64,000 nt of DNA from assembly GCA_028715985.1 (NCBI GenBank), contig JAQUQR010000001.1:125927-189926 (forward strand). Direction: 5' to 3'. Numbering within the stretch: position 1 is the stretch's first letter; every line of letters begins with the position of its first letter. This DNA is from Methanocellales archaeon. GTDB lineage: Archaea; Halobacteriota; UBA148. Under the pieces are notes generated by a model, which was not told the origin of the DNA, searched no databases, and saw nothing but the letters and a program-made list of their open reading frames with translations. The position numbers and the translations under genes were made by a program. Of the stretch, positions 1-64,000 are shown piece after piece.

Positions 1-858
1 GACGAGGCTATTTGGCTTGCACAGCATGGTTTGACTGTAATGACCTTTGGCGACATGCTCAGGGTTCCTGGGACCAAGATGTCACTTTCGGATGCGAAAG
101 CAACCGGCGGAGACGTACGTATCGTTTACAGTGTTACCGATGCGGTGAAGATGGCAACGAAAGAGCCTGATAAGAGTTTTGTCTTCTTTGCGATAGGCTT
201 TGAGACAACAGCGCCAACGGTTGCCGCCGAGATTCTGAGGGGTCCGCCTAAAAATCTAAGCTTTCTCACCGCACATAGGCTGATTCCACCGGCGATGAAA
301 CTCCTCTTGGGCACCAAGGACATTCAGATAGATGGCTTCATTTGTCCGGGCCATGTGGCGACTATTATCGGAGCTGATGCATTCAGCATATTTCCTCAGA
401 CCCACAATATGCCCACAGTTGTAGCCGGATTTGAGCCCATGGATATCCTGATGGCAGTTCTCATGCTACTGAAACAGATGAAATATGGTGCCAGACTTGA
501 CAACGAATACTCCCGTTCAGTAACCAAAGAGGGCAACGTTAAAGCCCAGGGCATTCTCAAAGAGGTTTTCGACGTGGTTGACGGATGTTGGAGGGGGATT
601 GGAAGCATTCCGTCTTCGGCATATAGGTTAAAGGATGAATTTGCCGATTGCGATGCGCGCCTCAGATATGATATTAAAACAGAATCAGCAAGGGATATGG
701 TGCCCGGCTGTAGCTGTCATTTGGTCATCTTGGGAAAAATAAATCCTTCTTCATGCCCAATGTTCCTGAAAGCGTGCAGGCCTGAGCACCCACTGGGACC
801 TTGCATGGTCTCCCATGAGGGCACTTGTAATATCTGGTCGAGGCATGCCCAGCTCTAG
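1..858 (+). CDS. hypD: Hydrogenase maturation factor HypD, 5'-truncated at the window edge.
   Basis: FAIGFETTAP and CPGHV motifs, with a C-terminal Cys cluster. The reading frame is open from base 1, upstream of the first Met. Confidence 0.75.
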   Translation, partial: DEAIWLAQHGLTVMTFGDMLRVPGTKMSLSDAKATGGDVRIVYSVTDAVKMATKEPDKSFVFFAIGFETTAPTVAAEILRGPPKNLSFLTAHRLIPPAMKLLLGTKDIQIDGFICPGHVATIIGADAFSIFPQTHNMPTVVAGFEPMDILMAVLMLLKQMKYGARLDNEYSRSVTKEGNVKAQGILKEVFDVVDGCWRGIGSIPSSAYRLKDEFADCDARLRYDIKTESARDMVPGCSCHLVILGKINPSSCPMFLKACRPEHPLGPCMVSHEGTCNIWSRHAQL

Positions 859-994
859 GATTTCCGGATCGTTAATAGTAGATCGTTAATATTGATATGT
901 TAGGTAAGCTAATGAGGCAGGTAAGCCACTTATAACCCCAGAAGGAAAAGTTAAAACTTTTATAGACCATAGTTTTATCCTAAGTAGAGCATAT

Positions 995-1315
995 GTGATT
1001 GACCATGGAGGGAAGCATTTGGAGAAACTATATTTCTGTGGCTATGATGTAAAGAAAGATATGGATAAAGTGTTGGAGAACGACCTCCTCAAGCGAACAG
1101 GCTACACAGTTCGAGAATGCAAGTTACTGGAATCTGATCGTAAAGGGTACTTTTTGTACATATCTGGAACGCCTAAGAAACTCAAAGAAATCAGTGAGTT
1201 ATTTGCTGATTTGCCGATAGAGAAGCTCATAGGGAGGGAGGCTAAGCAGATAATCAAAAAGATCCAGGCTGAAGAGGATTCGGCTGCAACAGGTATGGGA
1301 ATGATATTTGGATAG
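995..1315 (+). CDS. Hypothetical small protein of 106 aa.
   Basis: Intact ORF with no recognisable motif. Confidence 0.4.
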   Translation: MIDHGGKHLEKLYFCGYDVKKDMDKVLENDLLKRTGYTVRECKLLESDRKGYFLYISGTPKKLKEISELFADLPIEKLIGREAKQIIKKIQAEEDSAATGMGMIFG

Positions 1316-1635
1316 AGTAAATCCAAATCATTCCTTCTTCATTTAAATTTTATTTTTTTACAGCTCTCACTATGTTCCTTCTCACTATATCCATATCCTG
1401 CTATAACCCTTCTTTTAACCAAATAACCTCCCTATAGTCTCTTTAACTAAACACTTCTAAAAAACGACCTCGTAGAAGATATAAGGCATTTCTTGGGGTT
1501 TTCAGGTCTTTAGACTACCTTCTCGGAGAGAGAAATGCAAGAGAGCGCAAATATAGAAGGAGTTATTCCAAGACTTGAGGCGGCATAGGATAGATGTCCA
1601 TCCTACTGCATTTTTTCTGTCTGTATAGCCTATAT

Positions 1636-2418
1636 CTATTGCTCTACTGAAGTTGGCTGACTCTTGGTAGCTTTTGAAGTTTTAACTTGTCTCCGTTTAG
1701 CAGGTAAGCATATCTTGGTTTTATCCATTTCAATGAGTGCGGCTTCATTCAACAGGTGGCGGAAAGCTCCAACAATATCTTCTGGGGACACAGATATGCC
1801 AGTATCTTTCTTTATTCCGCGCTGGAACCTCCTTATCGATTCTTCCGATAATACGGTCTTTAGAAGATTGAGAGCGGTTAACACATTTCTTTTTTGCCAC
1901 AATTTGTCCAATCCTTGCTTTTTAAGATTTTTATAGCTGACTATTTCAAACTTCTGAGCTAAGACCATTAGGTTATCATTTAACAAGTCCCAAGATTCTA
2001 TCAATTTAGTCTGAGGGGGTTGACCGAATGTAATGTGATAAAGTTTCCATTCTTTACTATTGGTTAGCAATATCCATTCACAGCCAATATCAATAGCATA
2101 GGATGCCGCCTGTCTGATGTGTTTTGTGGAGAGGTCAATATTCACCCTTTTAACTTCAATGAGTACATCTGGCTTTGATGTCTCTTCATGACCGAGTTGG
2201 ATGGCAATATCACAATGTACAGCATCCCCAGTCCCATGAATTGCATACTCCTGTGTGATATGTTTGAAAGTGTCATATCCCATAAGATTTTCAAGGATAT
2301 GGTCTATACGTTTGCGTGTTTCCGCTTCATTACTATCAGCTTTTGCAATCGCTTCTACTAAACTACGAGCATATAAGATGGCTTTCTTGGTTGCTTTATC
2401 AAGGCTAGGTTTAGGCAT
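1636..2418 (-). CDS. PD-(D/E)xK nuclease with an HsdR-N-like N-terminal domain (type I restriction enzyme R N-terminal / Mrr-like).
   Basis: N-terminal SNEAETRKRIDHIL resembles the HsdR_N signature. D..IAI followed by LIEVKR gives a D-EVK catalytic arrangement. The C-terminal ~130 aa are unassigned. Confidence 0.55.
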   Translation of the reverse strand: MPKPSLDKATKKAILYARSLVEAIAKADSNEAETRKRIDHILENLMGYDTFKHITQEYAIHGTGDAVHCDIAIQLGHEETSKPDVLIEVKRVNIDLSTKHIRQAASYAIDIGCEWILLTNSKEWKLYHITFGQPPQTKLIESWDLLNDNLMVLAQKFEIVSYKNLKKQGLDKLWQKRNVLTALNLLKTVLSEESIRRFQRGIKKDTGISVSPEDIVGAFRHLLNEAALIEMDKTKICLPAKRRQVKTSKATKSQPTSVEQ

Positions 2419-2601
2419 GGGTTACCTCCTCAATACTTCTTCCAGTTACCGACTGGCATATGTAATATTATATTGTTAACTTTTAAAGGTTCGTTTAATT
2501 ATACATCTGGTTTCGGTGGGAATTTTGTTACTAGATAGGGTATAAGAAAGGTATTTTAAACACAAATATCTGATTATATAAATTAGTGGAGAAGGGGTGA
2601 A

Positions 2602-3768
2602 ATGAACTATAACTGGCAAAAATATAAGGGGTGGATCATATGCATAATCATAACATTGGCAGTCTTTTTAATCTTGTATTACGCCTCTCCAAACACAGAT
2701 CAAGACAATGCAAGATACATATTAAGTGCGATCTCTCAGGGCTTGGCTGCCATACTTGCTTTGGTGTTTACGATTACGTTGGTAGTAGCTCAGATGACGA
2801 GAAGATACACGGCGATGGATAAGATCATATTTAGACGTGGAACCATCGGTTTAATGATTATTTTTGGATTAGGGGTTGTCACACCACTTTTAGTTCTTAA
2901 AGCAGGCTTCTGGGAATTGGGTGTAAATTTCTCAATTGCTCTTGCGGCTTTCTGCGTCTTTTCATTAATTCCATTTTTAAAAGACGTTAATAGCATATTG
3001 AAATATGAGATTGGAGCTGAGAATCTATATACAGAGTGTATAAACGCAATTAATTCAGGGTATGAAACAGAGACATCGGGCATCATCTTTGAATTGGGTG
3101 AGATTGTCAAAGGCGCAGTTAAAGAATCTTGTGAAGATGCGGTAGTAAATATAATATTTTATTTATCACAAATAGGCAAAAAATGTGCCGAAAAGAGATG
3201 GGTAGATGAGACTTGGTTGGTTATAGATAACTTAACACGTATTGGAGTCTATAGCGTTGGAAGGATATTTACATGGGCGACAAAGCCTACAGTCCGTGGA
3301 TTAAAAAATATCGGTGTTATGGCTGCTAAAAATAGATTGGAGGGTGCTTTCCTCCAAAGTAGGGATTTTCTGGCTGAAGAAGCCATCAATGGGTTAAAAA
3401 AGATCGGGATTAAAGCTGCTGAGATTAAAGCTGATGAGAAGGGGTTTAATAAAATATACGGTGGATCCGCTCGTGTTGCTGAAGATTTAAAGACCGCTTG
3501 CATGGGAGTCTCAATGGGCGGCATAATTGACATTTGCATGAAATTAGAAGATAAACATTTAGCTGTAAATGAGCTGTGGTGGGTAGGTGCATTTGTGACG
3601 AAATACTTACCTAAAAATAGTGATATAGCCATCCAAAGTCTTAAAGAAATAGAAGAAGATATCGGTAAGGGTGGATTGATGTATGGGGCGAAAAATTGTA
3701 CACGTGGCTACCCTCAACTAGAAGCCTCTTTGGAAGACTTTAAAGAGCAATATAACAAAAATACTTAA
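2602..3768 (+). CDS. Hypothetical membrane protein with about 4 N-terminal TM helices and a ~240 aa soluble domain.
   Basis: Hydrophobic segments within aa 10-130 and no recognised catalytic motif. Divergent from the neighbouring nuclease gene. Confidence 0.5.
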   Translation: MNYNWQKYKGWIICIIITLAVFLILYYASPNTDQDNARYILSAISQGLAAILALVFTITLVVAQMTRRYTAMDKIIFRRGTIGLMIIFGLGVVTPLLVLKAGFWELGVNFSIALAAFCVFSLIPFLKDVNSILKYEIGAENLYTECINAINSGYETETSGIIFELGEIVKGAVKESCEDAVVNIIFYLSQIGKKCAEKRWVDETWLVIDNLTRIGVYSVGRIFTWATKPTVRGLKNIGVMAAKNRLEGAFLQSRDFLAEEAINGLKKIGIKAAEIKADEKGFNKIYGGSARVAEDLKTACMGVSMGGIIDICMKLEDKHLAVNELWWVGAFVTKYLPKNSDIAIQSLKEIEEDIGKGGLMYGAKNCTRGYPQLEASLEDFKEQYNKNT

Positions 3769-3799
3769 TTCCAATACTAAAAAAGAAGTTTATTTTTTA

Positions 3800-5101
3800 T
3801 CACCCCTCTAACTTCAGCCCATACTCATCCAATCGCTCTTTTGCGCGTTCCCGTCCCTCCTGATGCTCCCTCAAAAATTTAATCATTAGTTCTGCAGCGA
3901 GCGACTTGCAACTCCCGCAGGTGCGTTTACCCTCCTTACATTCAGTGAATATCTCTGCCATATGGGCATCATCCTCTATCAAATGGAAAAGCAACAGTTC
4001 ATAGACCGTACATTTTTGGGGTTCACCGCCCAATTTGCGTTGATCCGTTAGGGTCACCCGCCCTCCAGTCTTTGCTTTCTTAACCTTTTCCGCTGCAACA
4101 TCGGGGGATTCTGTGAGAGCGATTATGCTGTCGGGAGAGCTGCTCGACATCTTCCCTCCCGTCAGTCCGCTCATAAAGCGATGATATATAGAGGAAGGAA
4201 GGATTAACCCGTATCCACCATGCTCAATTTCCACGGCCCGTACAACCGATTCGATCTTCCTTACGTCTTTATTGTCATAAATGTCCACGTGCTCGGCATA
4301 AATTTTCACGTCACCCTCCAAGCTATCAGCTATTTCATACATTGCCTCTTTGTTAGGGTGCTTTGCCCTGACGCTAATGTAATCCTCGCGTTGTTCCACT
4401 TTGAACATCCTCATCCGGCTTGCTATGTCCCGCGTAAGTCTGATATGGGGGTCTTGGTCAAATCCTACAGGAATCACAACTGGTTTGGGTCCCCCATATG
4501 CCTTCAGCTGTGGATGGAGGATATCCGCGCTTTGAACAAGCGCACTTACCATATGTGATATATGGGTCTCGCCGGAAAAACCATAGATTGCGCTCATCTC
4601 AGAGAGATTTGCCTCTACACCTAACTCAAAGGCCAGATCTTTGACAAAGGTGTCTTTCGATTGAAAATAGATCCTACCATTCGGTTCAAATCCGAGTGCT
4701 ATCACGCTAAGGACATACTCGTTGATGCCCCTCTCAGTGCATTCTTTCCATGGGATCCCTCGCACGGCATGCGCCTCCATGTCAGCTATTCCGAAGAATG
4801 CGTCTGCGCCCATCCGTTGGTGCCATATGATCTCATCCATCACCATCTTATGTCCTAGGTGCACCGGACCGGATGGCATAAATCCGCTCATGACGCCGAA
4901 GGGCTGATTTGAATGCATCGCATCCAAAATGGGTTGATAATCGCGATGGCCAAAGATTATTTGCCTTCTCATGTATAGGTGTGGATTGGGCACCTCTGCC
5001 AACAGATCCCCGAAAGGGGATACGCCAAACTCATCAAATAACTTAGAATAATCTTCTATGAAATTCGTGCTCCATGGATTGAGCTTTATTTTCCGCATCA
5101 T
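3800..5101 (-). CDS. trpS: Tryptophan--tRNA ligase, archaeal type.
   Basis: Class I aaRS motifs PSGPVHLGH and KMSSS. Its 433 aa size and adjacency to endA are typical for archaeal TrpRS. Confidence 0.8.
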
Positions 5102-6144
5102 GGCTTGGCCCTCCCGATATCAATGTATTTTACCTTTTTATCCTTTATGTAAGCAAAGATCATCTGCTTTCTAACGCTCTGAGCAAGCCTTATGGCACGT
5201 GACATCTCAGGCAACAAAAATATGTGGTCCTCTGGAATCGCGTGTACCAAATATTCTGAGTGTTGTAACCTTTTCATAGGCTCTATTTTCTTATAGACAC
5301 GGAAGTGGCTTCCAAACTTGAAACCTGTCTTTACAACCATTCCCTTATTTCTCATGTCCTCGTAGATATTGAGTTTCCTTTTGAAAGTGGGCTCAATTTT
5401 GGTTGCAACCCCTGTGAATTTCCTTAGACTGAGTGCATGTCCACTTCGATCAACGATCTCGATGACCTTCTTTTTTAGCAAGTATGCAGATTCGACCAAA
5501 GATAATTGTAACCTCTCCTCTTGGAGCTTTCCGAAGAAGCCATTATGGTAAAGGAAGTGAGCCAGCTTTGAGTCAAATATCATGGCCCTATCCTCTAATA
5601 ATAGGGCCTCCTCTTTAACATGATCTACTGGCTTCATATCCCCTTTCATCATTGCCCTTTTGACCTCATAGAAAGTTACTTCACTTTCCTCGTCAACTAT
5701 CGCTAATAATATTCCTTTTCGTACATTTTCCGCGGTTTCCATAAGAAATGTCAGTTTTGCCAAGGGAAGGGGTTTTCGCTCTGATATCACATGCACAAAA
5801 TACTCCGCTGGGGTTTCACCGGGTCTTTTACCCCTCGGATATAATCGAAAATCGGTTGCGCTCGGCTGTACATGGTACCCCCTTTCCTTAAGGTCCTTGT
5901 AAACGAGGTATTTCAGTTCGAAATTTTCCATTCGCATGGAAGCTATCTTGAAAAACTCCGCAAAGCTCAGAACATGTTTATCTAAAGCGATGGTGATTTT
6001 TGCCCTTTCCAGCAGATATGATGCTTCTGTTAATGATAATTCCAGGGTGTCTTCTCTGGGGCGCCCATAGTAGCTGGAATCATATAGCTCTGTTAGGGCC
6101 TCACTACCTACTATGACCTTGTCACCTATCAATTCGCCGTTCAT
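5098..6144 (-). CDS. endA: tRNA-splicing endonuclease, long duplicated form (homodimer type).
   Basis: 348 aa two-unit architecture with a conserved C-terminal catalytic region. The 4-nt overlap with trpS is a conserved archaeal gene pair. Confidence 0.75.
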
Positions 6145-6157
6145 ATCCTCACACAGA

Positions 6158-6229
6158 TGGACTCGGCGGGATTTGAACCCGCGGCCCCCGCGCTGCGAAC
6201 GTGGTGCTCTTCCACTGAGCTACGAGCCC
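6158..6229 (-). tRNA. tRNA-Ala (anticodon CGC).
   Basis: Cloverleaf with a G3:U70 wobble in the acceptor stem, which is the Ala identity element. Anticodon loop is TTCGCAG and T-arm is GCGGGTTCAAATCCCGC. No CCA is encoded. Confidence 0.8.
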
Positions 6230-6235
6230 CATTTA

Positions 6236-6508
6236 TTAGATTCGGCTGAGCTCAATGACTTGTACGCTCTCTACGCCATGAACTTTCGCGAACGACTCTT
6301 CTGCTCTTTCGGTTCCGCCCTCTTCGTCTTTCACAATTATGGCGGCTATTAGCGCTTTTAAGCCAAATGCTATCGGCTCTTCTGCAAATCCCTGCAATTT
6401 TGCGCCCTCTGGCACGGCTGCCCTTATGTCTGCCTTGAGCTTTTCAAAGTCGATATCTGTGTCTTTTGGCATTATTTTTATTGTAGCTGCTACATACAAA
6501 ATGTCCAC
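6236..6508 (-). CDS. Translation elongation factor 1-beta (aEF-1beta).
   Basis: 89-90 aa protein with an acidic C-terminal half, in the typical archaeal position next to the Zn-ribbon gene. Confidence 0.8.
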   Translation of the reverse strand: MDILYVAATIKIMPKDTDIDFEKLKADIRAAVPEGAKLQGFAEEPIAFGLKALIAAIIVKDEEGGTERAEESFAKVHGVESVQVIELSRI

Positions 6509-6509
6509 C

Positions 6510-6698
6510 TCAGGGCCCTATAAATCCGCATTTAGCACAACTATAAGGATTGCTCTGTTGTCGGCATCTCGTGCATCTTCCTATCTTTTCTCCACACTCT
6601 GGGCACAGAAACCGAGTAAACCCTCTCTCTGTGAGCCTAACCCCACAGGATATACAACTCTCTGATGTTGTACCTTTGTCTGTTGTTTTCTTAGCCAT
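6510..6698 (-). CDS. Zn-ribbon protein conserved upstream of aEF-1beta (COG2888-like).
   Basis: Two CxxC...CxxC pairs in 62 aa, with the adjacency expected for this family. Confidence 0.7.
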
Positions 6699-6825
6699 TG
6701 TTCTCTCCTAGATAACTCCAAAAAAATCGTAAAGAGTGAATTCAGGCGTTTATCTAGAGGGGATGGGACACCCAAATTCACTCCATACACAATTTGATGA
6801 ACCTATATTTAATATTTGCCTTATC

Positions 6826-7299
6826 TTATATACCCAATTTTTCTGCGATCATTGTCATGCGCTTTCCAAGCCCAAAAGCCTCTTTTTTAGCTTGTTCATC
6901 AGTCCCAGCTGCGCCATAGTGCCCACCGACTTCGATGGGGTCGCCGACGACGACCATTCCGTGTATCAACATCGCTTCCAATATGGAAAGCATGGTTGTC
7001 TCTTTCCCCCCAGTTCTGTGCCTGGATGTCACGAATGTGGCGCCGATTTTCCCCTCTAATTTTCGGCGAACGCTGATCGAATCATCGATAAGCCTTTTGA
7101 CATCTGCCGCCATATTTCCAAAGTAGACCGGAGAGCCGATGATTATTCCGTCATAAGTGGGCAGTTCTTCCACATCAACTTCGCTCACTTTTTTTAGGAC
7201 CGCCATCCCTCCTGCATCTTTTACGCCCTCTGCTACGGCTTTAGCAAGCTCCTCAGTATGCCCGGTCTTCGAGTAATATGTCACAAGTATCTTAATCAT
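6826..7299 (-). CDS. Flavodoxin-like FMN protein (WrbA / NADPH-dependent FMN reductase family).
   Basis: N-terminal LVTYYSKTGHTE flavodoxin signature. Confidence 0.7.
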   Translation of the reverse strand: MIKILVTYYSKTGHTEELAKAVAEGVKDAGGMAVLKKVSEVDVEELPTYDGIIIGSPVYFGNMAADVKRLIDDSISVRRKLEGKIGATFVTSRHRTGGKETTMLSILEAMLIHGMVVVGDPIEVGGHYGAAGTDEQAKKEAFGLGKRMTMIAEKLGI

Positions 7300-7362
7300 G
7301 GTTTAATCTAACAATCATTTGTCGTGATAAGTTTTTTTATCATGCATGCCAATCTAGCTCTG

Positions 7363-8037
7363 ATGGCAAATAAAGAGAAAGAAGCAGCAGGCAAATCTGC
7401 AGTAGAATTAGTCCAAGATGGGATGGTAGTTGGGCTAGGCACGGGCTCGACGATCAAATATGTGATCAGACATCTGGGTAAGAAAGTCAAAGAGGGCTTG
7501 GATGTCCTTGGAATCCCCACGTCTCACCAGACAGAGTTGCTTTCGATTCAAGCAGGAATACCGCTTACGACATTATGGGCGCATCCAGTTGTGGATATTG
7601 CGATAGATGGGGCAGACCAAGTTGATTCGATGCTGAACTGCGTCAAAGGTCAGGGAGCTGCACATACACGTGAAAAGATCATGGCATCTTCCGCAAGTAG
7701 ATTTATTGTCATAGTGGACGAGAGCAAAATGGTGGGTGTACTGAACTGTCCAGTTCCGTTGGAGGTCCTGCCCTATGCTCTACGACTCGTGGAACTGCAA
7801 GTGACAAAGTTTGGGGGCGTTCCTAGGCTGAGGGCAGCTCGTAAAAAGGATGGGCCGGTGATAACAGACAATGGTAATTTTGTGTTAGATGTGGACTTTG
7901 GTGAGATAATAGCTCCCAAAGAGCTTGAGGAGCACCTATCAAACATCATTGGAGTAATCGGGCATGGTATTTTCACAAACGTGGATGAGGTACACGTCGG
8001 GAGAAAGGAGGGGGTGAAAGTCTTAAAAAAGTCATGA
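7363..8037 (+). CDS. rpiA: Ribose-5-phosphate isomerase A.
   Basis: [12 protein letters not shown] motif and a GxDxxD region. Start chosen at Met14 of the listed ORF. Confidence 0.8.
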
Positions 8038-8412
8038 TAGGTGACTTAACTTACGTAGTTTTTTTATGTTTTCAAGATCCTTTTCTGCCTGTTGCCGTTT
8101 CATTTCCTCGAGACGGGTGATGATATCTTCGATGGGAACAGCTAATTTGTAGCTCTTTAACGGTCTGCCTTTGCCCTCTCTCTTGATATCTCGTACAACA
8201 ACCCAGTTTTCCTCTTTTAATTTCCGCATAGCGATGCTCACCTCAGGTTGTCTTAGATTCGCTCCGAGTTCTATGCTTCTAGAGGTAACATCATCTGCGT
8301 TAGCCAGATACATAAGTGTCCTGGCAACGTTCCTCTTAAGCCCTAGGTCCATCAATATTCCTACAGACTCTTCGTCTGTATCATCCAATACTGATACTGC
8401 TAATTTTTTCAT
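8032..8412 (-). CDS. Winged-helix transcriptional regulator.
   Basis: HTH-like segment [36 protein letters not shown]. Confidence 0.5.
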
Positions 8413-8508
8413 CTATTCACCTAATATGTATACTTTAAAATATCTCAGTCACAATAAACCTTTCGGAGACCACAACTATTATGTCACTTTATGTCGACTA
8501 TAAAACAA

Positions 8509-8582
8509 GCCGGGGTGGCCTAGTTGGTTAAGGCGTCAGACTCATAACCTGAAGACCGCGCGTTCGAATCGCGCTCCCGGCA
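8509..8582 (+). tRNA. tRNA with CAT anticodon (elongator Met or Ile2).
   Basis: Acceptor GCCGGGG/TCCCGGC, D-arm GCCTAGTTGGTTAAGGC, anticodon loop CTCATAA and T-arm GCGCGTTCGAATCGCGC. Confidence 0.75.
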
Positions 8583-9094
8583 TGATTGAAACGTCAAAAA
8601 TAGCAAATCGTTGCTGAATACTGTGAGTTATATTCTCACACTTACTTTTTCGGAATCACTCTCTCTCCAGAACACGTTTTTGGGGTAAGGCATCATTCTG
8701 TTAAAGTAGCGAATATCTAAACGGCAAGCAATCAGCATTACATTCATTGTATTGACTTCAGCTCATTTATGATTACGATTTTTTAACGTGTTTATGCAGA
8801 AATCTGCTTTCTTTATTCTAATCTTATGTTCTTCAGGTTCTTAGACCCTATTTGGAGACTCTCACAAGTCCTACGTATCCTAGTCAATTGACTTTTAATA
8901 TCTAAATCTTTTGAAATTCTCTTGCTCAAAGGTTGTTTGGCACCTGAAATACATCACATAATTTCATCACATGGAAAAGTGGTCACTTGTATATCGTCTT
9001 CATCGATATCTTTGTTACCCCCTGCGACGTTATATTGTATGTCCAATAAAAAGCGATATATATCCTCTGGTTCAACCTTGAATGGGGTGTCACT

Positions 9095-10276
9095 TTGTAT
9101 TTATTGGGCGAAGCATTGATCGGTGAAGAACCAGAGATCGCGCACATTGATTTGGTCATCGGAGACAAAAACGGGCCTGTAGGGATGGCATTTGTCAACG
9201 CGATGTCTCATATGTCTGCTGGGCACACTCCGCTCTTAGCAGTCATCAGACCAAATCTACCAACTAAGCCATCCACGTTGGTCGTTCCGAAGGTCACCGT
9301 GCAAAATCTAGAGCAGGCTGCGCAAGTTTTCGGACCTGCACAGACGGCCGTTGCAAAGGCTGTGGCAGATGCGGTGGAAGAGGGTTTGATTCCTAAAGAT
9401 AAAGCAGAGGAGTTAGTCCTAATAGTGAGCGTTTTTATCCATCCAAAGGCAGAGGATTATGGTAAGATTTACCGCTATAACTATGGGGCGACAAAACTAG
9501 CAATACAGCGAGCTATGGAAGGATTTCCTTCGGTGGATAAAATAATATATGAAAAAGATCGATCTATTCATCCGATCATGGGTTTCAAGATTGTGAAATT
9601 GTGGGATCCACCCTATCTGCAGGTCGCGTTGGATATACCGAGCATAGAGTCAACTAAAAAGGTGCTCGAAGAGTTACCAGAGAGCGACCACCTGATCCTA
9701 GAGGCAGGTACGCCACTGATAAAAAGATATGGCCTAGATATAATTCAAAAGATGAGAGAAATTCGAAGGGACGCGTTCATCGTTGCAGACCTTAAGACGC
9801 TGGACGTCGGTAACCTAGAGGCTAGAATGGCGGCAGACGCCACCGCTGATGCGCTCGTCGTATCTGGATTGGCGCCTCCTGCGACCATTGAAAAAGTGAT
9901 AACAGAAGCCAGAAAAACCGGGATTTGCTCTGTCATAGACATGCTAAACGTTGGAGATCCCAAGGGCTTACTGGAGCGATTAACCGTTATGCCGGATGTA
10001 GTTGAGCTACATAGGGCGATAGATGTAGAATCCAAGGAAATAAAGCATGCGTGGAGTGATATTAAAGGGATTAAACTTCTTTCGGATAAGATGTTGGTGG
10101 CAGTAGCAGGCGGTATCGTGGCCGACAACGCTAAAGAAGCGATCAAATCAGGTGCAGATATCCTCATCGTTGGCAGGGCTATCACCAAGGCAAAAGACAT
10201 CGAGGGCATGGCAAGGCGTTTCCTTGAGCTGATGAAGGAAGAAATCGATCAGTTTAGAGTGATGACTGATTTCTGA
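9095..10276 (+). CDS. fae-hps: Bifunctional formaldehyde-activating enzyme / 3-hexulose-6-phosphate synthase (Fae-Hps fusion).
   Basis: N-terminal Fae signature ([26 protein letters not shown]) fused to an OMP-decarboxylase-like Hps domain. 393 aa. Confidence 0.8.
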
Positions 10277-10963
<687 letters not shown>

Positions 10964-11466
10964 GTGCTGCTTCATCAAGTCTTGATTTGTGATAAACTCA
11001 ACTATGCTACTAAAGGATTATACCTGCTGTGATAGTATCTACTAGAAGGAAAAATCATCCACAACTTGGATAACGAAACCTTTTGGAGAATATATCCTTG
11101 ATGAGCTTTTTACATATATTTTCATCTTATATTTACTCTAGTAAAAGATAAAGCTCATATCACGGGAACTTAGCGTTTAACCTTGAGCTTACCTCAGCGA
11201 ACTCTGCTAGCTAGCTTGAATTGGTCAAGATTTAGATAATCCTAGGTTGATATTATGTAGACATTGGTGGTAGTTATCAGGCATATTGTGTTAATAGGGA
11301 AATTTGTGAGCGTACACTTCGCCTTTCAAGGATTTCATAACTATTGCTATACAATGACTCCAGTTTAGTTATGTATAAAAAAACTAAAAACATTTACCAG
11401 TATTTTCAGATAATAAAACACGAAACCTATTTCTATGAGAACTTTTACAAGTTTTATTGGTGAATT

Positions 11467-13095
11467 TTGCGGAGAAGGATGTCTTTGTTTGAGGTTGCTT
11501 ATAGGAGGTATCAAGCATTGGGGCTTAAAGGAAGAGAGGGTGCGTCTGTCAGTCGTCGGAACTTCATGAAGGGGTTTATTATAGGGGCAGCCACAGTCGG
11601 CGGAGTTGCTATCCTATTGCAGAGAGTTAGCGAGATTTTAATGCATAGAAAGTGGGATAAAGTAATGGATGTTGTGGTCATAGGATTTGGATGTGCTGGC
11701 GCAGCAGCAGCCATAGAAGCACATGATGCCGGAGCTGAAGTAATCCTGTTGGAGAAAGAATCCGAACCTGGCGGTTCCACCGCCATCTGTGGTGGAGTAA
11801 TATATGCTGCTGATACCTCATTTCAAAAGGAGTATGGAGTACAAGACTCTCCAGATGAGATGTTTAAATATTGGATGGCAACTGGCAAAGGTCTGAATGA
11901 TCCAGAACTGGTCAGAGTGATAGCAGACAGGTCTAGTGAAAATGTAGATTGGCTAATGGGATTGGGCGCAAAAGCGGTATTTTTCGGCTTTTCTGGTGCT
12001 GAATTTTTACCCGAGTTTGCGGCTGCAACTCCCCCTAAACCCCGGGGCATTAAATTTGAGGGAGAGGGTGCTGGACTCTTTAAAATACTTAATAATGCCG
12101 TTTTAGAAAGGAAGATTGAGGTTTTGCTGGAGACTAAGGCAATTGAGCTGATAGTAAACACTAAAAGAGAAGTTATTGGTGTCAAAGCAGAAGGTAAAGG
12201 GGAAGAATTATACATCTGCGCTAAAAAGGGCGTGATCATAACTACAGGTGGTTTTGGGCATAATAGGGAGATGCTCAAAGATTATAGCCCCAAAGGTTAC
12301 AAGAGCATATCTGTTAATCCTCCTTGCAATACCGGAGATGGTATTCGAATGGCAAGGGCTTTGGGAGCTGACTTGAGAGTCATGCATGAGACCATAGGTG
12401 TACCAGGAACTGAGGTTCCCAGATTGAGGAGAGGTGTTCCAGTAGTTGCGCCTTCAGCAGGGATAGACTTGCCTGCTATTTTCGTGGATAAAAATGGAAA
12501 GAGATTCGTTGATGAATCTCTATACTATGATTATCTGAATGAGGTTTTCTTGGATCAGGAGGTAGCGTTCTTGATTTTCGATGATAATGTGAGAAAAATC
12601 GGGGGTTCTGGAGTCATACAAGGTATTAAATTTGGAATGTCCATGATTGCACTTGGTTTTACTAATGAAATGGATGATGAGATAAAAGGGGGTGTAGTGT
12701 TGCAAGCGTCTACTATTAGGGGTTTAGCCATGAAGATTGGTGTAGATCCAACGGAGTTAGAGAATACAGTGGAAATCTTTAACGAAAATGCGAAGTCAGG
12801 AGTCGACCCCGAGTTTGGTAGGGCGCGTGGGCTTGGACTAATCAAAACCCCTCCCTTTTACGCTATTGAGACCAGGCCTGCATTTTTTGATACAATGGGT
12901 GGTGTAAGTATAAACGTTAAAGCTCAGGTGTTAGATGTGTTCAATGAGACTATCCCAAGGTTGTACGCGGCTGGCAGAACAACTGGGGGGGCAATCGGTG
13001 AAGTTTATCCCGGGAGCGGCTCTGACATTCAGGAAGGAACGTGCTTCGGTCGCATCGCAGGCAGAAACGCAGCCGCTGAAGAGTCATGGTTTTAG
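11467..13095 (+). CDS. Tat-exported FAD-dependent oxidoreductase (fumarate reductase / flavocytochrome flavoprotein family).
   Basis: SRRNFMKGFIIGAATVGG twin-arginine signal followed by a GFGCAGAAAA dinucleotide-binding motif. The exact start is uncertain. Confidence 0.65.
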   Translation: MRRRMSLFEVAYRRYQALGLKGREGASVSRRNFMKGFIIGAATVGGVAILLQRVSEILMHRKWDKVMDVVVIGFGCAGAAAAIEAHDAGAEVILLEKESEPGGSTAICGGVIYAADTSFQKEYGVQDSPDEMFKYWMATGKGLNDPELVRVIADRSSENVDWLMGLGAKAVFFGFSGAEFLPEFAAATPPKPRGIKFEGEGAGLFKILNNAVLERKIEVLLETKAIELIVNTKREVIGVKAEGKGEELYICAKKGVIITTGGFGHNREMLKDYSPKGYKSISVNPPCNTGDGIRMARALGADLRVMHETIGVPGTEVPRLRRGVPVVAPSAGIDLPAIFVDKNGKRFVDESLYYDYLNEVFLDQEVAFLIFDDNVRKIGGSGVIQGIKFGMSMIALGFTNEMDDEIKGGVVLQASTIRGLAMKIGVDPTELENTVEIFNENAKSGVDPEFGRARGLGLIKTPPFYAIETRPAFFDTMGGVSINVKAQVLDVFNETIPRLYAAGRTTGGAIGEVYPGSGSDIQEGTCFGRIAGRNAAAEESWF

Positions 13096-13427
13096 GGTTG
13101 TGGGATAGTGCAGCTTATTTTCAATGGTACGTGATCTTTTTTTGTAAGTATCTAATAACCATTTTCATGCTCCCTGGTTGAATTTCATATAAGAACTAGG
13201 ACAGCTCCCTAATAGTATGATGCACTTGCAAAATTGACAAAATTATTAATGAAGATAACTTGATATATGTTAAAAAAGGATTTGATATCACGAGGTTACT
13301 GTGAGTATGTCCTAGAGAAGTATGCCACTAAGAAAACAAGTTATTATAGATGTCTCAAATTTGAAGACCGTTTCTAGTATTAAGATCCCTATCCTAGAGG
13401 TAGAACAAAGAATTTTTCATCTGAATA

Positions 13428-14027
13428 TTGGTTTTTTATCATGTGAATGAGGACGATGATATGACCCCTAAGGAGACAGTTAAAGAAAGCATCGAAAAAA
13501 TGTTCCTAAGGGAGAAACCTGCAAGCATCTTGCTAGCGATTGCAAAGCAGAGTAAACCCTACGCATCTGTCATCTCAAAAGAAGTTGATGCCACATATGC
13601 ACACACTACAAGCGTGCTCTCTGAAATGGAGCACCATGGGTTAATCTCCTCTAGTCAAGATGGCAGAGTGAAGTATATTGAGCTTACCGATCTCGGCAAG
13701 AACATAGCGGAGGCATTAAGCGTATTGATTAGTGCCTTTGGAGAAGTTCAAGTTATCCCAAAAGCTGAGGTAGATACAGAATTACAGAAGAAAATAACTT
13801 CCTTACGTTTGAGAGTGGAGAGGATATATAAAGAAGAGTTCGCTTGCAGAAACTCTCTTAGTATGACAGAGTCCACCAAGGTAAGTAGGAGGCTTGGACC
13901 ATATTGCAGGGAAATACGCAAGATGGACACGATACCTATTCGAGCCGAATCATTGAGAAAAGAGTTTGATGAGCTGAAGAAACGTATAGAAGAACTTATG
14001 TTGCTTAAAGAAAAGCTCAAGTCCTAG
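13428..14027 (+). CDS. Winged-helix DNA-binding protein with a coiled-coil C-terminus.
   Basis: ArsR/MarR-like wHTH region with a Lys/Glu-rich heptad tail. Confidence 0.45.
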   Translation: MVFYHVNEDDDMTPKETVKESIEKMFLREKPASILLAIAKQSKPYASVISKEVDATYAHTTSVLSEMEHHGLISSSQDGRVKYIELTDLGKNIAEALSVLISAFGEVQVIPKAEVDTELQKKITSLRLRVERIYKEEFACRNSLSMTESTKVSRRLGPYCREIRKMDTIPIRAESLRKEFDELKKRIEELMLLKEKLKS

Positions 14028-14380
14028 TCGATAATGGATTGGTGAATATACCCATATCTGCATATTTCCATATAATATAATCTCTCTAAAGCGTAGATAC
14101 CATATCCCTTCATTATTAATTATTATAATTGTATTTTTAGAGGTCGGATGCATAGAATACTATGATACCTGCGGAATCTACCAGGCAGAAAAGGCAGAGG
14201 GGAAAGCTGCGAATAGATTAACATAGTATCAAAAATGACCTCAAATAGTGGGACATCAGAAGCATGGTTTTACTATGCTCGTTGTTGCCATAATCCTCCC
14301 ACTGTTTCTGCTGGCTAAGGTCATATCTGATATTTAGTGCCTATGGATGTATACTCTATCTAGACGCTCGTCCTAGGGAG

Positions 14381-14827
14381 TCATAGCGTTTCCGGCGAAT
14401 TTTCCAGAATGGTAACCCACCACCACTTTGCCATGTCTACTAAGTCTTTGCTAAACTTTCCAGACAGGTGATATTCTCCACCCCTTATCTCCAGTAGTCC
14501 AGCACCCAATAATTTATTCCGCATGGAATAGAACGAGGATCGGCCGATATCCAGTTCCTTCATCAAGAGACTCCATTCGCTGACCAATATGGGTTGACCA
14601 GCCTTCTTTCTTTCCTCAACTATCTCAAGAAAACCTTTGGCCCTCATAGCTGTCACCTCTCCTTGAAACAGTCTATGCATGAGTTCAAGATAAGGGTCCC
14701 GAGATTGTGTTATTCTAGCTGTAGTGTGCGATCTTACAACCAGCGTGGTAGCCGTCCTAGGGGCATCTTTTACTTTGGTCATGGGTTCTTCCTTACCCTC
14801 CTCCTTTTTATATACCGTTTTCTTCAA
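14381..14827 (-). CDS. Hypothetical protein, possibly a wHTH regulator.
   Basis: Intact 148 aa ORF with an HTH-like segment [34 protein letters not shown]. Confidence 0.4.
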
Positions 14828-14829
14828 CT

Positions 14830-15888
14830 ATCGCTATTTCTGTTGGTGTCAGCCCATAACTTATACACCTTTTTATCAATAGCTCTATCTTATCGTCCAA
14901 TTTCGTTCACTCATTTCATTCAATCAATTGACAGTAATTAAATACGACACTAATCAACTTAATCATACCTCTATTTTATATCCCTATTTTCAATTAACTC
15001 TCAACTTTTAACTCTCACTTTTTTCCACACCAACCATTTTTAACAAAACATTCATTACATTATTTTAATTAATTTCTTTTTTTATTTTATCTTTTTTCTT
15101 TTTTAGATGAAAAATATAATCTTAGATGTATCTCAGATGTATCTCACTTCATCTAATTTTAAGCCTTATAAAAGAATTAATTTGTTATTATTCCTTTTTT
15201 ATGACTTATTTATCTTAAAAAAACCTTTAAAATAACTTTTCAATCTTGAAATCAGCGAACTTTTTTGATTACAATTGATTTTGGTTCAAACAACATATGG
15301 ATTTTCCTATTTTCAGTTTTTGATGTGCATAGTACTACTGAATAGACTTCTTTTTCATCCGTATTACAAATAATATAAGAACAAATTTTCAGCACCCAAA
15401 AAATCTTGATGATTGTCAACTCAATCATTCCAAAGTATATAGGAATTTATGTTATGGTATGTGCAACTCCCCCCTTAACGACCAAAAGTATGTCAAAATC
15501 GATCATTCAGAAATTTTTTGAGTTTTGTTCCTATATAAGTTGTAATACTTGTTCTCTATGTTAATTCGTTTTACAATAAAGTTCCTTTTTCTTTTTTATA
15601 AGATATATTTTATATAATATTTATGGTACCCAATTTAGTTAGATGAAATAGCCTAAAATAAATATATAATCACATCTAAATAAAAAATATTTGGCTAATT
15701 CTAATAGTTATATTAGAAAGTATATTATATGACATTATTGTTATGATATACTCTTTTTAGAGTATATTTTTTTAGGGAGCCTAAAATATATTTAGGATAA
15801 CCTAAAAATTGAAACAACCAAAAAGAATTAAATTGTGGATTAAAAAATATGAGAAGAGGAAAAGTGAGAGTTCTGAAGAAAAATCACC
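14830..15888. other. About 1.06 kb AT-rich ORF-free intergenic region.
   Basis: No ORF of 60 aa or more on any strand. Roughly 20-25% GC against about 45% in flanking genes. Contains the short direct repeat agatgtatctc x2 and cctaaaat / atttagg palindromic pieces. Confidence 0.6.
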
Positions 15889-16281
15889 TTAATTCTCTTT
15901 TTCGTTGCCCAAAGAGTATTCTATTGGTTTTGGCCCATACTTTGTGATGATGGTATTTATCTGACTGATGTTAATGGATATCTCTCGTCCACAGACTTCT
16001 TTTCGTCTTCTTTGGCCTTCATCTATTGGGTGGTGCCCCGTCCCTCCAAACGTCAAGACTTTTCGCCGCTGACTCCCAGACAAATCCTCTCGCATTGGAA
16101 ATCCATTTTTATCTGTTCCACCTGTGATCTGCAACTCGTAACCAGGGAGTTCAAGTAACTCTCCGTCAATTGTGCTGCCGATCCTCTTGCCCACAAGCTT
16201 ATCTGCATGTGCTTCAGAAACTTCCACTTGATATGCCTTCCCCTTCTGGGGATCTGAAATGACTACTCTAAAGTTCACCAT
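15889..16281 (-). CDS. rps6e: 30S ribosomal protein S6e.
   Basis: Typical S6e sequence, placed in the conserved position downstream of aIF5B. Confidence 0.85.
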   Translation of the reverse strand: MVNFRVVISDPQKGKAYQVEVSEAHADKLVGKRIGSTIDGELLELPGYELQITGGTDKNGFPMREDLSGSQRRKVLTFGGTGHHPIDEGQRRRKEVCGREISINISQINTIITKYGPKPIEYSLGNEKEN

Positions 16282-16289
16282 GTTTTTAC

Positions 16290-18065
16290 CTACCTAGCCC
16301 AAAATGGGTCAATTTTCCTTTTTATTTCTAGAAACTCCTTCAACGTCTCAAGCTCGTCCGCAGGTATTGTGTCACATAACTCCTGTTCTATGGTCCTCGC
16401 ATGTTTTTTTGGAATATCCACATATAAAATATCCCCTTCTTTTATTTGTCTTCCAACAGTGGGCCCTTCGATGGATACTGCAGCCTCTTTTCCGGCAACA
16501 GCTTCATTTCTACTCTCTCCGTGTTCTTGGATGCCCTTGATTATTCCAACGTTTATGCCACTCTCTTTGATTACAGAAACCCCAGGCTTGATTTTACCAC
16601 CGAGTATTTTCACCCCAACGATTGCTGGCTTACTTTTCCTAAAAACACAACCTGGCATAAGCCTGAGCTTACCAGCCCTAATGATTGCCTCCAGTTCTTT
16701 CCTCTCAGATATCGACTGCCGTTCTTTAACCCATATATTATAATCCTCTAACAGCCGATAGATGACATTACCTTGAAATACTTGAACCTTGGACCTCAAC
16801 GCCTCATCTTTTGCATCTTGAAGCATCTCTACACAAAATCCGATGACGACCGCTAAATAGGGATCCCTAATCGTTGCAGCCTCTATGATGTCTCGTTTAG
16901 AAATGTCACCCACATCAGCCTTCCATATCGGAACTTTGGCATCGTTTAGCTCTTGCACTAACGCCTCTAAAGATCCAATTGTATCTGCTTTGAGGGTTAC
17001 ACCGATCTCGTCTGTCTTAATCTTTACTTCATCCAATTCGGATTTAATGTCATTTGATATTTTTTCTACTAGGGCCTCATCCTCAACAACTCGCATAGGT
17101 GAGCCAGCCAGTGCGCTCTCCAGAGAATGTGCAACTACCTTTATACCTGCTGCTGCAACGATTTTATCTACTCGCTGAAACTTTTCTTCGATCCTGATCT
17201 CGGTCAGAGGTCTTGGCTTTAATAGTGCACGAACTCTTGTCACGATTGGCTCCCCATAACTACCTACTATTATCGTATCTCCAGTCTTAAGTTCTCCATC
17301 ATATAATATTACATCGAGTGTTTTGCCAAGCCCCCTCTCTTCTTTGACCTCTAGCACAGTCCCCATACCTGGGCCTTTTGCATGAAGTCTTAGATCTCCC
17401 TCGAGGAAGCGTTGTGCTAAGCCTATCAAGATCATCAGTAAATCTGGGATCCCCTCTCCGGTCTTAGCGCTAATTGGAATAACGCCGACATTCTTCTGGA
17501 AGTCCCTGATTCTATCATACCTATCGGAACTAAAACCCGCTTCATTTAGCTGATTGATCAGCCTATAGACGAGGTTGTCGAGTGATCTTTTTGTATATTC
17601 GCTTTGATTCTCATATGTTAATATAAATGCTTTATCCTCATGTGGGCGCCATCCATGAATTCGATCGATTTTGTTTGCTGCTAATACAAAAGGTGTCTTA
17701 AAACGGCGAAGGATTTTAAGAGCTTCTGTCGTCTGAGGTTGAAAACCCTCTGTTGCATCGACAACTAAAACCGCTAGATCTGCTAATGCCCCGCCCCTGC
17801 TCCTAAGCGTTGTAAAGGCATGGTGTCCGGGCGTATCGATGAAAAGCAGTCCAGGGACTTTGAAGTCGCCCTTCATGAGAGAGCCGCATTTATCCTGAAT
17901 GGTTGCTAGGGGGACTTCAGTAGCACCTATATGCTGGGTGATGGCTCCCTTTTCTTGCTCCGCTATGCTGGTACCTCGTATCTCATCTAGTAACGATGTT
18001 TTTCCATGATCGATATGGCCCAATACACATATGATCGGAGTTCTTAGATCTGCCTTTTTTACCAT
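16290..18065 (-). CDS. infB: Translation initiation factor aIF5B (IF-2 homolog).
   Basis: GHIDHGKT G1 motif, DTPGH motif, 591 aa. Confidence 0.9.
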   Translation of the reverse strand: MVKKADLRTPIICVLGHIDHGKTSLLDEIRGTSIAEQEKGAITQHIGATEVPLATIQDKCGSLMKGDFKVPGLLFIDTPGHHAFTTLRSRGGALADLAVLVVDATEGFQPQTTEALKILRRFKTPFVLAANKIDRIHGWRPHEDKAFILTYENQSEYTKRSLDNLVYRLINQLNEAGFSSDRYDRIRDFQKNVGVIPISAKTGEGIPDLLMILIGLAQRFLEGDLRLHAKGPGMGTVLEVKEERGLGKTLDVILYDGELKTGDTIIVGSYGEPIVTRVRALLKPRPLTEIRIEEKFQRVDKIVAAAGIKVVAHSLESALAGSPMRVVEDEALVEKISNDIKSELDEVKIKTDEIGVTLKADTIGSLEALVQELNDAKVPIWKADVGDISKRDIIEAATIRDPYLAVVIGFCVEMLQDAKDEALRSKVQVFQGNVIYRLLEDYNIWVKERQSISERKELEAIIRAGKLRLMPGCVFRKSKPAIVGVKILGGKIKPGVSVIKESGINVGIIKGIQEHGESRNEAVAGKEAAVSIEGPTVGRQIKEGDILYVDIPKKHARTIEQELCDTIPADELETLKEFLEIKRKIDPFWAR

Positions 18066-18170
18066 CTTGGTCTGCTTAGTTATTCCGAGACAATATATAA
18101 GAATGTTGGGGATAACAATGATTTATGGCCAAAATATTCACGAAAAATTGAATAACACAAGAGAATTAAA

Positions 18171-18362
18171 ATGAAAGACTTTTGGAAGGGCTTGATCATT
18201 TTTATATTGGGTTTAATGCTCTGGATCATGGCTAGTATAGTAGAAGCTGCAGCAATAAGTTTCTATGGAGAATCATATTTTTGGTCTAGATTCATCATGG
18301 GTTTTGGATTTCTTTTGATGCCTCTTGGACCAATATTTTTTTTTGGATTGTTATTCCCCTGA
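18171..18362 (+). CDS. Small membrane ORF. It may be the N-terminal part of a longer gene interrupted at a T9 run.
   Basis: Two TM helices. The ORF ends just after the T9 homopolymer at 18336-18344. Confidence 0.35.
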   Translation: MKDFWKGLIIFILGLMLWIMASIVEAAAISFYGESYFWSRFIMGFGFLLMPLGPIFFFGLLFP

Positions 18363-18430
18363 AAAACAGATGGTATGGAAAACATAAAAAGCGATTTGCT
18401 ATTGCTATAACACCTTTTATTCTGGTTATT

Positions 18431-18913
18431 TTGCTTTCCCTCTATGTCATAGTCCATGGCGTTATGTATGGGCCCACATTACAAGAAAATGAAAAACAAC
18501 TAGACGATTTAGCCTACATCAAAATAATGGCTGCTGGGTATAGTGACGATGCTGATTCCGAATCTGAAGGTGTCGCTATTGATGTTGTTTATTATGATAG
18601 TAAAAGCGAACCTATTGATTTCACGAATGTTCCGATGAATGTTGTCATAGAATTGTATGGCTATCACGATATCTCAGATACCTTTGATCAGGATAAAATG
18701 GAATTAGTACATAAAGAATCTATTACCATAGACCATTCAATGAGGTTGGGCGAAATGTTTGGAAAATACATTAGAATTCCCTTTGATGACATTTCAGTCG
18801 ATTCCAAAGAGTACTACGAATATGGGACGATCAAAGTAACAGTAGAGATGCTGGGGAAAGGAAAATTTTCAGATGAAACCGATTTAGTTCCGTTATACAA
18901 AGTAACTGTCTGA
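18431..18913 (+). CDS. Hypothetical protein with an N-terminal hydrophobic anchor. It may be the C-terminal part of a gene begun at 18171.
   Basis: The listed ORF begins at TTG. A +1 frame continuation from the T9 run joins it to 18171..18362. Confidence 0.4.
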   Translation: MLSLYVIVHGVMYGPTLQENEKQLDDLAYIKIMAAGYSDDADSESEGVAIDVVYYDSKSEPIDFTNVPMNVVIELYGYHDISDTFDQDKMELVHKESITIDHSMRLGEMFGKYIRIPFDDISVDSKEYYEYGTIKVTVEMLGKGKFSDETDLVPLYKVTV

Positions 18914-18964
18914 GATAAACGTGGTATTTGGTTAAATATCCTCAAAAGTATCTTTCAACAGTAT

Positions 18965-19393
18965 CTATTCAGTACATTCATCATCGAAAAATATGCTGAT
19001 TTCCCTTTTCGCACTCTCCAATGAATCGGATGCATGAACTGTATTTTGCGTGACGCTGGAGGCAAAATCTCCTCTAATTGTGCCTTTGCTGGCTTTAGAG
19101 GGATCTGTGGCACCAACCATGGTTCTTACAGCCGATATAACATTTTTTCCTTCGAGGACCGTCGCCACTATAGGGCCAGACATGATATAATCGACCAGCG
19201 AGCTGAAAAACGGCTTATGAACATGCTCTGCATAAAGTCGTCTTGCGGTTTGTTCGTCAACAGACACCATCTTGAGCGCAGTTATCTTTAGCCCCTTTTG
19301 CTCGATGCGACGAATGATCTCTCCTATCAGTCTTCGTTCGACCCCATCTGGTTTTATCAGCAGGAGTGTGCGCTCTATTCTTTCCATACCCAT
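18965..19393 (-). CDS. ndk: Nucleoside diphosphate kinase.
   Basis: NDK family sequence with an active-site His region. Confidence 0.85.
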   Translation of the reverse strand: MGMERIERTLLLIKPDGVERRLIGEIIRRIEQKGLKITALKMVSVDEQTARRLYAEHVHKPFFSSLVDYIMSGPIVATVLEGKNVISAVRTMVGATDPSKASKGTIRGDFASSVTQNTVHASDSLESAKREISIFFDDECTE

Positions 19394-19400
19394 ATACGAA

Positions 19401-19664
19401 TCACTCTTTCTTCGATCTCGGCTTTTTAGGCTTCCTTGCTGGTTTGGGCTTCTCGACTTTCTCCTTTGATTTGCTCTCGGCCGTTTTCTTTACTTTTTTC
19501 CTTACCCACTCTGTTCTTCGAGAGACCCTGCCAAGAGCAAAGTTATTCTCACATTTCGAGGAGCAAAAGAAGTAGATGGCTCCATCGCTTTGAACAAACA
19601 TCTTGCCTGTTCCTGGCTCTATGGGACTACTACAGAACGAACATTTATTTTCCATCAGGTTCAC
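19401..19664 (-). CDS. rpl24e: 50S ribosomal protein L24e.
   Basis: N-terminal CSFC...CSSKC zinc ribbon with a Lys-rich tail. Confidence 0.85.
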
Positions 19665-19876
19665 CGCGTCGTCAGTTTCTTAGCTTCTCTTGCGGTCTCA
19701 AGTAACATTAGAATGTCACCTAAGCGCACCGGTCCCATACAATTACGAGTGATTATCCTTCCTTTATTGATGCCATCGAGAATCCGACAATTGACCTGGA
19801 CTGCTTCTCCATGCATTCCCGTCCTGCCAAGCACTTGTATGACTTCTGCTGGGACAACTCCCTCATCTTCTACCAT
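19661..19876 (-). CDS. rps28e: 30S ribosomal protein S28e.
   Basis: 71 aa with the typical S28e sequence. Confidence 0.85.
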
Positions 19877-19881
19877 TTAGA

Positions 19882-20250
19882 TCACTTTAACGCTTTAATT
19901 TTTGGTGCAATCTCTTCAATGAGACCTTTGCCTTTGCCCACATCTATGATTGCAGCGGATACGCAACCAACATTTAATCCTGCTGCTGCACCAAGTTCAT
20001 CTTGCTTGCGGACATATATGTAGGGCGTATTCTTTTCATCGCATAAAGGAGGTATGTGCATAACGATTTCCTCTGGCTGAACATCCTCTGCTATGAAAAC
20101 AAGTTTTGCGATGCCTCGCTCGATTGCTTTCGTGACTTCATTTGTGCCTTTTTTGATTTTACCCGTGTCCCTTGCCAATTCCAACAATTCTAATGCCTGG
20201 TCCTCTAGCTCTTTTGGAACCTCAAATCGAACATATATCGGTTTTGCCAT
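19882..20250 (-). CDS. rpl7ae: 50S ribosomal protein L7Ae.
   Basis: L7Ae/L30e family protein of 122 aa. Confidence 0.85.
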
Positions 20251-20350
20251 TTTCTAACCTCATTCTGGACTAAGTCCTTCATCAATCATCGATTGTGAAG
20301 TGTTGAGCCACTAATATTAAATCCTTGCTTTTTATACCTTATGCTCGATA

Positions 20351-22033
20351 CTACTTGTGCGCAAAATATGCCACTATCTCATCATTTATGGCATCTATCC
20401 TCACGAATCCGAACCGTTCAAATTGGACGACGTTACCTAACTCTGAGCCAATCCCTCTTTCTCCAATGCCCGTGTATTCTTTCTCCGGACCTATCACTTT
20501 GACCTTAACTCCTTCTGGAGGACACCAGTGAATGATAGCAGCGCCTTTTTTGGTGATACTTAAATCGTTCCCGATATACTCTGCCCTAAGTGGGCGTAAG
20601 CCGGTGATTTGGATATTGTACAAGTCCTTAAGCCGTAGATTATCGCCTTTCTTGATGCCTTGTAAGTCATCTTTGCATACAAAAACTTCTCCCTGCACTG
20701 AGATCTCTCTCAAGCCCCTTCTCTCTGTGGGATGCAGTGGAGCTTTTGCCACAGTTGGCATCGCGTTCTCTATGTCCAAGTGTAAGGGGTCCCAAACGAA
20801 GAAGTACCTGTTAGCAATGGTATCTACAATTTTCCTGTTTTCGGCATATAGTGTGTCCATACTAACTGCTATATCGGTCCCACTCATGCCAAGATCGATC
20901 ATGAAATTTCTGATAGCCTCTGCTTGGATGCCCCTTCTCCTTAGGGCTCGCACTGTTGGTAGACGCGGATCATCCCAGCCCCTATATTCTCCTTTTTCGA
21001 TTGCCCTCTTTATTTCACTTGTGCTGAACTTGCCGAATTCATGAATTTTTATACGCCCCCAGTGGCTCGTCTTGGGATATTTCCACCCAAAATAGTCATA
21101 GATGAATTTTTGCCTTTTTTCACTGTCCATCAGGTCCTTTCCCCTTATTATGTGTGTGACTCTAAGCAAATGATCCTCCATCGCAGATTCAAAATCCAGC
21201 ATTGGCCAGACCACATATTTGCGTCCTACTCTAGGATGTGACTCTTTGATGACCCTGAGAGCAACCCAATCACGTAGGGCAGGATCTTTATGCAGGATAT
21301 CTGTCTTTATCCGCAAAACAGCCTCTCCTTCGTCATATTCGCCGGCCAACATTTTTTTCCAGTGATTCAGGTTGGCCTCTGCTTCTTGTTCTCGATGCGG
21401 ACAAGCTTTCATGGAATCCTTAAAAATCTTGAACCTCTCCCTATCACAGAAACAGATATAAGCCTTGCCCATTTTTATGAGCTTCTCAGCATATTGATAA
21501 TACTCCTCAATTCGATCAGAGGCGATCACGATCTCATCGGGATTAGCGCCTAACCATTCACAATCCTCTTTGTACCAAGCATAGGCTTCCAGCATGGGTC
21601 TTTTAGTCTTTGGGTCGGTATCATCAAATCGAAGGATGAACTTGCCGTTGTACATTTGTGCATACTCGTGATTGATGATTATACCTCTTGCATTTCCCAA
21701 TGTCGGCGGTCCATTGGGATTGGGCGCAATCCTCATCGTCACTTTCTCTCCAGCCTCCAAGGGCGGGAGTCCACGCATTCTCTCCTTTTTTTGGGGTACC
21801 ATCAATTCAGGTGCAATTTGCTGGAGTCGTGCTAAACGTTCATCAGAGGTCATCGCACTTACTTTCTCTATGAGTCCCTGAATTAGGGGTGAAATTTTAC
21901 TTGTCTTTGTTCTAAGCCAGGGGCATTCGCCTAACACCTTGCCCATCACAGCATCTGCTAGGGGGGCTGAATCGTATTTGAGTGCATTCTGTAATGCATG
22001 TTTTTCAATTACTTTTTCTATCGATTCTTTCAT
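20351..22033 (-). CDS. gltX: Glutamate--tRNA ligase, archaeal type.
   Basis: Class I aaRS catalytic core of 560 aa, the archaeal GluRS size and arrangement. Confidence 0.75.
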   Translation of the reverse strand: MKESIEKVIEKHALQNALKYDSAPLADAVMGKVLGECPWLRTKTSKISPLIQGLIEKVSAMTSDERLARLQQIAPELMVPQKKERMRGLPPLEAGEKVTMRIAPNPNGPPTLGNARGIIINHEYAQMYNGKFILRFDDTDPKTKRPMLEAYAWYKEDCEWLGANPDEIVIASDRIEEYYQYAEKLIKMGKAYICFCDRERFKIFKDSMKACPHREQEAEANLNHWKKMLAGEYDEGEAVLRIKTDILHKDPALRDWVALRVIKESHPRVGRKYVVWPMLDFESAMEDHLLRVTHIIRGKDLMDSEKRQKFIYDYFGWKYPKTSHWGRIKIHEFGKFSTSEIKRAIEKGEYRGWDDPRLPTVRALRRRGIQAEAIRNFMIDLGMSGTDIAVSMDTLYAENRKIVDTIANRYFFVWDPLHLDIENAMPTVAKAPLHPTERRGLREISVQGEVFVCKDDLQGIKKGDNLRLKDLYNIQITGLRPLRAEYIGNDLSITKKGAAIIHWCPPEGVKVKVIGPEKEYTGIGERGIGSELGNVVQFERFGFVRIDAINDEIVAYFAHK

Positions 22034-22136
22034 CGGTATTATCCTATTTTTGTATTACTTGAAATTATGGCAACAAAAACTTTTATCCTCTTACTGTTAA
22101 GTATCTACTGTCGCTCTTTTACTGAGGTGAAATGAT

Positions 22137-23327
22137 ATGTCAAATCCTAGGCTCGAAATAGCGAAGAAGCACATATTTTCAACTGGTTTAGAGGATATAG
22201 GCTCTTCACTCTGCAGGGAAAACATGAAATATGGAATTGCGAAGATTCACTGGATACAAGAACAATTGGGTATGGAGTCTAACGCTATCTTTCTCTCAGG
22301 TCCAGATGAAACTGTCACCAAGAACAAAATGAGATGGACCAATGGTTTTGGTTATGGGGGCAAGATCTCGTGGGGTGATGGGACCTCTAAGGCAATAATC
22401 TTGGATGTGATGCCGAATGCCTGCGGTATGCTTGTCGGAGGCATGGATGAACTGCCACAGCCTGGCAGTCTCATAGAGCGAATCAATGATATAGAGACCA
22501 AGGAATCATATATCGATGATGTCCAAGTAAAATGGGATTTTAGTCAAAGCAACCATTTTATTGATGTATTCAAGGTCGTAAGATTAGCCGACATAGATTT
22601 TCCTGATTATGCGTTTATTATCCATAGTGGGGCGCCAGAATTAAAGGGCGACAATGTTAAGGGATTTGGGCTTTATGTTCATAAAAGTGAGATACTAAGT
22701 GAAATGGCAGAGACGATAGAAACACCATTTGGAAGGTCAAACGTAATTCTCGATAATGATGCGACAGAATATTTACGCTTCTTTCATTTTGCAGATAATT
22801 TTTCCAAGAAAAAGAGAAGGTTAGCAGCAAAAATGTTATTTGAAGATTTTGAGGAGATATCAAATCCATTACATCAGGGGTTATTGAACTATAATGAGAT
22901 TATTTTGGGCTCACATTACATAAAAGACGAGAGAGGGTCCCTGTTCCCCATAGCCCTGAGAGCAGATCTGCCCGCATATTTGATAAAGGGCAAAGAGAAT
23001 CTCTCTGATGAAATGATTGAAATTCTAGGTTTTTCCAAGAGGGCGAAAACTTTGGGCGTTTATTCATCTTTAAAAAATGCGAATATTTTACCCCATGGAG
23101 GAGGATATACGTTTAGAGACCTGCTCACGGTGACAAATGTAATTGAAGTAAAAGGTGAGAGATACTTTGAGGTTGAGATGCACAATGCTATAGGGCATAA
23201 AATATTTAGTAATCCCAAAGACATCGAGTTTATTTATAGGGGTAGGGAAGTCGTGATTAAAACACTTGAATTAGGTCTTGGAGAACTGGCAGCAAGACTT
23301 ATACCCGAATATGTGTTAAAAGTTTAA
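22137..23327 (+). CDS. Divergent RtcB-family paralog (RtcB-like protein).
   Basis: Shares the metal-ligand motif series with the bona fide RtcB at 59449: GFGYG...DVMPNACG, SNHF, IHSG, SHY and PHGGG. It is shorter, at 396 aa. Confidence 0.5.
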   Translation: MSNPRLEIAKKHIFSTGLEDIGSSLCRENMKYGIAKIHWIQEQLGMESNAIFLSGPDETVTKNKMRWTNGFGYGGKISWGDGTSKAIILDVMPNACGMLVGGMDELPQPGSLIERINDIETKESYIDDVQVKWDFSQSNHFIDVFKVVRLADIDFPDYAFIIHSGAPELKGDNVKGFGLYVHKSEILSEMAETIETPFGRSNVILDNDATEYLRFFHFADNFSKKKRRLAAKMLFEDFEEISNPLHQGLLNYNEIILGSHYIKDERGSLFPIALRADLPAYLIKGKENLSDEMIEILGFSKRAKTLGVYSSLKNANILPHGGGYTFRDLLTVTNVIEVKGERYFEVEMHNAIGHKIFSNPKDIEFIYRGREVVIKTLELGLGELAARLIPEYVLKV

Positions 23328-24304
23328 TATGTGCGAGTAATCATGTAATCTGCCAACTCCATTAATAACTCCTTTGCAGTGGAATCTGGCAACACATCCA
23401 ACTTGGATTTCCCCTGTTCCACTAATTCAAATGCCTTCTCCATCGCATAATCGATTGATCCAACATCAATTAATTGTTGAACTGCATCGTCGATCTCTTC
23501 TCTGGAAGAGTCTCTGCTAAGTGCATCCAATTTAACGCCTTTTGTGAGCGCATGGATCATTATCAATGTCTTTTTTCCTTCCATAAGGTCATTACCTCTC
23601 CTTTTTCCAAGTCGCACTTCTGGTGTGATCAAATCTAACACATCATCACGTATTTGAAATCCAACTCCAATTGTGCTTTCTGCTTGCCATAATGCGTCCG
23701 CGATCTCAGGGGTTGCACCACCGAACAAGCTGCCAATCATGGCAGATGTTGCAAATAGGACGCTTGTCTTCTTTTGGACCATCTTGAGGTATTCGCCCTC
23801 ACTAACAGAGCTTCGTTTCGCGAGTTCCATATCCATCCATTGACCTTCACAAATATCCGTACATGTTTTCGAGAGAATGCACAGACAGCGTTTTACTATC
23901 TTTGGCGGAGCATCGACGTTTGTTATGATCTCGAATGCCTTCGAATAGAGCGTATTTCCTGCTAGTATCGCTGCTGGCAATCCCCATTTTACATGAACTG
24001 TTGGATTGCCTCTTCGTATTTCGTCTTGGTCCATGATATCGTCGTGAATAAGCGTGAAATTATGAATGAGCTCTATGGAAACTGCTGCAGGAAGGACTTT
24101 TTTTACGTCACCACCGACCGACTCAGCTGCTAGCATCAACATCGCAGGACGAATTCGTTTGCCTCCGGCGTCAACTAAATATCGAGCTGCTTGATAAAGC
24201 CCCTCAGGATGGATGATGGGCAATAGTTGCCCTATGGCCTCATCTACCATCTTCCCCCTTTTTTTGATTTCATCGAGTATATGCATGAACATCACCTGAG
24301 ACAA
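23324..24304 (-). CDS. idsA: Geranylgeranyl diphosphate synthase (polyprenyl synthetase).
   Basis: LIHDDIMD and DDxxD motifs. Confidence 0.8.
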   Translation of the reverse strand: MSQVMFMHILDEIKKRGKMVDEAIGQLLPIIHPEGLYQAARYLVDAGGKRIRPAMLMLAAESVGGDVKKVLPAAVSIELIHNFTLIHDDIMDQDEIRRGNPTVHVKWGLPAAILAGNTLYSKAFEIITNVDAPPKIVKRCLCILSKTCTDICEGQWMDMELAKRSSVSEGEYLKMVQKKTSVLFATSAMIGSLFGGATPEIADALWQAESTIGVGFQIRDDVLDLITPEVRLGKRRGNDLMEGKKTLIMIHALTKGVKLDALSRDSSREEIDDAVQQLIDVGSIDYAMEKAFELVEQGKSKLDVLPDSTAKELLMELADYMITRTY

Positions 24305-25632
24305 AGCTCTTGTCCATTGCGTAAAACATGCACGGTATCTCCTAATACGTAGCCCGCCTCTTCCGCCAATTCTGCATATGCTGAAGTCATACTAAGTTCT
24401 CCATGGGAAGGTATGACTTGTTCGGGATTGACCATTCTGAGTAACTCCCAGTGATCCTCTCTGGATGCATGTCCAGAAACGTGCACGTCATCATATATCC
24501 TAACGCCTTTCATTTGTAGCTTGGTCTCGATAATATATCTGTTAGCGGCACTAAGTGGATTTGGTATCACGTTCGCTGAGAATATGACCTTATCTCCCCT
24601 CTCGATCTCATAGGGGGTTGAATCATTCGCTATTCTGGAGAGGACAGCACCGGGCTCTCCTTGGTGCCCAGTCAGGATCATCAAGTATTCCTCCTTGCCC
24701 TCTGTCATGACCCTTTTAAGAGCTTTGTCGATCGATCTTCTGCTCCCACGCACCTCTGCAGAGAAATCAATGTATCCTAACCGCTTTGCAGCTTCAGAAT
24801 ACCTTTCCATGGATCTGCCAAGTAATATTGGGCGTCTTCCCATTTTATTGGCTGCTTCAACTATCGTTTTGATTCGTGCGATATGTGATGAGAACGTCGT
24901 TACAAGCACACCTGATTTTGTTTCTTCAGTGCCTACCAGCACATCAGTGACCAAATCACGCGCGATCTGCTCCGATGGAGTCTTGCCAGACCGCTGAACA
25001 TTGGTGCTCTCGGCGATCATGGCAACTACGCCCTCCTTCCCCAAACTTTTTAACCGATCAAAGTCGGGCGCATCTCCGAGAACAGGCGTTCTATCGAGCT
25101 TAAAGTCGTTGGCATATAGGATTATTCCCTGTGGGGTGTGGATCGCAGCAAATACGCAATCGATTATGCTATGCTGTCCTCCAATAAACTCGACCGAAAT
25201 ATCCTCTGTGATGGGGTAAGTCTCACCGGCATTTAGTATGCGCAGTTCATTTTCCACACCGAACTTCATCTCTGAGGAGATCTCTTGTGATATTAGTTCC
25301 ATTGTGAAAGGCGTGCTTATGATGGGGGCACTATATCGATGCGCTAGTTTTGGGATCGCACCTATGTGGTCCAAATGGCCATGTGTGCAGACAATAGCTT
25401 TGACGGTGCCCTCGATATTATTCATTATCGTATCATCTGGTATGGCGCCCGCCCTGATAAGGTCTAATGAGTGCATTTTTTCCGTCTCCGCATCTTCATG
25501 AATTTGAACCCTGTCAAGGCGAAGGCCCATATCCATTATTACTATTTCCTTTCCATACCGTATCGCAGTCATGTTTCTTCCAACTTCGTCATATCCTCCG
25601 ACTGCAATTATCCCTATATCTGTATCTGTCAT
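24292..25632 (-). CDS. Archaeal RNase J (metallo-beta-lactamase / beta-CASP ribonuclease).
   Basis: HxHxDH motif (THGHLDHIG), about 446 aa, conserved position inside the mevalonate gene cluster. Confidence 0.8.
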   Translation of the reverse strand: MTDTDIGIIAVGGYDEVGRNMTAIRYGKEIVIMDMGLRLDRVQIHEDAETEKMHSLDLIRAGAIPDDTIMNNIEGTVKAIVCTHGHLDHIGAIPKLAHRYSAPIISTPFTMELISQEISSEMKFGVENELRILNAGETYPITEDISVEFIGGQHSIIDCVFAAIHTPQGIILYANDFKLDRTPVLGDAPDFDRLKSLGKEGVVAMIAESTNVQRSGKTPSEQIARDLVTDVLVGTEETKSGVLVTTFSSHIARIKTIVEAANKMGRRPILLGRSMERYSEAAKRLGYIDFSAEVRGSRRSIDKALKRVMTEGKEEYLMILTGHQGEPGAVLSRIANDSTPYEIERGDKVIFSANVIPNPLSAANRYIIETKLQMKGVRIYDDVHVSGHASREDHWELLRMVNPEQVIPSHGELSMTSAYAELAEEAGYVLGDTVHVLRNGQELCLR

Positions 25633-26741
25633 CTTGAAAACCTCGCCGTATCAAATCCTCTTTGTTCTAGATACTCCCTCGTCTCACCCGTTATGATGAG
25701 TTGAGCGTTGCCTAAATCTTCTATGAAAGGACAACCCGTTAGAAACATCGCTACCCTCAGCTCCTCTGTCATCCTTTTAAGTACATCAACTACCTCTTGC
25801 CTACCTTTCAGGGCAGGCCCCACCAAGGGCAGTGCAACCCCACAAAGAGAGGCTCCAAGAGTAATACACTTTGCCATGTGTATACCATTGCGTATGCCAC
25901 CAGTTGCAATGATCGGAACGCCAACAGATGATTCGACGATGCTGATGGCTGTGGGAATGCCCCAGTTCCAGAACAATTTGCCCAGATGTTCTGATATTTT
26001 ATCTCCTTCTGCCCTTGCTCGATAGGCCTCTACACCTGCCCAGGAAGTACCTCCAAGCCCTCCAACGTCTATCGCAGCAGCACCCGCCTCTTTTAATGCT
26101 ACTGCAACGGCATGTGATATTCCCGCACCAGTCTCTTTTACTATCACCGGGACGCTAACTTCATCGCATATTGCACGAATCGCTTTAATGCAATTTCTGG
26201 CATCAACCTCCCCTTCTGGTTGAATTGCCTCCTGCAAAAAGTTCAGGTGAACTGATAAGGCATCTGCATCGATCATTTCTATCGCTCGTTCGATCTCGCT
26301 TATGCCATATTCCTTCAGCTGGGCGGCACCTATATTTGCGTAGATGAATGCATTTGGCGCGATATCTCTGACGACACGAAACGAATCCTCTTGCTTGGGA
26401 TCCTCTAAAGCTGCCCTTTGGCTGCCCACCCCTATACCAATACCAAGCTCCTCTGCCGCTCCTGCTAGTGCCTCATTCACATTCTTTGTTTCAGGATGCC
26501 CGCCTGTCATGGATGCGATCATAATAGGCGCTTTAAAATGCTTGCCAAGAAAGACGGTGCTTAGGTCAATTTTTTCCATGTGAATCTCCGGTAACGCCTT
26601 ATTGACTAACATAATATCCTCAAATCCACTAGGGGATGATTCAACATCCTTCTCTGCACAAAGCCGCAGATGTTCGATCTTTCTGCTAGGTATGTCCAGA
26701 TCAATCACCTCTAATAATGGTACCGAAATTTCTTTCACCAC
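25629..26741 (-). CDS. fni: Isopentenyl-diphosphate delta-isomerase type 2 (FMN-dependent).
   Basis: TIM-barrel FMN-binding IDI-2 family, located in the mevalonate operon. Confidence 0.8.
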   Translation of the reverse strand: MVKEISVPLLEVIDLDIPSRKIEHLRLCAEKDVESSPSGFEDIMLVNKALPEIHMEKIDLSTVFLGKHFKAPIMIASMTGGHPETKNVNEALAGAAEELGIGIGVGSQRAALEDPKQEDSFRVVRDIAPNAFIYANIGAAQLKEYGISEIERAIEMIDADALSVHLNFLQEAIQPEGEVDARNCIKAIRAICDEVSVPVIVKETGAGISHAVAVALKEAGAAAIDVGGLGGTSWAGVEAYRARAEGDKISEHLGKLFWNWGIPTAISIVESSVGVPIIATGGIRNGIHMAKCITLGASLCGVALPLVGPALKGRQEVVDVLKRMTEELRVAMFLTGCPFIEDLGNAQLIITGETREYLEQRGFDTARFSR

Positions 26742-27465
26742 TTAAGAAATTCATGACAAGACCTTTTTTTGATGCATTAAATACGTGAGATGAGACCCCC
26801 TCTTCTGCCAGTTTAAACAACTCATTTGCCTTGGATGCCATGCCCCCAGTGACATCCACATCCTTGGATCCCTTTAGTAATTTTTTAACGCCGCAAAACT
26901 CTTCCGGAGTGATAACATCCATGACTTTCGTACCCTCCATTATCCCGTCAACATTGGTTCCAATGCCTACTCTCTCTGCATTTAAGCACTTGGCGACATG
27001 GGCGACTATTTGGTCGCCAGACAGTATTGCCCTCCCCCAAATCCTGTCCATTACCACATCGCCATGAAATACCGGGACTAGGTCATTTTTTAACATTAAT
27101 CTGATCTGATCTGTCATCATATTTTCTAACCGTCCCTCTCGAGAGATTGTACAGTTTAATGGGTGAACGGGCACAACAAGCATTCCATTCTCGGCCAATT
27201 TTTCGATGAACACTCTATTGAGTTCTTTTACTATATTATGAATAAGTATGGTCTCATAACCACATTTTCCGGGTACATCCAAGTCAAATCTCTTGGCTTG
27301 TGGATGCCCGAACGAGCCGGCGCCATGCACTATGATCAAGTCTCTTACATCAGCGGAGGCAATCTCTTTTGCAATTCTATTAATCTCTCCCAATTTAAGG
27401 GTTCTCTCTTTACTCCTATCAGTCAGGACGCTTCCACCGATCTTTAGTATCGTAACCTCACTCAT
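26701..27465 (-). CDS. ipk: Isopentenyl phosphate kinase.
   Basis: Amino-acid kinase fold with KIGGS N-terminal motif, adjacent to mvk. Confidence 0.8.
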   Translation of the reverse strand: MSEVTILKIGGSVLTDRSKERTLKLGEINRIAKEIASADVRDLIIVHGAGSFGHPQAKRFDLDVPGKCGYETILIHNIVKELNRVFIEKLAENGMLVVPVHPLNCTISREGRLENMMTDQIRLMLKNDLVPVFHGDVVMDRIWGRAILSGDQIVAHVAKCLNAERVGIGTNVDGIMEGTKVMDVITPEEFCGVKKLLKGSKDVDVTGGMASKANELFKLAEEGVSSHVFNASKKGLVMNFLSGERNFGTIIRGD

Positions 27466-28327
27466 GTATTACACCTGTTTCTGTTACCCTTGTATGGATT
27501 GCCATTCCACCAACGCTTTCTATGGCAGATGCGACCTCCCCCATTTTATCAAAGTCGACAAGTGCCACCATACACCCTCCCTTGCCAGCACCGGTTATCT
27601 TTGCGCCGAGAGCACCAGCTTTTCTCGCAGCATATATTTGTGCAGACAACTCAGGGCAACCCACGCCTAAGGATTCGAGCAAACCTTGATTTATATCCAT
27701 CAACTCGCCAACGTTCTTATAATCACGCTCATTTACTAAATACTCGCCCTTTCTTGCTAATTCTCCAATTGTGTGGAATATGGGCAGAATTATGGCGGGA
27801 TGCTTGTCCTTAAGTTGAGCCACCTGGGCTACGACCTCTTTTGTTGAGGAGGATAGACCCGTGTTTCCGATTACTATCCCGCAGTCCAAGCTGTTCAGTC
27901 TCCTACCAGCTGGCACAAAAAAGACACCGCCCATCGTAGAGACGAACGTGTCAGTCAAGCTTGCAGCGCCCTGTACTTCCCTTTCAACTTGGTGCCCTAA
28001 TTGTGCTATCTCCTCTTTGCTCAAACCGACGCCGAACTCCATATTTAGTGCAAACAAAGTTGCAATTGTAACAGCAGCAGAGGACCCCAGCCCAGATCCA
28101 ACGGGAATGTCAGAATGGATGTCTATGGTTACACTTTCAAATTCCACCAGATCAGAAATCTTTTTTACAGCTCCGGCTACATAAGGGCTAGTTATCTTGG
28201 ACTTTTCTCCTTCTTGAACCCTAACGCGGGTTCTCAGATCTATGGCACACGCGATAGCAGGCTCCCCGTAGACAACGGCATGTTCACCGCATAAGAATAT
28301 TTTTCCAGGTGCAGAACAAATAGCCAT
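27458..28327 (-). CDS. mvk: Mevalonate kinase.
   Basis: GHMP kinase motifs, including PxGSGLGSSAA. Confidence 0.8.
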   Translation of the reverse strand: MAICSAPGKIFLCGEHAVVYGEPAIACAIDLRTRVRVQEGEKSKITSPYVAGAVKKISDLVEFESVTIDIHSDIPVGSGLGSSAAVTIATLFALNMEFGVGLSKEEIAQLGHQVEREVQGAASLTDTFVSTMGGVFFVPAGRRLNSLDCGIVIGNTGLSSSTKEVVAQVAQLKDKHPAIILPIFHTIGELARKGEYLVNERDYKNVGELMDINQGLLESLGVGCPELSAQIYAARKAGALGAKITGAGKGGCMVALVDFDKMGEVASAIESVGGMAIHTRVTETGVIHE

Positions 28328-28334
28328 GAACTCC

Positions 28335-29159
28335 TCACAAATCTTTCAACAGATTTTTTAGCTTATCCCTGCTAAGTTTAATGAATTGGTCAGGATCGTT
28401 TGGTATCCATCCTTCGATTATCAAAAATCCCCTGTAATCATTTTTGATCAGTCTGGAAAGTACTGCCCTATAATCGATGTTACCAATTCCTATTGGCAAA
28501 TGATTATTAAAACCGATGTTGTCGCTGACGTGGACATGTTTTATGAGTGGTCCAAGCTCGTCGATAAAATCAATAATAGGTGTTCCGATTGTGTTGGCAT
28601 GTGCAACATCAAATGTCACTCGCAAATTTTTTGAACCTACATCTGCAACTATCTTGATTAGCTCTTTTGCATGTACTGCCAATGCCTTAGGCTTACTGGC
28701 AAGGTTCTCTAACCCTAGGGTCATATCGGCTTCGCTCGCATAATCTGTGATATCGATGAGAGTATCTATCATGATCTCGTATATCTTATCTCGGGGGTAC
28801 TTCCTTGATGCCACAAATCCTGGGTGTACTACAAGTATTTCTGCATTAAGGTCAGATGCAACGTCAACCGCTTCTTTTAGTTGCCGAACAACCTCAGACC
28901 TTATCCCAGGATTAAAACTGGCGATGTTAGCATCATGATAAGGTGCATGCACGGAAACGTTTAGGTCATAAGAATCCAAACTCTCCTTTATTAACCCCCG
29001 CTCCTTATCTGCGTCTTTTGTTGCCCAATTTGTGTAAAAAGGATGTTCACAGACGATCTCCACACAAGAGAATTCCATGTCGCACATGTGATCTATGGCT
29101 GCTGGAAGGTCATGATCCTTGTAGTTCCAGTAGACTGCTGTAGATGCACCAATTTTCAT
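28335..29159 (-). CDS. Sugar phosphate isomerase/epimerase (xylose isomerase-like TIM barrel).
   Basis: Xylose isomerase-like TIM-barrel (AP endonuclease family 2) resemblance. Confidence 0.55.
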   Translation of the reverse strand: MKIGASTAVYWNYKDHDLPAAIDHMCDMEFSCVEIVCEHPFYTNWATKDADKERGLIKESLDSYDLNVSVHAPYHDANIASFNPGIRSEVVRQLKEAVDVASDLNAEILVVHPGFVASRKYPRDKIYEIMIDTLIDITDYASEADMTLGLENLASKPKALAVHAKELIKIVADVGSKNLRVTFDVAHANTIGTPIIDFIDELGPLIKHVHVSDNIGFNNHLPIGIGNIDYRAVLSRLIKNDYRGFLIIEGWIPNDPDQFIKLSRDKLKNLLKDL

Positions 29160-29573
29160 GATTTACCTATACATTAAGCTTCCCAGATAAAAGTATGCGT
29201 GAAACGTGACAAAATCATGATTCTGATGCCATTTGTTTATTGTGAGTCTTATATCTCTGATCGTAGAGTCATTTAGTTATAAGTCAGATGGATACTTATG
29301 TTTCCAGATTAATGCCAGAAAAACGAAAATCAAAGTCAGCAAAGAGCCAACTCCCTAATAAATGGTTATATTCGTTTTTCATTTCATTAACATTCTCTCT
29401 TTTAAATAATGCTTTCTATTATGTGGGGCGGTTTCAATAAATATATGCTATTTCAAGTTTGATATTTTCGTTTATATTCCAGAGGCCTCTCACGTTTTAT
29501 CTGGGCAAACTAGTTGGTTCAACTTTTAATTTAATCATCAGCTATATAAGTGATTAGGCATTACCTTTGAAGA

Positions 29574-30512
29574 ATGATGCAACTCCTACTATATTCCGCT
29601 ATATTCATAATCGGTATAATTTTCCTCTGCAAGGGTGCAGAAATTTTGGTAGACGGCGCATCAAAAACTGCTGCCGAATTAGGCGTATCTCCTCTCATCA
29701 TATCCCTAACAATCGTAGCATATGGGACCTCTGCACCAGAATCTTTTGTATCTTTTTTGGCTGCTTTGGAAGGCTACGAAAGTATAGCCATAGGTAATGT
29801 GCTAGGGTCTTGCATCGCAAATTTGCTTCTTGTTTTAGGCATAAGTGCATTAGTGAGACCACTAAAGGTTAAGAGGGTCATCATCAAAAGAGAGATGCCG
29901 ATCATGTTGGGGGTGATATCCCTGTTCATGGTGGTCTCAATCAGGGGCGCACTCAATTGGATCGGTGGAATTATACTTTTAGTTGTGTTTGTTTTATATT
30001 TGTATCTCTTCGTAGGATTGGCTAAAAAGGAGACCGGTAATGCTCGAGAAAATGGGAAACAAAAAAATGGCATCTCCAAAAATATTTTGTTTATTATCGT
30101 GGGTACAATGGTGATAATCGTGAGTGCAGAACTTCTTGTTAGGTCATCTATTTTTATTGGAAATGCTCTAGCAATACCGAATGTTGTACTGGCATTATCC
30201 GTAGTAGCAGTTGGTACCTCTTTACCAGAATTGGCTGTCTCTTCTGTTGCCTCCTATAAAAGAGAGGCAGACATCTCCATAGGTAATTTGATTGGATCCA
30301 ACATATTTAACATAACACTTATATTGGGCGTCTGTTCATTGGTCTTGCCAATTCAAATAGAAATGATTTCTTGGCTTGCAACTATATTTTTGATCTTTAT
30401 GTGTTTAGTTATTATTCTTATGTTATACACGGGCTCCTCTATTTCCAGAAGGGAAGGGGCGGTATTGTTGGCTGCATATTGTTTATATATTTTTTATATC
30501 TTTTCTATGTAA
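29574..30512 (+). CDS. Ca2+/Na+ antiporter (CaCA family, YrbG-like).
   Basis: Two alpha-repeat motifs (GNVLGSCIANLL and GNLIGSNIFNI). Confidence 0.8.
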   Translation: MMQLLLYSAIFIIGIIFLCKGAEILVDGASKTAAELGVSPLIISLTIVAYGTSAPESFVSFLAALEGYESIAIGNVLGSCIANLLLVLGISALVRPLKVKRVIIKREMPIMLGVISLFMVVSIRGALNWIGGIILLVVFVLYLYLFVGLAKKETGNARENGKQKNGISKNILFIIVGTMVIIVSAELLVRSSIFIGNALAIPNVVLALSVVAVGTSLPELAVSSVASYKREADISIGNLIGSNIFNITLILGVCSLVLPIQIEMISWLATIFLIFMCLVIILMLYTGSSISRREGAVLLAAYCLYIFYIFSM

Positions 30513-30643
30513 TGTAAAAGAGTGTTACCTTAAGAGTCTTGTTGCGAAGGTAATGGCAAATATTCCGAGGGCAAACTTAAATATCATATGTTGACATCCT
30601 ATCTACCAAATTTAATTGTGAACTATAAAAAGGTTAAAAAGAA

Positions 30644-31615
30644 ATGGTGGATTTCTGGATCGTTATTGGAATAATTTGTCTGATTTTTCTGGTGATGTTC
30701 TCTGCATTTTTCTCAGCGGCAGAGATGGCTCTTATGACAATAAGTAAAATAAGGATAAGACATAATGCAAAAAAAGGAGACAAGCGTGCACTAATAATCG
30801 AAAAACTCCTAAAAGAGCCTCACAAACTCGTTACAGGGATAGTCGTGGGAAATAATTTTGTGAATGTGCTCGCTTCAATAATTGCAGGTACGATTACGCT
30901 AAGAATTTTTGGTAATATGGGCATTGCAATCGCTACCTTGGGCATGACGTTCCTTCTACTTTTATTTGGTGAAATCACCCCTAAAGCACTTGCGATGAGA
31001 AACGAGAAAATAGCTCTAAGATTTGCTTTGCCAGTAAAGTTTGTCATACGTTTTCTCTCTCCAGTGGCTTCAGGATTTACATTTTTGTCAAATAACCTCA
31101 TTAGGGCTTTTGGCAGGGAGCTGCCCTCGCAGAAGCTCACAATCACCGAGGAGGAGCTGAGAACTATTCTGGAAGTGGCAGAAGACCTCGGCACTATAAA
31201 AAGGAGCGAACGCGAAATGGTCCATGAGGTTTTTGAGCTGGACCAGATTTCTCTTGGGCAGATAATGGTGCCCAAAGATAGAATTATTTCCATTGAAGAG
31301 CTTGAGAGCATAGAACACTTTTTAGAGCGTGCAGGCAAAGCCGGCGTCTCCAAAATGCCAGTCTATCGCAACGACAATATAGTTGGAGTCGCCAATATAA
31401 AAGACGCTTTGAAATATAAAAATAGGGATACCAAGATAAAGCAAATTATGAAGCCTATTTTCAAGCTTAAAGCGTATGAGCGAGCTGATGCAGCACTTAG
31501 GAAAATGCAAAAAGCCAGAGAGCATCTTGCCATTGTAGTGGATGAAAAAGACCAATTGCTGGGCCTGCTAACCATAGAAGATTTGGTTGAAGAAATCGTG
31601 GGAGAGATTGAGTAG
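30644..31615 (+). CDS. CNNM/CorC-type transporter (DUF21 plus CBS pair).
   Basis: N-terminal DUF21 TM domain followed by tandem CBS domains. Confidence 0.7.
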   Translation: MVDFWIVIGIICLIFLVMFSAFFSAAEMALMTISKIRIRHNAKKGDKRALIIEKLLKEPHKLVTGIVVGNNFVNVLASIIAGTITLRIFGNMGIAIATLGMTFLLLLFGEITPKALAMRNEKIALRFALPVKFVIRFLSPVASGFTFLSNNLIRAFGRELPSQKLTITEEELRTILEVAEDLGTIKRSEREMVHEVFELDQISLGQIMVPKDRIISIEELESIEHFLERAGKAGVSKMPVYRNDNIVGVANIKDALKYKNRDTKIKQIMKPIFKLKAYERADAALRKMQKAREHLAIVVDEKDQLLGLLTIEDLVEEIVGEIE

Positions 31616-31716
31616 CTCTAAAACTGAAATCCTAGTTATTTATTGTTATTTATAAATTGAAGTTTTTACATCGCTATTAAATGAAACGACATTGCAAAAA
31701 AAAATGAGTGACATAC

Positions 31717-32574
31717 TCACTTTTTTCCATAAATAATTCCTATCTTTCCAAGCATCCAGGGCAAGCGAAGTAATCGTGGAATCTTGACTAACTTTGAGGT
31801 GTTGGTAAAATGCACTTCTTCAATGTTCCAGCTACCGATGACCTTAAGAAGATCATCCACTTTTCCATAGAATTTCCCGATTAGGAACAAATCTTGAAAT
31901 GAGAACGCACCGCCTTTTCGAACAACTCTAAGAGACTCTTGGATCAGCTCTCGTTTATCTTTGGCGTCTCTGACCTCGTGGAAGACGAAATTGCTCACCG
32001 CAGCATCGAATTCCCCATCATTGAACGGCAGACTGGCTGCACTTGCTTTTTTGAATATAACTCTATCGCTAACTTCCTCAATAACCGCATTTTTTTCGCA
32101 CATCTTTTTTGTATAGCCCCAATTTTTTCCCCAATAATCAATTCCCATGACTTTTACATTAGGATACTTCTTGGCGATACTAATTGCCAATGCCCCAGAG
32201 CCCGTGCCAATGTCCAGAGCTTTCCCTTGACCATCCCAGGTTAGTTTGTCCATCACGAGATCGATTATCTTTTTCTGGAACGCTCCATCATTTCTGCCGA
32301 ACACATGGTGAGCATAATAAAAATATAGAAAGATTAACAAGAAAATTGCTGAGAGACACCCAAGAATACTCCGAACAATTATGTGAACAGGTAAAAACGA
32401 GGCTACACCGAAAAGTAATGTGAGCCCGAGAAAAGTGATCAACATTCTCTTTGAAACCCAATTCCCATAACCTACCTTTTTATTGTTCATTTTGTTCAGC
32501 TCTTTATCTTTAATTATATACAAATGCTTTTTGATAAATGCCGATGCTTGACGATTCTTCACATGATTTTGCAT
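31717..32574 (-). CDS. Membrane-anchored class I SAM-dependent methyltransferase.
   Basis: Two N-terminal TM helices, then LDIGTGSGALAI motif I and an acidic motif II. Confidence 0.65.
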   Translation of the reverse strand: MQNHVKNRQASAFIKKHLYIIKDKELNKMNNKKVGYGNWVSKRMLITFLGLTLLFGVASFLPVHIIVRSILGCLSAIFLLIFLYFYYAHHVFGRNDGAFQKKIIDLVMDKLTWDGQGKALDIGTGSGALAISIAKKYPNVKVMGIDYWGKNWGYTKKMCEKNAVIEEVSDRVIFKKASAASLPFNDGEFDAAVSNFVFHEVRDAKDKRELIQESLRVVRKGGAFSFQDLFLIGKFYGKVDDLLKVIGSWNIEEVHFTNTSKLVKIPRLLRLPWMLGKIGIIYGKK

Positions 32575-33299
32575 TACTTCTGGTAAGGACAGTATATCAT
32601 CTCCATCTTCAAGCCCTTTGAATCAGATTCCGACTTTTTTGGGATTGACTCAAGCTTGTTTATACCTACCCTTGCGGTAACTGCTGCTGATAAGGCATCG
32701 AGAATGTCATCTATTTTAACATCCTTTCTTCTATAGGTGGATAAAGCATGCTCTATTATGTCCTCTGTACAAGGATAAATGGCTTGTAATATCTGCTTAC
32801 GCTCCGATTGCCCTTCAGGTTTCTTTTTTGAGTGTTGCATCGGATGACCACTAAGTGCCCAGAAACATATCTCTGGATGTATTTCCCTAATCTTCGATTT
32901 AGCAAATTCGTCTTTGGAAAAAAGGATATCTACTTCACGTATCTTAGGAATTATATTCCAGGTCTGTAAGGATAACTTTCTTCCTGTCTTTTGCTCATTG
33001 ATCTTGTTAGCCTCCTCATAACCCTTGACATAAGCATAAATTGCAGGGCGGCAAGGTGCTGGAAACACACTGGAGGCACGATTAGAGCCAAGCAATTCTC
33101 TAGCTTTCTTATCGCATTTCCGCTCTTCATATCCTTTCTCTCTTAAACCAATGGGGACATCGAGAAGTATCCAGGAGGCATTTTTGTATTTATTCCAAAG
33201 GCTTGAAATGTCTGGAAAAACTTCTATCTCCCAGTCATCATTCTCTTTAAGTAGAATCGTAAACCAGCCTGCTTTACAACCATCAGCACCAACAAACAT
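32574..33299 (-). CDS. DUF429 family protein (predicted RNase H-like nuclease).
   Basis: N-terminal FVGADGCKAGWF is the DUF429 signature. Its stop overlaps the start of the downstream methyltransferase gene (ATGA). Confidence 0.55.
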   Translation of the reverse strand: MFVGADGCKAGWFTILLKENDDWEIEVFPDISSLWNKYKNASWILLDVPIGLREKGYEERKCDKKARELLGSNRASSVFPAPCRPAIYAYVKGYEEANKINEQKTGRKLSLQTWNIIPKIREVDILFSKDEFAKSKIREIHPEICFWALSGHPMQHSKKKPEGQSERKQILQAIYPCTEDIIEHALSTYRRKDVKIDDILDALSAAVTARVGINKLESIPKKSESDSKGLKMEMIYCPYQK

Positions 33300-33516
33300 T
33301 TTTAACCCCTTAAGATCTATATTCGACTAACGTTACGCTTGGGAGCGTATTTGAAGTTTTGCAGAAAAGAGAGGCTCAAAATGGAGATATTAATCCGAGC
33401 CAAGCGTCTGCCCCATAGACGCGTGAGAATATTTTAGAGAGCGTGCTCCTACTTCATAATCGTTGATTTTACATAAAATCCTCTATCAGTTAGGAATTCA
33501 CATTTTATCAAAATGC

Positions 33517-33981
33517 CTATTTACGATAAGATAAATCTTCATTCATTTTATTTACGATGTCTCTAATCTGTTTTGAACTAATAATTAACATATAAATAAA
33601 GAATATGTAAGTTAAAAAAAACAAAATCAAATACTCTGTATTTACCATATCAGCTGATAAAAGGACCAGGTAACCTATCGTTAACATAAATAATATGAAA
33701 AGCCACATAGTGGTAGTATTTAGGATTCCCCTATTATTTTTTAAATTATACCAACTGTCCAAGTAAGATTTATAGTTCTCAATCTTCTCTCTGCTAACGT
33801 CTTCAGCCTCAGCCAAATTCTTGGTTTCTGTAATTAGAACTTCATTGAAGTATTTTGTTTCAATTTCATCGAGTTCCTTTTCGCTTCTCTGTAATAGGAA
33901 TTTTCTTGCACTGAATAAAGCAGCACCTATGACTGCTAATATTGCACCTCCCCCAAATAATATAGTAGACGTGTCAACCAT
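33517..33981 (-). CDS. Hypothetical membrane protein.
   Basis: N-terminal and C-terminal TM helices, 154 aa. Confidence 0.4.
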   Translation of the reverse strand: MVDTSTILFGGGAILAVIGAALFSARKFLLQRSEKELDEIETKYFNEVLITETKNLAEAEDVSREKIENYKSYLDSWYNLKNNRGILNTTTMWLFILFMLTIGYLVLLSADMVNTEYLILFFLTYIFFIYMLIISSKQIRDIVNKMNEDLSYRK

Positions 33982-34157
33982 ACAAACTATCCATCTTTTT
34001 AATATATGCTTCTATAAGGAGAATAAACTATCCATTATAAATGCTTTCTTACTTTTGATGTAAGCTGCTTACTTTATATTCAAAGAGATAACATAGCGAA
34101 ATTTAAAATGAATTAATCGATTTCGGATTTGGAGTTTAATTCGATTTGATTGGTATC

Positions 34158-34325
34158 TCATTTATCGCTTTTCCGCTTTTTCAAGCCGATGATGATCCAT
34201 GCGACTCCTACGACCATCAGTCCAGCACCAACGCCAGGATTAACTGCTGCCATAAGGGCTGCTCCAGCTCCCATAAAACAAACTCCGATCGCTATAAATT
34301 TTTGTTTGTTAGTTTGCCCTTTCAT
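34158..34325 (-). CDS. Small hydrophobic protein of 55 aa, below the ORF-track cutoff.
   Basis: Manual translation gives MKGQTNKQKFIAIGVCFMGAGAALMAAVNPGVGAGLMVVGVAWIIIGLKKRKSDK, a Gly-rich TM segment. Confidence 0.3.
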   Translation of the reverse strand: MKGQTNKQKFIAIGVCFMGAGAALMAAVNPGVGAGLMVVGVAWIIIGLKKRKSDK

Positions 34326-34394
34326 TTTTGACCTTTTTCATTTCTAAAGAGTCTTATGCCAATCTTAACGCAACAAAAACCAGTCCTATAACTG

Positions 34395-35186
34395 TCAGAC
34401 TATCACTATCCCCGCATAACCAACCACACTGGATTTATCACCAGTAACATCTCCGCTGGTAGCATATTTCAGCAATTTGCCTTTCTTTGCTCCCAGTGCC
34501 TTTGTGGTCTCCATCATGACTGCGATGGGCCCATAGCCACAAACCGACATTTGATGTTCATAGATTCGGGAATAGAATTTCGAAGCATTCAGCTCAAGGA
34601 TTGCCTCTATCACCGAGCTATCCTTCTCCCTTGCCACTTTGTCAGGCTCATAATGGGTGAAATCGGAGGATGCCAACACCACGACATCTTTATCTCTTAA
34701 TGCATTCGCCAGATCAATGCTGACATCTTTGACAGTTTCCTCATCTTGTAAGCCCATGCTTATGGGAACGATCTTGAACTCCTTGAACCTGTACTGCAAA
34801 AACGGCAACTGAACTTCTATCGAGTGTTCATATCTGTGAGCAACCTCGTCCACGTCTATGCTCGAAGAGAGATCATCCACGATTTCTTCATCCACTTCCA
34901 CCTTGCCTAAGGGCGTGCTCCAGGTCTCTTTTGACAAAGCGATGATGGAGCCGATTGCATGGTGGTTGGGCCCGATGAGGACATATGTCTCGGCGGAAGG
35001 GATCGCAGCATAGACCTGGGCCGCCACTTGCCCTGAGTAAACATAGCCGGCATGTGGTGCCACTCCTCCGCTTACACTTTCATTTCCCTCTTCAGGGACG
35101 GCCACATCAAAAAAGCCCTTTAGCTGAGATCTCAGACCTTCTGGGTCACCTCTATAGAATTGTCCTGCAACAACAGGCCTTCTCAT
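34395..35186 (-). CDS. MEMO1 / AmmeMemoRadiSam system protein B family protein.
   Basis: RRPVVAGQFY N-terminus with GPNHH and SSDFTHY motifs. Confidence 0.75.
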   Translation of the reverse strand: MRRPVVAGQFYRGDPEGLRSQLKGFFDVAVPEEGNESVSGGVAPHAGYVYSGQVAAQVYAAIPSAETYVLIGPNHHAIGSIIALSKETWSTPLGKVEVDEEIVDDLSSSIDVDEVAHRYEHSIEVQLPFLQYRFKEFKIVPISMGLQDEETVKDVSIDLANALRDKDVVVLASSDFTHYEPDKVAREKDSSVIEAILELNASKFYSRIYEHQMSVCGYGPIAVMMETTKALGAKKGKLLKYATSGDVTGDKSSVVGYAGIVIV

Positions 35187-35193
35187 AGACTCC

Positions 35194-35799
35194 TCATAGT
35201 TCTGCTTCGAAATCCTCTATAGCATAGCTAAATGGCTCCCCCCTTTCCTTGAGGGTTTCCCTGGCGAGCAACCAGTACACTACTGCCAGTGCCTTCCTTC
35301 CCTTGTTGTTTGTGGGGATCACCAGGTCGACGTTGGTGGTCATATTGTTGGTGTCGCACATTCCTATAACAGGAATCCCAATGCTCACCGCCTCTTTAAC
35401 AGCTTGCGCATCTCCACTCGGGTCTGTTACGATTAATAGGTCCGGCTCCGTATAACCTAGGTATTGTGGATTTGTCAACGTTCCAGGTATGAATCGCCCT
35501 GCAATCGCTTTTGCACCGATCGATTTGGCGAGTTTTTCCGCAGGTCGCTGACCGTATTGTCTTGCAGAAACGATCACTATTTTCTCTGGATCGTATCTTG
35601 CCAGCATCTTAGCTGCAACTCTAATGCGTTGATCTGTTGCCTGAACGTTTAAGACATACAGCCCATCCGTTCTCACCCGATAGATGAACTTCATCATGTC
35701 TTCAGTTTTCTGCTGAGTTCCGATATGAACGCCTGAAGCCAGATACTCGTCCATGGGTATAAGTGACTCATATTCGGTATCCATAAAATCTTCATTCAT
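35194..35799 (-). CDS. rps2: 30S ribosomal protein S2.
   Basis: Archaeal S2 sequence, in the conserved rps2-eno arrangement. Confidence 0.85.
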
Positions 35800-36992
35800 G
35801 CTAATTCCACCATCTTTTCACCCGACTCTTCTATCCTGATTAATTCATTAAGTTTTGCTATTCTTTCTCCCCCTATTATGCCCGTCTTGATGATTGGGGT
35901 ACCAAACGCGACTGCTAGGTGAGCTATCGTATCATCAGTAGTCTCACCAGACCTATGGGACATAACGCAAACATAACCGTTAGCATTTGCCATCTTTACT
36001 GCTTTATAAGCATCTGTTACCGTTCCTATCTGATTTGGTTTGATCAGCACGGAATTTGCTGCACCGATTTCTATGCCTCGCTTTATTCTGATCAAATTCG
36101 TGACGAACAAATCGTCGCCACAGATCAAACAACTCGCATCAGAGGTTAGTTTAGCGAATCCGTCGAAGTCTTGCTCGTGGAGCGGGTCCTCTACGTAATA
36201 TAGGTCGTATTGGTCTATCAATTCCTCAATGTATTGCCTCTGCCCCTCTCCACTGAGGTTAACATTCGAATATATATAGGATGAACCGTCCCATAATTCT
36301 GTCGCAGCTACATCAATAGCAGCACGCATCTTGAATCCGACATGATCCGATACATCCTCCATCGCTTCAGATATGAGTGTAAGCGCTTCCTCATTGCTTA
36401 TCTTTGGGGCCCATGCCCCCTCGTCACCTTTACCACAAGGTATGCCTCTATCGTCCAATAACGTCTTAACTTGTTTATGGACTAAGGCATTAGCAAATAC
36501 GGCATCTGTCATAGATCTTGCACCTGTTGGTAGCACTAAAAACTCCTGAATGTCAGTCCCTCCCGGGGCATGTGCCCCCCCTCCGATTACGTTACCCAGC
36601 GGATAAGGGAGATTTTTACCTAACCCAAGGTGTCGATACAATGGTACTCCAAGAGATGATGCCGCTGCTTTTGCTACTGCCATGGATGTCGCAACAGCCG
36701 TATTGCCGCCTATGTTCGAAAAGTCATCTGTGCCATCTATCTCATGGAGCAACGCATCTATACTCCTTTGGTCCATAGCATCCACACCGATCAATCTTGG
36801 GAGAACATTTTCTTTTGCTTTTGAGATTGCTTCTGGAACTGAGAGAACTCTTGCCTCAAAACTTCCTCTGCTGGCACCAGATGGTGCTGCCGCTCTCCCG
36901 AAACCGCTTTTCGTACGTATATCGACCTCAATGGTTTTGTTCCCCCTGCTATCGGATATCTCTCGAATCATCACATCCTGAATTATCGTCAC
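35796..36992 (-). CDS. eno: Enolase.
   Basis: Enolase N-terminal and C-terminal TIM-barrel signatures. Confidence 0.85.
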
Positions 36993-37081
36993 AAATTTTC
37001 CTCCTTTGAATGACTAATTGGCGCTATCCCAGAGGGTTTAATCTTTGACAATCTACGGTTTAAACAGGGGCTTTTAGGGGT

Positions 37082-37276
37082 CTAATCCTTTTTTCTATTT
37101 ACCGTGATGGGGCACAGGCCTTTTTTCATTTCGAGTGTCGCAATTTCGATTGGATCACAAATATCTTGAATATCCAGGCCTTCTAAATTCACTAAAACTG
37201 GCGCACCCATTGAAATCTGCAATGCACGAGCACCAATTATCCTCGCTTTCTCATATTTCGTATATTTTTGATCCAA
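37082..37276 (-). CDS. rpoK: DNA-directed RNA polymerase subunit K (Rpo6).
   Basis: 64 aa with the [16 protein letters not shown] motif. Confidence 0.85.
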
Positions 37277-37291
37277 TCAATCACCTTTGGA

Positions 37292-37366
37292 TGGGGTTGC
37301 TGAGACTTGAACTCAGGTCACGGCGACCCGAACGCCGAAGGATAAACCAGACTACCCCACAACCCC
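37292..37366 (-). tRNA. tRNA-Pro (anticodon CGG).
   Basis: Acceptor GGGGTTG/CAACCCC, anticodon stem CGGCG/CGCCG with loop TTCGGGT, and T-arm CTGAGTTCAAGTCTCAG. Confidence 0.75.
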
Positions 37367-37368
37367 TG

Positions 37369-37587
37369 CTAATACTTTGCCAGCGCATCCACCAACTCCA
37401 CATGCGACAATATCATGCGTCGGCAACAATATCTCTTAATGCCCAGGTCATCTAGTATATCTCCCACCTTTATCTCGTTTGTTCCCCTCTCTTTTTTTCT
37501 TTCCTCAACTCTTTTTTTATACTCCTCCCACGAACTAGATATGACATTTCCACATGTGAAGCATCTAACTGGAATCATGTCCATCAC
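37369..37587 (-). CDS. rpoN: DNA-directed RNA polymerase subunit N (Rpo10).
   Basis: IPVRCFTCG zinc motif, 72 aa. Confidence 0.85.
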
Positions 37588-38006
37588 CGATATGATTTTT
37601 GATACTTTGCCCTTGCACCAGGTCCACCAATTTTTTTGGGCTCTTTTTGCCTGGCATCGCTGATCAAAAAATTTCGATCATATTCTAAGAATAGGCTCTT
37701 GAGTTTTTCATCAGCGGTCCATTTTACCAATCCTCTTGCTATTGCCGTTCTAACGGCATCCGCCTGGCCCATGACGCCTCCGCCTTTCACATTTACATCG
37801 ACATCCACGCCCAAAGCAACATCACCTGCAATGAGCAATGGCTCAGAGATCTTAAGTCGTGCCAACTCTGGCTCTAAGATCTCCAGGGGTTTTTTGTTCA
37901 CCGTGACTTTGCCAACACCCTTCTTTATTGTGGCTCTTGCAATAGCTGTTTTTCTCTTACCACTTTCATTGACAATCTTTGTCATTGAATCACCATTTAG
38001 CACCAA
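37584..38006 (-). CDS. rps9: 30S ribosomal protein S9.
   Basis: S9 family protein ending in ...KYQKSYR. Confidence 0.85.
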
Positions 38007-38418
38007 GTTTTTGGCTTAGGGCCCCCAACCGCATATATTTAATCTTACTCAATCTTGTCATTTTAGCATCCTTAATGGTCTCAAAAGGCTCATTTTGCAG
38101 CTCATATGGCACTCCAATATACACTTTCAATCTGGAATATGCACTCCGCCCATATTTTCGTTTATAGGGAAGCATGCCTCTAATTGTCCTTTTTAGTATC
38201 CGGTCTGGTCTCTTTGGGTAATACGGGCCTTTCTCCGTGGTGCCTCTATTTACTTGTCTATTGTACTTTTCGAACGTGTTCAACTTCGAGCCTGAAATTA
38301 CGGCTTTTTCTGTGTTCACGATGATTATCTCTTCACCCAAGAGTAGACGTTTTGATATACTTGATGCCAACCGTCCTAATATGAGCCCATCTGCATTGAT
38401 TATAGTCATTTCAATCAC
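37990..38418 (-). CDS. rpl13: 50S ribosomal protein L13.
   Basis: L13 family protein of 142 aa. Confidence 0.85.
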
Positions 38419-38768
38419 TGAATTATTCGAACTCCCTTACCAGAGGGGTTCTCCTCCATTAATTGCTCTATTGTGAGGCATTTTCCTTTCACGTTCGCGA
38501 TTTTATCTCTAGCAGAAAGGCTAAAGTCAAGAGCAACTATCGCCACTGAGTGATCTAGAATACCAGAGCCAAGCACCTTGCCTGGCACGAGCACTGTTTC
38601 CCCCTCTAATGCATGTCGGTTTATTTGACCGACGTTAACTTCTGCGTAATCTCTCGTCGGTCTTTCTAGCCGCTTTGCTACATCTTTCCAGATTGCTGCT
38701 TCTCTCTCACGTGATTTGATCTTAAGACCCTCTACTAATTTGACCAATCTTGGATTTGTTTTTGCCAT
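38415..38768 (-). CDS. rpl18e: 50S ribosomal protein L18e.
   Basis: L18e family protein of 117 aa. Confidence 0.8.
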
Positions 38769-38769
38769 A

Positions 38770-38937
38770 TGCGGGGGACGAGATTCGAACTCGCGAACTC
38801 CTACGAGACAAGGCCCTCAACCTTGCGCCTTTGACCCAGCAAGGAGAAATTGCATTTCTCCATTGACCTACCCTTTTCTCATTTCCCGTCAAGCGAGGTG
38901 GAAAAGGGCTTGTTTGACCAGACTTGGCAACCCCCGC
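38770..38937 (-). tRNA. tRNA-Leu (anticodon GAG) with an ~83-nt insertion (putative non-canonical intron) in the D-loop.
   Basis: 5' GCGGGGGTTGCCAAGTCTGGTCAAA and 3' GGCGCAAGG-TTGAGGG-CCTTG, with a long variable arm, T-arm CGAGTTCGAATCTCG and acceptor CCCCCGC-A. The gene is 168 nt against about 85 nt expected. The 7-nt repeat GGTCAAA sits at both insertion junctions. Confidence 0.65.
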
Positions 38938-39756
38938 TCAACTTAGCTTCTTCAAGCACTTTTTTAGCCCATCAGTCTTTTCTTTTATGTTATCTATTGA
39001 CCTTAAGATTATCTCCTCTGCTGGAAGCGAACCATGGGCTTCAAGGTTAAACACGAACGATGCAGGATCACTGCTAATATGTATCGCCCCTAACTCGCAG
39101 ATATCCTCACAAAGGCGGCACAGGGAACAATCGAGTTCGTTAGTAATCTTCAAGGTATCATCCAGCTTGAGTATGCCAGTCGGACAGACTTCCACACAGG
39201 CACCGCACCCATTGCATTTTGATACAGAGATGGTCGGCATATTTTTGTAGCTACACACAGCTGGTTGCCATTTCGAATGCTCTCGACCTTTGCCTAACCT
39301 TGCTATTGCCTCCAACCCCACTTTTTGACCTTCCATGAGTTTAATGATGGGTATTCTCTTGTCTGAAGGAACTATTTTTGGGTCAGATGACTTTAACTCT
39401 CCGGAATAAACAACTTTCGGTCCTTCAGCGCTTAGCGTCAGAGATACTTGACACTGTGGGCACCCCCCCTCACATTTGCACTCAGAGTGCAATATATAGG
39501 ACTCCAGATCGGTCTCCAGGGGGATTAAGCCCAAACGCAGAGCAAGCATTTCATCAAATAATACAGATGTGTTCTCGTATATGTTAACATCATCTATCGC
39601 CAGTGTTGGCACCTCTGCGATCGCACTCCGCCTTAGAGCGTTTGCGAAAGCGGATGAAACGCCAGACAATATGAATTTCGCTCTGCGATCAGATAGCTCT
39701 CTTATATCGATTTTCGTCTCAGACCCTCCTATCACCTTTCGACCGCGTTCCATCAT
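38938..39756 (-). CDS. rpoD: DNA-directed RNA polymerase subunit D (Rpo3) with a 4Fe-4S domain.
   Basis: RpoD dimerisation fold with [12 protein letters not shown] and [11 protein letters not shown] ferredoxin-like clusters. Confidence 0.85.
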
Positions 39757-40129
39757 GAGGTATGGGTGTCACGTCCTCAATTATTCCTATTCGCAATTCA
39801 GCCCTAGCCAATGCCCGAATTGCGGCTTGCGCACCTGGACCTGGACTCCGCTGTTTGTTACCCCCCGGGGCCCTCACTCGTACATGAACGCCTACGATGC
39901 CCTTTTCTTTGGCTTGCTCTGCAGCTATCATTGCAACTTGCATAGCAGCATATGGTGAGCCCTCATCTCTATCTGCTTTAACCACCATCCCACCCGATGA
40001 CTTTGCAATGGTTTCTGCCCCTGTTAGGTCTGTTATGGTTACTATCGTATTATTAAACGATGCATAGATATGTGCAATACCCCATTTTCCATCAGACATG
40101 CTTTCACACCTCTTTCTGAGTCTGAGCAA
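39719..40129 (-). CDS. rps11: 30S ribosomal protein S11.
   Basis: S11 family protein. Confidence 0.85.
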
Positions 40130-40634
40130 TAGGAGGTTTAGCGTAGTATTCGATCTTGGACTCTTCGTCCTTTAGAACGGTGTAACTCGGAACGGTAATC
40201 TTTCTACCTGCAACCGCTACATGGCCATGAACAATGAGCTGGCGAGCATGTTTGGCAGAATTTGCAAGAGCTCTTCTGTGGACCAACGTTTGCAAGCGTC
40301 GTTCCAATATGTCCTCGATTCCTAAGGCGAGAATTTCATCTAATTCAGCATTTTTCTTTAGCAAGCCTATCTTGCTTAGTTTCCCTAACACGTTCTTTGA
40401 TTTCGATCGAGCATAATTCCCCACCTCGCCAGGTTCAGTTATCTCTGCAAGTAATTCTCGGGCTTCTCGTCGGTATTTTCTTAGTGTGCTATATGCCTTC
40501 CAAAGCTCTCGCTTATTTCTTAGACCATATTTTTTGACCAATTCTGCTTCCTCAGTCATCCTTGTCGCTTGCCATGGAAGACGAGGCGTTTCATACGTTT
40601 TTCTTTTCTTTCCTGGATAAGCCATGGCAATCAC
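40104..40634 (-). CDS. rps4: 30S ribosomal protein S4.
   Basis: S4 family protein with an S4 RNA-binding domain. Confidence 0.85.
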
Positions 40635-41119
40635 TTATTCTCTCCTTTTGCCGCCAGTATCTTCTTTTTTACAACTCCTACTGTAGCTCCCTTTCGCCCG
40701 GTTGACTTAGTTCTTTGACCTCTGACTTTGTGACCTCTCTCGTGCCTAATGCCCTTGTAACTACGCGTTTTCTTCATTCTGCTGAGGTCCTCTCGTAACG
40801 TCAGCATGACATCAGGACCAATAATGTGTCGTTCAGTGCCAAGTATTGGGTCTTTCTGCCTATTGACCATCCAACTAGGGGCACTTTTGTCGAAGTTCAT
40901 AACCGCCTTTTTCAATCGTTCAATCTCTTCATCGGACAAATAACCCATAGTGGACTTTAGATCCAATCCAGCGTTCCGAGCAGTTATACTTGCTGTCCTC
41001 CTGCCGATACCTCTTATGCCGGTAAGAGCATAGTGCACGCTCTTATTACCTTCTAGATCGGTGCTAGCGATTCTAACTATGTGCTTGATTTTTTCATCTG
41101 TCGTTTTTTGCTTATCCAT
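40631..41119 (-). CDS. rps13: 30S ribosomal protein S13.
   Basis: S13 family protein. Start moved to the internal Met (MDKQK...) because the longer ORF would run through tRNA-Ser. Confidence 0.8.
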   Translation of the reverse strand: MDKQKTTDEKIKHIVRIASTDLEGNKSVHYALTGIRGIGRRTASITARNAGLDLKSTMGYLSDEEIERLKKAVMNFDKSAPSWMVNRQKDPILGTERHIIGPDVMLTLREDLSRMKKTRSYKGIRHERGHKVRGQRTKSTGRKGATVGVVKKKILAAKGENK

Positions 41120-41168
41120 GTTATCACCCAGCTCAGACGAAGCAGGCACGCCAGGGAAGGGATTTGAA

Positions 41169-41253
41169 CCCTTGCGTTCCAGAGGAACACAAGCTCTCCA
41201 GGCTTGCGCTTTAGGCCGCTCAGCCACCCCGGCACAAGGGTCTAAAGCCCCGT
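41169..41253 (-). tRNA. tRNA-Ser (anticodon GGA).
   Basis: Class II tRNA with anticodon stem-loop CAAGC-CTGGAGA-GCTTG, a long variable arm and T-arm AAGGGTTCAAATCCCTT. Confidence 0.75.
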
Positions 41254-41273
41254 GAAATCCACATTGTCTTTAT

Positions 41274-42239
41274 TTACCATCCTTTGGGATATATGTTGGG
41301 TTCCATTAAGACCCTATCGGTGTCAACTACAACTCCTTTCTCAGCATATAACGTTTGCTGTGAATCCATTTTAGCCGTACCGAGGCATACCGCCTCACCT
41401 TTTAACGTGAACACAGCCACCCAATCTTCTGCATGGATACCCTTTTGGGCGGATAGTACTCCAGGTACTGCAAGATCTGCACCATGGCATATTGCGTCTA
41501 CTGCAGAATCCCTGATGACTACTTTTGGCAGGAAATCTAATGCATCTTCCATTGGAAGAATTACCTTTCTGAGGGTGGATTCTATGCCCTCTTCCTCCCA
41601 AAAGACGTATGCATCCTTGAGATCATGCAATGTCGTGATCGTTGCTTCTGTAAATGGCCCTGCTTGGGTCCTGCGTAATTCTGACATGTGTGCTCCGGTT
41701 CCAAGCGCTTTGCCGATATCGTGGCAAAGCTTACGAATGTAGGTTCCGGCTTCACACCCCACTTTGAATAGCACATCCTTTCCGTCCATCTCTTTTATTT
41801 CCAGATAGTATATATCTCTCTTGCGAATACGTCGCTTTACAGCAGACTTTAATGGGGGTCGTTGATATATCGATCCAACGAACTGGCTGAAAACTCTTGT
41901 TAAGTTCTCTGCTGAAACGTTTCTGTGAAGTCTCATTACACCTATATATTCTTTGCCCGCCGTTAGTAGGGCACCAACAACCTTGGTGGCATCGTTGAGC
42001 ATAACAGGAAGCACACCAGTCACCCTTGGATCCAACGTCCCACTATGACCTGCTTTGTTTAAATTTAAAATTCTCTTGGTCCATGCAACTACCTCATGAG
42101 AAGTTGGGCCAGGCGGTTTGTCTATGTTTATCAAGCCTTTATTGATGTGATCCTTCATATCACGTCTTCTTGGATCGCAACCATAATTTGGATTTGTTGT
42201 GTCCTCTGCTCTAACGAGCATCTCTCTCTGCGTATTCAT
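41274..42239 (-). CDS. cbf5: tRNA pseudouridine synthase Cbf5 (TruB plus PUA domain).
   Basis: TruB catalytic motif GTLDP with a C-terminal PUA domain. Confidence 0.85.
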   Translation of the reverse strand: MNTQREMLVRAEDTTNPNYGCDPRRRDMKDHINKGLINIDKPPGPTSHEVVAWTKRILNLNKAGHSGTLDPRVTGVLPVMLNDATKVVGALLTAGKEYIGVMRLHRNVSAENLTRVFSQFVGSIYQRPPLKSAVKRRIRKRDIYYLEIKEMDGKDVLFKVGCEAGTYIRKLCHDIGKALGTGAHMSELRRTQAGPFTEATITTLHDLKDAYVFWEEEGIESTLRKVILPMEDALDFLPKVVIRDSAVDAICHGADLAVPGVLSAQKGIHAEDWVAVFTLKGEAVCLGTAKMDSQQTLYAEKGVVVDTDRVLMEPNIYPKGW

Positions 42240-42775
42240 TTTTTATCGCCTAAAGCTTTTATCGAAGCATAAAGAATCTTCGCTACTCCGTCCTTGTCCC
42301 ACTTGGATGAGTCGACTACTAAGTCATAATGAGTCAGGTCATTGATATCGATTTGGTAGAGCTCCCTGTGTCGTTTTGCATCACATTCATCTCGTTCTTT
42401 TGCGTCGTGTAGGGCTTGGTCAAATGGTATTCCTTCTCTAGATGCGACTCGGCTGCATCGTGACTCTACAGGGGCCTTAAGCCATATTTTTATGTCACCA
42501 TCCACCATCCATCCCGATAAACGCCCTTCGATCAAGACGTTATCTTTTTTCTTAGCGATTTCCGCCTGTCTTTCGTCGATCATTTTATCTATTTTTGGAT
42601 CGACTTCTGCCAATTTGCCAAGTTCCAATAATGAGACCCCTCTCTCCTTAGCCATATTCCGAAACATGTCTCCAGCCGATACGATGTCGAATTGTAGCAT
42701 ATCTGCAAGCATTCGTCCGACAGTGCTGGTTCCGCTTCCTGACAAGCCACCCAATGTGATTATCATTTCATGCAC
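42236..42775 (-). CDS. cmk: Cytidylate kinase, archaeal type.
   Basis: MIITLGGLSGSGTST P-loop and 179 aa length. Confidence 0.75.
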   Translation of the reverse strand: MHEMIITLGGLSGSGTSTVGRMLADMLQFDIVSAGDMFRNMAKERGVSLLELGKLAEVDPKIDKMIDERQAEIAKKKDNVLIEGRLSGWMVDGDIKIWLKAPVESRCSRVASREGIPFDQALHDAKERDECDAKRHRELYQIDINDLTHYDLVVDSSKWDKDGVAKILYASIKALGDKK

Positions 42776-43367
42776 CTATGTTCAATAACTTTCGAATGAC
42801 TTGGCTTATCGAGAGGGAGCAGATAAAATACCAGAAGAGCCATGCGGGCATAAATCGCAGGACCTTGTCAGTTGCCAATATCTTGATACCGTAGAATGGC
42901 AACATGATCGTAGCCTCTGGCTGTAATACGAATATTAGATGATACAGCCAGCCAAATATGGGCAGTGTGACCAACATTGTATATGCCATCGGCTTGAATT
43001 GCTGCTTCATCATCTCGGACTGCATTTGCATCATTTCAGCCCTTTGCCCCTCCAATTTCTTCAGTTTGCTCTTATTCCCCGATAGCTGGGCTTCTCTAAA
43101 CTCCTTTTGGAAAACTTTCATTTGCTCTTGAGCCTTCTTCGTGGTCTCCCAGTTGATGGTATACTTCTGGATGACTGAAACGAATAAACCCGTTATTGCC
43201 GACAATAGTAAAATCAAGATATGGATTGGTAAGGCTGTCAAAGGTCCCAACAGATCGTTCATCATGACTCCTAGCGAATATCGGAATTCTTGACTCGTAA
43301 ACCCGATTATGAGGGCAAATCCTGCAATCAATGCAAACTTATCCAAGTATTCCTTCCACTTGTTCAT
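42768..43367 (-). CDS. DUF106 family membrane protein (archaeal YidC/Oxa1-like insertase).
   Basis: Three TM helices with a coiled-coil loop, located next to secY. Confidence 0.65.
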   Translation of the reverse strand: MNKWKEYLDKFALIAGFALIIGFTSQEFRYSLGVMMNDLLGPLTALPIHILILLLSAITGLFVSVIQKYTINWETTKKAQEQMKVFQKEFREAQLSGNKSKLKKLEGQRAEMMQMQSEMMKQQFKPMAYTMLVTLPIFGWLYHLIFVLQPEATIMLPFYGIKILATDKVLRFMPAWLFWYFICSLSISQVIRKLLNIGA

Positions 43368-44867
43368 CTATTTCTCACCAAAAAATCCTCTCAGCATGGG
43401 ATGCATTTCCATTAGCTGCTCGGATGCCAACTGCTCATACATTCCGTATACGATGCTGACGGTCAGCAAAAGACCGGTTCCACCAGCTTGTCCAACAGTG
43501 CCTGTAAAGCTCGCCAATGCAGCCAATGCGCCGATGAACGCGCCACCAATTATGGTTACCTTGGGTATATATCGGTTCATCACCCTTTCGATGGATGCAG
43601 TATTTTGCCTGAATCCAGGAATTTGCATTCCAGACCTTTGAATTTGTTCTGCCACACTTCTGGGATCCATTCCAGCCGTATCGATCCAGAATAATGCAAA
43701 TACGATGGATCCAAGAATCATGATGATCAGGTAAACGACTATTCTGAGAGCGATCTGCCAGGGGGAGTGCATTGCTACGCTGGGTATCAGCTCAGTTGGG
43801 CTATGTATTGACGAAATATAATACATGATCCCAAAGGTGGCAGTATTTCCATCGTATGCCCCTATCAGTGGGTTATGCCCGACGATTGATAGGTCACTAT
43901 TCCAGAGTAGCATGCCGACCATCTGTATGTTGGCAACAAGGGCCATGATCAGGATTATTGGCAGAACGGAGGCGTAGATCAATTTGACAGGGAATTTGCC
44001 CCTTGCGCCACGCACGGCAGAGTGTGCAAGTGGAATCTCAATTCTTGTGCTTTCGGCATATACGACTATAGCAAAGATAGATATGGTGCCAATCAAAGCC
44101 AGCAATCCACCTCCCATCATCAAGAAGATTAAACCATTTCCGGTGAGCACCCATTCAAAACCCATCGTAGTGAATATCTCGTACCATCTTGGTATCAATC
44201 CAACTGGAAGCATCCCTCCGGTGAACGGATGTATGACGAATGGATCGGGTGCCCAATGAAAAACACCACGTATCAAAGCGCCGGCTACACCAGCAACGAT
44301 AAAAAGGCCGACTCCGGAGCCAATGCCCCATTTCGACACAGTCTCATCCATGAATAGAATGAGAATGCCGCCAATGCATACTTGAATAAAGATCATCGTC
44401 GTTATTACTGTCGGAGATACGCCCAACCTACTTGCTAGCTCTAAATCCGGCATTAAGTAGCCGGCCATTATCTGGGGGAGTGTTGTTAGCGCGATCATGA
44501 CGAACACAAGCGTCTTTTGCATGCCTTGGAATATCGCTTGATCTCTTGGATCAGACAGGTCCAGCTTGATTATATCTGCACCGACGAAAAGTTGCAATAT
44601 GATGGAAGCAGTTACTATCGGGCCTATCCCCAGCAGTATCAGTGAGCCTGATTCCCCGGCCATGATGGTTCGATACATCTCAAATAGGTCCCTTGAATCT
44701 GGATGTAGACCGAATAGGGGTACATTTGAAAGCGCTAGATACAGTATGAGGATGCCAAGAGTCCATAATAACTTGTTTTTGAGATGAACGTGACCTACAG
44801 GTCTTTTTACAGCAGGCAACCTGTTGAAAAATGGTTCCAAGCGATCCTTAATGCCTATCTCGCCCAA
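43368..44867 (-). CDS. secY: Preprotein translocase subunit SecY.
   Basis: 10-TM SecY/Sec61alpha family protein of 499 aa. Confidence 0.9.
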   Translation of the reverse strand: MGEIGIKDRLEPFFNRLPAVKRPVGHVHLKNKLLWTLGILILYLALSNVPLFGLHPDSRDLFEMYRTIMAGESGSLILLGIGPIVTASIILQLFVGADIIKLDLSDPRDQAIFQGMQKTLVFVMIALTTLPQIMAGYLMPDLELASRLGVSPTVITTMIFIQVCIGGILILFMDETVSKWGIGSGVGLFIVAGVAGALIRGVFHWAPDPFVIHPFTGGMLPVGLIPRWYEIFTTMGFEWVLTGNGLIFLMMGGGLLALIGTISIFAIVVYAESTRIEIPLAHSAVRGARGKFPVKLIYASVLPIILIMALVANIQMVGMLLWNSDLSIVGHNPLIGAYDGNTATFGIMYYISSIHSPTELIPSVAMHSPWQIALRIVVYLIIMILGSIVFALFWIDTAGMDPRSVAEQIQRSGMQIPGFRQNTASIERVMNRYIPKVTIIGGAFIGALAALASFTGTVGQAGGTGLLLTVSIVYGMYEQLASEQLMEMHPMLRGFFGEK

Positions 44868-45226
44868 ACCTTACCACCCGTCTTCTCCAATTTAACTTTC
44901 GCAGTTTCAGAAAATTCGCTGGCATTAAGAACGAATTTTTTCGTTACTTGGCCACTGCCCAATACTTTAGCCACTCCCATATCTGCCAAATCTACATAGA
45001 TTAATCCCTGCTCTTCTTTTGCAATCCCCTCGTCAATTAAATAATCCGAGATCTGGTCGAGTTCACCTATGTTAATGGTCCTTTTTTCTTCAATAACCTT
45101 AGGGGGGCGTTTGAATCCATGTGGGGGCTCTCTGTACACTCTGGGTTTAGAGCCTTTTCTGTTATGCCCCATGCCAAATGTTTTTTTACCACGAAATTTC
45201 TTTGTTTTGTCGCGCATAGGTCTCAC
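44855..45226 (-). CDS. rpl15: 50S ribosomal protein L15.
   Basis: L15 family protein. Confidence 0.85.
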   Translation of the reverse strand: MRPMRDKTKKFRGKKTFGMGHNRKGSKPRVYREPPHGFKRPPKVIEEKRTINIGELDQISDYLIDEGIAKEEQGLIYVDLADMGVAKVLGSGQVTKKFVLNASEFSETAKVKLEKTGGKVWAR

Positions 45227-45687
45227 CTCATTTGTTTGAGGAGGTCATTGATTTTCTCACCATAAAATCCAAGCGCTCCTCCTTGCTGAAAACTTTTTTT
45301 AATCCCCCTGTGCCCCCCTCGTGGGGGGTGCAGTCGAAACACTGGCGTGAGCATGGGAAGAGCATCTCTTAGTGACACCTCTCTTTCATAGAGTGCTTTT
45401 GCCAAGCTTTTTATTGAGCTGTAGCTCGTGTTTTCTTTTATATACTTGTCTGTAAGTGGAGTTCCATCTATGAGTTCGCCTCTCGTCCGTAAGATCAATG
45501 CAAACGATTCTTTGCTGACATTACCCCAAGCAACGTAATCCTTCACTTTTTGGATCATCCCTTCATTGTTTGGATTTTCATCTAAGAAAACGCAGTGATT
45601 TACCCTGTTCAAATGTAACATGTGCAGCGTATCTTTTATGTCTGGTTTAAGATTGATGCTTCCCCTTAACATGATCACCGCATACAT
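45223..45687 (-). CDS. rpl30: 50S ribosomal protein L30.
   Basis: Archaeal L30 (L7 family) protein. Confidence 0.85.
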   Translation of the reverse strand: MYAVIMLRGSINLKPDIKDTLHMLHLNRVNHCVFLDENPNNEGMIQKVKDYVAWGNVSKESFALILRTRGELIDGTPLTDKYIKENTSYSSIKSLAKALYEREVSLRDALPMLTPVFRLHPPRGGHRGIKKSFQQGGALGFYGEKINDLLKQMR

Positions 45688-45688
45688 A

Positions 45689-46306
45689 TCACTTAAGCCC
45701 CCTTATGGTCGTAGTTTGTTTTAAAGCTTCATACGTGGCTTTTGCAAAATTTAGCGTGGTTCTAGTTTCCCCTCTAGTAAAAGTCCAAACATCTTTGATA
45801 CCAGCCAACTCCAATACCTTCTTGATGGATTCTCCCGATGCAATTCCGAGTCCTCTAGGTGCTGGTTTAAGCACGACGGTAGCACTACCAACCTTCCCTT
45901 TGACCTCTAATGGGACGGTATGTGGCATACCACAACCGCACTCCCAGGAACCGCAGCCCCTCTGAATCTGTATCAGATTTCGCTTGGCAGCGTTGATCGC
46001 TTTGAGGATAGCAGACCCAACTTGTACATCCCTGCCCTGACCAAGTCCAACATAGCCGTCACAATTACCTACGACGACGGTCACTCTGAATTTGACTCTG
46101 CGCCCAGAATCGGTCATTCGCTGTACCATGTTAACATCTAGGACCTCATCCATTAAGTCTGGCAGAAGGGCATCCACTATCTGATGCTCCTTGATAGGAA
46201 GACCCGATTCAATTGCTCCATTAATAGACTTTATTTTACCTTCTAGGACTAACCTTCCCAGACGGGTCTTAGGGATCCATATCTCCTCATCTATTTCTGT
46301 AGACAT
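45689..46306 (-). CDS. rps5: 30S ribosomal protein S5.
   Basis: S5 dsRBD and C-terminal domain. Confidence 0.85.
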
Positions 46307-46771
46307 CTACTCACCTTGAGTGCTCAGCATTTTTTCTTTGATAGCATCAAAGGATACGGTAATGTTCTTGATTCGTTCCTCAGGCGGAAACATGACCGGA
46401 TCATGCGGGATGCTCATGCCTGCATCGGTAATGCCCTTTAGCGTAGCATAAATTTTTGAGCCCGGAGATGACGTCTGTAGTCCAATATCCAGCACGGCCT
46501 CCTTTGCTATCTTTTTTGCTCTAAGGCCGAATAACAACCCAGTTAAGTATGCAGCAGATGTGTTTCCGGTTCTATTAAGCCCAAACTTTTTTAGCTCAGA
46601 GGAAATTACAGACAATCGTGTGACATCCCCCTGCTCGCCTGGATAAACTAGTTGCACGACTATATGCTTTAGGCTCTTTCGCACCACAACCCGTGGTTTT
46701 TGTGATAACAACAATTTAAGCCTCTGCCTAAAATTCGTCTTTCCTTCCTTTCTTCTCCTAAATTTTGTCAT
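46307..46771 (-). CDS. rpl18: 50S ribosomal protein L18.
   Basis: L18p/L5e family protein. Confidence 0.85.
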   Translation of the reverse strand: MTKFRRRKEGKTNFRQRLKLLLSQKPRVVVRKSLKHIVVQLVYPGEQGDVTRLSVISSELKKFGLNRTGNTSAAYLTGLLFGLRAKKIAKEAVLDIGLQTSSPGSKIYATLKGITDAGMSIPHDPVMFPPEERIKNITVSFDAIKEKMLSTQGE

Positions 46772-46773
46772 GC

Positions 46774-47229
46774 CTAACTCCTTTTGGTTTTCAGATGGGC
46801 ATCTAGGTGAGAGACATCCCGAAACTCCCCACTTGTGGCCCTACCATATAGTTTTCTGTACATACTTGCATCTATTGTGCCCTCTTCTCTGAGTGTTTTA
46901 AGCCTCTTTCGAAGAGCCCTAATCTTGTTCATCCATCTCTCTTTCCCCGGCATCCTGGCTCCCTTTGCACCCCGACGACTGCCGTGTCCTTTTTGATGTC
47001 CATATGCTCTCTTTTTATCTTTTGTACGTGTTCTGCCACGGCTTATGCCCTTCTGAAGTTTTCGTTTAATGATTCCTGTGGCGATCAGTTTCCGAATATC
47101 CTCTCTCGTGATCGCTGTAGATATATCCTCCGCTTTTTCAGCATCCATCCACACTTTCCCAATGCCAACACCAAGAATATCAGCAGCCATTCTCCTTTGA
47201 TTAGACAGGTCCATCTCACTCCCTCGCAA
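46774..47229 (-). CDS. rpl19e: 50S ribosomal protein L19e.
   Basis: L19e family protein. Confidence 0.85.
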   Translation of the reverse strand: MRGSEMDLSNQRRMAADILGVGIGKVWMDAEKAEDISTAITREDIRKLIATGIIKRKLQKGISRGRTRTKDKKRAYGHQKGHGSRRGAKGARMPGKERWMNKIRALRKRLKTLREEGTIDASMYRKLYGRATSGEFRDVSHLDAHLKTKRS

Positions 47230-47806
47230 TCGGATTTAACACTTTGATGCCGAATTCTTCCGCTTTTTCCTCTATGTCCAGTCGTTTCTTTTTCCCAACA
47301 CTGCTACCGATTCGAATCGCTTGGTTTGTTTCGTTAATATTTTCAACGTCTTTTGGACGATGCACCAAGACCTCTTCATAGCCAGATGGATGTAATCCTC
47401 TCACTTCTTTAGGACTGCCATACCCTATTTGGACCATTGCACCTTTTGCAGCAATTCTTTTACGCAACTTGTTATGCATACCTATGGGGCGTCTCCAACT
47501 TTCATCAATCTTCTTTTTCTTATGCGAGTCGTGGCGTCTAAAAGATGGTTTTTTACCTTTCTGTCGCTTTCTGACCTTGAGGAGATGCTCTTTTTCGTCT
47601 GAGAGACTTTTTTTGGCTCCAACTGCCCTTTTTATGCTCTCTGCCAGCGATAGGCTAATGCCTTTTACAGCAGTGAGATCCTCTATCGAAGCTCTTCGAA
47701 TGTCATCAACGGACTTAAATCCGGATTGATAGAGCGCCATAGCTTTAGCCTTGCCAAGTCCTTTTATCTTGGGAAGCTCCCCTATCATTTCGTCCATTGC
47801 GACCAC
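47216..47806 (-). CDS. rpl32e: 50S ribosomal protein L32e, with an N-terminal extension.
   Basis: L32e core preceded by an HhH-like extension. Confidence 0.8.
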   Translation of the reverse strand: MVAMDEMIGELPKIKGLGKAKAMALYQSGFKSVDDIRRASIEDLTAVKGISLSLAESIKRAVGAKKSLSDEKEHLLKVRKRQKGKKPSFRRHDSHKKKKIDESWRRPIGMHNKLRKRIAAKGAMVQIGYGSPKEVRGLHPSGYEEVLVHRPKDVENINETNQAIRIGSSVGKKKRLDIEEKAEEFGIKVLNPIARE

Positions 47807-48324
47807 CCCACCATGTAGATGCCGTCTTGGAAGACTCTGGAATCACGCTTTTTGATGCGGGTTGCCTGCTCTATGTTCGCAGCAGTTTGAGCCACCAATT
47901 CCTTGTCTATGCCTCTTACAAAAATCTCATCATTGTCGACATGTACCTCCACGTTGGGGATAATCTTTGCTTTTCTTGGCTTTCTTTCACCTAAAAAGTT
48001 GCCAATTGAAAGCGTGTTTCCTTCGACTTTAACTTGGATTGGAAAGTGGGCATATACTATCTTTAATTTATATTCGAATCCCTTCGTTACACCCATAATC
48101 ATGTTTTTGATGTGCGAGACAAATGTACCTACAATTGCGTTTTGGGCTCTGCCGACAACTGTGGTATCTACGACGACTTTTGAATCCTTTTTTGTGATCG
48201 TAACTCCAGGATACACAAACTCGCGTTGCAACTCGCCCTTGGGACCCGATACCTTCACCCTGCACTCTTCAATGCTTATTTTTGTGTCGTCTGGGATTGA
48301 AATGTCAATTTTTTCCTCTGTCAT
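47785..48324 (-). CDS. rpl6: 50S ribosomal protein L6.
   Basis: L6 two-domain family protein. Confidence 0.85.
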   Translation of the reverse strand: MTEEKIDISIPDDTKISIEECRVKVSGPKGELQREFVYPGVTITKKDSKVVVDTTVVGRAQNAIVGTFVSHIKNMIMGVTKGFEYKLKIVYAHFPIQVKVEGNTLSIGNFLGERKPRKAKIIPNVEVHVDNDEIFVRGIDKELVAQTAANIEQATRIKKRDSRVFQDGIYMVGWSQWTK

Positions 48325-48330
48325 CCTACA

Positions 48331-48711
48331 TCACCACACATATGCGAGCAGTGCTCCACCGATACCTTTTTCCTTGGCTTTATAATGGGGGATTACACCT
48401 TCAGAAGTCGTAAGAATTAGGGTACCAAAGTCTCTGGCAGGCAGGAATTGTTTTTCCCATTTTTCGAAATCCGTCTTTCGGACAGAAAATCGCGGCTTTA
48501 TAACCCCACATTTGTTGATTTTGCCATGTAATTGTACTTTAAATAATCCTTCATCATCGATGAACTCAAAACTTCTGATGTATCCCTGGTCTTGCATGAC
48601 CTTGAGCACACTGCCAATGAGCTTTGACGCTTTCAGTACACACTCTTGTTTTCCGATATTTTCAGCATTCTTGATCGTTGATAACGCACTAGCAAGGGAA
48701 TCTAACGCCAT
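48331..48711 (-). CDS. rps8: 30S ribosomal protein S8.
   Basis: S8 family protein. Confidence 0.85.
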
Positions 48712-48720
48712 ATAACTACC

Positions 48721-48861
48721 TCAACTATATTTTTTGAACCCCATATCTGGTGCAATCTCTCTGAAGCATTGTCTACATAGGTAAATGTTGTATTTTCTGA
48801 CCAATCCCTGTTTTCTGCCACACCTCTTACAGGAATTTGCACCGCGCCCGAATTTTTTCAT
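48721..48861 (-). CDS. rps14: 30S ribosomal protein S14 (type Z, zinc-binding).
   Basis: Manually translated 46 aa [46 protein letters not shown] with CxxC..CxxC. It is below the ORF-track cutoff and sits in the expected slot between S8 and L5. Confidence 0.8.
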
Positions 48862-49361
48862 ATTACCCCCACACCGAACTCTTCCTTGACAAACGTGATC
48901 ACTTCCTCTTTGGTCAATCTATGGCTCCTTGGAATTTTTCTTCTTTGAATCCGTCTTCTACTTATCCTGTAGCCTGGTCGCTGTAAAACAACGTTGATAT
49001 CCATACCAAATATGCCGATATCAGGGTCATACTCCATACCGGGAAAATCCGTATGCTCCTCGATGCCAAATGAAAAGTTACCCATATCATCAAACTGTTG
49101 CAGGTAAATTTTATTATCCTTTATCTCAAATGCCTTTTTCAAAAAATCTTCAGCCTTTTTCTTCCTGAGCGTTACCTTGCAACCAATTGGCTCGCCCTTT
49201 TTTATCCCAAATGTTTTTGCATTACTTGCGGTGGTTCGAACTGGTTTTTGACCAGTTATCTCCTCCATTATTTTCTCGGCGTTCAGCAATCTTTGACCAC
49301 CCTCACCTAAACACATATTGACCGTGACTTTATCGATTTTTATGCACCGCATGGGATTCAT
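48858..49361 (-). CDS. rpl5: 50S ribosomal protein L5.
   Basis: L5 family protein. Confidence 0.85.
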
Positions 49362-50089
49362 TTAACCACCTCTAAGTCGATCTCTGGCTTGTCGATACCG
49401 ACGACGAAAACATAATCTTCTACAACCTCAAATTCTTTTTCGCCTTTAACGGTCACCATATTTGGTTTGGAGCTCCTAACTTCTTTTCTCTCTTTGATGG
49501 AGCCAATCTCTCCCGAATGTTTGCCGCCGATAACCATGACAAGATTTCCCGGTTTACACTCAAGATGTTTTGTTATTTCCCGCTGAGGCACTTTTAGCAG
49601 GATAGAGTCACCAGTCTTATAGTCGTTTGAAGCGATAATATTTGAGCCATCATGCAGGTTAAGTTGAACTGCCCCTCCTTTTACAGTTGTTTTGTTTTTA
49701 ATCTTGCATAGTTTGATGTCTGAACGTTTAATTGGGTGGAGAATGAAGCGTCTTTTAGGATCAAGTAATACCCTGTAATATTTCTTTATAGATGGGATGG
49801 AGACTATGCTGAAGATGCCTATTGGAAACCGACGATCCTTTCTAATCACACCATCGACAAGGATCCCTCCCTCATTTAAGATATGTTTGATCTCTCTGGT
49901 ATTTTGACCAAGCCCCAACATATCTCTCAATGCTATGATCAAAGGAATGCATTGTTCCTTTGAGTGAGGACCAGAACTCGGTCTAGTAACCCATACGTGT
50001 GTTTTTCTGGTTATTGGCCAGGAAGTAGGTGCTGGTAATCTTTTTTGATGCATTTGTTCACCTCTTAAGGAGGTCCTTTCGGAGCTCAT
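49358..50089 (-). CDS. rps4e: 30S ribosomal protein S4e.
   Basis: S4e family protein. Confidence 0.85.
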   Translation of the reverse strand: MSSERTSLRGEQMHQKRLPAPTSWPITRKTHVWVTRPSSGPHSKEQCIPLIIALRDMLGLGQNTREIKHILNEGGILVDGVIRKDRRFPIGIFSIVSIPSIKKYYRVLLDPKRRFILHPIKRSDIKLCKIKNKTTVKGGAVQLNLHDGSNIIASNDYKTGDSILLKVPQREITKHLECKPGNLVMVIGGKHSGEIGSIKERKEVRSSKPNMVTVKGEKEFEVVEDYVFVVGIDKPEIDLEVVK

Positions 50090-50411
50090 CTTTCAGGTTT
50101 AATTTCGTAATAACGACCTTGGAGGGGTAGATCGGTTTTGCGATCTCGGATCCATCTGCTTTTTTTAGAGTAACGCCATCGATGGTTACAATGCCGCGCT
50201 TTAGGTCCACGTTCTGGACTTTGCCCTCTGTGCCAGCATGGTCCCCTCGCACCACTCTCACGACATCGCCTTTTATAACTCTTGCGTTACGTTTGGAGTA
50301 TTTTTTCCTTTCCTCCTCATCAAGTGGTGCTCTTAAGAATTTTTGTCGCTGGTGTAAAGGTGCACTCATCCTTTCGCGGCGTTGCTTCCTTGGCTGTTTA
50401 GATTTGAGCAT
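50058..50411 (-). CDS. rpl24: 50S ribosomal protein L24.
   Basis: KOW-domain L24 protein. Confidence 0.85.
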   Translation of the reverse strand: MLKSKQPRKQRRERMSAPLHQRQKFLRAPLDEEERKKYSKRNARVIKGDVVRVVRGDHAGTEGKVQNVDLKRGIVTIDGVTLKKADGSEIAKPIYPSKVVITKLNLKDELRKDLLKR

Positions 50412-50430
50412 TTTGATACACCATATCCTA

Positions 50431-50829
50431 TCATATTATCATAGTTGCAGTTGATGCAATCTTCGAGAAGCGTTCGGCTACCTCTTTGGCTACAGGCCCT
50501 TTAATATCTGTGCCTTTTAGCTCCCCTTTTTCGTCTGTAAGCACGGCCGCATTTTCATCGAATTTAACTCTCAGGCCATTTGGACGTCTAAATTCCTTCT
50601 TCTGCCTGACGATCACTGCACGAAGTATTTGTTTTCTCAGCTCAGGAGTGCCCTTCTTAACTGAAACGACGACCATTTCTCCGAGACCAGCCTTTGGATA
50701 TCGTCTCTTGACGCCTCTATAACCAATGACTGAGATGACTTGGAGAACCTTTGCACCTGTGTTGTCAACACACTTTAGTGAAGTTCCGGTTTGAATGGAG
50801 CGGGGGATACTAGCTTTCATTGCCTTCAT
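50431..50829 (-). CDS. rpl14: 50S ribosomal protein L14.
   Basis: L14 family protein. Confidence 0.85.
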
Positions 50830-50830
50830 A

Positions 50831-51151
50831 TTACATCACCTGAATTATCACAAAGCTCTTTGTCTTGCTCAATGGGCGACACTCAGCTATCTTCACCACA
50901 TCGCCCTCCTTAGCAGCTATGCAAGGGGGGTTATGTGCATTGATCTTTGACCGCCTACTCTCTTGTCGCAAGTATTTCGAAGATTTTCTGGTATATTCTC
51001 GCTGTACAACGGCCGTCTTTTTTATCTTAGAACTGACCACTCTCCCCTCTAAAAGTTGCCCTCTAACGGGAAGAATGCCATGGAATGGGCAATTCGGATC
51101 ATCACATTCTTTTTCGGGTATGGTTACATTCAGTCCAATATCTCTTACCAT
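50831..51151 (-). CDS. rps17: 30S ribosomal protein S17.
   Basis: S17 family protein. Confidence 0.85.
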
Positions 51152-51420
51152 CGTTTGCCCCCTCTTAATCTTCTTTTTATTCTATCTTCTGGCCTTGAAA
51201 CTAGGAGTTTACCATCGACTTTGACCTTGTTATTCGGAATAGAAAAGACGAATGTCGAGCATGACTTCGGGATTTTTTTATTTTCTATCACAAGAAGGTT
51301 TCTCGTCTCATCCACGACTTTCCCCTTTATCCCCACTAGGCTGGAGTTCGTGCTGGCGCTGACTTCTGCGAAAAGTCCGATCAACTCATGAAAGATTAGG
51401 TTATTTGGAGAAATGTCCAT
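51145..51420 (-). CDS. rnp1: RNase P protein component 1 (Rpp29).
   Basis: 91 aa Rpp29 fold in the conserved archaeal position between L29 and S17. Confidence 0.75.
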
Positions 51421-51627
51421 TTATGCTTCCTCCTGCTCTCGTTGTATAGTCTTAATTCTGGCTATTGTGCGCCTTATCTCTCGAATTCTGCCGGGATTAT
51501 CTGGCGCTCCACCTGCAGAGGCGATGGCTCTCTCTCGAATGAGCTCGTCCGTAAGCTTAACCAACTGCTCTCTTTTTTCTTCGGGTGTCATTTCTCTGAT
51601 CTCATCAGGCCTTAATATCGCCATCAC
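51421..51627 (-). CDS. rpl29: 50S ribosomal protein L29.
   Basis: L29 family protein. Confidence 0.85.
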
Positions 51628-52430
51628 TTGTCACCTTTGACTTTGGATTTTTTAGATGCCTTTTTTTGGGGTTTTGTTTTAGGCTTTTTATGCTCTTCTT
51701 TAACTCCTTTATTTTCACCTTCTGACTCTTTTACTTCTGAACTCTCCTTCTCAGGCATATCTGTGACTTTGGCGAGCTTTTCAACTCCTTCTGTATCCTT
51801 GTCCATCTTTTTTGGAGCCTCTTCTATGGTCTTCTCCCTATCGATCACGTTGAAGTCATCTGGCAACTCTACGCCGGGGGGTACTATCCTAACCTTGATC
51901 CCGATAACGCCAAGTTTCTTTATTGCAATCGCATAGCCCTCATCAACTATCTGTTCAACTGACTCTCCAGCGTGCTTTATGTATCCTGCCAGAAATTTTT
52001 CCACTCTTTTTCTAGGGCCGGTGAGTTTTCCAGTTATTCTAATCTCGCATCCCAGTGCACCTGCATTCATGATTCTTTGCAACGTGGCTCTACCTGCTTT
52101 TCGGAAATACCATCCTCTTTCTAATGCACTAGCAAGACCTGTTGCCATCATTTGTGCATTTAACTCTGGCTTTTCAACCTCTTGTACATCGATTTGTGGG
52201 TTGTCCAAATTGAACTGGGTATTTAGGTCCTCCGTAAGCTTGCGTATGGTTTTCCCCGATCTTCCGATGATCATTCCCGGCTTTTCGGCATAGATGGTGA
52301 TCTGTGTCCCCATCGGAGTCCTGATTATGTTCATTCCACCATAACTAGATCTGGTCAGTCTTTTCGTGAAACATTCGTTCATCATGGCTTTTTTTAAACC
52401 CTCTTGAACGAACTTCTTTTCAATAGCCAT
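51624..52430 (-). CDS. rps3: 30S ribosomal protein S3.
   Basis: KH domain plus S3 C-terminal domain, with a Lys-rich tail. Confidence 0.85.
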
Positions 52431-52891
52431 TAGTGCACCTCTTCTAAGATTATTTCGATATTCACAGTTTCACCATGCTTTGGCGTAGTCCGACCCATCG
52501 CCCGTGGAAAAAAACCCTCGATGACTCGCCCTCTTTTGGCAGATATGTGCAGGATTTGCATGTGTTCCGGATCAAGACCTTTGTATTCGGCATTGCTCTG
52601 AGCATTCTTGACGAGTCTTAGGATTTCAAAGGCGGCTTTTTGGGGATACCGTCCTGCATCCCATTTATGTAATCCCCTTCTATGGCCTACGTTTCTATTA
52701 TGCCGCTTGAACGGAACGGGCCTCTTTAATGCAATTACATCCTCTAGATATTCCCTCGCTTGGGAGATACGCATAGCCTTTAGCTCGCGGCAAATCTCCC
52801 TCGCATGTTTTGGCGAGATTTTAACCTCGTAACACATGGCCTTTGCCGTCGTATCCGACTTTATACCTAGGGAATAATTTATTTTTGCCAT
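52430..52891 (-). CDS. rpl22: 50S ribosomal protein L22.
   Basis: L22 family protein. Confidence 0.85.
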
Positions 52892-52895
52892 TTAA

Positions 52896-53306
52896 TCACT
52901 TCAGCGGCACATATCTACTGGACCTTGTCGCACCGATGCCAGCGCTTCCATGCGTAACCTTCTTACGTGTTAGGGCGAACTCTCCCAGATAATGCCCAAT
53001 CATCTCTGGTAAAATCTCCACACGATTGAAGTTTTTACCATCGTGTATCTCAAAGGGTAAACCGACCATCTCTGGCAATATGATCATGTCTCTTAAATGG
53101 GTTCTTATCACTTTTCCTTTCTGGATTCGCTGCAATAATTTCTTATGGGTTTCTGGGAGACCTCTCTTGAGGACACGTCGCTGTCTTGCTGGGAGCAACT
53201 CAGCTATCTGCTCCAAATTCATCTTTTTTAATTCATCAATTCCATAACCGCGATATTTGAATTCTTCTTTTCTTCTCGGTATTCTTGCTTCCTTATCCTT
53301 GGCCAT
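52896..53306 (-). CDS. rps19: 30S ribosomal protein S19.
   Basis: S19 family protein. Confidence 0.85.
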
Positions 53307-53321
53307 GCTATCATAATCCCC

Positions 53322-54035
53322 CTATCGTTTTCCTGTTCTCCTAGCTGCGATAGACCCTACTTTCATCCCTGGTGGGGCCCCCCTGCCCACAGTCTTTGGC
53401 CTTCCTGGATGTTGGCTCCCCCCTCCCCCAAACGGGTGGTCAATAACGTTCATTGCAACACCCCTTACTCGTGGATACTTTCCCGCCCGTGCCTTCATTT
53501 TATGGTACTTTTTGCCCGCTTTGACGAACGGCTTATCGACTCTTCCACCGCCGGCGACGACGCCGATAGTTGCCTTACATCTTGGATTTAGCCACTTTAT
53601 TTCTCCACTTGGTAATTGCACGACTGTCTGATGGACATCATGGGCCACCAGAATGCCATATACTCCTGATGATCTTGCGAAAGAGCCACCATTTCCTGGT
53701 TGACTCTCTATATTACATATCGGAACCCCCTCAGGAATTTCTGCCAGAGGCAATGTGTTGCCTTGTTTTATCTCTGCGGATATACCACATGCAATGTCAT
53801 CGCCTACAGCCACACCCTCGGGTATGAGGAGGAATCGCTCCGTATCATTATCGAGCCTGACTCTAGCTATGGGGGCGCTCCTAGCAGGGTCATGCTCTAT
53901 GCCAACAATTGTGCCCTTCACAGTTTCTCCTTCATCTGTTTTTACATGCTGGAGGTCTGCCTTGTATTTGTGAGACGGAGCCCTATATGTGGGAGTCCCT
54001 TTCCCCCTATTCTGAGATATTACTTGCTTCCCCAT
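53322..54035 (-). CDS. rpl2: 50S ribosomal protein L2.
   Basis: L2 family protein. Confidence 0.9.
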
Positions 54036-54047
54036 GTTTTTTCACCT

Positions 54048-54290
54048 TTAAAAGACCCCCAACCTCGTTGCAATTTCTTCCGCAGAATCATCCGGCGATA
54101 GAGTGACAATGGCCTTTTTCCCTTTTTTAGTAATCATCGTTTTAACATCTATCACTGTTACCCCATATTTTTCCTCGATCTCCTTTCTGATTTGATCTTT
54201 CGTTGACCTCATATCTATTATAAATTGAAGCTTGTTCCCAGCATCAATTCCTAAGGATGCTTTTTCAGTTACATAGGGGTGTCTGATCAT
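54048..54290 (-). CDS. rpl23: 50S ribosomal protein L23.
   Basis: L23 family protein. Confidence 0.85.
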
Positions 54291-55042
54291 CTAAACACCT
54301 CTTCTAGCTTTGATAGGGAGGACTCAGTCCAGATCGTCAGGCGACCTGCATGCGCACCAGGCGCAAGTAATTCCGCGTTTAATGCATTTACAGGGACAGC
54401 ATCCATGCCAGGTAGATTGCGCGCTGCTCGAACTATGCCCTTGTCCTCCGAAATTACAATTAGGATGCTCTTCTTTCGTTTATACTTTCTGCCCCTCATC
54501 TTGCCTTTGCCCGCTCTAATCTTTTTATTTTTTGCCCTAAGAACATCCTCCCACAGATTAATGGTTTGTAAAAATTCTTTCATCTCAGACGCTTTGGTCA
54601 ACCCCTCCAGAGAATCCTCGATGACTATCGGCAGTTCAGAATCAAACTTGTGCCCCCTACTCTTGACTACATGGGGGTTAGCAGTAGCAGCTATCGCAGA
54701 CCTGATGGCTTTTCTTCGCTCTTTTTTGTTTATCTTTTCAGAAAGATTCTTCTGAACCTTAGGGGGGTGAGCTCTTCTTCCGCCCACAGCGAAAGGAACT
54801 ATGGCAACTCTATTGCCATCCTTGATTCTTGGTGCCCTGGCGACGCCTCTGCCAACGCCCCATCCCTCAGCCGATGTCCTCATGCCGGCATATATGTCAG
54901 GGCCATAAGGCTGCAACCGGTTGGCCTGTGCTGCAATGACCGCCCTTTTGATGAGATCGGGCCTATACGCCTCATCAAAGATTTTTGGCAGTTCTATCTT
55001 GCCTTTGACATTTCCTGTTATGTCTATGACTTGTGCTTTCAT
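54287..55042 (-). CDS. rpl4: 50S ribosomal protein L4.
   Basis: L4/L1e family protein. Confidence 0.85.
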
Positions 55043-55046
55043 TGTA

Positions 55047-56060
55047 TCATCCCTGCTTAGATTCCCTGCTCACATAACTGATTTCTGGAGCGCCCCTAGG
55101 CACCGCAGGCGGTCTGATTGCAGGACGCATGCGAATTAAACGCTTTGCTGGCCCTGGAATAGTTCCTTTGAGCATTACGAATCGGTTACCCACTATGCCG
55201 TAGTTTAAAAACCCACCTTTAGGATTTACATCTTCCGAATCAGAACCTATTCTCAGAATTTGTTTATTGAACTCGGTGCGCTGATGATAACCCGTCTGCC
55301 CTAACTGAGGCACCTGCCATCTTATTCTAGCTGGGTGCCATGGTCCAAGAGTACCAATATGTCTTTTTTTACCAGTCCTAGAATGCTTGCGTTTTTGAAC
55401 TTGAACTCCCCATCTTTTTACAGGACCTTGTGTCCCCTTTCCTTTTGTGATAGCAGCAACGTCGACCAACTCACCGTCCTTGAAGACATCTGATATATTT
55501 ATTTCCTTCCCGAGAATTTTCTTCGCATACTCAAACCTAGCGGAAATATCTCCTCCACCGATTCTGGTTTCCATTACATCTGGCTTTTTCTTTGGTATGC
55601 TGGTTATCTTGGCAGGAAGCGTGTAAGTCAGTACAAAAATGTCATCTACGATGCCTTGGGGGATTAACTCCTCCATCTTCTTCAACGCCGTAACGGTGTC
55701 ATAATTTTTTGGTGTTGGTGAAGACCTGCTGAAATCAGGGTCAAGTTCATTTGCCCATACCTCTGTTATGGACTTCGTGCCATAAGGCGTGTGATTGTAA
55801 GCCCTGATCGCTGCTATCTTCATGGAAGGCGTTTCAAGGATTGTGACTGGGATTGATATCTCCATGCCCTCTGTCGAGCTATTCGCTCTATCATCTACCA
55901 TTAGCACATGGGTCATTCCTGCCTTATAGCCAGCAAAACCTTGTATTTTTGGCTCTCCGTCTACTTTTGACCAAGATCTAAATCTAGCCACAGCTGACCT
56001 TGCCCGCTTTCTTGGGCTGAACGCTAAAGACCCTCTTCTCGGACGGTGTCTTTTTGACAT
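55047..56060 (-). CDS. rpl3: 50S ribosomal protein L3.
   Basis: L3 family protein. Confidence 0.9.
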
Positions 56061-56061
56061 T

Positions 56062-56886
56062 TTACCTCCTGATAATATTTAATATTGCAAGAGTTGCTAA
56101 TATTGCCTCTTCTGTTCTGACAGTATCGGTCCCTTGATTTGGGATCGTGTTTATTATGTGGTCAGCGAGATCAGATAGGAGTAAGCCCTCTTCCTCCAGG
56201 ATGGTATCAAGTCCTCTATTTGGGGAGCCAAACGCAATCGAGATTTCCCCTTTCATCGCCTCTCTCAGCTTGGACAGCATTTTTACGTCCACGACTTCGC
56301 CACATTTGGACGTCGCAATAACCTTGGACTGTGCTTTCAGCGTTTCACCTAATGTCCCTGAGATGTGGGTTTGATACCCCCAATATAGTGGGATTTGATC
56401 CTTATCTGCTAATTTAACCTGCAATGGCCTTCGCGAAAATATTTTGACGGTTACACGCTCCCCCTTCTGCAAGATTTTATCTGTGCTTAAAGGGACTGGG
56501 CTTTTTATCCCGATATCAACCCAAGCGTTTTCGCCAGGTCCAACTTTGGTTACGATTCCTTCTCGAAATTCTCCTGTCTTAGGAGTTAGCAATGGATGGT
56601 GTGGAGTTCGCAGTGGTGGGATGACACCCACATATCTTAGCTCCTCGCTCAACGGAAACAACTGCTTACGCATGTACTGTGGTGTTTCTGCATACCTAAG
56701 CACCAGGTCGATGAATTTGCTGTCGTCGTACTCCGGATCTTTGTAGATTATGATCTTGCCCACCCGGAATATCGAGGCCGATCTTGCGATTTGTCCTACC
56801 TTGTATATCTTGATTCGTGGATCCCTACTCTCAGATGTCAGAGAGGAGGGTATCAGTATTGACAGATAGCACTGCATTGCTGTCAT
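56062..56886 (-). CDS. Predicted SPOUT-superfamily RNA methyltransferase (COG2106-like).
   Basis: 274 aa in the conserved archaeal position at the head of the L3 operon. Confidence 0.6.
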   Translation of the reverse strand: MTAMQCYLSILIPSSLTSESRDPRIKIYKVGQIARSASIFRVGKIIIYKDPEYDDSKFIDLVLRYAETPQYMRKQLFPLSEELRYVGVIPPLRTPHHPLLTPKTGEFREGIVTKVGPGENAWVDIGIKSPVPLSTDKILQKGERVTVKIFSRRPLQVKLADKDQIPLYWGYQTHISGTLGETLKAQSKVIATSKCGEVVDVKMLSKLREAMKGEISIAFGSPNRGLDTILEEEGLLLSDLADHIINTIPNQGTDTVRTEEAILATLAILNIIRR

Positions 56887-56945
56887 CCATGCATTTCCGA
56901 GTATATAATGCTGTCTTTTATTTAAAGGTTTTCATAACGAAAGCT

Positions 56946-56975
56946 TTGCATATAAAATCCATCTTGCATATAAAG
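56946..56975 (-). promoter_or_regulatory. Tandem TATA-box-like elements upstream of the r-protein supercluster.
   Basis: On the minus strand, tttatatgcaa occurs twice (56946-56956 and 56965-56975), 60-90 nt upstream of the SPOUT gene ATG. A third element, tatatac, lies at about 56900-56908. Confidence 0.5.
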
Positions 56976-57012
56976 TCTAAATTGATGGTACCGTTAAATC
57001 GTTAAGTCAATC

Positions 57013-57444
57013 TTACTTAAGCCTTCTAAGAATCCATTTGCCATTCTTATATTGATATGGCTCAGACCAATTATCAGCGTACGCTTTTTTTAAATCTGCT
57101 TCACTATCAACCATTAGCGTTTCATAATCTGGGGGCGATACTGCAATACTTAAATTCGAAACATCATTTTCACTTGCCTCAGAAATAACCGTCGCAACGT
57201 CTTTCGCCCAAACATCATATGGTTTAGTTATGCCTTTAGAATCTTTCATAAGAACTATCCAATTGTTTTCTATGCCTTTTTTTCCTGCAATTTCAAGTTC
57301 AACAGGAATTGTTTTTAAAATTGCATCAAGTCCTAAAACTTGCGTACCAGGAAGATTTACAGCCAACATTTTAATATTGCCAAAAGTAATCTTAATCGCT
57401 CTATTTTTAGCCAAAACTTCGTAAGAGGTCTCTTCATCAGGCAT
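57013..57444 (-). CDS. Hypothetical protein of 143 aa.
   Basis: Intact ORF with no recognisable motif. Confidence 0.4.
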   Translation of the reverse strand: MPDEETSYEVLAKNRAIKITFGNIKMLAVNLPGTQVLGLDAILKTIPVELEIAGKKGIENNWIVLMKDSKGITKPYDVWAKDVATVISEASENDVSNLSIAVSPPDYETLMVDSEADLKKAYADNWSEPYQYKNGKWILRRLK

Positions 57445-57542
57445 GTTTAACCTTTTTAGTTTTTCTTTTTAATGCAGATTTTTCTATTCTAATAGAGAAT
57501 AGAGAGATTACTATATAAATTAAATGAAGAGCAGGACTTCGC

Positions 57543-57575
57543 TCCTAAAGTCAGACAATTTTGGCACTTTAGGAG
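57543..57575. repeat. Perfect 10-bp palindrome CTCCTAAAGT-N13-ACTTTAGGAG, placed 3' of nrdD and 5' of the 57444 gene.
   Basis: Inverted repeat read directly from the sequence. It shares the CCTAAAGT core with the element at 62785-62864. Confidence 0.6.
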
Positions 57576-57581
57576 GAAGGC

Positions 57582-59372
57582 TCATAACGAATACCTATGT
57601 CGACTTCTATATTCCTCTTGCTTGCCGGGGTTCCACTGGGCTGTGCGCCCGAAGTATCCCGTAACTCTGGATATGTGTGTCACTATACTCCCACCACATG
57701 TTTGGCAACGCTCTTTTTTGCCTCTGGACACGTGGTTATTCTCACACACGCTGAAATCCGGCGAGAAACAGAAATAAGCTAACTTTGTTTCTGATAATTT
57801 TTTGACGATCTCATTTAGGCCAGTTGGATCTGGATGACTTTCACCCATCCAAATATGGCACATGGTTCCACCAGTAAAATATGGGTGAAACTCCGCCTCT
57901 ATGGATACCTTGTCAATTAGAGAGACGTCTGAAGAATAGGGGACATGTGTGCTGTTAGTGTAATACGCTCCATCGCCAGTCCCTTGGACGTTTGCCTTGG
58001 GAAACTTGGACCTATCGATCATAGCAAGTCGATGCGCAGCCGATTCGGCAGGCGTTTGCTCAAAGGTATATGTCACGCCATCTTTTTCAGAATAGTTTTT
58101 GATCTGCTCATGCATGTGTTTAATCATCCTCAGCCCAAACTTGTAGCCATCCTTTGATATGATGGGCTCATGGATCAGATTCAGCAGACATTCATTCAGC
58201 CCGACCATCCCAAATGTCAGTCTTCTTTGCTCAAAATCATAGTACGGCTGCCCTTCTTTAGTCACCATCTTCAGCCACGGCAGGATCTGCCACTCGTCCA
58301 ATGACCTCTTTATGATCCTATTGCTCTGAATTAATCCCACTCTAGCGATCTCCATTTTATCCTCTAGTAACTCAAAAAAACCAGACTCATCCTTGCTTTC
58401 GAGGGCAATTCGCGGAAGATTCAATGTGATCACCTTGTTTGAGCCCGTACCCATCCCTCCTGCCGACCATACGCCTCCGGAGTGAGTGACGAGAAGCCTG
58501 CAACACATGGCCTGAACAAAATTTTCTTTAAGATAATCTGTTGTTAGGTTTAAAAAATAGGGTGCACCTGTGCTGGCTGTGGCCTTCATCGTAGCTGTCC
58601 ATAGCGGATCATTTCTATCCAGGTCTGAGGTGATAGCTGTGGTCACTAATGGGAAGGTAAAGGGAGCGCCATCTGCGTCTCCCTCGCTAAGCACTTCCAT
58701 TATTGCTTGGTATATCATGCGTGCCTCGTCCTCAAAGTCTGCATACGTATCCTCCAACCTATGACCAGCCCATATTGCCTTCTCCCACTCAAGGTAGGGT
58801 GGACATCTGACGCGAAGCCCAAGATTTGTAAAAGCACTTTGGGATCCAATGCGGTTAGACTGGTTCATCTGAAATATGAAGCCTTGTAAGGTCTGCTTCA
58901 CCTGCTTGTAATCCAGATGATCATGGGAAAGGTGGGGTGCAAGCAACCAATTGAAGATATCTATGGCTTGGGCTCCTGCAAAAAACTGCTGAGAATGAAA
59001 CAGGTACGCCATGGTGTGGTATACGGCTGTATCAAATTTTTTGGCTGGATGACTCCTAGCGTCTGGGAATCGTAGTCCATCTAGCAGGAATATGCGGGCA
59101 TCGTGCCCGGCACAGTATGGAACAAGAGGACTATGCAGATCGTGGATATGGATATAGCCGCCCCTGTGAGCTTGCGAAACTTGCTTGGAATAAAGCCTCT
59201 TCAATGCATATGCTTTTTTCACTTGCGAGGTCACATACAAGTCTATCAGGGATGGGCTGATCCTGGTGTTTGAGTTTTCCTTCAGCAACCAACTGCTACG
59301 CTCAAGAACGTCGTCCACCAATCCCATTAGACCTTTATCCAGTTGATCCGTCTCATCTGACATCTTGGGCAT
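57582..59372 (-). CDS. nrdD: Anaerobic ribonucleoside-triphosphate reductase (class III RNR).
   Basis: C-terminal CxxC..C zinc site and RVTGYF glycyl-radical motif, 596 aa. Confidence 0.8.
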   Translation of the reverse strand: MPKMSDETDQLDKGLMGLVDDVLERSSWLLKENSNTRISPSLIDLYVTSQVKKAYALKRLYSKQVSQAHRGGYIHIHDLHSPLVPYCAGHDARIFLLDGLRFPDARSHPAKKFDTAVYHTMAYLFHSQQFFAGAQAIDIFNWLLAPHLSHDHLDYKQVKQTLQGFIFQMNQSNRIGSQSAFTNLGLRVRCPPYLEWEKAIWAGHRLEDTYADFEDEARMIYQAIMEVLSEGDADGAPFTFPLVTTAITSDLDRNDPLWTATMKATASTGAPYFLNLTTDYLKENFVQAMCCRLLVTHSGGVWSAGGMGTGSNKVITLNLPRIALESKDESGFFELLEDKMEIARVGLIQSNRIIKRSLDEWQILPWLKMVTKEGQPYYDFEQRRLTFGMVGLNECLLNLIHEPIISKDGYKFGLRMIKHMHEQIKNYSEKDGVTYTFEQTPAESAAHRLAMIDRSKFPKANVQGTGDGAYYTNSTHVPYSSDVSLIDKVSIEAEFHPYFTGGTMCHIWMGESHPDPTGLNEIVKKLSETKLAYFCFSPDFSVCENNHVSRGKKERCQTCGGSIVTHISRVTGYFGRTAQWNPGKQEEYRSRHRYSL

Positions 59373-59448
59373 TAGTTTATATCTCTTGACCTAAACATAA
59401 ATAAAGATTGACTGCTTTAGGAGTATAGTTGAAACAAAGGCGATTAGC

Positions 59449-60894
59449 TTGAAAGAGAATTTGGAAAAGCTTGGAGATTGTCTGTGGGAATTGCCTCAGG
59501 GCACCGTTAAAGGAATGAATGTACCAGCATGGATTTTCTTATCAGATAAATTGTTAGCGCATGTCGAGGAGGGTGCAGTAGTGCAGGCTGCAAATGTTGC
59601 CTGCCTACCGGGAATATACAAGCATTCTATTGCACTGCCGGATATGCATTTCGGTTATGGTTTCCCCATAGGAGGTGTTGCCGCCTTGGATGCCCAAAGC
59701 GGGGGCCTTTCTCCAGGTGGAATTGGCTTTGACATCAACTGTGGCGTTCGCCTGCTAAGAACAGATTTAACATCTGATGCATTGAAACCGGTGATGAAGT
59801 CTTTAATAGCGGAGATATTCAATAATGTGCCCTCAGGCGTTGGCAAGGGTGGAAAGGTCAAATTTTCGACGCGAGAGATTTGCGAAGCGATTGAGATGGG
59901 CGCTGGGTGGGCAGTGGAAGAGGGCTATGGGACTGAGAGGGACCTAGAGCATTTGGAAGAAAAGGGTTGTATGGACTCAGCTAAATCAGAGAAGGCATCA
60001 TCCAAGGCTATTCAAAGGGGTGAGCCCCAGCTTGGCTCCTTGGGAGCGGGAAATCATTTTTTGGAGGTCCAGAGGGTGGATAAAATATACCAGCCGGATA
60101 TTGCAAAGGCCTTTGGCATCTCTCACGAAGATCAGGTTTGTGTGATGATTCATACTGGATCCAGGGGTTTTGGACATCAAGTTTGCACCGATTATCTTCG
60201 GATATTGGAGATGAAGTTTAGAAATGAAATATCAAAGCTACCTGATCGCGAATTGGTGTATGCCCCTGCTGGAACCAATGAATTTGATGATTATTTTGCA
60301 GCTATGAGTTGTGCAGCGAATTTTGCCTGGTGTAATCGACAGATGATAACTCACTGGGTGAGGGAAGGCATAGCTAAGGTTCTGGGCATATCACCGGACG
60401 AGCTTGATCTTAACATCATATACGACGTCGCACATAACATCGGTAAATTAGAGAAACATGTGATAGATGGCGAGCAGACCGAAGTCGTCGTGCACAGGAA
60501 GGGGGCAACTCGGTGTCTAGGTCCTGGTGCAGCAGACATACCAAAGGATTATCGCGATGTGGGCCAGCCCGTGCTGGTTCCAGGAGACATGGGCTCTGCT
60601 AGCTACGTTTTAGTAGGGACAAAACTGGCTGAAAAGGAGACCTTTTCTTCCGTCTGCCATGGAGCAGGGCGTATCATGTCGAGACATAGTGCGGTGAAAA
60701 AATTCAGGGGAGAAGACATAAAGGCGAATTTGGAAAGCAGGAACATATTCGTACGGTCCGCCAGCTTGAAGATTTTAGCAGAAGAAGCGCCCGACGTATA
60801 TAAAGACATCAATGAGGTCGTTAGGGTTTGTGAAGTAGCTGGCATAAGCAAGACGGTTGCCAAATTAGTGCCAATGGGTGTGATGAAGGGATGA
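59449..60894 (+). CDS. rtcB: RNA-splicing ligase RtcB.
   Basis: DINCG, GAGNHF, HTGSRGFGHQ, HNIG and CHGAGR metal-ligand motifs, 481 aa. Confidence 0.9.
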   Translation: MKENLEKLGDCLWELPQGTVKGMNVPAWIFLSDKLLAHVEEGAVVQAANVACLPGIYKHSIALPDMHFGYGFPIGGVAALDAQSGGLSPGGIGFDINCGVRLLRTDLTSDALKPVMKSLIAEIFNNVPSGVGKGGKVKFSTREICEAIEMGAGWAVEEGYGTERDLEHLEEKGCMDSAKSEKASSKAIQRGEPQLGSLGAGNHFLEVQRVDKIYQPDIAKAFGISHEDQVCVMIHTGSRGFGHQVCTDYLRILEMKFRNEISKLPDRELVYAPAGTNEFDDYFAAMSCAANFAWCNRQMITHWVREGIAKVLGISPDELDLNIIYDVAHNIGKLEKHVIDGEQTEVVVHRKGATRCLGPGAADIPKDYRDVGQPVLVPGDMGSASYVLVGTKLAEKETFSSVCHGAGRIMSRHSAVKKFRGEDIKANLESRNIFVRSASLKILAEEAPDVYKDINEVVRVCEVAGISKTVAKLVPMGVMKG

Positions 60895-60995
60895 TCCTTC
60901 TTTTATTTTTCAGTAGGTTTTCCTGTTTGATAGGTTTCTTTTCTAATTTTTAGTTTATAAAGTAATTTTAGATGATTGATTCCCTAAATTTTAAA

Positions 60996-61940
60996 TCAAA
61001 ACCATTTTCTCTTTTTAAAGTAAAGAACCATAGATGCACTCAACAAAATCATAATAAAAATCATTATCCAAAAACCGTATATAAAACTTGAACCTGGCAG
61101 ATTTGTAAAATTAGTTCCATAAATTCCTGAAATTACGGTTAAGGGCAAAGCAATTGTAGCAATAATACTCAATACTTTCATTACTTCATTCATGCTATTG
61201 GAAACAGCTGACATATATGCGTCAAAAGTATTGCCTACAGCTTCCCTATAATTGTCAATGGAATCTGAAACTTTTATTGAATGATCGTAAATGTCTCTGA
61301 AATAAGGAATGGCATTTTGGGGTATGAACTTGTAGTCATTTTTAGCAAGAAATGATATTTTCTCCCTCTGTGGTAATGTGATCTTTTTTATTTCTACTAT
61401 CTGCCTTTTTAACTTGAGGGTACTGCTTAACAATTCGGGTTTTGGCTTTTTTGCTATCTCTTCTTCAATGGTTTCAATTAAGTCGTCAATCTTTTCCAAT
61501 GCGGGAAAATAATTATCAACTTCATTATCCAAGAGCTTATGGAAAAGAAAAACATTTCCTTTTTCGAATAGTTCGCTTAACCTCTCTTTATCATTTTTTA
61601 ATTTATTATAGGATTCAATATCCTTTTTATGATTGGTTATTAGAAAGTTATCTCCTATTATATAATCCAATTCAACCATTTCAATGGATTCTAGGCTTGC
61701 TATTCCATAGAACACGCAAAATAAATAATGTGGAAAATCTTCAACTTTCACCCTAATATTTGAGTTAAAAAGGTCTTCAGCAGTCAATGGATGAAGCTCA
61801 AATGTTTTTTGTATTAGCTCTTTCTCTTCTTCAGAAATATCCGTAATATCGATCCATAATTGTTTATTTTTGATATTTTTTAAATCTGAAATTTTAGCTT
61901 TTTGTACACCGTTTTCATAAAAAAATATCTCTATCATCAA
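60996..61940 (-). CDS. CorA-family divalent cation transporter with a GTN motif in place of GMN.
   Basis: CorA-like cytoplasmic domain and two C-terminal TM helices, with YGTNF at the position of the canonical YGMNF. Confidence 0.65.
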   Translation of the reverse strand: MMIEIFFYENGVQKAKISDLKNIKNKQLWIDITDISEEEKELIQKTFELHPLTAEDLFNSNIRVKVEDFPHYLFCVFYGIASLESIEMVELDYIIGDNFLITNHKKDIESYNKLKNDKERLSELFEKGNVFLFHKLLDNEVDNYFPALEKIDDLIETIEEEIAKKPKPELLSSTLKLKRQIVEIKKITLPQREKISFLAKNDYKFIPQNAIPYFRDIYDHSIKVSDSIDNYREAVGNTFDAYMSAVSNSMNEVMKVLSIIATIALPLTVISGIYGTNFTNLPGSSFIYGFWIMIFIMILLSASMVLYFKKRKWF

Positions 61941-62096
61941 GTAAAGTTATTGTTTGTATATTATATATAAATCTTTTTTTATGTGAGTAGGGCTGAAGAA
62001 TCATCCAAGGAATGGCTATTTTAAAATATATTTTTGGAACGTTAAACCTTTCTTTGATTAAGGTTTTTGAGTGACCAGATCATTCATAAAAAATAG

Positions 62097-62735
62097 TTAA
62101 GATCCAATCTGGCAAGACTCAAACCATTCGACGTTTAACAGGGTCTTATGGATTTTTTTGATACGTTCCTTTGGTCCCTCTATTAAGAATGTTGAGGAAA
62201 GCTCCCCCTTTTCCTTATTTATTTCTAAAGTTATCAACTTATATTTTTTCACTCCGTTTTCTTTTAAAACTGCGATTATCTCTTTTTCGTCAATTATTTT
62301 ATTCGTACACACAACTATTTTTTGTTGGTAGGAGCCTATCCCTTTTTTAGCAAGAATTTGGTCAAATAGGATGACCACCCAGATTATCATATAGAGATTA
62401 AACCCAATCCGATACTGCCCAAGGCCAATAATGAGACCTAAAATTGCAAATAACCAAATACTGGCTGCTGTTGTGAATCCAAAAATTTTATCGGTAGTTC
62501 TTATTAATGCACCAGCACCTAAGAATCCAATACCTGTTACGATGGCTCCAAGTAAAGGAAATGGATTAGTAGAGTCTACATCCATTGCTATTATTGCTAA
62601 AGCACAAGAGCCCGCAGATACAAAAATGAAAGTGCCAAATCCGATTGGTTTATGGGACCTCTGCCTTTCTAGACCAAATATTAATGCCATTATGAAGGTG
62701 ATAGTTAGTCTTAAGATTATTATGGAAGTTTTCAT
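62097..62735 (-). CDS. mgtC: MgtC/SapB family membrane protein.
   Basis: MgtC N-terminal TM domain (LERQ motif region), 212 aa. Confidence 0.75.
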   Translation of the reverse strand: MKTSIIILRLTITFIMALIFGLERQRSHKPIGFGTFIFVSAGSCALAIIAMDVDSTNPFPLLGAIVTGIGFLGAGALIRTTDKIFGFTTAASIWLFAILGLIIGLGQYRIGFNLYMIIWVVILFDQILAKKGIGSYQQKIVVCTNKIIDEKEIIAVLKENGVKKYKLITLEINKEKGELSSTFLIEGPKERIKKIHKTLLNVEWFESCQIGS

Positions 62736-62784
62736 GGTGATTCCCCTTTCTGTAGAACTATTTAAAGTTATTTAAAAAAGGAGG

Positions 62785-62864
62785 TTTGCACCTAAAGTCG
62801 GTTTTGACCTTAAAGTCGGGAGTCTGACCCTAAAGTCGGGATTCCTCCCTACTTTAGGTGCAAA
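62785..62864. repeat. Composite repeat element: a 14-bp perfect inverted repeat (tttgcacctaaagt / actttaggtgcaaa) enclosing three tandem copies of the (g)acCyTAAAGTCGG repeat.
   Basis: Direct repeats at 62788-62801, 62806-62820 and 62826-62840, with the inverted arm at 62851-62864. The element lies in the mgtC upstream and lipoprotein upstream divergent region. Confidence 0.65.
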
Positions 62865-62935
62865 GCTCATTAAAGGAAAAGATTTATTAGCTAGATTAAT
62901 AGATAAAAAGAAGTATAAATAAGGAGAATTATTCC

Positions 62936-63277
62936 ATGGAAGAGCCCATAAAAATAGGGTGACGAAAGTTCCTCAAATCTCTTGCTATTGCCGGTGCAGT
63001 AGCAACTATGGGGATTTCTGGATGTATGTCTTCTCCAGAGACTACACCAGCCACAACACCTACACCAAGACCTGCAGCAGAGCCAACGCCGACATCAAAA
63101 ACTACAACTAAAGAATTTACAGAAACTAAACTCTGTCCAAAATGTAAGAACAACTACATGGTCCTTCAAGACAAAAACGGTGTACTGTGGTGGGTGTGTC
63201 CTGATGCTGCATACTGTGGATACACTGAAAAAGTAACTGAGCCAGAAATTTTGAGAAAGTATGGTTATACAAATTAA
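62936..63277 (+). pseudogene. Tat-signal lipoprotein with a PT-rich linker and C-terminal Zn-ribbon. It is interrupted by an in-frame TGA at the first Arg of the twin-arginine motif.
   Basis: An AAGGAG Shine-Dalgarno lies at 62921-62926 and the ATG at 62936. The frame reads MEEPIKIG-TGA(62960-62962)-RKFLKSLAIAGAVATMGISGC... Changing TGA to CGA would give RRKFLK. The downstream ORF (63008..63277) carries CPKC...CPDAAYC. Confidence 0.5.
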
Positions 63278-63392
63278 ATCACATCGATTAAAAGTTGTAA
63301 ATCACCAACATCAAGACGGCTCTTTTTATAGGATTCAGTATCTCGTTATATGTTACATTACTATAGGAACAGATTAGTTTATACCATATCTA

Positions 63393-63515
63393 ACCTCATA
63401 AACCAGAAATCCTCACCTAAAAGAGCCTTTAACCTCTTTCTTTGACCTTAACTCATGATACTCGCACTCAGGGCAAACAAACTCGTCGAGGATGAATTCC
63501 AGGTCAGCACCGCAA
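63393..63515 (-). CDS. Mini Zn-ribbon protein of 40 aa downstream of archease.
   Basis: Manual translation gives MKKECPNCGADLEFILDEFVCPECEYHELRSKKEVKGSFR. It is below the ORF-track cutoff. Confidence 0.4.
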
Positions 63516-63541
63516 TTTGGGCATTCTTTCTTCATAAGCTC

Positions 63542-63964
63542 TCATATATCAAGGAGTACTTGAGCGATCCACATCCCATCGATCTGCTTGATTTCCATGC
63601 TGTGATACGTGCAAGCCTTTACATCTGTCTTCGTTATATGCTTAGCCGGATCGATGGGCTCACCTGAAACTTTTGCGCTAAGCCTCATCTGATTTTCATC
63701 TATCCGAACGTCAAATCTGGAGAAAGCGAGACCCTCAGCATCGACGTAGAATAGCAATTCGTTAAGCCACTCGAACATCAATGATTTTAAATCCTCGCCC
63801 TGAACCTTTATCTCTTTCACCACTATTGACTTGACGTTCTCAGTATCGATTATGACTTCAAACATCGCCAGGGCAGCATTGGCAAAAACCTCCTCTAAAG
63901 TTCTTCCATAGGCTTTGAAACATATGTCTGCTGTAGCAAATCCCAGAAACTCAAATTTTTTCAT
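63542..63964 (-). CDS. Archease (RtcB activator).
   Basis: MKKFEFLGFATADICFKAYG N-terminus and 140 aa length fit the archease family. Confidence 0.8.
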   Translation of the reverse strand: MKKFEFLGFATADICFKAYGRTLEEVFANAALAMFEVIIDTENVKSIVVKEIKVQGEDLKSLMFEWLNELLFYVDAEGLAFSRFDVRIDENQMRLSAKVSGEPIDPAKHITKTDVKACTYHSMEIKQIDGMWIAQVLLDI

Positions 63965-64000
63965 GCTGATATCTCACCATTTATGTTTATTAATGGCCGT

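Follow-up and report, generated by a model that had tools for sequence, protein, structure and literature searches.

Can a lipoprotein gene whose export motif contains a stop codon still deliver a product, or is it a relic? The question is raised by positions 62936-63277 of a 64,000-nt stretch of DNA from a Methanocellales archaeon, hereafter the window, in which a first-pass annotation had recognized a Tat lipoprotein gene with an in-frame TGA in place of the first arginine of its twin-arginine motif. The window as a whole has 42.8% G+C and contains an archaeal ribosomal-protein cluster and four tRNAs. Inside that cluster, an Rfam scan gave a match to the L4-Archaeoglobi ribosomal-protein leader (43.2 bits, 56444-56537, minus strand). 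A tRNA-Pro(CGG) predicted by ARAGORN at 37292-37366 (minus strand) is absent from the Rfam scan at gathering thresholds.

A Tat lipoprotein frame interrupted in its export motif

The elements described in the first-pass annotation are all present on the plus strand. An SD sequence, AAGGAG (62921-62926), lies 9 nt before ATG 62936, from which the frame reads ATG GAA GAG CCC ATA AAA ATA GGG TGA CGA AAG TTC CTC AAA, or MEEPIKIG-stop-RKFLK. The eight codons of MEEPIKIG (62936-62959) form the N-terminus, the TGA (62960-62962) takes the place of the first arginine codon, and the frame after it reads RKFLKSLAIAGAVATMGISGC. The rest of the signal peptide (62963-63025) consists of RKFLK, an h-region in which the reading continues SLAIAGAVATMGISGC, and the lipobox ISGC (63014-63025). 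The mature lipoprotein (63026-63277) begins with a Pro/Thr linker, followed by a four-cysteine ribbon (63134-63217) with its CPKC (63134-63145) and CPDAAYC (63197-63217) knuckles and by a C-terminal TEPEILRKYGY, and the frame closes at the terminal stop codon, 63275-63277. A Tat motif requires two arginines; as encoded, the first of them is a TGA.

With arginine restored, the peptide passes the NCBIfam model TIGR01409 (TAT_signal_seq; 21.5 bits against a cut-off of 16.7) and stays below threshold for Pfam PF10518 (TAT_signal; 17.9 against 22.7). The orthologue P0015, named by NCBI as a twin-arginine translocation signal domain-containing protein, reaches 18.9 bits against TIGR01409. A homologue search with the hybrid peptide, its stop read as arginine, returned 13 proteins, all from Methanocellales or ‘Halobacteriota’ MAGs and none with a Pfam domain; 12 are full-length, covering 95-96% of the query at 52-88% identity. 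G-R-R-x-F-L-K stands at the aligned position in 13 of 13, and the combination GRRxFLK...SGC is carried by all 12 full-length proteins. In the alignment, G8, R9, R10, F12, L13, K14, the glycines and alanines of the h-region, G29 and C30 vary little or not at all. The lipobox cysteine, whose I-S-G-C fits the pattern [LVI][ASTVI][GAS]-C, is invariant in 14 of 14 aligned sequences, and the four cysteines of the ribbon and the C-terminal TEPEILRKYGY are conserved. Because the frame passes TIGR01409 and aligns with 12 full-length homologues over nearly its whole length, its Tat motif is more than a chance match, and the assignment to a Tat lipoprotein gene with a stop for its first arginine stands. 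A second match to the relaxed pattern [RK*][RK*]xF[LIV]K, found among the six frames of the window, is noise, in a stretch interrupted by stop codons. No tat genes lie within the window.

The interruption has left its mark on gene calls. The window's list of open reading frames holds only the 89-aa remainder from ATG 63008, and NCBI calls an 83-aa hypothetical protein (P0014) from ATG 63026. An exact look-up of the 89-aa product returned no record.

An AlphaFold2 model of the family, built on 14 sequences, averages a pLDDT of 62, with about 71-83 over the C-terminal 50 residues, which form four short strands and a helix. Its best Foldseek matches in the PDB are zinc-finger and zinc-ribbon proteins, all non-significant (best E = 0.26). 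The CPKC and CPDAAYC pairs are conserved, and Pfam Zn_ribbon matches fall below threshold. The family would best be viewed as a small metal-binding domain that is exported by Tat and anchored by a lipid.

Homologues carry arginine at the interrupted codon

Five reference genomes supplied 22 related signal sequences, in which we read the motif codons. At the first twin-arginine position the codon is AGG in 15, CGG in 3, CGA in 2, CGT in 1 and AAG (lysine) in 1, so that 21 of the 22 loci encode RR, one encodes KR and none has a stop. The two CGA cases are the closest to the window: GGG CGA CGA AAG in locus L003 and GGA CGA CGA AAG in L015, against GGG TGA CGA AAG here, a single C>T transition from arginine.

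No paralogue or orthologue compared has a stop at the twin-arginine site. One protein, P0010, had appeared to begin beyond the RR motif; its DNA (ATG AAG ATA GGA AGA CGT ATG TTC) encodes MKIGRRMFLK, and the gene caller had chosen an internal ATG. Apart from this gene-call artefact, we saw no orthologue that starts at the downstream ATG, an arrangement that would have spoken against the first-pass reading. The expectation of CGA in orthologues is borne out in L003 and L015, with CGG, CGT and AGG elsewhere. With an arginine codon in the homologues and CGA one step away, the explanation of the first-pass annotation that finds most support is a recent nonsense mutation, which would have made the gene a pseudogene.

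The gene joins two Tat lipoprotein genes

Base matches change type along the gene. At 62936-62965, 26 of 30 bases match the genes for cytochrome-b5-domain (cyt-b5) lipoproteins in L003 and L015, against 15-21 of 30 for zinc-ribbon genes; at 63056-63115, 59 of 60 match the L003 zinc-ribbon gene, against 16-18 of 60 for the cyt-b5 genes. The MEEPIKIG codons differ from those of L003 at two bases, both synonymous, and together with the SD and about 60 nt upstream they match the 5′ ends of cyt-b5-domain Tat lipoprotein genes (PF00173, E = 2.9e-18), whose N-termini read MEEPIKIGRRKFLK in L003 and MEEPIKLGRRKFLK in L015. The 5′ region (62875-62935, plus strand), made up of a BRE/TATA-like AAAGATTTATTAG and the SD, aligns with the upstream regions of these same cyt-b5 genes, and the region upstream of ATG 62936 cannot be aligned with those of zinc-ribbon genes. 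By archaeal consensus, AAAGATTTATTAG is a putative promoter. The nearest relative of the mature part is L027 (P0001), with about 95% DNA identity from the lipobox to beyond the stop codon; upstream of the lipobox, L027 is unrelated to the window and begins with MKMGRRRFLK.

Windowed identities switch from cyt-b5 to zinc-ribbon type somewhere within 62966-63025, in the common h-region. Judged by these matches, the gene is a hybrid of two Tat lipoprotein genes, with a cyt-b5 5′ part, a zinc-ribbon 3′ part and one switch point. In L003, the signal-coding segments of the two donor genes have 81% identity across 90 nt and agree for at most 16 consecutive nt. They lie on the same strand 2939 nt apart, a geometry that gives a deletion. 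Recombination between two such segments would account for the hybrid.

The signal itself is widely shared in these genomes. In L015-L024, a near-invariant Tat-lipoprotein signal, (M)KIGRRKFLKSLAxAGAxATMGxSGC, precedes unrelated mature domains, among them cyt-b5, zinc-ribbon and Cys-rich ferredoxin-like-looking domains. Because its two copies in L003 are 81% identical in nucleotides, it looks like a common cassette that may be able to recombine. Paralogues of the zinc-ribbon type (L001-L010, L027:330-424 and L028:700-832) have a common upstream element, approximately GGATAACGGGGCGAAAAAC..CTGGAGATAAC...GAAAGCTTTATAT, with a BRE/TATA-like box 35-45 nt before the ATG. In L011, L013 and L014 this element recurs just past the stop codons, an arrangement suggestive of tandem paralogues. 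The hybrid gene of the window lacks it.

Genes are missing between MgtC and archease

The hybrid lies between two syntenic anchors. On its left is an MgtC-family gene (62097-62735, minus strand; PF02308, E = 1.3e-24), with 86% identity to its counterpart in L015 and about 84% to that in L002; on its right is an archease gene (63542-63964, minus strand; PF01951, E = 1.2e-45), whose orthologues stand beside the zinc-ribbon gene in L001, L002 and L027. We compared gene order across L001, L002, L003, L015 and L027. L002 has MgtC, a methyltransferase, a PAS gene, a CPBP/Rce1-like gene, the zinc-ribbon gene, a glycosyltransferase-like gene and archease. L003 has the cyt-b5 lipoprotein gene followed by methyltransferase, PAS, CPBP and zinc-ribbon genes, and L001 has PAS, CPBP, the zinc-ribbon gene and archease. 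L015 runs from MgtC through three inserted ORFs to the cyt-b5 lipoprotein, methyltransferase, CPBP and archease genes. The window has only MgtC, the hybrid and archease. Neither the window nor the next 4 kb beyond it contains the cyt-b5 domain or the methyltransferase, PAS or CPBP gene. In the relatives, then, the genes missing here are bracketed by the two donor genes, both pointing the same way, and the outer flanks are kept. The hybrid structure had escaped the first-pass annotation, and it places the stop codon in a locus that is already losing genes.

The interval between MgtC and archease varies among the relatives themselves (L015:1060-3000 and 4675-5525; L002:595-894). In UBA148 (L015), the three extra ORFs separate MgtC from the cyt-b5 gene, archease is not preceded by a zinc-ribbon gene, and the CPBP gene is recovered as three overlapping tblastn segments, possibly disrupted; the SAG AM-311-A10 (L002) lacks the cyt-b5 gene altogether. 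Downstream of archease in the window, the NCBI record calls a small 40-aa zinc-ribbon ORF (63413-63535, minus strand) with two CxxC pairs (MKKECPNCGADLEFILDEFVCPECEYHELRSKKEVKGSFR) and only sub-threshold Pfam zinc-ribbon matches.

Where MgtC and the hybrid diverge, the intergenic region contains a repeat array (62781-62862), with three direct copies of C(C/T)TAAAGTCGG at 62791, 62809 and 62829 and one inverted copy at 62848-62858, framed by GCACCTAAAGT...ACTTTAGGTGC plus GGAGG...CCTCC. The repeat has six matches in the window, a number reached by none of 100 shuffles. A related array (ACTTTATGTGCAA, three copies) occupies the same place after MgtC in the SAG locus L002. The array may be a putative regulator-binding array for mgtC.

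The stop codon recurs in a separate assembly

Because the source is a metagenome-assembled genome and the junction sits in sequence repeated among paralogues, the TGA or the junction could be a sequencing or assembly artefact, the true genome having CGA or two separate genes. Against this, a separate assembly gives the same unbroken sequence: Logan contig L030 (SRR22315507), whose reads are possibly those of the MAG, matches the window with 100% identity between 62764 and 63419, an interval that takes in the TGA as well as the junction. Four NCBI protein accessions, from three contigs of differing lengths (0.2-1 Mb), also have the truncated 83-aa call; from these gene calls, rather than from DNA, we infer that sister MAGs carry the same stop. 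With L003 standing in for the ancestor of this genome, the longest identical run between the repeats is 16 bases, shorter than usual assembly k-mers. An intact 113-aa version was found neither among about 15 billion proteins nor in the 90% cluster of the 83-aa product, and a metagenome scan returned only two distant loci and no second copy from the window's population. We conclude that the TGA at 62960-62962 is probably real DNA. The sequencing error first offered as an explanation has thus become unlikely, and an artefact of any of these kinds extremely so.

Could the interrupted gene still be expressed?

If the TGA is real, a product might still be made in two ways. The gene could have been re-purposed, the eight-codon remnant being translated up to the UGA and a signal-less zinc-ribbon protein of 89 or 83 aa being made in the cytoplasm by reinitiation or an independent start at ATG 63008 or ATG 63026. 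The downstream ORF is indeed intact and conserved: over the mature part, dN/dS against L027 is 0.17, with 12 synonymous and 8 non-synonymous differences. Moreover, ATG 63026-63028, just past the lipobox cysteine, is peculiar to the window (GTA or ATA, for valine or isoleucine, stands there in relatives), and NCBI annotates the 83-aa product, though this call is a mere gene-caller fallback. Direct reading finds no convincing SD before either ATG, however, and the nearest downstream ATG is 45 nt beyond the stop. At its start the product would also have what is left of the lipobox and then a long Pro/Thr linker suited to an extracytoplasmic tether, and every homologue has a signal peptide. We consider this route unlikely.

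The other way is to read through the UGA, whether by a near-cognate tRNA (Trp, Cys or Arg) at a low level or by programmed recoding, either of which would still yield some full-length Tat lipoprotein; selenocysteine insertion would be its extreme version. A general change of code is ruled out by stop-codon usage: of the 69 open stretches in the window that reach 150 codons or more, 38 terminate in TGA, and since it is the commonest stop of long ORFs, UGA is not a sense codon in this genome. The window's ORF list likewise shows no systematic interruption of other genes by single stops, the same-frame pairs being adjacent genes or antisense shadows. UGA followed by C is regarded as a weak termination context in bacteria and eukaryotes, and a W-R motif would not be expected to act as a Tat signal. 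Here the base after the UGA is C and the rest of the hybrid ORF is undamaged, both of which would favour readthrough. In yeast, near-cognate readthrough of UGA does insert a little Arg, after Cys and mainly Trp (82%; PMC4150775), and because Trp dominates, leaky decoding would rarely restore RR. Reviews list demonstrated recoding in Archaea only for selenocysteine, pyrrolysine and one -1 frameshift (PMC8211752, PMC8037382). The site itself argues in the same direction: all homologues have Arg rather than Cys or Sec, none of the compared relatives shares the stop, a SECIS hairpin search of the 3′ UTR (63275-63415) found folding no better than in shuffled sequence (z = +0.93), and an Rfam scan of 62650-63560 gave only noise, with no match with an E-value below 0.9 in a database that may hold no archaeal SECIS model. 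On these grounds we reject selenocysteine, as the first-pass annotation had been inclined to do for this lineage, seeing no obvious SECIS element, and regard readthrough in general as very unlikely. In a more specific form, the UGA would be deliberately leaky, a near-cognate tRNA (Arg-UCG or Trp) reading GGG-UGA-C at a low rate so that export of the lipoprotein is throttled rather than abolished. A downstream ORF that appears to be under purifying selection and the apparent fixation of the stop in several MAGs are compatible with such leakiness, and if it were true this would be the first archaeal programmed UGA readthrough to involve neither Sec nor Pyl, but we give it next to no credence.

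A probable recent pseudogene

We therefore favour, with good though not full confidence, the reading that a deletion produced this hybrid Tat lipoprotein gene, that its twin-arginine motif carries a CGA>TGA nonsense mutation, and that it is most likely a recent pseudogene. Between MgtC and archease, the ancestor would have had a directly oriented pair of Tat lipoprotein genes separated by about 2.9 kb: a first gene for a cyt-b5-domain lipoprotein (MEEPIKIGRRKFLK...) and a second for a zinc-ribbon lipoprotein (MKIGRRKFLK...), with signal segments about 80% identical. Recombination between these segments would have removed the cyt-b5 mature domain, the methyltransferase, PAS and CPBP/Rce1-like protease genes and the 5′ end of the zinc-ribbon gene, so that the promoter, SD and N-terminus of the cyt-b5 gene became joined in frame to the mature domain of the zinc-ribbon gene. 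Before or after this deletion, a single C>T transition (CGA>TGA) would have replaced the first arginine of the motif. Translation from ATG 62936 would then end after eight residues and yield no exportable lipoprotein, and the hybrid gene has presumably lost its function. Related genomes have 4-5 zinc-ribbon paralogues each, so one copy would be dispensable and its loss unsurprising.

What speaks against a pseudogene is the lack of decay past the single stop: the ORF is otherwise undamaged, and the mature part retains every conserved residue, including the invariant Cys, Trp, Glu and Tyr. Given this conservation and the low dN/dS, either the stop is recent relative to the divergence from L027 or the product is still in use; an undamaged ORF fits a very recent event and a product still used equally well.

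Relation to known systems

Twin-arginine signal lipoproteins of Halobacteriota have been described for haloarchaea. The window gene resembles them in its G-R-R-K-F-L-K (with arginine restored), h-region, I-S-G-C and Pro/Thr-rich tether, and differs from them in that its first Arg codon is TGA, so that the signal cannot be made as encoded. Its mature domain, a zinc ribbon followed by TEPEILRKYGY, belongs to no Pfam family and has no significant structural match. As in CGA>TGA nonsense pseudogenes, the window is one C>T change from the orthologous Arg codon, the ORF is otherwise intact and there are several paralogues per genome; its peculiarity among them is that the stop falls at codon 9, inside the export motif, leaving almost all of the ORF open and a shortened protein still called.

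Haemoglobin Lepore is the textbook deletion-fusion gene formed by recombination between direct repeats of paralogous sequence. The hybrid here is similarly built, its 5′ part coming from one paralogue and its 3′ part from the other, in frame, with the intervening DNA lost and the flanking synteny kept. What sets it apart is that the repeat is only the signal segment of about 90 nt of otherwise unrelated genes, that the whole mature domain is swapped, and that we infer the recombination from the comparison of loci. With archaeal selenoprotein genes the locus shares an in-frame UGA in a conserved ORF of a methanogen-related archaeon, but the site is Arg in homologues, no SECIS-like hairpin was found, and the affected residue belongs to an export motif rather than being a redox residue.

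The locus is thus an ordinary event of a known kind, with no bearing on a long-standing open question unless readthrough is demonstrated. Its main consequence is for annotation: what four NCBI records list as an 83-aa ‘hypothetical protein’ is the tail end of a Tat lipoprotein gene that has been disrupted, and these entries should carry a pseudogene label. For the lineage, an almost invariant Tat-lipoprotein signal, with about 80% nucleotide identity, is common to genes with unrelated mature domains, and this locus suggests that the signal segment can act as a recombination substrate through which genes are deleted and mature domains swapped.
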